Under the pieces are notes generated by a model. That model was given only the letters and a program-made list of their open reading frames with translations, was not told the DNA's origin and ran no database searches. Both the position numbers and the translations under genes were made by a program. From contig JBDNIV010000040.1 in NCBI GenBank assembly GCA_041688145.1, positions 1,742-65,741 of the forward strand: a DNA stretch of 64,000 nt. Reading direction: 5' to 3'. Position 1 is the first letter of the stretch. Each line of letters starts with the position of its first letter. Shown one piece after another: positions 1-64,000 of this stretch. Origin of the DNA: Chlamydiia bacterium (GTDB taxonomy: Bacteria > Chlamydiota > Chlamydiia > Chlamydiales > JAAKFQ01).

Positions 1-7
1 GTAGCCT

Positions 8-3000
8 ATGTTACAACAAGGTTTTTTCCGTATTACAAGCCCTTTTGCGAAAAGTGATAACCATTTAGCAGAAAATGATATGCAGGCGCTTTCAATTGAA
101 TGCGCCTTAGAAAAACTGCTTCCTGAGAACTTTTTTGAAGACTTAGATAAAACACAAAACGATTATCTTAAAGAAGAGAGGCGCGCACTTTTTGAAAGTC
201 TTTTGCCTTTTGTCTCTTGGAGCACATGCACGAAAACACCATGCGCCTTATCTGTCTTTTTTATCTGCCACCCAACCTCTATTAAAACACTTGCTTTTGC
301 CAAGCATCTTTTATGCCATTCGCTTACGCCTGGAAAAGCCTTAAATATTCTTTCCCATAACGCTTTAGAGTTTATTGCCTCTGATCTTAGTGAAGATCGG
401 TATATCTACTGCGAGATCACTGTAGAAGTAGAATTTGCGCGTGATTTAGAAAAAATCCAAAGAAAATTACCTTTAATTGCTGCTGAAATCCGCCGCGGTA
501 TTACAAGTGCGAGCTGTGCCCAGCAATCTCTAGAAAAAAAAGAGGCTTTTTTACCTTGGAAAGTCGATCTGATCTACGATGACTTGTACCAAGTCCATGC
601 ACGCTTGCCCGCTATATTTACTGATGAGCTCTTCAAAACATTTCACCATTTTTTATTAGCTGTTCCCTCAGCTTTTAGATCTATTCGAAAAGCGCGTCAT
701 ATTAGCCGCACCTTGTGTTATCTTTTTTACAAGTGCCGCTCAATTCGTCAGATGGCTTCTCATCTCTCTTTTCCTAAACATGTGCAAGTCAAAATGTTCC
801 CAACAAAGTTGCACTTCCCTTTTGGTACGCGAAAAGTGACCGGGATTGTAATTGCCTTAAGTCTTCTCAAGGATCGCCAGTTTTTTGATGAAGCTCTTTT
901 GATGGATGCTATTCAATCCATTCTACCTACCGCAAGACTCGTTAAAAATTCATATTTCATGATTGACTCTGTACGCTCTATAGGTGTGTATATTGAAATT
1001 GAAAATACCGATGGCTCACCTATTTCCTATCAGATGCGCCTACGCTTAGAGCGGCTGCTTCCAAGTGAAATCCGAGGGCATATTGAAGAGCTTATACACC
1101 CTATATTCATGCCCAGAAATGATGAAGAGATTTACCAAAGTGTTATAAAACTTGGAGGTGCACTAACGGCTCCAACATCAAAAGCTCGTGTTCTTATAAC
1201 TTATGATCAGCAAGTAGATGACACCCTTGTTTTCAGCGTGGTGTGTGTGCGTCTTATACGCCTTGATGCGCCTCCTTTATCTGCTACGCTAACCCATTTA
1301 CAAAAGAACTTTTCAGCTTCATTTGACCAAGTAAAAGTCATTGGGAAGCTCGATAATACACTTGTAAAAGAAGCTAATATTTTCAGCCTAAAAGCTCCTA
1401 AGAAAAAATTCTTACGCAAAGATGGATTTATCGACCTGCACAAAGCTAAAAACACGCTTTTTCAAGAAATAAAAAAAGATCTTATCGATGGAGTCGATGT
1501 TCATGCAGAGCTCATGGAGAGCCAAGAGCACTTATTTGAATCACTAAAAATGGATATCCCGCATCTGAGTAAAAATCAGGAATACATTTTAGAAGGCCTT
1601 TTCTACTCGATGACCCCAATGAATGCTCTTTGTGAGCTCTCTATTGCCCCTATAAAAGAACTTTTCTTCCTTTTGTTAGAGGTTATTGACGGATCCTCTT
1701 CCCATAAACTAAATGACTGCCTCTTTATGGAGCACGATGAACAGTTTGAATATGCAGTGCTTCGCAGTGATGATGCTACTTTTAAAGACGAGATTGACCT
1801 GATGCTCAGCTCACTCAATATTGCAGCACACCACCTGATGAGCAGCTATGTCTGCATTCACGGCACCCACTTTTTTACCTATGTGTGCCGCTCAAGTGAC
1901 AGTAGCGCCAAGGGGTTTAGCCAAACAATGCAAGAGGCTGCTAAAAACTGGATAGGTAAGTCTCAAAAAAACCAGGTGCTTAATCTCCCTATGCCTGCAA
2001 CGTCTTCGATCGTGCCTGACCCTAAGATGGGCTATGACCACGAGTCAGGCATGATCATGCAGTTTTTGTTTGAAGGGCTGATGACAATTGATGATGAAGG
2101 CAATGTAGCCTATGCAAGTGCAGAAAAAGTAGAACTTTCTAAAGACCGTAAAACATACCGGTTCACTCTGAGAAAATCCCAATGGTCTAATGGACAACCC
2201 GTAATTGCCTACGATTTTGAATTTGCTTGGAAGCGGATGATTGATCCTAATTTTAACACTGTCTACTCCTACCTTTTTTTTATTCTTAAAAATGCAAAAA
2301 ATGCTCATGAGAAAAAATGTTCTTTAGACGACGTAGGTGTCCGTGCTGAAGATAATAAAACACTCGTTGTACAGCTTGAGCAGCCCTCACCTTACTTTTT
2401 AGAACTGACGGCTCAATGGCCTCTTTTCCCTGTAAGCAGCGGCACTATCCTTAATCCAGGATGGTCAAATGTCCCAAGAGAGCCTCACGCAGCTAATGGC
2501 CCCTTTAAGCTTGTGCGTTTTAAGCATGGTCAAGAGCTTAAACTTTCAAAAAACCCTTTTTACTGGGACAAATCTAAGGTCAAGCTTGACCATATTAATT
2601 TTGCGCTGACTAATAACATCCAAACTGAGATGCAGATGTTCGAAAATGGTGAGATTGATTGGGCGGGTTCTTTCCGCTTTCCCCTTCCTGTTGAGACGCA
2701 AAAAAGCTATGAAAAAAAAGGCGTTCTTTCTACCAGCCAAGCCGCTTCAACCTATAACTACTTTTTCAACGTCACAAGCTTTCCCTTTACCAATAAAAAG
2801 ATGCGTCAGGCCTTTGGGTATGCTATTAATCGAGAAGCACTGGTTTCTCAAGTTTTCTTAGGCAAAGAAATTCCGTCGACTACCATCTTCCCCCCTCAGC
2901 TTGCACTTACAAAAACGCCTTTATTTAAAGATGGTGACCTTGAATACGCGCGCACTCTTTTTAATGAAGCGCTCCATGAGCTTGGTATCGGCAAAAAGCA

Positions 3001-3490
3001 GTTGCCGACCATTATCATCTCTCATCTCAATATCGAAAGCCGCAAACAAATCGCTATGTGTATTCAGCAGCAGTGGATATCCGCTTTTGGGATTCGAATA
3101 GAACTAGAAGAGCTCGAATGGGAAGCGTATTTTAATAAAACAACGTACCACAACTTTCATATCTGCGGCTTCATGTGGTATATGTGTTACAATGACCCTG
3201 CTGAATTCTTAGAGTATTTTAAGTATAGCTCTAACCGTCTCAATTGCACTCACTGGGAGCACCCTGATTTTATTAAGCTTTTAGACTCTGCTAGTGGAGA
3301 GTATAACATTACTCAAAGGCGGAAAAAACTCGCTAAGGTAGAAAAGATCCTCATTGAAGAGATGCCGGTCATCCCCCTCTATGCTAATGTGAATACGTTT
3401 TTAAAGAAGGATTATGTAAAGGGTGTTACGATCTCCAATCTAGGTGATGTAAGCTTTAAAAGTGCTTATATTGATAAGAGTGGAACTTGA
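8..3490 (+). CDS. Large two-part protein: ~650-aa N-terminal region of unknown function fused to a family-5 (OppA/DppA-type) solute-binding domain
   Basis: Single 1160-codon ORF. The first ATG is at 8, preceded by an in-frame TAG at 2-4. From about nt 1970 the sequence reads like a family-5 SBP (FEGLMTIDDEGN, KTYRFTLRKSQWSNGQP, FEFAWKRMIDP) and is paralogous to the next gene. The N-terminal part has no signal peptide, lipobox or motif I recognise. Confidence 0.7.
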   Translation: MLQQGFFRITSPFAKSDNHLAENDMQALSIECALEKLLPENFFEDLDKTQNDYLKEERRALFESLLPFVSWSTCTKTPCALSVFFICHPTSIKTLAFAKHLLCHSLTPGKALNILSHNALEFIASDLSEDRYIYCEITVEVEFARDLEKIQRKLPLIAAEIRRGITSASCAQQSLEKKEAFLPWKVDLIYDDLYQVHARLPAIFTDELFKTFHHFLLAVPSAFRSIRKARHISRTLCYLFYKCRSIRQMASHLSFPKHVQVKMFPTKLHFPFGTRKVTGIVIALSLLKDRQFFDEALLMDAIQSILPTARLVKNSYFMIDSVRSIGVYIEIENTDGSPISYQMRLRLERLLPSEIRGHIEELIHPIFMPRNDEEIYQSVIKLGGALTAPTSKARVLITYDQQVDDTLVFSVVCVRLIRLDAPPLSATLTHLQKNFSASFDQVKVIGKLDNTLVKEANIFSLKAPKKKFLRKDGFIDLHKAKNTLFQEIKKDLIDGVDVHAELMESQEHLFESLKMDIPHLSKNQEYILEGLFYSMTPMNALCELSIAPIKELFFLLLEVIDGSSSHKLNDCLFMEHDEQFEYAVLRSDDATFKDEIDLMLSSLNIAAHHLMSSYVCIHGTHFFTYVCRSSDSSAKGFSQTMQEAAKNWIGKSQKNQVLNLPMPATSSIVPDPKMGYDHESGMIMQFLFEGLMTIDDEGNVAYASAEKVELSKDRKTYRFTLRKSQWSNGQPVIAYDFEFAWKRMIDPNFNTVYSYLFFILKNAKNAHEKKCSLDDVGVRAEDNKTLVVQLEQPSPYFLELTAQWPLFPVSSGTILNPGWSNVPREPHAANGPFKLVRFKHGQELKLSKNPFYWDKSKVKLDHINFALTNNIQTEMQMFENGEIDWAGSFRFPLPVETQKSYEKKGVLSTSQAASTYNYFFNVTSFPFTNKKMRQAFGYAINREALVSQVFLGKEIPSTTIFPPQLALTKTPLFKDGDLEYARTLFNEALHELGIGKKQLPTIIISHLNIESRKQIAMCIQQQWISAFGIRIELEELEWEAYFNKTTYHNFHICGFMWYMCYNDPAEFLEYFKYSSNRLNCTHWEHPDFIKLLDSASGEYNITQRRKKLAKVEKILIEEMPVIPLYANVNTFLKKDYVKGVTISNLGDVSFKSAYIDKSGT

Positions 3491-3603
3491 CCCAGCTCTT
3501 ATCTCACTACCTGAGTAGGCTTTAAAACTTACCTGTACAGAAAAAGATTGAATAGAGCTGCGCCTCTCCGTATGATGAGGGATAAAAAAAATGAGGGTAA
3601 CTT

Positions 3604-5211
3604 ATGAAAAAGTCTTTTTTTATTTCATATCCACGTCTGCTTGTCCTAGCCTTACTTGGCCTTTTTTTAACTTGCAGTACAGGGTGCTCCAAAAAACCTT
3701 CTAAACCTAAGCAAAGTCTTAGAATCAACTTTGGCAGAGATGCTTACACTCTAGATCCCAGAAAAGCTGAAGAAGAGGCTAGCCAAAACTTAGCCCTCAT
3801 GCTTTACGAAGGCCTAATGCGTGTGGGTAAAGAAGGTAAGTTGGAGTTTGCGCTTGCTAAGGGCTATACGCTCAGCTCTGATAAAAAGACCTATACGTTT
3901 TTCTTAAGAGATGCAAAATGGTCATCAGGCGAAGCTATTACAGCACATGACTTTGAATACAGCTGGAAAAAGATTTTATCTCCCGAATTTCAAACACCCG
4001 TGGCTTATGAGTTTTATATCTTAAAAAATGGGAAAGAGGCTGCAACTGGAAAAAAACCTTTGGAAAGTGTAGGAGTAAAAGCGCTTGATAATAAAACGCT
4101 TGAAGTCACCCTTGAATATCCAGCACCTTATTTTCCTGATATCACAGCAAGCAATCCCTACTACTACCCCGTTTGTTCAGGTATTGATGAACAAAACCCA
4201 GAAGCTTTTTCAGGTAAAGGGGGCTCTTTTAGTGGACCTTTTAAGCTCAAAAAATGGGAACGGGGCCACAAAATCATACTAGAAAAAAACCCCGCCTATT
4301 GGGACAAAGAGCATGTCCACTTAGAAGACATCCAAATCTCTTGTGTAGGAGACATGCGCACAGAACTCGCTCTATTTGAAGATAAACAACTTGACTGGGC
4401 AGGCCAGCCTATTTCTCTAGGTCTACCCATCGATGCGTTAGAATCCTTGCAAAAAGAAGGCAAATTAAAGACTGCAAGTCCCTCTAAGCTCTATTTGTAC
4501 TTTTTTAATGTGAATAAAGCGCCTTTTGATAATCAGAAGATGAGGTGCGCTTTTAGTTTAGCTATTAACCGCAAAGAGATTGTAAAACACGTAGCTCAAG
4601 GAGGCCAAGTCCCTGCTCAAGGCTTTGTGCCCCCTTTATTTGCAAAAAGTAGCGAGCTTTACTTCAAAGATGGTGATATCGAAATGGCACAAAAGCTTTT
4701 CAATGAAGCTTTAGAAGAAATGTCTCTTACTCGTGAGACATTGCCCCATGTCTGTATCAATGCTTACAGCTCTTCTGTGCAAGAAAAAGTAGCGCAAACA
4801 GTCGCTCGTCAGTGGGAAACGGCTTTTGACATTCCTGTCCGAATAGAAAATTCAGAGTGGTCAGTACATATTGACAAGCTCTACCACCTAGACTACCAAG
4901 TACTCTGTGTAAACTGGTTTCCCTCCTTAAGAGATCCTATGTGCTTTTTAGAGATCTTTTCACCTGAGCGCTCTAACTTTAACAGCTGGGATCATCCAGA
5001 CTACAAAAAACTGTTAGAAAAATCAAAGCATGCGCGCTCAACAAAAGCACGAAACACTCTTCTTATTGAAGCTGAAAAAATGCTTGTTGAAAACATGCCT
5101 GCAGCGCCCCTTTATTTTAATGGTGCAAACTACCTTATTGCTGACAATTTACGTGAAGTACGGGTTGGAGAATTCGGCACTGTCGACTTTAAGTATGCCT
5201 ATTTTGAATGA
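3604..5211 (+). CDS. oppA: Family-5 peptide/oligopeptide ABC-transporter substrate-binding lipoprotein (OppA-like)
   Basis: Lipoprotein signal MKKSFFISYPRLLVLALLGLFLTCSTGC. SBP-5 motifs are present (LYEGLMRVGKEGK, KTYTFFLRDAKWSSGE, FEYSWKKILSP). GAGGG Shine-Dalgarno sequence upstream. No permease or ATPase genes follow. Confidence 0.85.
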   Translation: MKKSFFISYPRLLVLALLGLFLTCSTGCSKKPSKPKQSLRINFGRDAYTLDPRKAEEEASQNLALMLYEGLMRVGKEGKLEFALAKGYTLSSDKKTYTFFLRDAKWSSGEAITAHDFEYSWKKILSPEFQTPVAYEFYILKNGKEAATGKKPLESVGVKALDNKTLEVTLEYPAPYFPDITASNPYYYPVCSGIDEQNPEAFSGKGGSFSGPFKLKKWERGHKIILEKNPAYWDKEHVHLEDIQISCVGDMRTELALFEDKQLDWAGQPISLGLPIDALESLQKEGKLKTASPSKLYLYFFNVNKAPFDNQKMRCAFSLAINRKEIVKHVAQGGQVPAQGFVPPLFAKSSELYFKDGDIEMAQKLFNEALEEMSLTRETLPHVCINAYSSSVQEKVAQTVARQWETAFDIPVRIENSEWSVHIDKLYHLDYQVLCVNWFPSLRDPMCFLEIFSPERSNFNSWDHPDYKKLLEKSKHARSTKARNTLLIEAEKMLVENMPAAPLYFNGANYLIADNLREVRVGEFGTVDFKYAYFE

Positions 5212-7064
5212 CGTTTAATCCCAAAGACCTCTCGAGTTTTTCTACGCAGCCTGGCGTCTATCTCATGTATGACATAGATAAATGTGTCCTATATGTAGGT
5301 AAGGCTAAAAATTTAAAAAGCCGCCTTAAGCAGTATTTTCAAAAAGGGGGCGATGGGCGGCAGATGATCCCCTACCTGACAGCGCAGGTAGAAACAATCC
5401 AAACTATTGTAGTAGACAGTGAGACTGAAGCGCTGATCTTAGAAAACAGCTTAATAAAAAAACATAGACCTAAATATAACGTTCTTTACAAAGATGATAA
5501 ATCGCACATCTGTTTACATGTAAATACAGACCATAAATGGCCTACACTTAAAGTGCTTAGGTCTCGTGATCCCTTTGGGAATAACCCCTCCACTTCTAAG
5601 ACAAGCTCCACAAAACGCTCTTCAAAAAAAGGGTTGCGTTTGGGTCCTTACCCAAATGCATTTGCAGCTCGAGGCCTAGCTGATCAGGTCTACCGTTTGT
5701 TTAGACTGAGGCAGTGCTCTGATAGAGAGCTTTCTATGAGAAAAAGGCCATGTATTTTATATGGGATGCATAGGTGCAGTGCGCCGTGTGTTGGAATGAT
5801 TTCTGAAAAGGACTATGCAGATGATGTAAAAAAAGCGCTTGAGTTTTTAAAAGGCAAGCGCTCCTCTGTAGCTCGTCATCTCAAGTGCGAAATACAAAAG
5901 GCTTCAGAATCTTTGGAATTCGAAAGAGCTGCTTATTTATTAAAGCAGCTAGAAGAGCTCAAAGTTTCTCCTGAAAAAAGCCGTGTAGCAAGTATTACCG
6001 ACATCGACCGAGATGCAATCGGTTTTTATAGATCTCGCGAAAAAGCTGTCCTTGTAAAGATGGCGTTTCGCTCAGGCATTCTTTTAAACATGCATGAATA
6101 TCTTTTAGATCCGTGCTTTGCATCTCCAAGTGAAGCTGCAGAAGCTTTTATTACACAGCACTATATGAGCTCTTTTGTTCCAGATGAGATTTTAGCTCCT
6201 TGTTTAGAATCTAAGCCAAAGACGATTGAGGCTTTTTTGAATCGAGAAAAAGGCGTTCATGTAAAAATTGAAGTGCCTAGCCGAGGAGAAAAGAAAAAGC
6301 TAATTGCTTTAGCAGAAAAAAATGCCCACGCTTTATTTGAGCAAAAAGAGCGTTTAGAGACGTCTATAGATGAAGCTTTGATAGAGCTTGGGGAAAAGCT
6401 CTTTTTAACAAACCCTCCACAGGTCATTGAATGCATTGACCAGTCTCACCTATCAGGCTCTGAAATGGTGTCAGGAGTTGTGCGATATGTGAAGGGAAAA
6501 AAAGAGAAAAAGGGATACCGCAGCTATAAAGTGCGCTTAGCTAAAAAAAGCGATGATTACGGCGCTTTAAAAGAGGCGCTTACGCGTCACTTAAAAAAGC
6601 TTACAGTAGACACTTTTCCTGACCTCATTGTCATAGATGGAGGAAGAGGACATCTCAATATAGCCTTAGAGGTTTTATCTGATTTAAATCTTTCAACGCT
6701 CAATGTGATTGGATGTGCTAAGGAAGACTCAAGGCATGACAAAGGGATGAGTAAAGAGGCGCTTTTTCACCCTGAGCATAAAGAACCTATTCACTTAGAT
6801 GAGAGATCAAATGCTCTACTTTTATTACAGCGCATCCGTGATGAGGCGCACCGTTATGCGATTACTTTTCAGAAAAAAAGGCGATCAAAAGCGCTTATTA
6901 AAAGTGCTCTAGACGAGGTGCCAGGCATTGGCACTAAGAAAAAAGCTGCTTTGATTAAGCATTTTGGAAGTGTAGCAGAGATTAAAAAAGCGTCTCAAAG
7001 TGCGCTTTTAGACGTGCCGGGGATCTCTAATTCTGATGTGGAAAAGCTTTTGGAATATTTGTAA
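5208..7064 (+). CDS. uvrC: Excinuclease ABC subunit C
   Basis: GIY-YIG N-terminus (GVYLMYD..VLYVGKAKNLKSRLKQYF), UvrBC-interaction region and C-terminal HhH (VPGIGTKKKAALIKHFGS). ATGA start/stop overlap with the upstream gene. Confidence 0.95.
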   Translation: MTFNPKDLSSFSTQPGVYLMYDIDKCVLYVGKAKNLKSRLKQYFQKGGDGRQMIPYLTAQVETIQTIVVDSETEALILENSLIKKHRPKYNVLYKDDKSHICLHVNTDHKWPTLKVLRSRDPFGNNPSTSKTSSTKRSSKKGLRLGPYPNAFAARGLADQVYRLFRLRQCSDRELSMRKRPCILYGMHRCSAPCVGMISEKDYADDVKKALEFLKGKRSSVARHLKCEIQKASESLEFERAAYLLKQLEELKVSPEKSRVASITDIDRDAIGFYRSREKAVLVKMAFRSGILLNMHEYLLDPCFASPSEAAEAFITQHYMSSFVPDEILAPCLESKPKTIEAFLNREKGVHVKIEVPSRGEKKKLIALAEKNAHALFEQKERLETSIDEALIELGEKLFLTNPPQVIECIDQSHLSGSEMVSGVVRYVKGKKEKKGYRSYKVRLAKKSDDYGALKEALTRHLKKLTVDTFPDLIVIDGGRGHLNIALEVLSDLNLSTLNVIGCAKEDSRHDKGMSKEALFHPEHKEPIHLDERSNALLLLQRIRDEAHRYAITFQKKRRSKALIKSALDEVPGIGTKKKAALIKHFGSVAEIKKASQSALLDVPGISNSDVEKLLEYL

Positions 7065-7114
7065 GCTTTGAAGGCAAATAACATCTCTAGCTGCGTTATC
7101 TATAGCCTAAAAAC

Positions 7115-8266
7115 TTACAAAGGCTCTGCTCCTCTTTCCAAAATATTGAGATATTTTCTATAAACGTAGACCTTATCTCTTTGCTTGCCACTGATTTCTT
7201 CCAAAATCCCAAGACCTATCATATGATTAAGAATGCCTCGGGCTGTTGGAAGTGAGACTGAAAGCTGCTTAGCGAGAAGCGACGCTGAAACCTGAGGCAA
7301 TCGCTTTAGATATTCTAAAGCTTGCTCGCACGAAAACCGCGCTCTTCCTAAAGTGCTTATTTTCGATTTATCTTCTGAAAAAACGCAATTTATATCTTGA
7401 GCCATTTTGATTGCTTCTTTGCTAGATACAAGAATGCCTTCTAAAAAAAACTCTAACCAAGTTTCCCATGTGCCATGAGTTCTTACTTCTTGAAGCAAAT
7501 TGTAATACGTATTTCGATTCTGCTTAAGATAAAGGCTTAAATATAAAATTGGCTCATCAATAAGCCCCCCCTCTACAAGAAGCAATGTGATTAAAAGACG
7601 TCCTAAGCGACCATTTCCATCCAAAAAAGGGTGTATAGTTTCAAATTGCGCATGAGCTATGCCTGCTTTAATAAGCACAGGCAGTGTTTTATCGTGCAAA
7701 AATTTTTCTAAATTAGAAAGGCAGTCTCCGAGCTTATCTACTGGTGGAGGTACAAATAGCGCATTACCTGGGCGAGTTCCTCCAATCCAATTTTGAGATA
7801 TTCTAAATTCCCCAGGCAGTTGACAAGAGCCCCGAGTGCCTGAAAGCAAAATAGCATGCATTCCTCTAAACAACTTAAGAGACAAAGGCAAATCATCACG
7901 AAGACGCTCTAAACCATAATAGATAGCTTTTACATAGTTAGAGACCTCTTCTACATCATGTAAAGAGACCTCAGGTTTTTCATGATTTTCAAATAGTATA
8001 AGGTCTGAAAGTGAGCTCTGAGTGCCTTCTATCTGGCTAGACAATAGAGCTTCTTTACGCACATGCATATATATGAATAGCGAGTTGTTTGGAATGGACT
8101 TAGACATATTATTAAGCTCAGCTAAGGCGCACGCTGCTTTTTCAAGCGGTCCAGATAATTTACCCAGCTCTATTGGAGGCAAAAGAGGTAATGAAGGAGG
8201 CACATAAGCCTTGAAAGACTCGCCCGCCTCACTTTTAGTACTATATGAACCCAATCGCTTATTCAT
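7115..8266 (-). CDS. Fic family protein (AMPylase-type) with N-terminal inhibitory helix and C-terminal wHTH-like region
   Basis: Fic core motif HPFLDGNGRLGRLL. Upstream inhibitory motif S-x-x-x-E-G (SSQIEGT). Length of 383 aa is typical of Fic_N + Fic + wHTH proteins. Confidence 0.9.
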   Translation of the reverse strand: MNKRLGSYSTKSEAGESFKAYVPPSLPLLPPIELGKLSGPLEKAACALAELNNMSKSIPNNSLFIYMHVRKEALLSSQIEGTQSSLSDLILFENHEKPEVSLHDVEEVSNYVKAIYYGLERLRDDLPLSLKLFRGMHAILLSGTRGSCQLPGEFRISQNWIGGTRPGNALFVPPPVDKLGDCLSNLEKFLHDKTLPVLIKAGIAHAQFETIHPFLDGNGRLGRLLITLLLVEGGLIDEPILYLSLYLKQNRNTYYNLLQEVRTHGTWETWLEFFLEGILVSSKEAIKMAQDINCVFSEDKSKISTLGRARFSCEQALEYLKRLPQVSASLLAKQLSVSLPTARGILNHMIGLGILEEISGKQRDKVYVYRKYLNILERGAEPL

Positions 8267-8338
8267 AGCCCTATCTCAACAACTTACTTTATAAAGAAAG
8301 TTTACCACTCTAACCTTTCTTAAGCAACCCCGTTAAGG

Positions 8339-8358
8339 AAGTTTAGGGCCCTAAACTT
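8339..8358. repeat. 20-bp perfect palindrome AAGTTTAGGG|CCCTAAACTT upstream of the fic gene
   Basis: Read directly from the sequence. It lies about 10 nt upstream of a candidate minus-strand promoter (TTGCTT-17-TAAACT) for fic. Confidence 0.7.
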
Positions 8359-8393
8359 TCATAGTGGAGATCGCTAAGAAAGGATATAGAGCT

Positions 8394-8421
8394 AAAAAAG
8401 CTCCGGTAAGGGAGCTTTTTT
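8394..8421. terminator. Rho-independent terminator hairpin (AAAAAGCTCC-GGTAAG-GGAGCTTTTT) downstream of the Asp23-family gene
   Basis: 10-bp stem flanked by an A-run and a T-run, so it could act in both directions. It lies 45 nt beyond the stop of the minus-strand gene 8466-8972. Confidence 0.6.
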
Positions 8422-8465
8422 ATTTAAATTGAATAAATCAAATCTATTGAACTTAAGGGCACTGT

Positions 8466-8972
8466 CTAGTCTTGAGCTAAGACAAGCTCTTCAGAAAATT
8501 CCTCTTCAGAATCTACAGCTGCTTCATTCGTTATTTTAGATGGAATATCATCCATTTCTATAGATATTCTCTCATGCCTTTCTATATCTTTTTGAGGAAT
8601 CACAAGATTTTTGAAGACCACATGTACACCTGAAACACTTAAGCCTGTCAGTGTTTTCATCTCTTCAGCAATTTTCTTTTGAATCTCTTTAGCTTTCTCA
8701 GGAAGAGTAACGCCGTAGTCAGCGTTAATTTCTACCTTTACATTTAGAGCATGGGTCTTGGCATCTTGCTGTATTGATATTCCTCGGATACGATCTGAGG
8801 ATGATCTGCCAAAAAGGTGATCTATAATGTTACCTTCAATAAGGCTTACGCCTTCTATTTTAGCTAAGCACTGAAGAGCAATCGATTGGAATACCTTATC
8901 TTCAATATCTTGCCCAAAAGCAATAGCAGACACTTCTTCAACAAACTCACTAATTTCTTTTTCATCTGACAT
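8466..8972 (-). CDS. Asp23/Gls24 family envelope stress protein
   Basis: Asp23-like pattern (IALQCLAKIEGV..., RGISIQQD...LNVKVEINADYGVTLPEKAKEIQKKIAEEMKTLTGLSVSGVHVVF) with an acidic C-terminal tail. GGAGG Shine-Dalgarno sequence upstream. Confidence 0.8.
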   Translation of the reverse strand: MSDEKEISEFVEEVSAIAFGQDIEDKVFQSIALQCLAKIEGVSLIEGNIIDHLFGRSSSDRIRGISIQQDAKTHALNVKVEINADYGVTLPEKAKEIQKKIAEEMKTLTGLSVSGVHVVFKNLVIPQKDIERHERISIEMDDIPSKITNEAAVDSEEEFSEELVLAQD

Positions 8973-9033
8973 ATTAAGGAGTCCTCCTTTTTGTCGTTTT
9001 CAAGTTTTCTCTAATCTCTCAAAGATACCCCAA

Positions 9034-9600
9034 ATGCCTCTTTTTTACCAGTCTGTCGAATTGAAATTGCTTTTTGGGAAATGCTTTGGCATAATGCAGT
9101 CTATGGACTCACTTAGCATATACTTCCTTATTTGGCTTATTATGGGCCTTGTTTGTGCCCGCGTTGCCCGCTCTAGAGGCAGAAGTATAGGTGTATGGTT
9201 CGTGCTAGGTGTACTCTTTAGTTTTATAGCTCTTTTAGCTCTATGGATTTTGCCTTCAAAAGCAAAAACGGGTGATCAAAGCCTATCCACTCATAAGCCT
9301 TCAGACACCCCCCACGCAGCTGCTGTAGCTATAACAGCATCTGGCAACTCAGATACGCTTTCTATTCGAAATGTTTCCTCTACTAAAAGCTCTTCAAATG
9401 CTAGCAGTACTTACTGGCACTATATCAATAGTAAAAAAGAGACCCTAGGGCCTCTTAGTTTCTCATCTCTTCAGGAAAAGTGGCATGCAGGTGAGATTTC
9501 GATCGCGACTTACGTCTGGAATGAATCTATGGAATCTTGGAAAAAGATTGAAGATCTGCCTGAAATATCTCCTTTTTTTGGTAAAGACTCTATTAGCTAA
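9034..9600 (+). CDS. Membrane protein with two adjacent TM helices and a C-terminal GYF_2 (DUF4339)-like domain
   Basis: TM pair LSIYFLIWLIMGLVCARVA / IGVWFVLGVLFSFIALLALWIL. C-terminal WHYINSKKETLGPLSFSSLQEKWHAGEISIATYVWNESMESWKKIEDLPEI resembles GYF_2. The start may instead be the ATG at 9094. Confidence 0.6.
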   Translation: MPLFYQSVELKLLFGKCFGIMQSMDSLSIYFLIWLIMGLVCARVARSRGRSIGVWFVLGVLFSFIALLALWILPSKAKTGDQSLSTHKPSDTPHAAAVAITASGNSDTLSIRNVSSTKSSSNASSTYWHYINSKKETLGPLSFSSLQEKWHAGEISIATYVWNESMESWKKIEDLPEISPFFGKDSIS

Positions 9601-9766
9601 TAGGTATCCCTACTTCCCTCATATTAAAAAACTTTATATCACTTAATATAAGTGACTTAAGACTTAATCTTTTCTTAATGCCAAGCAAACACTTAAATAA
9701 CAATTTTTGGGTAAAATGAAGTTATAATAAATTAATAATCAACAAAATTGCAGGGATAAAACAATC

Positions 9767-10678
9767 ATGGGATTAATAGAAAGAAAAACAAATACACATA
9801 CACGATTTGCTGAAAGCACATCCTATCAAGGCTCACAGAAACAACCCCAAGTGAGTACTGCTCAGGGCCGTAAGTGGGAAAACCTCTCAAATTTTAAAGT
9901 AGGCAGCCACTATCTTGATAAAGACCTAAACCTCCATTCAAGAACGGGTCTTATGGGCGTAATTAATGCCGTAAAGCACTTTTTTGGAGCTTTCAGCCTG
10001 AAGGCTACCATTCCAGCACTAAGGGCTGCTGTAGTAGAAAATCCAAAAATGTTCCAAGGTAATGGGGAACTTAAGCAGCTTCATAACAAAACTGAACAGA
10101 GCAGCTCAAGCACTACTAAGATCTTCCAAGCTCTATTTAGCGATGTAAGCAAGCGCAGCACCAAAGGACGTGTTGAAGTAGCTTACAATCTTAATCGTGC
10201 TCAAAGAAAAATCTTAAATACAGAAAGCTCAAATTCTCCTGCATACCTAAGCCAAGTTGCTCAAGGCATAAAAGATGTAAACGCCCATGCTTCAAAAGCA
10301 TTAATGAAACAAGGACTGCCTAAATCTTATATTCAATATTTTATGGAAAATTCTAAGGCTTTAGTGTCAGCCGCACAAAACTCTCACACCCCCCTTGCTA
10401 CTTATGTAAAAGAGACTGTTAAGCAAATCGACTACTCTAGAGGATCAGCTAATATTGATGCTTACATAAATGAAAGTTATCGAAATAATAACGGCAATAT
10501 AATACCTAATGTAGCTCCAGCATATAAGGGCGTGATCAATAAAATTCTTATAAACTGCAATACGGATTACGAAAAAGTGCTAAAATCTCAAGCAAGCCGT
10601 TCTTTTTCTTCAGGTACGAAAATAGCTGGAAGCGGTAAATATAGCGCTGCAAGCTTTGAATCAGGTCACGCTTGGTAA
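9767..10678 (+). CDS. Hypothetical protein (no recognisable domain)
   Basis: 303-codon ORF behind a 166-nt AT-rich spacer, followed by a clean terminator. No motif recognised. Confidence 0.5.
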   Translation: MGLIERKTNTHTRFAESTSYQGSQKQPQVSTAQGRKWENLSNFKVGSHYLDKDLNLHSRTGLMGVINAVKHFFGAFSLKATIPALRAAVVENPKMFQGNGELKQLHNKTEQSSSSTTKIFQALFSDVSKRSTKGRVEVAYNLNRAQRKILNTESSNSPAYLSQVAQGIKDVNAHASKALMKQGLPKSYIQYFMENSKALVSAAQNSHTPLATYVKETVKQIDYSRGSANIDAYINESYRNNNGNIIPNVAPAYKGVINKILINCNTDYEKVLKSQASRSFSSGTKIAGSGKYSAASFESGHAW

Positions 10679-10725
10679 AAATCGAGTCTCACCTAGTACT
10701 GATTCTAGCTAATCTGTATTTAAAT

Positions 10726-10757
10726 AAGAAAAGGCCCCATTTCTGGGGCCTTTTCTT
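10726..10757 (+). terminator. Rho-independent terminator (GGCCCCA-TTTC-TGGGGCC + TTTTCTT)
   Basis: GC-rich stem with a T-tract, 48 nt after the stop at 10678. Confidence 0.65.
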
Positions 10758-10928
10758 ATGCTAAAGCTTTTTCTCTGCCTGCTTGACTATCTTAATACCG
10801 GCTCAATGCATTCACCCAAACATAAATCTCATTAGTGCTTTTCAACCTCTTTATAAATTAAAGAAATTGATTGACAGGCTGCATACCTATCAAAGAGTAT
10901 GGATTTTTTGTGTTTTTAAGATGTTATT

Positions 10929-12047
10929 ATGATCAATTTTATCCAGGCTCAAACACTAAATCTAAAAGGGATAATCTATTTGCAACAAAATACCTATGTG
11001 TATGCAGCGAATATTAATACCCACGCTTTATCCCTCTCAGGGCCCGGGAAGCTTGTCCGTATTATTACATCTGAAGACACTCCTATCCCCCAAGGTTTTT
11101 CATGTGTAATGCTTATTCCTGAATTAGCTGATATAAGTACTTTATCAACTAGCTTATTTGCAAAATTCATAAGTAAAAAAAAGCCCCTCACAAGTCTTCT
11201 AAAAAAAACTGCACGAAATAGAGCTGCTTCTAGTGCAGAAGTTCCAAGATTACTTTCTGCCAAAAAAAGTGCCCACGTTATCGCTAAAAAGTCGCCCCTT
11301 TCATTTTCGCCTTCCCTAGATTTAGCTGCACCAAAAAGCGGCGGCTCCCCACTTAAAAAAATGGCTTCAGCTGCTAAAGCTCAACTCCCCTCACTTCAAC
11401 GACAAAGAAGCGTATCCCAAGCACCTCAAATTCTACATCCTGATAGCACAGAGCCTGAGGAAAACACGCTTCCAATTGCTGATATCATTGAGCAAGCCGC
11501 CTATTTAACATCTAAATTACCTGGAAAAAACAAGCTTCCAGTAAACCTCAAGCATGATCATTCTATATGTCATATGGGCAGCACCCGAATCCCTATACCT
11601 CAAGAAAAAAACAAGGGCTTCTGGTCGGTTCGTTACTTATTAGCATCTCGAAGCTTCCCTAGAGACAAGAAAAATATAAGCCTATTAGCTAATGATATTC
11701 GCTTTCAAGGCAGTAATATATACGCCCTTTCAACTTCTGTAGAATGGGTTGCAGCAGAAATGCTGTTTTGCGAATACGAAATATCTAGATTTGGTGAAGA
11801 TTGGCACTTACTTGCCGATAAGGCTACCTTAGCGGCAGGAAATTCTATTAAAATGCTAGGAGGTCTCGTAGCAGCTTTCCATGGAATATCTATGATAGCA
11901 GACGAAATCACACTTGATAGCATAACTTTTTCAACTCGCTTATTCGACATAAAGATGGCTACTAGCTCTAAAGAAGATCAAGCATATATCCTTGAATGGA
12001 TATTTGATACATGGCTAAGAGAAAACTTTAGTAGTTTCTGCACATAA
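10929..12047 (+). CDS. Hypothetical protein (no recognisable domain; central Ser/Pro/Lys-rich low-complexity region)
   Basis: 372-codon ORF. No motif recognised. Confidence 0.5.
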   Translation: MINFIQAQTLNLKGIIYLQQNTYVYAANINTHALSLSGPGKLVRIITSEDTPIPQGFSCVMLIPELADISTLSTSLFAKFISKKKPLTSLLKKTARNRAASSAEVPRLLSAKKSAHVIAKKSPLSFSPSLDLAAPKSGGSPLKKMASAAKAQLPSLQRQRSVSQAPQILHPDSTEPEENTLPIADIIEQAAYLTSKLPGKNKLPVNLKHDHSICHMGSTRIPIPQEKNKGFWSVRYLLASRSFPRDKKNISLLANDIRFQGSNIYALSTSVEWVAAEMLFCEYEISRFGEDWHLLADKATLAAGNSIKMLGGLVAAFHGISMIADEITLDSITFSTRLFDIKMATSSKEDQAYILEWIFDTWLRENFSSFCT

Positions 12048-12094
12048 CACAGTGCCGATAAATAAAGAGTGCCGGAAGAAGAAAAAAGCGCAGC

Positions 12095-12400
12095 CTACCA
12101 GCTAGCTTTCACAATCCCTGGGATGTGGCCTGAGTTTGCAAGCTCACGGAAGCATAAGCGAGAAAGTTTAAATTTGCGTAAGTAACCTCGGCAACGGCCG
12201 GTGATCTTACAGCGATTTCTAAGGCGTACAGCTGAAGTATTTGGAGACATTTTGTTTAGAGCTGTTCTCGCTACGAACTTTTCTTCTTCTGTCTTAGAAG
12301 CATCTACAATAATTTTTTTTAGTTCTGCGCGTTTTTTCCAGTTTCTTTCGACCTGGAGCTCACGACGCTTTTGCTTCTCAATACTTGCCTTTCTTGCCAT
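12095..12400 (-). CDS. rpsN: 30S ribosomal protein S14 (long, non-zinc form)
   Basis: [13 protein letters not shown]...[41 protein letters not shown]. The start overlaps the rpmJ stop (TAATG). Confidence 0.95.
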
Positions 12401-12540
12401 TATTTGTTCTTCCTTGCAGGACCCTTCTGGCGCTGTTTGCGGTTAGGATCTTTTTTATTAATTACATAGAGACGTCCTCTTCTGCGAACAAGAATGTCGC
12501 CTTTAGAGGGGTCTGCTTTTACTGAAGCTCGGACTTTCAT
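12400..12540 (-). CDS. rpmJ: 50S ribosomal protein L36 (Cys-less form)
   Basis: [40 protein letters not shown]... The true start is the internal ATG at 12540 of the tracked ORF 12400-12600. No Cys or His zinc ligands. Confidence 0.9.
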
Positions 12541-12737
12541 AATGCTTCCTTCATTTACAAATTTGTCCCGTTTATACCCCAAATCTGAATTTGTCCTCAA
12601 GAGAAATCTTCTCTATTGCCTTTCAAAAGGTAAAAAGGGAGAGCAGACGTAAAAAAATCACTAAAAACTTTACTATAGAAAAGCCTTGAAAAACAGGCTC
12701 TATGGAGAGAAAAAGCCTAAACTTGGGTGCCAGACTC

Positions 12738-12766
12738 TTGCGAAATACCCTGCTATACCGTATGCT
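12738..12766 (+). promoter_or_regulatory. Candidate sigma70-type promoter for rpmH-rnpA (TTGCGA-17-TATGCT)
   Basis: Hexamers read directly from the sequence with 17-nt spacing, 36 nt upstream of the rpmH ATG. Confidence 0.35.
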
Positions 12767-12801
12767 AAGGCCCAAGTAATTTATAGCCGGGTCCACTCAA
12801 C

Positions 12802-12948
12802 ATGAAAAGAACCTATCAGCCAAGTAAAAGACGCCGTAAAACCACGCATGGATTTCGTGCTCGCATGAAAACTGTTGGAGGCCGCAAGGTCATTAACCGC
12901 AGACGTCGTGCTGGAAGAAAGCGCTTAGCTCCTAGCGCTACCAAGTAA
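12802..12948 (+). CDS. rpmH: 50S ribosomal protein L34
   Basis: Not in the ORF track (48 aa). Manual translation gives [48 protein letters not shown]. Confidence 0.95.
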
Positions 12949-12968
12949 TAACTACTCAAAAATCTTTT

Positions 12969-13886
12969 ATGCGTTTTAAGCTGCCTAAAGCCCTTCGCGT
13001 ACGTACGCGAAGCCAGTTCGGTTATATCCGAAATAATAGACGCACGCTTTATGGCAAAGTGCTTGTAATAGATTTTGCCCATGCGCGCGGGCCCAACTCT
13101 TCGCCTCTGTGTGCCCCACCTAATAAAGGGATGCTCTCAAAGCTTGACCCCAAACCTAATTCCTTTGCGACAAAAGCTTCAAAATTAGGCTTAAGTGTCT
13201 CCAGAAAAATGGGCAAGGCCTACTTAAGAAACCGCTTCAAAAGACTTGTAAGAGAAGCTTTTCGCCATCTACATCCAAGACTTTTAGAACAATGCCTTAT
13301 CAATATAAGGCCAAAAAATCATTTGAGTTCAATGCCTTCCTTACAAGAGGTTGAAGCCGATTTAAAGCGTCTACTTCCCCTAAAGCAGCCAACTCTCATT
13401 ATCCGCCACAAAAAAGAAAACCGAAAAAAATGCTCCCTTACACCCCTAGAAAAAAGAACTGATTTTACTTTTTTAAGCTACCCTAGCGCTGAAGCTCCTA
13501 TACAAACCCCTGAAGAGTTAAAAAAATCAGGCTACATCCTCTTAGATCCTAAAGCGCCTCCCCTTTCAAAAGAAGACAAACCAAAAGGCCTGATCTTACT
13601 TGATTCTACCTGGCGCTATTTGCCAAAAATGCGCACCTGGCTTGACCCAGAAGGCTCTATCCCTTCAAGGAGCCTTCCTCCAAGCGTAGAGACTGCTTAT
13701 CCCAGAAAACAAGATGAGGAAAGGGGCCTAGCTTCTATTGAAGCTCTTTTTGCTGCTTTTGAGATCCTAGAATGGGATACCAAAGGCCTTTTAGATGAAT
13801 ACCACTGGAAAGAGGCTTTTTTAGAAAAAAATCCCGAACTCCAAAAGAGTGCTCTCCTCTCTCTTTTTAGCGTAAATCTTTCTTAA
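12969..13886 (+). CDS. rnpA: RNase P protein component fused to a C-terminal Tsr3/DTW-superfamily aminocarboxypropyltransferase-like domain
   Basis: aa 1-140 read as RnpA (LRVRTRSQF..., GLSVSRKMGKAYLRNRFKRLVREAFR) with a ~30-aa insert. aa 141-305 match Tsr3 landmarks (RKKCSLTPLEKR; ILLDPKAPPLSKED; LLDSTWRYL; RSLPPSVETAYPR; LASIEALFAAFEIL; YHWKEAFLEKNPEL). It is one uninterrupted frame, directly downstream of rpmH. Confidence 0.85.
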   Translation: MRFKLPKALRVRTRSQFGYIRNNRRTLYGKVLVIDFAHARGPNSSPLCAPPNKGMLSKLDPKPNSFATKASKLGLSVSRKMGKAYLRNRFKRLVREAFRHLHPRLLEQCLINIRPKNHLSSMPSLQEVEADLKRLLPLKQPTLIIRHKKENRKKCSLTPLEKRTDFTFLSYPSAEAPIQTPEELKKSGYILLDPKAPPLSKEDKPKGLILLDSTWRYLPKMRTWLDPEGSIPSRSLPPSVETAYPRKQDEERGLASIEALFAAFEILEWDTKGLLDEYHWKEAFLEKNPELQKSALLSLFSVNLS

Positions 13887-13911
13887 TTCTTCTTATAGGA
13901 AATCTAATTTC

Positions 13912-13942
13912 GTACAAATTGAAGTTGAACTTCAATTTGTAC
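13912..13942. repeat. 31-bp perfect palindrome GTACAAATTGAAGTT-G-AACTTCAATTTGTAC
   Basis: Read directly from the sequence. It lies between the rnpA-fusion stop (13886) and the first MFS gene (14039). No T-tract follows. Confidence 0.8.
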
Positions 13943-14038
13943 AAACAAGGACTCGCATAAGCTCTTTACAAGCTTGTACTGGCTAAAGCTTTATTTTTTT
14001 CTTGCCCAAATTATAAAATTTTCTCTATCTAGTGAAGT

Positions 14039-15265
14039 ATGACAGTAAAATCTAAAAGATCTATTGTTCCGTGCTTTTTCTCTGTAGCTATCGATATTAT
14101 GGGCTACGGGCTTGTGTACCCTCTAATTGCAGCGATGTTTGCAGGAGAACACTCTGCTTTTTTTATAAAGCACCATATCTCTCAAGATATGCACTTTTTT
14201 TACTTAAGTGCTATTTATGTGCTCTACCCTTTGTTTATGTTCTTTGGCTCATCATTCATCAGTGACCTAGCCGACACTATAGGGCGCAAAAAAGTCATGA
14301 TCTTGTCGATGGCACTTTTATGTTTTAGCTTTTGGCTGATGGGAAGCAGTATTGAACAAGAGAGTTTTGCACTTTTTTTATGTGGGCGAGCTTTATCTGG
14401 CTTTGCTGCAGGCAGTCAACCCATTGCACATACAACTGTAGCTGAAATGAGTCCTTTAAGAGCTAAAAGCCATAACCTCGGTATCATTGCTGTATGCCAA
14501 GCACTCGGCCTTATTTTAGGCCCTTTAGTAGCAGGTATTTTCTCCGATACAGCCTTAAACCCAGCCTTCTCATATGAGCTACCTTTCTATATAGCCTCTA
14601 TATTAGCTGCTATTGGCGCTATATGGATGGCCTTTAGTCTAGAAGAAATTCAAGCAAAAGGTATGAAGGACCGCTTTCATATCTTGCGTCCTATCTTTAT
14701 CTTTTTAGATGCCTTTAAGCATAAAACTTTGAGAGTTGTCGCTTTTTCCTTTCTAATGATGCAAATAGCTTTTGGTATATACTTTCAGCTTATTTCTATT
14801 TTCCTCAAAGATGTCTTCCAGTATAAAAGCTGGGAACTTGGTCTTTTTTACGCGTTTTTAGGTGCGGCATTTCCTGTAGGCCTAGGCTGCGCTCGTTATT
14901 TAGCACCTAGGATGTCGATGCAAGCAGGGGTTTTATGGGGACTTTTTGCTCTAACTGCAAGCTTAGTCATCGCTGGCTTTTGCCTAAACCATGAGCTTGT
15001 ATGGTTTGCTGGGTTTTTATTTGCTGTAACTGACATGCTAGCCTATGTAGGCATGGTGCGCGCTTTTTCACATGCCTTAGAACGCAGACGACAAGGATGG
15101 GAAACAGGCACTTTTGGAGCTCTTATTGGCGTAGGTTTTATTGTCTCAGGCTTCAGCCCAAACCTCTTAGACTCTTTTAGCACACACGCTATCTTATTGA
15201 TTGCAGCAGGTATTGCTGCTGTAGCATGGCTCACTATGACCTTGCATTTCAAAGTGTCTAAGTAG
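14039..15265 (+). CDS. MFS transporter (12-TM, drug:H+ antiporter/Tet-like)
   Basis: Multi-TM protein with MFS motif A (DLADTIGRKKVM). Tandem paralog of the next gene. Confidence 0.85.
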   Translation: MTVKSKRSIVPCFFSVAIDIMGYGLVYPLIAAMFAGEHSAFFIKHHISQDMHFFYLSAIYVLYPLFMFFGSSFISDLADTIGRKKVMILSMALLCFSFWLMGSSIEQESFALFLCGRALSGFAAGSQPIAHTTVAEMSPLRAKSHNLGIIAVCQALGLILGPLVAGIFSDTALNPAFSYELPFYIASILAAIGAIWMAFSLEEIQAKGMKDRFHILRPIFIFLDAFKHKTLRVVAFSFLMMQIAFGIYFQLISIFLKDVFQYKSWELGLFYAFLGAAFPVGLGCARYLAPRMSMQAGVLWGLFALTASLVIAGFCLNHELVWFAGFLFAVTDMLAYVGMVRAFSHALERRRQGWETGTFGALIGVGFIVSGFSPNLLDSFSTHAILLIAAGIAAVAWLTMTLHFKVSK

Positions 15266-15266
15266 C

Positions 15267-16496
15267 ATGAATAAACGAATTTTTCCCTGCCTTTTCGCTA
15301 TCTTTGTCGACATTATGGGCTATGGCCTCGTCTACCCGCTAGCCGCTTCAATGCTAGCAGGCTCCCAGGCGCATATTTTGCCAGCAGGTGCCTCTATACA
15401 TACCCAACACTTCTACTTGAGTCTTATGTATCTGCTATATCCTGCAGCAATGTTTTTTGGCGCCTCTTTTATGGGAGATCTATCCGATATGTTTGGCCGC
15501 AGAAAAATACTAACACTTTGCATGGCAGGCATAGCCTTAAGCTTTTGTTTAATGGGATTTGGAGCAATGGCACCTAGCTTAGCGCTTCTTTTATTAGGAC
15601 GCGCTTTATCTGGAGTTTTTGCAGGCAGCCCCCCTATTGCTCAAGCAATTATGGCTGACATTAGCAAAAGTGCCCATGCAAAAGCTAAAAACTTAAGTCT
15701 TTCTGTAGGAGCCCAGTGCCTCGGCACTATTTTCGGACCTTTAATTGCGGGCATTTTTTCTGACTATCAGCTTGTTACTTGGTTTACGTATGCAACTCCC
15801 TTTTTTGTAGCCGCTCTTTTTGCTGCTTTTGCCATGCTATGGGTCTATTTCAAACTAGAGAGCAGCTCTCAAAAAATTCGAGACCCTAAAGAATTTAAAC
15901 CCTTAAGACCTATTCTCGTATTTCTTGAAGCTTTTCAAGACAAGCGCGTCAGACTTTTAGCAATTACAGCTATCTTTGGGCAAATCTCTTTTGGAATTTT
16001 TTTTCAAATGATCTCAGTCGCATTGAAAGGAAGCTTTGACTATAGCGCCTCTCTTATTGGCTATTTTTATGCCTTTATGGGCGTCTTTTTTATAGGCTCA
16101 ATTTGTATGGTCCCCAGAATCCATAAGTGGGCTGGATCACCTCAGCGTCTTGCTATGACAGGTTTTTTATGTAATGCCGTAGCGATCTGCTTTTTTTTCT
16201 TCCAACCCTCTGAATTATGGGTCTGGGTGCTTAGTGCCGTATTGTGTCTTACAAACCCCTTTTACTACACAGGACTTATGATCAGCCTATCGGATGCTGT
16301 AAAAAAAGAGCGCCAAGGGTGGGTTATGGGGATCTATGGAGCAACGATTGCCTTCGGATGGATTATCTCAGGCCTATCTCCTAACCTGCTCAATTGGATA
16401 AGTGTGTGGACAGTGATCTCTTTGAGCACACCTGCATTTCTCGTAACAGCTTTTTTAATGCGCCTTTACATGAGCAAGCACCTTAAAGCCAAATAA
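15267..16496 (+). CDS. MFS transporter (tandem paralog)
   Basis: Same architecture and shared N-terminus (F..DIMGYGLVYPL). Motif A is GDLSDMFGRRKIL. It starts 1 nt after the previous stop. Confidence 0.85.
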   Translation: MNKRIFPCLFAIFVDIMGYGLVYPLAASMLAGSQAHILPAGASIHTQHFYLSLMYLLYPAAMFFGASFMGDLSDMFGRRKILTLCMAGIALSFCLMGFGAMAPSLALLLLGRALSGVFAGSPPIAQAIMADISKSAHAKAKNLSLSVGAQCLGTIFGPLIAGIFSDYQLVTWFTYATPFFVAALFAAFAMLWVYFKLESSSQKIRDPKEFKPLRPILVFLEAFQDKRVRLLAITAIFGQISFGIFFQMISVALKGSFDYSASLIGYFYAFMGVFFIGSICMVPRIHKWAGSPQRLAMTGFLCNAVAICFFFFQPSELWVWVLSAVLCLTNPFYYTGLMISLSDAVKKERQGWVMGIYGATIAFGWIISGLSPNLLNWISVWTVISLSTPAFLVTAFLMRLYMSKHLKAK

Positions 16497-17670
16497 CAAG
16501 CTCTACAATAGCTACGAATGCTAACACGCCACCCACAAAAGCCTCTAAAAATCCCCCTTTCGGCAAGCTGCCAATCGGCTTCAAACGATCTCTTATTCGA
16601 CCAACAAGAAGCATCCAAAGAGGAAGAACTCCTAAAAGCAAAAGACATCCCACACCCCCTGCAAAGCCGAGCGCTTTAATGAATATATCCGGATAGATCC
16701 AAGCCAAGGCTAAAGGCGGAATAAACGCTAAAAAAGCGAGTTTAAAAAGGCCAAAGCCTTTTTTAGGAATTTTAAGACCATCAGATAAAAAATCTAAGAG
16801 GCCTATGTTAACTCCTAAAAAAGAGGTCGCAATCGCTGCAAAAGCAAAAATCTCACCTAAATAGGTTAAAAATGTCCGCTCCAAAGTGTGCTCAAGTGCC
16901 CATATAGCTGTTTTACCAAGGCGCATAGCCTCGATTAACCCCCCTGACCCTGAGTGAGGTACAGCGCCTAAAACAACAAGCTGCCACAAGAGATAGACAC
17001 CTAGAGTCAAAAGGGTCCCTAAAACAATAGCTCGCCTTGTTTTTTTCACATCTCCCGCTAAGTAATCGCATAGGGTAGGCACTGTTCCCTGAAAGCTAAA
17101 CGCTGTAAAAATCACAGGAAGAGCGGCAAAAGCATAGCTTGTACGCGCATGTGACAAAAAGGCCATACGGACTTGCCCCAATCCAAAAATAATAAAAAGG
17201 ACATAAGCTCCTAGTAAAAAGGCCATCAGCCATCGATTAAGCTTATCGACAGCGCCGACCCCTTTCAAAAGAAAAGGGACTAAAAGCCCTAAGAAAATCA
17301 GCTGGCTTAACCAAAAAGGACTATAAGGAATCGCCAGTTCTATCAAGCTTGCGCCTCCTGCTACATAGGCCACACATAAGGAGTAAAATAAAAAGATATA
17401 AAGGGCACTTGTAACCCATTGACCAGGCCTTCCTAAAAAACGTCTGCTCATTGTAATCAGGTTGCTGCCTTTACCTGTCCATAGATGGACTTCTAACATG
17501 ATCAGCCCCATGCCTACCATAGCTGCCCAGCAAATGAAATAGAGGATACAAGCAGGGATAAAACCGCCTGCTGCTGTTACAAGTGGCGTGGCTAACATCC
17601 CAGCGCCAATCGTAGTCCCTGACACTATAAGCGCGCCCCCAAAAGTAGACGGATTTTCAACTTGCTTCAT
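16483..17670 (-). CDS. tyrP: Aromatic amino acid (Tyr/Trp) permease, HAAAP family
   Basis: N-terminus FGGALIVSGTTIGAGMLATPL is typical of TyrP/Mtr/TnaB. About 11 TM helices. Starts 2 nt after the glmS stop. Confidence 0.8.
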   Translation of the reverse strand: MKQVENPSTFGGALIVSGTTIGAGMLATPLVTAAGGFIPACILYFICWAAMVGMGLIMLEVHLWTGKGSNLITMSRRFLGRPGQWVTSALYIFLFYSLCVAYVAGGASLIELAIPYSPFWLSQLIFLGLLVPFLLKGVGAVDKLNRWLMAFLLGAYVLFIIFGLGQVRMAFLSHARTSYAFAALPVIFTAFSFQGTVPTLCDYLAGDVKKTRRAIVLGTLLTLGVYLLWQLVVLGAVPHSGSGGLIEAMRLGKTAIWALEHTLERTFLTYLGEIFAFAAIATSFLGVNIGLLDFLSDGLKIPKKGFGLFKLAFLAFIPPLALAWIYPDIFIKALGFAGGVGCLLLLGVLPLWMLLVGRIRDRLKPIGSLPKGGFLEAFVGGVLAFVAIVELVIWL

Positions 17671-17672
17671 CC

Positions 17673-53450: not shown

Positions 53451-54320
53451 ATGATGTATCGCACACTCATAATGGCTCTTATAATAGCGCCACTTTCAGC
53501 TACTGTAATTGATAGTCTAGAAACGCAAATTAAGATGTGTAGCGGCTATCGATGGGATAATGTTCTTACAGAAGGACATTTGCAAAACATCTCCGTATCC
53601 CCTGCTGTCAGTGGCAATGTTCAAGGAGACCAGATTCTTCGCCGACTAAAAAATATTCACCTGTGGCGAGTAGAACTGGGAGGCCAAGCTACCTTCAACC
53701 AATTTGTTGTGCTATCAGGACGCTTTGCCTACGACGTATTTTTTAATTATCCTGGAGAAGAGCTTTCTGCTCTTTTCACTAATAACACTAATTTTTCTCA
53801 ATTGATCATTGATAACTACGAGAAATTCACAGAAAGAGACTTTGGCCTAGATGCCGAAGTTGCCTTAGGGGCGCAGCTTAAGCTTTTCAAAAACCGCTTT
53901 ATGATAACTCCTAAAGTAGGCCTAGGCGCTTATAAGCTCTCTATTACACCAGAAAACAGCATGGTCACCTATGGCCTATTTACGGGCTTTGATTTTACTA
54001 TTCCTCTACACCATTCATTAGACCTTACTGCAGGATACCAATTTCACCTGCCCGGAGTGCGCCGTGAACGCATTGCATTTATCCCCCGATCTAGCATTAC
54101 TGTAGCCCCAGCAAAACTCATAAATGGCGGCTTTTGGGGATCAAGCGCTCAGGCAGGCATTCAATGGCACTGGGCAAAACGTTGGGATTTGAGCTTAAGT
54201 TGGCAGTACCGAAACCTCACCGCAAACAGTGATGAAAACACAGGATTTGGAGGCCTCGCTTTTCTAAAAACAGTGTGGACTTCTCAAAGCGTGAACTTAA
54301 GTCTCAAGTACACTTATTAA
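53451..54320 (+). CDS. Outer-membrane beta-barrel protein (porin/OMP-like)
   Basis: Signal peptide, alternating amphipathic beta-strand pattern, C-terminal ...LSLKYTY. Shares G[YF]RWD and VELGG motifs with the gene at 54806. Confidence 0.6.
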   Translation: MMYRTLIMALIIAPLSATVIDSLETQIKMCSGYRWDNVLTEGHLQNISVSPAVSGNVQGDQILRRLKNIHLWRVELGGQATFNQFVVLSGRFAYDVFFNYPGEELSALFTNNTNFSQLIIDNYEKFTERDFGLDAEVALGAQLKLFKNRFMITPKVGLGAYKLSITPENSMVTYGLFTGFDFTIPLHHSLDLTAGYQFHLPGVRRERIAFIPRSSITVAPAKLINGGFWGSSAQAGIQWHWAKRWDLSLSWQYRNLTANSDENTGFGGLAFLKTVWTSQSVNLSLKYTY

Positions 54321-54728
54321 GTATAAAAACTTTGCAGAGGCGTTTTATACTATCACAAATAGCTAGCAAAACTTGTGACTAAATGGAATTTTCTTATGTG
54401 TTGCAAAAACCCCAGCAGTCTTTGTCTTTGGATAACAAGCAAATGCATGCGCTCTAATGAAACTATTTTCAGTTTAAATACAACATATCTTTCCAGGATA
54501 TAACATAGGCAGCCTGCCTATATTTTTAATAGAATCTCATTGAGCCCTAACTTTTTATTCTAAAAAAAGTTGCGCAATAAAAAAAGCTTGTGTTACAGAA
54601 AGGCTAAGTAGTTTATGTCCCTATGGAACATCGCTACTTAAGAAAGATCATCGTCCGCGTGCGGCACATTAAAGCACTCGCAAAAAAAAGCGGTGTTGAC
54701 ATGCTATAAAAAAAAAGTGTGTCAATTG

Positions 54729-54757
54729 TTGACTTTTTTCGGCGTAGTGGACATGAT
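54729..54757 (+). promoter_or_regulatory. Candidate promoter TTGACT-17-CATGAT upstream of the second OMP gene
   Basis: Read directly from the sequence. A second TTGACA at 54696 has no good -10. Confidence 0.25.
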
Positions 54758-54805
54758 GAGAACAGAATTTGATTTTGGCAAAATAAATCAGGGTTATACA
54801 AAGTT

Positions 54806-55645
54806 ATGAAAAACAATCAATTTAAAAAGCTAGCAGTGGTTTGTGCGTGTGCACTTCCTCTAGCTAGTGCCGCGTTCGCAGATGTAGATGCAAGTCTTTC
54901 ACTAGCAGGCGGTTTTCGTTGGGATACATTGAAGCGTGCAGGTAACACTGCTAACATTCCAGATGTTACGCATGTTTCAGAAAAAGATAAGACACAAAGT
55001 GCTACTGTAGAACTTGGTGGACGTGTTTCTTTCAACCATGATCTATATGTTCGTGCATATGGTATCTATGGCGGTATAGTTACGAATCCGAAAGAGACTC
55101 TTTCTATTCAAGGGACAACTCCTGCTACAGTTACTGGTGAGCTTCCATTTAAAAACTATTGCTACGATTTAGGTGCTGCTCTTGGATGGCAGTTTGATTT
55201 TAGCAATGGCGAGTTCATGTTATCTCCAGAGCTTGGATACGGCTATTCTCGACTAAGCGTAGTCGATGGAGATTCATTCTCAACAGGGGCTCCATTCCTT
55301 GGTGTTCAGTTCAAGTGGATGTTTGCTACTAACTGGTTCATGGATCTAGGTGCTAGCTACTATTTCGTAGGTTCACGTAGAGACATTTACAGCGCTGCAG
55401 CTGGAGCAGGTGTTGAAAGTGGCAAAATAACTAAAGGTCATGTTCAAGGTCCTGAGGGTTTCTTAGGATTTGGTTATGATTTCACTAAGCACTGGTCACT
55501 AGGCGTGAAATACCGCTTCAAGTATCAGCAAACTTCTAAAAGAGTTTACCCAGAAGGTGCCGTAGCTCCTACAGCACGTCTTATTAACGAAAAGACTACA
55601 TGGGCAACAAACCATGTGTCTATCGAAGCTGGTTACACATTCTAA
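54806..55645 (+). CDS. Outer-membrane beta-barrel protein (paralog of 53451-54320)
   Basis: Signal peptide (...LPLASAAFA), beta-strand periodicity, terminal ...IEAGYTF. A strong terminator follows. Confidence 0.65.
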
Positions 55646-55667
55646 TCTCTCCTAAAAGAGACGATTT

Positions 55668-55705
55668 GAAAAGAAGCCTACCTTGCGGTAGGCTTCTTTT
55701 TTTAT
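55668..55705 (+). terminator. Rho-independent terminator (GAAGCCTACC-TTGC-GGTAGGCTTC + T7)
   Basis: Perfect 10-bp GC-rich stem extended by A/T pairs, with a T-tract. Confidence 0.8.
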
Positions 55706-55725
55706 CCTTAAATAGGACAACTGCT

Positions 55726-55965
55726 TTGAAAAAAGCTTTTCACATTCTGACATCCCCTATTATTTGGGTTCTAAGACTTGCTATCATCTTTTATAGACTG
55801 GCAATAAGCCCTCTTATAGGTACTAACTGCCGCTTTTCTCCAACCTGCTCTGAGTATGCTTTAGAAACTTTAAAACGCTACGGCTTTTTGGGAATCGGCC
55901 TTTGTATTAAACGTCTTTTACGCTGCCATCCTTTATGTAAAGGTGGCTACGATCCTGTGCCTTGA
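55726..55965 (+). CDS. yidD: Membrane protein insertion efficiency factor YidD
   Basis: ...[33 protein letters not shown]....[18 protein letters not shown]. There is no ATG, so the start is set at TTG 55726 (AGGA 8 nt upstream). The tracked ORF 5' extension runs through the terminator and is not credible. Confidence 0.85.
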
Positions 55966-57014
55966 GATTTTTCAGGCTGAGAGGAATGCTTCTCAATCTC
56001 CGGGAAAAGCATTTTTAAAGCCTCATGCCGATCAAAAGGAGTGGGCAGGGGCTTATTTGCTGCAATAGATACGAGCTTAGCTGCTAAATAGTGCACTTCA
56101 TCTGATCTAGGAGAAAAAAGCAGACGCGTAGCGAAAAGAACTTTGGCTTTGCTAAGCGTGCGAAAAACGCGCATAAGCCTAATTACCTCTTCATCACTCA
56201 AACGCTTTAAAGCTACAGGCATTCCTACTTTTAGAAAAAGCTCGCTCCCTTTATCTCCTTTGGCCTCAATGATAAAAGCAAAAAAAGCTTGAGCAATTTC
56301 ATTATCTGAAAAGGCTTTTGCAATTTGCCTTCTCAGCAAGAGAATATCTTCCCATTTGCCTTCTAGAAGAGCACCTAAAAGCTCTTCATATGCAATCGCA
56401 TGCTTTGCTTGTCCTTGAACATCTAGGCTATCCAGAGCGCGCTTAATGCCACTAAATTCTCCTGTTCGAAAAAAAGCATTCTTCAAGGAAGTGTCTGGAA
56501 TCTTCTTTGGTAATGCGCTTATTTTTTTAAGCTCAAGAAAAAGCCCCAAACTATCTAAGGGCCATTTGTGCGCTGTAGCAAAATGGAAAAGCGCCTCTTT
56601 TTCTCCAACACTTAAGTCTGTAAAAAGAGGTAGCGTCTTTTGTTCTTTAGTTTGCAAATCATTAAAAGCAATGTAACGCATAGCCCTTGTATGGGTGGGA
56701 AGTGCTCTATCTAGGTCAAAATGATAAAAGGTAATAAGGCACCCTAAGGCAATATCAGAACACAGAAAACCTTCTTCTGCCAAAGCTTCGTTTTTGAGTT
56801 CTCGTACAAGGTCCTTTAAAGAAAGCTTTTTATAAAGCTCGATAAGCTTTTGATTAGAGGTGTGCTTTGAAGCAGGCCAATCGGAGGGATTAGCATGTGG
56901 GCTCTCAGGGCGCATGCGCATTACAAAAGCTGCCATAAGACCTAAGTTGAGGCAAAGGCTCAAAGCAAGCAAGCTTTTAGCGCCATATGAGAAAAATTTT
57001 TCACGAGATCCCAA
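55947..57014 (-). CDS. Hypothetical membrane-anchored protein
   Basis: 355-codon ORF with one N-terminal TM helix ([17 protein letters not shown]). No domain recognised. Its 3' end overlaps yidD by 19 nt. Confidence 0.5.
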
Positions 57015-57104
57015 AAATCATCCTTAAGCGTTTTATCTAAAATTTTAACAATAGCCTCTTAGATACAAAATACATGAAAAGCCCCTATTCCTCAAAAGGG
57101 AAAG

Positions 57105-57133
57105 TTGCCCGATTGGAGGTATTTTGCTACGAT
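57105..57133 (+). promoter_or_regulatory. Candidate promoter TTGCCC-17-TACGAT upstream of pheT
   Basis: Read directly from the sequence. Confidence 0.3.
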
Positions 57134-57170
57134 AGAGCTCTTTAAGTAAGTCTTTACCTCAAGTGAATTT

Positions 57171-59591
57171 ATGAAAATCTCTTTCGCATCACTCCTTAAT
57201 TTTTTACCAAGTTTAAGTAAATCCCCTATTGAAGTAGCTGAGATTTTTACAAACCTCGGAATTGAAGTAGAGCATATTGAAGAATCTAAGCCTAGATTTT
57301 CTGGCGTAAAAGTAGCTGAAGTTACTGAAACAAAGCCCCATCCTGATGCAAGCGCCTTAAAAATAGCGACTGTATTTGATGGAGCATCTACTTATACAGT
57401 TGTTTGTGGAGCTCCTAACTGCCAAAAAGGGCTTAAACTAGCGTTTGCCCCTGTAGGTGCATGTGTACTCGATAAATCGGGCTCTTCTATTACTTTAGAA
57501 AAAGCTAGCTTAAGAGGTGTTGAATCTGAGGGAATGCTTACTTCTGAAAAAGAGCTTGGGCTTTCTGAAGACCATGCAGGCATCTGGGAGCTGCATCCTG
57601 ATGAGAAGCTTGGCAGTGACATCGCTTCATTTTTCTCAGGTCCTATCCTCGATATTTCTTTAACACCTAATCTTGCTCACTGCCAAAGCGCCTTTGGTCT
57701 TGCATGTGAGCTTGCTGCAGCTCTAGATATAACAAAACCTGAGCTGACACCTAAAGCTTCTGACACAAAGATGCCTCCTTTTTCTATAGAAATTCAAGAT
57801 AACATCTCTAATGAAGGTTTATGTACACGTTATAGCTTGGGATATTTTTCTAAAGTAAACTCTATTGCCTCGCCTCTTTGGCTGCGCAGTAAACTGCATG
57901 GATACGGTGTGCGCTCAGCAGGTGTTATTGTTGATGCTATTAATGCAGCAATGTTTGACTACGGCCTTCCTATGCATGGCTTTGATGGAAATAGCTTAGA
58001 AGGCAAAAAGCTGAAAATAGGCACTCTTGCAGAGCAGAAAGAAGCCGTTACCTTGACTACCTTAGATGGCAAAAAACGCACACTTGAGCCTCAAGATCTT
58101 ATTATCTCAGATAGTGCCCATCCTATAGCCCTTGCGGGTGTAATGGGAGGACAAAACAGTGAAGTGAAAAAAACGAGCACTTCTTTAGTCGTTGAGGCTG
58201 CTATTTTCAATAAAACATCTGTACGTAAAACGGCTAAAAGGCTTGGCCTTAGAACAGAAGCTGCTATGCGTTATGAACGCGGCTGTGATCCAGAGATGAC
58301 GCTATTTTGTCTTGGGTATGTATCTGAGCTCCTTCATAAAGCAAAAGTAACCTCTTCCCCTATTCAGATAGCAGATAGTTATCCCCAAAAAGCGCCTCTG
58401 TGTGAGCTCACATTAAAAACAGATCGAGTAAATGCCCTTTTAGGCACCAACCTCAGCCTATCTGAAATAAAGCAGATGCTCGAGCGTCTTGGCTTTACCT
58501 GTAATTCTGTCGACTCTGAAGAAAAGTTAGCCGTAACGGTGCCTTCAAGCCGCATGCATGATGTGAAAGCTCCTATAGATCTTGTAGAAGAAGTTGCAAG
58601 ACTCTACGGCCTTCAAAATCTTGAAACTATAGAGCCTTTAAGTGCTTCAAGTCCTGTCCCTAACCACCCTCTTTTTGATTTTTCCAGAAAAACGCGAAGA
58701 GCTTTTATTGAATCTGGGTTAGAAGAGTTTATGACCTGTAACCTTATTTCAGAAGAGATGTTAGAGCCATGGAAGGGGTGTTTTGATCCCTCAACCTTTG
58801 CTAGAGTAACCAATGCAAGCATCGTACAGTATTCATTTTTGCGTCCCTCTCTAATTCCAGGCCTAATGCAATCACTTTGCTACAACCTTAAACGGCAAGA
58901 AAGTCGCCTGAGCGCTTTTGAAATTGGCTTTGTCCACATGAAAGAAAAAGAAAATTACATAGAGCCTCTTATGGCTGCTGTTGTACTCACAGGGAATGCG
59001 AATGCACCTTATTTTCAAGAAACGAATACAAAATTTAGTTTTCTAGACCTTAAAGGTGTTTTAGAAGGCGTTTTAGACAAGCTTGGACTAAAAGAAATTT
59101 CTTTTGTTGCTTCACACATGCCAGCTTTTCACACCTTTCAGCAAGCAGAGATTCATGTAGATGGGTGTGTGCTTGGTCAAATAGGCCGCTGCCATCCTCT
59201 TATTGAAAAAGCGTTAGGAATTTCAGAACCTGTATATATCGCTGAGATTAACCTTAATGACGCTCTTAGTTTTAGTAATAGCACGTCTATTATCCAAGAG
59301 ATTTCACCCTACCCCTCTACAAAACGAGACTGGACTGTATGTGCTGGGGTAAACCTCCCTTTTGAGAAGCTGAAATCTGCTTGTAACAAAGCCTCTTCTG
59401 ATCTTTTACAAGACATTGAGCTTATAAGCGTATACTCAGGAAGCAATGATGATCCAGAAAAGCACCATGTAACTCTTCGCTTTACCTATCAAAGGAAACA
59501 GTCCACTTTAACCTTTGATGAAGCTCAAAAGGCTCATGAAACGATGAGGCTTGCCGTTTTAGATGAACTCAAAGGATTTTTATTTGCTTAA
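57171..59591 (+). CDS. pheT: Phenylalanine--tRNA ligase beta subunit
   Basis: N-terminal tRNA-binding OB domain (VVCGAPN...GVESEGML), B3/4, B5 and FDX-ACB domains. 806 aa. Confidence 0.95.
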   Translation: MKISFASLLNFLPSLSKSPIEVAEIFTNLGIEVEHIEESKPRFSGVKVAEVTETKPHPDASALKIATVFDGASTYTVVCGAPNCQKGLKLAFAPVGACVLDKSGSSITLEKASLRGVESEGMLTSEKELGLSEDHAGIWELHPDEKLGSDIASFFSGPILDISLTPNLAHCQSAFGLACELAAALDITKPELTPKASDTKMPPFSIEIQDNISNEGLCTRYSLGYFSKVNSIASPLWLRSKLHGYGVRSAGVIVDAINAAMFDYGLPMHGFDGNSLEGKKLKIGTLAEQKEAVTLTTLDGKKRTLEPQDLIISDSAHPIALAGVMGGQNSEVKKTSTSLVVEAAIFNKTSVRKTAKRLGLRTEAAMRYERGCDPEMTLFCLGYVSELLHKAKVTSSPIQIADSYPQKAPLCELTLKTDRVNALLGTNLSLSEIKQMLERLGFTCNSVDSEEKLAVTVPSSRMHDVKAPIDLVEEVARLYGLQNLETIEPLSASSPVPNHPLFDFSRKTRRAFIESGLEEFMTCNLISEEMLEPWKGCFDPSTFARVTNASIVQYSFLRPSLIPGLMQSLCYNLKRQESRLSAFEIGFVHMKEKENYIEPLMAAVVLTGNANAPYFQETNTKFSFLDLKGVLEGVLDKLGLKEISFVASHMPAFHTFQQAEIHVDGCVLGQIGRCHPLIEKALGISEPVYIAEINLNDALSFSNSTSIIQEISPYPSTKRDWTVCAGVNLPFEKLKSACNKASSDLLQDIELISVYSGSNDDPEKHHVTLRFTYQRKQSTLTFDEAQKAHETMRLAVLDELKGFLFA

Positions 59592-59676
59592 ATTTTCTTA
59601 CAAATGGATGAAGGCCTTGCCTAAAAACAAGCTCGCCGCCTACGATTACGCTAATTGATATCTATTGAGGTCTCTC

Positions 59677-60630
59677 ATGCAACTGCGCTTTTTTCTTCTA
59701 TCCCTAGTAATGCTTTCTTTATCTGCCTGTTCACGCTCTCCTTTTTCTAGATCTGCTTCTGTAGAAAAGAAATATGTTCATACTTATGGAGTAGAGCTCA
59801 GCCCCAAAGAGTGGCAAGAGTATGGCATGCATGGGCAGGTCATTACAAAAACGCAAGATGGGGTAACAGTTACTGAAAATTACGATCACAACGTACTTCA
59901 AGGCGCTAAAACGTGGTCTTTTCCCGACTCTAACTCTATTCAACGCTCTATCCTATATAATAAAGGCCTTGTTACAAGAGAGATTCACTATGACATCTCA
60001 ACGCTACCTTTATTTGAAACAGAGTATGTGTCAGATACCCAAACGGTAGAAAGAACCTTTAGTAAGGCAGGCTTCCCCTACACTATCGAGGTATTTGACT
60101 CCGGCCGTGTATTTGACGGGCAATACTTTGATGAAAATGGCAAACTTTACACTGCAGTGATTGATTACCATGGAGAGCGCACTATGCGAAACTTCTATGG
60201 GGTAATTATTAAAAAAGACCTTATTGCTGATGGCCATGTACAAACTTCTACTGAGTACTATCCAGAAGGAACACCTAAAAGTGTCACTCCTTATGTTAAT
60301 GGCCGCATTCACGGTCTTAAAAAATCTTACTTAGCCTCTAGCGTCCCCCTTTCAGTCGAGCCTTACCATGAAGGTAAACTTGAGGGTACAGCAATATATT
60401 TCAATGAAGGTGTTAAGGTACGCGAAGTACCTTATGTATCCGGTCAAAAGCAAGGCAAGGAAATTCACTTAGGTCGCAAAGGCGTTCTTATCAAAGAGAT
60501 TAACTGGAGGCGCGACCAAAAACACGGTCCTTCTATAGATTACGCCCATCCTGATGTGCCTAAAGAGTGGTATTGGGAAAATGGATTAGTCACAGAGTTT
60601 ACCTATGAGCAAAAAGACGCTGAAAACTAA
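59677..60630 (+). CDS. MORN-variant repeat (YwqK-like) lipoprotein
   Basis: Lipobox MQLRFFLLSLVMLSLSAC. Repeated Y..G...G motifs (YVNGRIHGLKKSY, YHEGKLEGTAIYF, YVSGQKQGKEIHL). Confidence 0.7.
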   Translation: MQLRFFLLSLVMLSLSACSRSPFSRSASVEKKYVHTYGVELSPKEWQEYGMHGQVITKTQDGVTVTENYDHNVLQGAKTWSFPDSNSIQRSILYNKGLVTREIHYDISTLPLFETEYVSDTQTVERTFSKAGFPYTIEVFDSGRVFDGQYFDENGKLYTAVIDYHGERTMRNFYGVIIKKDLIADGHVQTSTEYYPEGTPKSVTPYVNGRIHGLKKSYLASSVPLSVEPYHEGKLEGTAIYFNEGVKVREVPYVSGQKQGKEIHLGRKGVLIKEINWRRDQKHGPSIDYAHPDVPKEWYWENGLVTEFTYEQKDAEN

Positions 60631-60682
60631 AGAGCTTTGATCCTTTGCCTCTTTCCATATCGATGGAATAGTGAGCATATAA

Positions 60683-60717
60683 AAAAAAGACCGAAGAGTA
60701 TCTTCGGTCTTTTTTTT
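60683..60717. terminator. Bidirectional terminator (A8-GACCGAAGA-GTA-TCTTCGGTC-T8) between convergent genes
   Basis: Perfect 9-bp stem flanked by symmetric A and T tracts. Confidence 0.8.
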
Positions 60718-60798
60718 GCCTGTCTACCTTTGATGCTTAACTTGTATGCGCTTTATGTGCGCACTTTAAAGCTACTAAGATAAACTTAAGGCTCTCAA

Positions 60799-60960
60799 CT
60801 ATTCTTGAGCAGCTTTGCCTTCTGAAGCATGGGCATTATCTAGTTGTACACTTTCTTTTTCAGCAGAGGCTGCTTGACTTTTACAGCCGCAATCAGAGCT
60901 GCCGCATCCTACAAAAAAAGATGCCATACAAACAGCTGCTATTACATATCTAAACTTCAT
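60799..60960 (-). CDS. Small Cys-containing lipoprotein (53 aa)
   Basis: MKFRYVIAAVCMASFFVGC lipobox. AGGAG Shine-Dalgarno sequence 6 nt upstream of ATG 60960 (the tracked ORF starts earlier). Confidence 0.5.
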   Translation of the reverse strand: MKFRYVIAAVCMASFFVGCGSSDCGCKSQAASAEKESVQLDNAHASEGKAAQE

Positions 60961-61048
60961 CTTTATCTCCTTTTTGTTCCAATTAACTAGAACACTCATG
61001 TTATAACTCAGACTAAATCAAAAGTAAATGACAAAGTCTTTTTTGGGT

Positions 61049-61216
61049 TTAGTCATCAGTAGACCACTTAGACTTTTTCTGATTACATTCTTTAGTTTTG
61101 CTGTGTCTTGGGAAACACTTATTTTTCTTTGGATTTTCTTGCTCGCTACAACCGACCATACTTACAAGGCCGATGCATCCAAGCATATATAGGCTTAGCT
61201 GGTTAAATTTGCGCAT
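61049..61216 (-). CDS. Small Cys-containing basic lipoprotein (55 aa), not in the ORF track
   Basis: Manual translation: MRKFNQLSLYMLGCIGLVSMVGCSEQENPKKNKCFPRHSKTKECNQKKSKWSTDD*. GGAGG Shine-Dalgarno sequence 9 nt upstream. Confidence 0.45.
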   Translation of the reverse strand: MRKFNQLSLYMLGCIGLVSMVGCSEQENPKKNKCFPRHSKTKECNQKKSKWSTDD

Positions 61217-61338
61217 GACGTGGTACCTCCTTCATCGCATTTAGGGAAAAAATCCCTGTAATGTCACATTAAATTGAGATTCAGTTTTACGTAAAATGTT
61301 TTTTATTTTTTTTATGTGGACGCGTTAAAAAAAATCTC

Positions 61339-62295
61339 TTAAGCGCTTTTGTCTTCGAAGTATTTATACCACTTCCTGAAAGGCAGATTGCCTGCTTTTG
61401 CATTGAACTTACGCAGACGTGGCGCAGATCTGCACCCTTCACTGCAACACCCTTGCCTTTTTTCGATGCAGGAGGGGCATGCTAAAAAGAGCTTATTACA
61501 ATCCATGTTTGCACAATTATAATGCGTGTCACTTAGCGTATCACACGTATGGCATGCGCTAATAGGTTCGGGATTTTCACCCTTTTTTAGAGGAGTAGCC
61601 ATCCGGTCATCAAAGACAAAAAGGCGACCTTTCCACTGATCTGACCCCATAGTATTACCATAGTTGATTACGCCTCCTTCTAATTGGTAGACGTTATCAA
61701 AGCCCTCTTCTTTCATCATGGAAGAAAGCAGCTCACACCGAATCCCCCCCGTACATGACATGAGTACTTTTTTATCTGTGCCATGTTCTTTTTTGATTTT
61801 CTGGATATAGCCTGGGAAATCACGAAAGGTTTTGCACGGAGGCTTCTCAGCACCTTTAAAATGGCCGACCTCCCATTCATAATCATTACGACCATCAACA
61901 ATTAAAATATCATTTTCATCTTCTAGCGTTTTTTTCCACTCTTTGGGAGAAAGATATTCACCTTTTAATGTGAGGTTGACAGGAGCTTTTATACCAACTA
62001 AATATTTACGGTACTTGATAATTAATTTTTCAAAGCCATGAGTGCTATAACTCTGCGTTTTAATAGGCATGTCACATAAGCCTATAATACTACTCAAATA
62101 TCTTTTAGCGGCCGACAAATCTTCCGCATGAACGCTCATCTGCCCGTTGATTCCCTCTTCTGAAATATAGACGCGACCTTTAGCTGGTCCCATTTTCAGG
62201 GATTCAAAAAAATCCTTAAACTCTTTTATTACGTTTCTAGGGTTTTTTATAGGGGTAAAGCGATAAAAAGCGAGCATTTCATAAGGCATATTCAT
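61339..62295 (-). CDS. trhO: Rhodanese-domain tRNA uridine(34) hydroxylase TrhO (YceA/UPF0176)
   Basis: LAFYRFTPI N-terminus, rhodanese loop CTGGIRCE, C-terminal Cys-rich tail. The start is set at ATG 62295 or 62289. Confidence 0.85.
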   Translation of the reverse strand: MNMPYEMLAFYRFTPIKNPRNVIKEFKDFFESLKMGPAKGRVYISEEGINGQMSVHAEDLSAAKRYLSSIIGLCDMPIKTQSYSTHGFEKLIIKYRKYLVGIKAPVNLTLKGEYLSPKEWKKTLEDENDILIVDGRNDYEWEVGHFKGAEKPPCKTFRDFPGYIQKIKKEHGTDKKVLMSCTGGIRCELLSSMMKEEGFDNVYQLEGGVINYGNTMGSDQWKGRLFVFDDRMATPLKKGENPEPISACHTCDTLSDTHYNCANMDCNKLFLACPSCIEKRQGCCSEGCRSAPRLRKFNAKAGNLPFRKWYKYFEDKSA

Positions 62296-62435
62296 AGAGA
62301 TAATACTAGCTAAAAAGAGCTTTTTCGCAAAGAGGGGGTGAAAGTCAACTAAAATGCTCGCTTTACCCTTGAGAAAAATCATACTCTCAACTACCCTATT
62401 GGGATAAACTTAAATGATCTGATTCAGGAGATTTC

Positions 62436-63050
62436 ATGGTACGCTTTACCGGACCTAAAAATAAAATTGCTAGAAAGTTTGGAGCTAACCTCTTTGGCCG
62501 CCTTAGAAACCCTCTTATTCACAAGCCTAATCCTCCAGGAGTACATGGCGCTAAGCGTAAGAAGAAGTCAGACTACGGTCTTCAGCTAGAGGAAAAGCAA
62601 AAACTGCGCGCGATTTTCGGCATGCTTACTCAAAAGCAACTACTTCGCTATTTTAAAGAGGCTGCAAAACGTCCAGAAAAGACAACTGATTTATTTATGC
62701 AAGCTTTAGAGACTCGCTTAGATATCGTAGTCTACCGCCTAAAATTTGCTTCTACTATCTTTGCAGCTCAACAGCTCGTCTCACATGGCCATATTTTAGT
62801 AAATGGTAAGCGAGTTGATCGCCGCTCTTTTAACGTAAAGCCTGGCATGAAGATTTCTCTTAAAGAAAAATCTAAGAATAGCCTCCTTGTCAAGCAGTCG
62901 CTTGAATCTTCAAGAGAAGTGCCTGAGTACCTCTCATTAAATACGGGCAGCTTTAGTGGAGAGCTTGTGCTACTCCCTGAATTGGATCAAATCCCGATTC
63001 CTGCTATCAACGTGCCACTTGTATGTGAGTTCTTAGCGCACACTTGCTAA
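62436..63050 (+). CDS. rpsD: 30S ribosomal protein S4
   Basis: [21 protein letters not shown]..., S4 domain [34 protein letters not shown]. Confidence 0.97.
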
Positions 63051-63082
63051 CTTTTGAGCCTCAACTTGAAGCTTAAAAGAAT

Positions 63083-63111
63083 AAAAAACCTCTTTAAAAA
63101 GAGGTTTTTTT
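63083..63111. terminator. Bidirectional terminator (AAAAAACCTCTT-TAAA-AAGAGGTTTTTT) between rpsD and murJ
   Basis: Read directly from the sequence. Confidence 0.7.
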
Positions 63112-63163
63112 ATACGCAGAAACAAAGCTTACTACCTTGATACTGCCCTAGCAATGCTTGCTT

Positions 63164-64000
63164 TCAGGACTTTTTCATCCTAAAAGGCAAAAGCCTTTCA
63201 ACTTCAGATATGCGAAGTATTTTTGCAATTATCATAAACTGGATAAGAAATAAAAGAGCTTTGCCAATAAAAATGCGCGCTTGAACACTTAAGCTTGAAA
63301 GCTTCAAGCCAGCTACTTTTCCCATAAGAATAGGCCAAGTTATATCTTGAGCTAGATTCGCACTAAGAAATAAAACAGCTAAGGCTGCAATAATACTTGC
63401 TAAGGTGACTTTAAGGGTGTGCCCTTGCCGGGTCAATCTAAGCCCCCTATCAGAAGATGCCTGGAGATTACTTGGATCTTGGCTTAAAGCTATCTTTAGC
63501 TTTCTTACAAGGATTACCGCGTTGAGCGTTACCGAAAGACCTGTCGCAAGAGCAATAGAGGCAGACTTCATACCTAAAGCAAATATAAAAAAAGCGTTGA
63601 GGCCGAGATTAGAAAAAACGCTTATAAGAGCGGCTACTGACGGCGTTTTATAATCTCCTTTGGCATAAAAACCTTGAGCAAGGACAATCACAAAGCAGCT
63701 GCCAATAAGACCTGATCCATAACCTATTAAGCATTGGGTGGTATGGATAAGGCTTTCAACTCCAAATTCCCCTCTACCATAAAGCAGCTCAATGCCTGAT
63801 GTACTCAATACTAAAATCGCAAAAGTGGTTGGCACCATGAAAAGAATGACTTTATTACAGACATCTTTGAGATATTCTATGAAAAGGCCTTTATCTTGAT
63901 GTACTTTTGAAAGGGTGGGTAAAAGCGCGCTTGCCATAGAGACAGCAAAAAGTGAAAGAGGCAGCTGATAGATGCGAATCGCGTACCATAAGTAAGCTGG
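63164..64000 (-). CDS. murJ: Lipid II flippase MurJ (MviN), C-terminal part; the 5' end lies beyond the window
   Basis: The frame stays open to the window edge (..YLWYAIRIYQLPLSLFAVSMASALLPTLS..). Multi-TM MOP-family pattern. Confidence 0.85.
   Translation of the reverse strand, partial: PAYLWYAIRIYQLPLSLFAVSMASALLPTLSKVHQDKGLFIEYLKDVCNKVILFMVPTTFAILVLSTSGIELLYGRGEFGVESLIHTTQCLIGYGSGLIGSCFVIVLAQGFYAKGDYKTPSVAALISVFSNLGLNAFFIFALGMKSASIALATGLSVTLNAVILVRKLKIALSQDPSNLQASSDRGLRLTRQGHTLKVTLASIIAALAVLFLSANLAQDITWPILMGKVAGLKLSSLSVQARIFIGKALLFLIQFMIIAKILRISEVERLLPFRMKKS

What the first reader, a model, noticed from the sequence alone, without database searches (positions are those of the whole stretch)
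12969..13886. RNase P protein (RnpA) fused in frame to a Tsr3/DTW-type acp-transferase-like domain
The gene after rpmH is 305 codons instead of the usual ~115-130. Residues 1-140 are a recognisable RnpA with a ~30-aa insert. Residues 141-305 reproduce, in order, the landmarks of the Tsr3 (DUF367) / DTW superfamily: (K/R)KCS..pLE(K/R), LLDP...LS..D, LD(S/C)(T/S)W, R.LP, Y(P/G)R, L(S/N).(I/V)EAL.AA..I.G, and Y/F.W...FLE.N.EL. Tsr3 adds the acp group to small-subunit rRNA in archaea and eukaryotes. The bacterial DTW enzymes (TapT/YfiP) make acp3U47 in tRNA. A covalent fusion to the protein subunit of RNase P would couple tRNA 5' maturation to an acp modification. I do not know of a described example. 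The domain looks closer to the archaeal/eukaryotic Tsr3 flavour (KKCS motif) than to bacterial YfiP.
Basis: partly seen in the sequence, partly recalled or inferred. Interest (0 to 1): 0.78.

Follow-up and report, generated by a model that had tools for sequence, protein, structure and literature searches.

The report
RNase P protein fused to acp-transferase
In a small group of environmental chlamydiae the essential protein subunit of the tRNA-trimming enzyme RNase P is permanently joined to an apparently active Tsr3-like RNA-modifying enzyme, an undescribed architecture that may couple tRNA cutting to chemical modification, although that coupling is not yet shown.

Summary
ORF 12969..13886 (+), directly after rpmH, encodes 305 aa. 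Residues 1-140 are RnpA (Pfam 63.6 bits; fold match to RnpA structures). Residues 141-305 are a Tsr3-like SPOUT domain (Pfam DTW 36.5 bits, above cutoff; best PDB match archaeal Tsr3 5APG; TapT much weaker). The catalytic Asp, the SAM-capping Trp (D212-S-T-W215) and other SAM contacts are present. The fusion is not an artefact: eight in-frame homologs down to about 42% identity share the junction, and both halves have dN/dS of about 0.1-0.25. A divergent protein, P0067, looks like a second, independent fusion. An exhaustive search of 1.84 billion representatives found only about four such clusters. The C-domain matches the orphan bacterial 'pc1599' family (Burroughs & Aravind 2014). In unfused chlamydiae this gene lies 1-3 kb downstream of rpmH-rnpA, so the fusion is a collapse of that block. 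The substrate is unknown. The canonical Tsr3 target is absent, because 16S position 966 is G in 83 of 92 chlamydial-type sequences. tRNA modification on RNase P is the favoured inference (about 0.45). An incidental fusion is a serious rival, because the block is broadly syntenic and the domain also fuses to an unrelated glycosyltransferase. No description was found in the literature.

The parts
12802..12948 (+). rpmH (ribosomal protein L34, 48 aa), the canonical gene upstream of rnpA
   Evidence: ORF. An rpmH homolog sits directly upstream of every fusion gene examined; Pfam Ribosomal_L34 on the ortholog in L040.
12969..13886 (+). Whole fused gene rnpA::tsr3-like (305 codons plus stop)
   Evidence: Eight full-length in-frame homologs. 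The exact protein is present in NCBI, JGI and ENA records, unnamed.
12969..13388 (+). RnpA (RNase P protein) domain, aa 1-140
   Evidence: Pfam PF00825 63.6-66.5 bits. TIGR00188 39.2 bits, cutoff 38.35. Foldseek to RnpA structures 1NZ0, 3Q1Q_A, 1A6F, 6D1R: E about 1e-6, TM (target-normalised) 0.76-0.79. dN/dS 0.10-0.25.
13083..13181 (+). Lineage-specific disordered insert in RnpA (about aa 39-71) between beta2 and beta3
   Evidence: Gap in all but the closest homologs. pLDDT 50-62, below 50 at aa 47-57.
13227..13256 (+). RNR-box region of RnpA (R87-N-R-F-K-R-L-V-R-E96)
   Evidence: Read from the sequence. R87, F90, K91, R92, V94, R95 and E96 are invariant among fusion homologs. N88 and R89 vary in the P0003-P0008 subclades.
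13374..13394 (+). Domain junction (L136-P-L-K-Q-P-T142); essentially no linker
   Evidence: The junction motif LLPLxxPT(L/F)(I/V)(I/V)RH is conserved in the window clade. There is no conserved internal start with Shine-Dalgarno and no conserved slippery site.
13389..13883 (+). Tsr3-like / pc1599-family SPOUT-fold domain (predicted SAM-dependent acp transferase), aa 141-305
   Evidence: Pfam DTW 36.7 bits (cutoff 33.7) and Ribo_biogen_C 28.4 bits. Profile vs PDB sequences: Tsr3 5APG E=1e-8, 5AP8 E=4e-4, nothing else. Foldseek: 5APG_A E=1.7e-7, 25% identity, TM 0.63; TapT 9KZ5 E=0.04, 14% identity. dN/dS about 0.10.
13425..13436 (+). K153-K-C-S156 motif. S156 is equivalent to VdTsr3 T19 / SsTsr3 T17 / yeast S62 (contact to the acp carboxylate); the flanking basic residues lie in the helix alpha1 region assigned to RNA binding in Tsr3.
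   Evidence: Alignment to 5AP8. Residue roles from PMC4872110. K154 and C155 are invariant or nearly so.
13602..13613 (+). D212-S-T-W215 = the D/E-x-S/T-W signature of the TDD superfamily (catalytic base plus the Trp that buries the SAM methyl group)
   Evidence: Aligned to VdTsr3 D70...W73. Roles from PMC4872110 and PMC7026641. D and W are invariant in alignments A1 and A2.
13728..13748 (+). L254-A-S-I-E-A-L260, equivalent to VdTsr3 L110/T112/A115 (SAM adenine and acp contacts)
   Evidence: Alignment. Invariant in A1, invariant or nearly invariant in A2. Roles.
13909..13945 (.). 17-bp perfect inverted repeat 23 nt after the stop codon; possible terminator or regulatory hairpin ending the rpmH-rnpA::tsr3 unit
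   Evidence: and the sequence. Function not tested.

Best explanation
The gene encodes one bifunctional polypeptide.

- N-terminal half: this lineage's ordinary, essential RNase P protein subunit (RnpA). It sits at the canonical rpmH-rnpA locus.
- C-terminal half: an apparently catalytically competent member of the PVC-specific 'pc1599' branch of the Tsr3/DTW (TDD) superfamily. This is a SPOUT-fold enzyme that should bind SAM with the methyl group buried under W215 and use D212 as the base to transfer the 3-amino-3-carboxypropyl (acp) group to N3 of a uridine.
- Origin: the fusion arose when the opposite-strand genes that separate rnpA from the stand-alone pc1599 gene in other Chlamydiota were deleted. 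This apparently happened at least twice.
- Proposed mechanism (inferred, not shown): RnpA docks the acp transferase onto the RNase P ribonucleoprotein, so that pre-tRNAs or freshly cleaved tRNAs are handed to a low-affinity modification core. That core then makes acp3U in tRNA (variable-loop U47 or D-loop U20/20a are the precedents). RnpA plays the part that the basic N-terminal extension plays in TapT.

Shown here: the architecture, conservation, selection, intact active-site residues, the fold, and absence of the canonical rRNA target base. Inferred: acp-transferase activity, tRNA as the substrate, and any kinetic coupling to 5' cleavage.
For: Architecture and reality of the fusion:
- ORF and HMM matches.
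- eight in-frame homologs, 90-42% identical, with a conserved junction.
- independent assemblies from different samples, each with rpmH directly upstream.
- dN/dS 0.25 (N) and 0.10 (C) vs P0001; 0.096 and 0.095 vs P0002.
- no conserved internal start or frameshift site.

Fold and active site:
- AF2 model with pLDDT 86.4 and pTM 0.79.
- Tsr3 5APG is the top hit, RnpA structures come next, TapT is weak.
- a profile of the domain hits only Tsr3 in the PDB sequences.
- T19->S156, L45->L192, P47->P194, D70->D212, W73->W215, A76->L218, L110->L254, T112->S256, A115->A259. Most of these are invariant.

Toward tRNA and coupling:
- P0067 has a different junction, different flanks and a retained 4-aa segment. 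Its C-domain groups with unfused lineages in about 60 of 100 bootstraps, and all fusions are monophyletic in 1 of 100. This points to two independent fusions to the same partner.
- 16S position 966 is G in 83, A in 7 and U in 2 of 92 chlamydial-type sequences, so the canonical Tsr3 site cannot be the target.
- Tsr3 alone binds its RNA weakly.
- TapT needs an N-terminal basic module for tRNA binding, and RnpA occupies that position here.
- A window tRNA-Arg has G46-U47.
- Precedent from established knowledge: the SPOUT enzyme MRPP1/TRMT10C is a subunit of human mitochondrial RNase P. Trm10 and MRPP1 are the next-nearest folds.
Against: - No biochemical data exist for any pc1599-family member, and acp3U has not been reported in Chlamydiota to my knowledge.
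- The domain is closer to the rRNA enzyme Tsr3 than to the tRNA enzymes.
- Outside Chlamydiota, stand-alone members are not near rnpA.
- One member is fused to a glycosyltransferase-9 that is simply its upstream neighbour, so this domain tolerates incidental N-terminal fusions.
- In unfused chlamydiae the genes between rnpA and pc1599 are mostly on the opposite strand.
- The whole region is syntenic: the thioredoxin-like neighbour is present in 22 of 29 loci, rnpA in 19, downstream genes in 14-16. The rnpA linkage is therefore not specifically conserved.
- The fusion is rare, about four 50%-identity clusters among 1.84 billion representatives. If coupling were strongly advantageous it might be commoner.
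- U47 is common in bacterial tRNAs and does not discriminate.
- I could not dock the model onto the holoenzyme-tRNA structure to test the geometry.
- A second rnpA elsewhere in the genome cannot be excluded from a 64-kb window.
Confidence: 0.45

Rival explanations
1. Incidental (neutral) fusion. Deletion of the opposite-strand genes inside a conserved chlamydial syntenic block joined two unrelated reading frames. Both halves stay active but work independently. RnpA serves RNase P as usual. The pc1599 domain modifies its own target, for example a uridine elsewhere in 16S or 23S rRNA or another RNA, exactly as the stand-alone enzyme does in other PVC bacteria. No mechanistic coupling exists.
For: - The region is broadly syntenic and rnpA is not the best-conserved neighbour.
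- Intervening genes are on the opposite strand in most genomes, so the unfused genes are not co-transcribed.
- pc1599 is also fused to an unrelated GT9 that overlaps it by 4 bp in an unfused relative.
- There is no rnpA association outside Chlamydiota.
- The fusion is rare.
- The domain's nearest characterised relative is an rRNA enzyme.
Against: - Fusion to the essential, tightly packed RnpA has been kept across lineages whose synonymous sites are saturated (42-47% aa identity).
- It seems to have arisen twice with the same partner.
- There is almost no linker, and the model has pTM 0.79 for a two-domain protein, which hints at a fixed inter-domain arrangement rather than beads on a string.
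- The canonical rRNA target base is absent.
Confidence: 0.35
2. Canonical Tsr3 function. The C-domain makes acp3U at the helix-31 loop of 16S rRNA (E. coli position 966), as archaeal Tsr3 does.
For: Best sequence and structure matches are archaeal Tsr3. JGI names some stand-alone relatives 'pre-rRNA-processing protein TSR3'.
Against: - Position 966 is G in 83, A in 7 and U in only 2 of 92 16S sequences carrying the pan-Chlamydiales signature. N3-acp transfer needs a uridine or pseudouridine.
- NCBIfam Tsr3 and DUF367 equivalog cutoffs are missed by a wide margin.
- Caveat: the 16S rRNA of the fusion-bearing organisms themselves was not available.
Confidence: 0.05
3. Degenerate or non-catalytic appendage. 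The C-domain has lost enzyme activity and serves only as an extra RNA-binding or stabilising module for RNase P.
For: Inactive enzyme domains are often reused as RNA binders, which is the general argument made for other TDD fusions in PMC4275035. The window clade has a 4-residue deletion before the GLASIEAL helix relative to the stand-alone proteins.
Against: - The catalytic Asp, the capping Trp and the SAM-contact residues are invariant in fused and stand-alone forms.
- dN/dS of the C-domain is about 0.10, at least as constrained as RnpA.
Confidence: 0.07
4. Assembly or sequencing artefact: really two adjacent genes, rnpA and tsr3-like, joined by an indel error.
For: All sequences come from metagenome assemblies. 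Gene callers also mis-extended the start of P0005, P0006 and P0008 into rpmH.
Against: - The identical 305-aa product appears on three separately deposited records.
- Homologs from at least six other samples keep the same frame through a conserved junction at 42-90% identity.
- The junction leaves no room for a stop, an intergenic region and a start.
Confidence: 0.02

Closest known systems
Bacterial RnpA (RNase P protein subunit; Pfam PF00825, TIGR00188; structures 1A6F, 1NZ0, 3Q1Q, 7UO0)
   Same: The N-terminal 140 aa match the family HMM and fold, keep the basic RNR-box helix, and lie directly downstream of rpmH.
   Different: About 2.5 times the usual length. It carries a disordered insert of about 30 aa and a covalently attached 165-aa enzyme domain at its C-terminus. 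N88 and R89 of the RNR box vary in sister subclades.
'pc1599' family of the TDD superfamily (Burroughs & Aravind 2014, PMC4275035): stand-alone proteins of about 160 aa in Planctomycetota, Verrucomicrobiota and Chlamydiota, function untested
   Same: The C-domain is 40-55% identical to stand-alone proteins of about 150-190 aa from Chlamydiota and Planctomycetota MAGs. It shares all of their invariant motifs. It has the same taxonomic range and the same intermediate position between the Pfam Tsr3 and DTW models.
   Different: It is fused to RnpA, and the window clade lacks 4 residues before the GLASIEAL helix. Assignment to 'pc1599' is by description. I did not align the Protochlamydia pc1599 sequence itself.
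Archaeal/eukaryotic Tsr3 (SSU rRNA acp transferase; PDB 5APG, 5AP8; PMC4872110)
   Same: Best structural and profile match. Minimal core with no N-terminal extension. D-x-S/T-W motif, K-K-C-(S/T) helix alpha1, the L-D-P strand and the LxS/TxEA helix that contact SAM.
   Different: Only about 25% identity. It misses the curated Tsr3 and DUF367 equivalog cutoffs. The target base of Tsr3 (U966 equivalent) is G in chlamydial-type 16S rRNA. The host is bacterial.
E. coli TapT/YfiP (tRNA acp3U47 synthase; PDB 9KYT, 9KZ5; PMC7026641, PMC12630136) and eukaryotic DTWD1/DTWD2
   Same: Same superfamily, same catalytic motif and the same predicted chemistry. Both have an N-terminal RNA-binding module ahead of the catalytic core: a basic zinc-finger extension in TapT, RnpA here.
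   Different: Weak structural match (E=0.04, 14% identity). There is no CxxCx6CxC zinc finger. The Tsr3-type basic residues are retained instead.
Human mitochondrial RNase P (MRPP1/TRMT10C-MRPP2-MRPP3; PDB 7ONU)
   Same: A SPOUT-fold tRNA-modifying enzyme is physically part of the RNase P machinery. Trm10 and MRPP1 are the next-nearest folds after Tsr3.
   Different: The mitochondrial enzyme is protein-only, the association is non-covalent, the enzyme is an m1R9 methyltransferase, and it is evolutionarily unrelated to RnpA-based RNase P. The analogy is functional only and is unproven here.

Membership tests
RnpA (bacterial RNase P protein) | Match to the family HMM above the curated threshold | tested here: met
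   PF00825 63.6 bits vs cutoff 22.3. TIGR00188 39.2 bits for aa 1-140 vs cutoff 38.35; 37.3 for the full-length protein.
RnpA (bacterial RNase P protein) | alpha/beta RnpA fold | tested here: met
   Foldseek hits to 1NZ0, 3Q1Q_A, 1A6F, 6D1R and 7UO0_A: E 1e-6 to 8e-4, target-normalised TM 0.72-0.79. pLDDT of about 90 outside the insert.
RnpA (bacterial RNase P protein) | Conserved basic RNR-box helix | tested here: met
   R87-N-R-F-K-R-L-V-R-E96 in the window. R87, K91, R92 and R95 are invariant among fusions; N88 and R89 are not.
RnpA (bacterial RNase P protein) | Position immediately downstream of rpmH | tested here: met
RnpA (bacterial RNase P protein) | Assembles with RNase P RNA and supports pre-tRNA cleavage; is the only rnpA in the genome | not testable with these tools
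   No rnpB in the window. The whole genome was not available.
TDD superfamily (Tsr3/DTWD1/DTWD2/TapT acp transferases) | D/E-x-S/T-W motif | tested here: met
   D212-S-T-W215, aligned to VdTsr3 D70...W73. Invariant D and W. Motif definition.
TDD superfamily (Tsr3/DTWD1/DTWD2/TapT acp transferases) | Pfam DTW (PF03942) match above the gathering score | tested here: met
   36.5-36.7 bits vs 33.7. 19 of 34 stand-alone relatives also match.
TDD superfamily (Tsr3/DTWD1/DTWD2/TapT acp transferases) | SPOUT-like fold with a deep trefoil knot | tested here: inconclusive
   The top fold matches are Tsr3, then Trm10 and TapT.
TDD superfamily (Tsr3/DTWD1/DTWD2/TapT acp transferases) | SAM binding and acp transfer to N3 of U or pseudouridine | not testable with these tools
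   Only residue conservation could be assessed (S156, L192, P194, D212, W215, L218, L254, S256, A259).
Tsr3 proper (SSU rRNA acp transferase) | Match to the Tsr3-specific models above threshold | tested here: not met
   PF04034 26.7-28.4 bits vs 29.9. NF002621 (DUF367) about 37-39 bits vs 152. NF053630 (TSR3) 17-19 bits vs 300.
Tsr3 proper (SSU rRNA acp transferase) | Target uridine at the SSU helix-31 loop (E. coli position 966) | tested here: not met
   G in 83, A in 7 and U in 2 of 92 chlamydial-type 16S sequences. The fusion-bearing organism's own 16S was not available.
TapT/YfiP (tRNA acp3U47 synthase) | N-terminal basic extension of about 70 aa with a CxxCx6CxC zinc finger | tested here: not met
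   The sequence N-terminal to the core is RnpA and has no such Cys motif. Feature definition.
TapT/YfiP (tRNA acp3U47 synthase) | Close structural or sequence similarity to TapT | tested here: not met
   Foldseek to 9KZ5_A E=0.04, 14% identity, TM 0.51. No TapT hit in the PDB profile search at E<=1.
pc1599 family (PVC-specific bacterial TDD family) | Bacterial, PVC-restricted, stand-alone core of about 160 aa that clusters apart from Tsr3 and DTWD1/2 | tested here: met
   All 29 GTDB-representative loci are Chlamydiota or 'Verrucomicrobia' MAGs, and named relatives are Planctomycetota. Pfam hits are split between the DTW and Tsr3 models. Family description.
pc1599 family (PVC-specific bacterial TDD family) | Direct homology to the eponymous Protochlamydia amoebophila pc1599 protein | not tested
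   The pc1599 sequence was not retrieved. The assignment rests on the published description.

The most novel reading that the evidence does not exclude
In these chlamydiae the RNA-based RNase P holoenzyme is a combined processing and modification machine. Its only protein subunit carries an active acp transferase that installs acp3U on tRNAs while they are bound to RNase P or as they are released. This would be a bacterial, covalent counterpart of the methyltransferase-containing mitochondrial RNase P. It would also reveal the function (tRNA acp3U synthase) of the whole orphan pc1599 family in PVC bacteria.
Probability: 0.3. Interest if true: 0.8.

Novelty: new variant of a known kind. Interest (0 to 1): 0.6.

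Why it matters
Bacterial RNase P is the textbook minimal ribonucleoprotein: one catalytic RNA plus one small basic protein of about 120 aa. A lineage in which that essential protein permanently carries a second enzyme shows that the holoenzyme can accommodate a large appendage. The appendage is conserved, under purifying selection, and was apparently acquired twice.

This offers a natural experiment on whether tRNA end-processing and base modification can be physically coupled in bacteria, as they are in human mitochondria.

It also gives the first functional lead for the uncharacterised pc1599 branch of the Tsr3/DTW superfamily. The lead is directly testable: look for acp3U in chlamydial tRNA, and test complementation of E. 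coli ΔtapT.

If the fusion is merely incidental, it is still a useful caution against reading 'Rosetta-stone' fusions as functional links in genomes with rigid synteny.

Tried and rejected
- **Separate products from one ORF.** I looked for a conserved in-frame internal start with a Shine-Dalgarno, or a conserved slippery heptamer, at the junction. A-rich Lys codons are present (for example CGA AAA AAA in the window), but neither the slippery context nor an internal Met is conserved across homologs. Rejected as a conserved feature.
- **N-terminal extension of P0005, P0006 and P0008.** This stretch of about 55 aa looked like a third domain. It is a mis-called start that overlaps rpmH in another frame.
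- **Canonical 16S h31 target.** Rejected on the base tally at position 966.
- **Naming the organism.** Exact-sequence look-ups of eight window proteins returned no source names. The window's genome is not among the GTDB species representatives scanned. Chlamydiota affiliation is inferred from nearest homologs and shared synteny.
- **Neighbourhood as functional evidence.** Clustering showed that the linkage to rnpA is part of a wider syntenic block, so I down-weighted it.
- **Single origin of the window-clade fusion.** The 147-column NJ tree does not resolve it (monophyly in 16 of 50 bootstraps). Shared flanking synteny argues for one organismal clade. An earlier tree script crashed and another timed out.
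- **Literature.** Searches for an RnpA fusion or a long chlamydial RnpA found nothing relevant. This covers only the open-access library held here.
- **Other long relatives.** P0159, P0147, P0094 and P0039 carry no recognisable second domain. The N-terminus of P0039 is a repetitive, probably spurious, translation.
Full report
**1. The observation**

The window contains one uninterrupted ORF at 12969..13886 (+) of 305 codons. It starts 20 nt after a 48-codon rpmH at 12802..12948. This is the canonical position of rnpA, but the gene is about 2.5 times the normal length.
- Pfam assigns aa 5-136 to Ribonuclease_P (63.6 bits, cutoff 22.3).
- Pfam assigns aa 138-279 to DTW (36.5 bits, cutoff 33.7).
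- A just-sub-threshold match to Ribo_biogen_C, the Tsr3 model, covers aa 191-291 (26.7 bits, cutoff 29.9).
- NCBIfam agrees: rnpA TIGR00188 scores 39.2 bits for the N half, and DUF367 scores about 37-39 bits at E about 1e-9, far below that model's equivalog cutoff.

**2. The fusion is real, conserved and selected**

A search of 5.8 billion proteins found seven full-length homologs (P0001-P0006, P0008; 90-42% identity) plus a truncated one (P0007). All carry both domains.
- In the alignment the junction (LLPLxxPT-L/F-I/V-I/V-RH-R/K-R/K-EN-K/R-KKC) is conserved and uninterrupted.
- The window's exact protein occurs on three separately deposited records.
- Homologs come from at least six other samples. 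Each has rpmH directly upstream and shared downstream synteny: two MFS transporters, a Trp/Tyr permease and GlmS.
- The apparent N-terminal extension of about 55 aa in P0005, P0006 and P0008 is a mis-called start overlapping rpmH.
- Nei-Gojobori dN/dS is 0.25 (RnpA half) and 0.10 (Tsr3-like half) against P0001. Against P0002 the values are 0.096 and 0.095. Neither half is decaying.
- There is no conserved internal start with a Shine-Dalgarno and no conserved slippery site at the junction, so a single polypeptide is the simplest reading.

**3. What the two halves are**

An AlphaFold2 model built on a 43-sequence alignment is confident (mean pLDDT 86.4, pTM 0.79). Only the lineage-specific insert at about aa 39-71 is disordered. 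Foldseek against the PDB gave these results:
- Best hit: archaeal Tsr3 5APG_A (E=1.7e-7, 25% identity, TM 0.63) for the C half.
- A block of bacterial RnpA structures for the N half, including the holoenzyme-tRNA complex 3Q1Q (E about 1e-6, TM 0.76-0.79).
- SsTsr3 5AP8 at E=3.7e-5.
- Trm10 (about 0.02), E. coli TapT 9KZ5 (0.04, 14% identity) and MRPP1 of mitochondrial RNase P (about 0.09) are much weaker.

A profile of the C-domain family hits only the two Tsr3 entries among all PDB sequences (1e-8 and 4e-4).

I took the residue roles from the Tsr3 and TapT papers and mapped them with the alignments:
- Catalytic base D70 -> D212.
- SAM-methyl-capping W73 -> W215.
- T19 -> S156.
- L45 and P47 -> L192 and P194.
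- A76 -> L218.
- L110, T112 and A115 -> L254, S256 and A259.

Most are invariant in both fused and stand-alone relatives. The domain therefore looks like a competent SAM-dependent acp transferase. It lacks TapT's N-terminal zinc-finger extension.

**4. Family placement**

The C half is 40-55% identical to a large set of stand-alone proteins of about 150-190 aa.
- All 29 hits among GTDB species representatives are Chlamydiota MAGs, or MAGs labelled 'Verrucomicrobia'.
- Named relatives include Planctomycetota.
- These proteins split their Pfam hits between the Tsr3 model (22 of 34) and DTW (19 of 34).

This matches the 'pc1599' family that Burroughs & Aravind (2014) delineated as a bacterial, PVC-restricted branch of the TDD superfamily. 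That paper is the only one in the library that mentions the family. It reports no RNase P fusion or rnpA neighbourhood. I did not align the eponymous pc1599 protein itself.

**5. How the fusion arose and how common it is**

In 18 of the 25 unfused chlamydial loci with full upstream flank, rpmH and rnpA lie 1-3 kb upstream of the tsr3-like gene on the same strand.
- The space between is usually filled by two opposite-strand secreted thioredoxin-like genes.
- In three loci labelled Simkaniaceae it is filled by a UvrD-like helicase.
- In some loci it holds other genes. In L017 the gap is only 520 bp.

The window clade has lost the intervening genes and joined the frames.

An exhaustive HMMER search of 1.84 billion cluster representatives with the fusion profile found only P0003, P0005 and P0067, plus truncated P0007, covering both domains. 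Everything else is a stand-alone C-domain or a stand-alone RnpA.

P0067 (263 aa; Ribonuclease_P 85 bits plus DTW) stands apart:
- It has a different junction sequence.
- It keeps a 4-residue segment that the window clade lacks.
- It lies in a different context (YbeY and CorC upstream, a Na/Ala symporter downstream), though still directly after rpmH.
- Its C-domain groups with unfused lineages in about 60 of 100 bootstraps, and all fusions together are monophyletic in 1 of 100.

This indicates a second, independent fusion to the same partner. The trees are short-alignment NJ trees and should be treated as indicative only.

**6. What does it act on?**

The canonical Tsr3 target is the uridine in the helix-31 loop of SSU rRNA (E. 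coli position 966). I collected 120 metagenomic 16S loci carrying the pan-Chlamydiales probe signature. Of these, 92 reach helix 31, and position 966 is G in 83, A in 7 and U in 2. The canonical site is therefore generally unavailable, and a straightforward 'bacterial Tsr3' role is unlikely. The carriers' own 16S was not available.

Arguments for tRNA, and so for functional coupling to RNase P:
- Two independent fusions to RnpA.
- Long-term retention on an essential subunit, with virtually no linker and a confident two-domain model.
- Tsr3's weak intrinsic RNA affinity.
- TapT's dependence on an N-terminal basic module for tRNA binding, with about a 50-fold loss when mutated. RnpA occupies that position here.
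- The presence of G46-U47 in a window tRNA, which is non-discriminating.
- The precedent of a SPOUT tRNA methyltransferase as a subunit of human mitochondrial RNase P (established knowledge; 7ONU appears).

Arguments against:
- Outside Chlamydiota, stand-alone members are next to unrelated genes (IspG, Ala racemase, MFS).
- One planctomycete protein (P0015) is a fusion of the domain to a glycosyltransferase-9, which in an unfused relative merely overlaps it by 4 bp. The domain clearly tolerates incidental N-terminal fusions.
- In the unfused chlamydiae the whole region is syntenic: the thioredoxin-like neighbour is present in 22 of 29 loci, rnpA and rpmH in 19, S14 in 14, and downstream genes in 14-16. 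The rnpA linkage is not specifically conserved, and the genes are not co-transcribed.
- No member of the family has been studied experimentally.

**7. Verdict**

The architecture is established with high confidence (about 0.95): a real, conserved, selected RnpA::Tsr3-like (pc1599-family) fusion with an intact acp-transferase active site.

The mechanism is inferred. I favour an RNase P-tethered tRNA acp3U synthase (about 0.45). Second is an incidental fusion of two independently acting enzymes (about 0.35). Minor possibilities are a non-catalytic appendage, a canonical 16S role, or an artefact.

I found no description of such a fusion in the literature available here. I rate it a new variant of known kinds. 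It is of moderate-to-high interest because it makes the function of an orphan enzyme family, and the idea of processing-modification coupling in bacterial RNase P, directly testable.

Noticed in passing
window 13909-13945: A 17-bp perfect inverted repeat (TTCGTACAAATTGAAGTT / AACTTCAATTTGTACAAA) lies 23 nt after the stop of the fused gene. It is AT-rich and has no clear T-tract on the + strand. It could be a terminator or a protein-binding palindrome.
   Followed up: partly
window 12095-12600 (-): Ribosomal S14 (100 aa, long form) and L36 are encoded divergently from rpmH. The L36 sequence ([30 protein letters not shown]...) lacks the usual Cys zinc-binding residues, so it looks like the zinc-independent paralog type. 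The same S14/L36-rpmH arrangement recurs in related chlamydial loci.
   Followed up: partly
P0015 (522 aa) and locus L036 4883-6507: In a Planctomycetota MAG the same Tsr3-like domain is fused to a glycosyltransferase family 9 (heptosyltransferase-like) protein. In an unfused relative the two genes overlap by 4 bp. This is a second, functionally unrelated fusion partner for the domain.
   Followed up: partly
L041 6301-7092 (P0067): A more divergent RnpA::Tsr3-like fusion (263 aa) with a different junction and genomic context (YbeY and CorC upstream, a Na/Ala symporter downstream). It is probably an independent fusion event in another chlamydial lineage.
   Followed up: yes
loci L002, L005, L015, L016, L018, L020, L023, L028 (between rnpA and the tsr3-like gene): Two tandem opposite-strand genes encode signal-peptide proteins with a thioredoxin-like 'KPLLLFFTGSDWSG' motif. 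They are the most conserved neighbour of the stand-alone tsr3-like gene in Chlamydiota (22 of 29 loci) and are exactly what is missing in the fusion clade. Their function was not examined.
   Followed up: no
loci L042-L161 (16S rRNA, helix 31): Among 92 16S sequences carrying the pan-Chlamydiales probe motif, a minority have A (7) or U (2) instead of G at E. coli position 966, with unusual h31 loops (for example ...cgacAataag...). Whether those lineages carry a Tsr3-like enzyme acting there is unknown.
   Followed up: no
window 7115-8266 (-): A Fic/DOC-family protein (Fic_N plus Fic) is inserted between UvrC and Asp23 in the window and in the P0001 contig. It is absent from the otherwise syntenic contigs of P0002, P0004 and P0005.
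   Followed up: partly
window 14039-16496 (+): Two tandem paralogous MFS transporters (408 and 409 aa, start and stop almost abutting) lie immediately downstream of the fused gene. They are conserved in all fusion-clade contigs.
   Followed up: partly
window 21718-22581 (+): A PolyA_pol-family ORF (CCA-adding enzyme or poly(A) polymerase) matches only the end of the head domain (profile positions 92-125) at its N-terminus. The true start is probably upstream of the GTG chosen by the ORF finder, or the gene is truncated. This is another tRNA-maturation gene 8 kb from rnpA.
   Followed up: no
P0039 (310 aa), N-terminal 140 aa: A stand-alone-type Tsr3-like protein has an N-terminal region made of four copies of 'AVLGAFGAARAGSSRPAGILTGRAV'. 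This is probably a spurious translation of a GC-rich tandem DNA repeat upstream of the real start.
   Followed up: no
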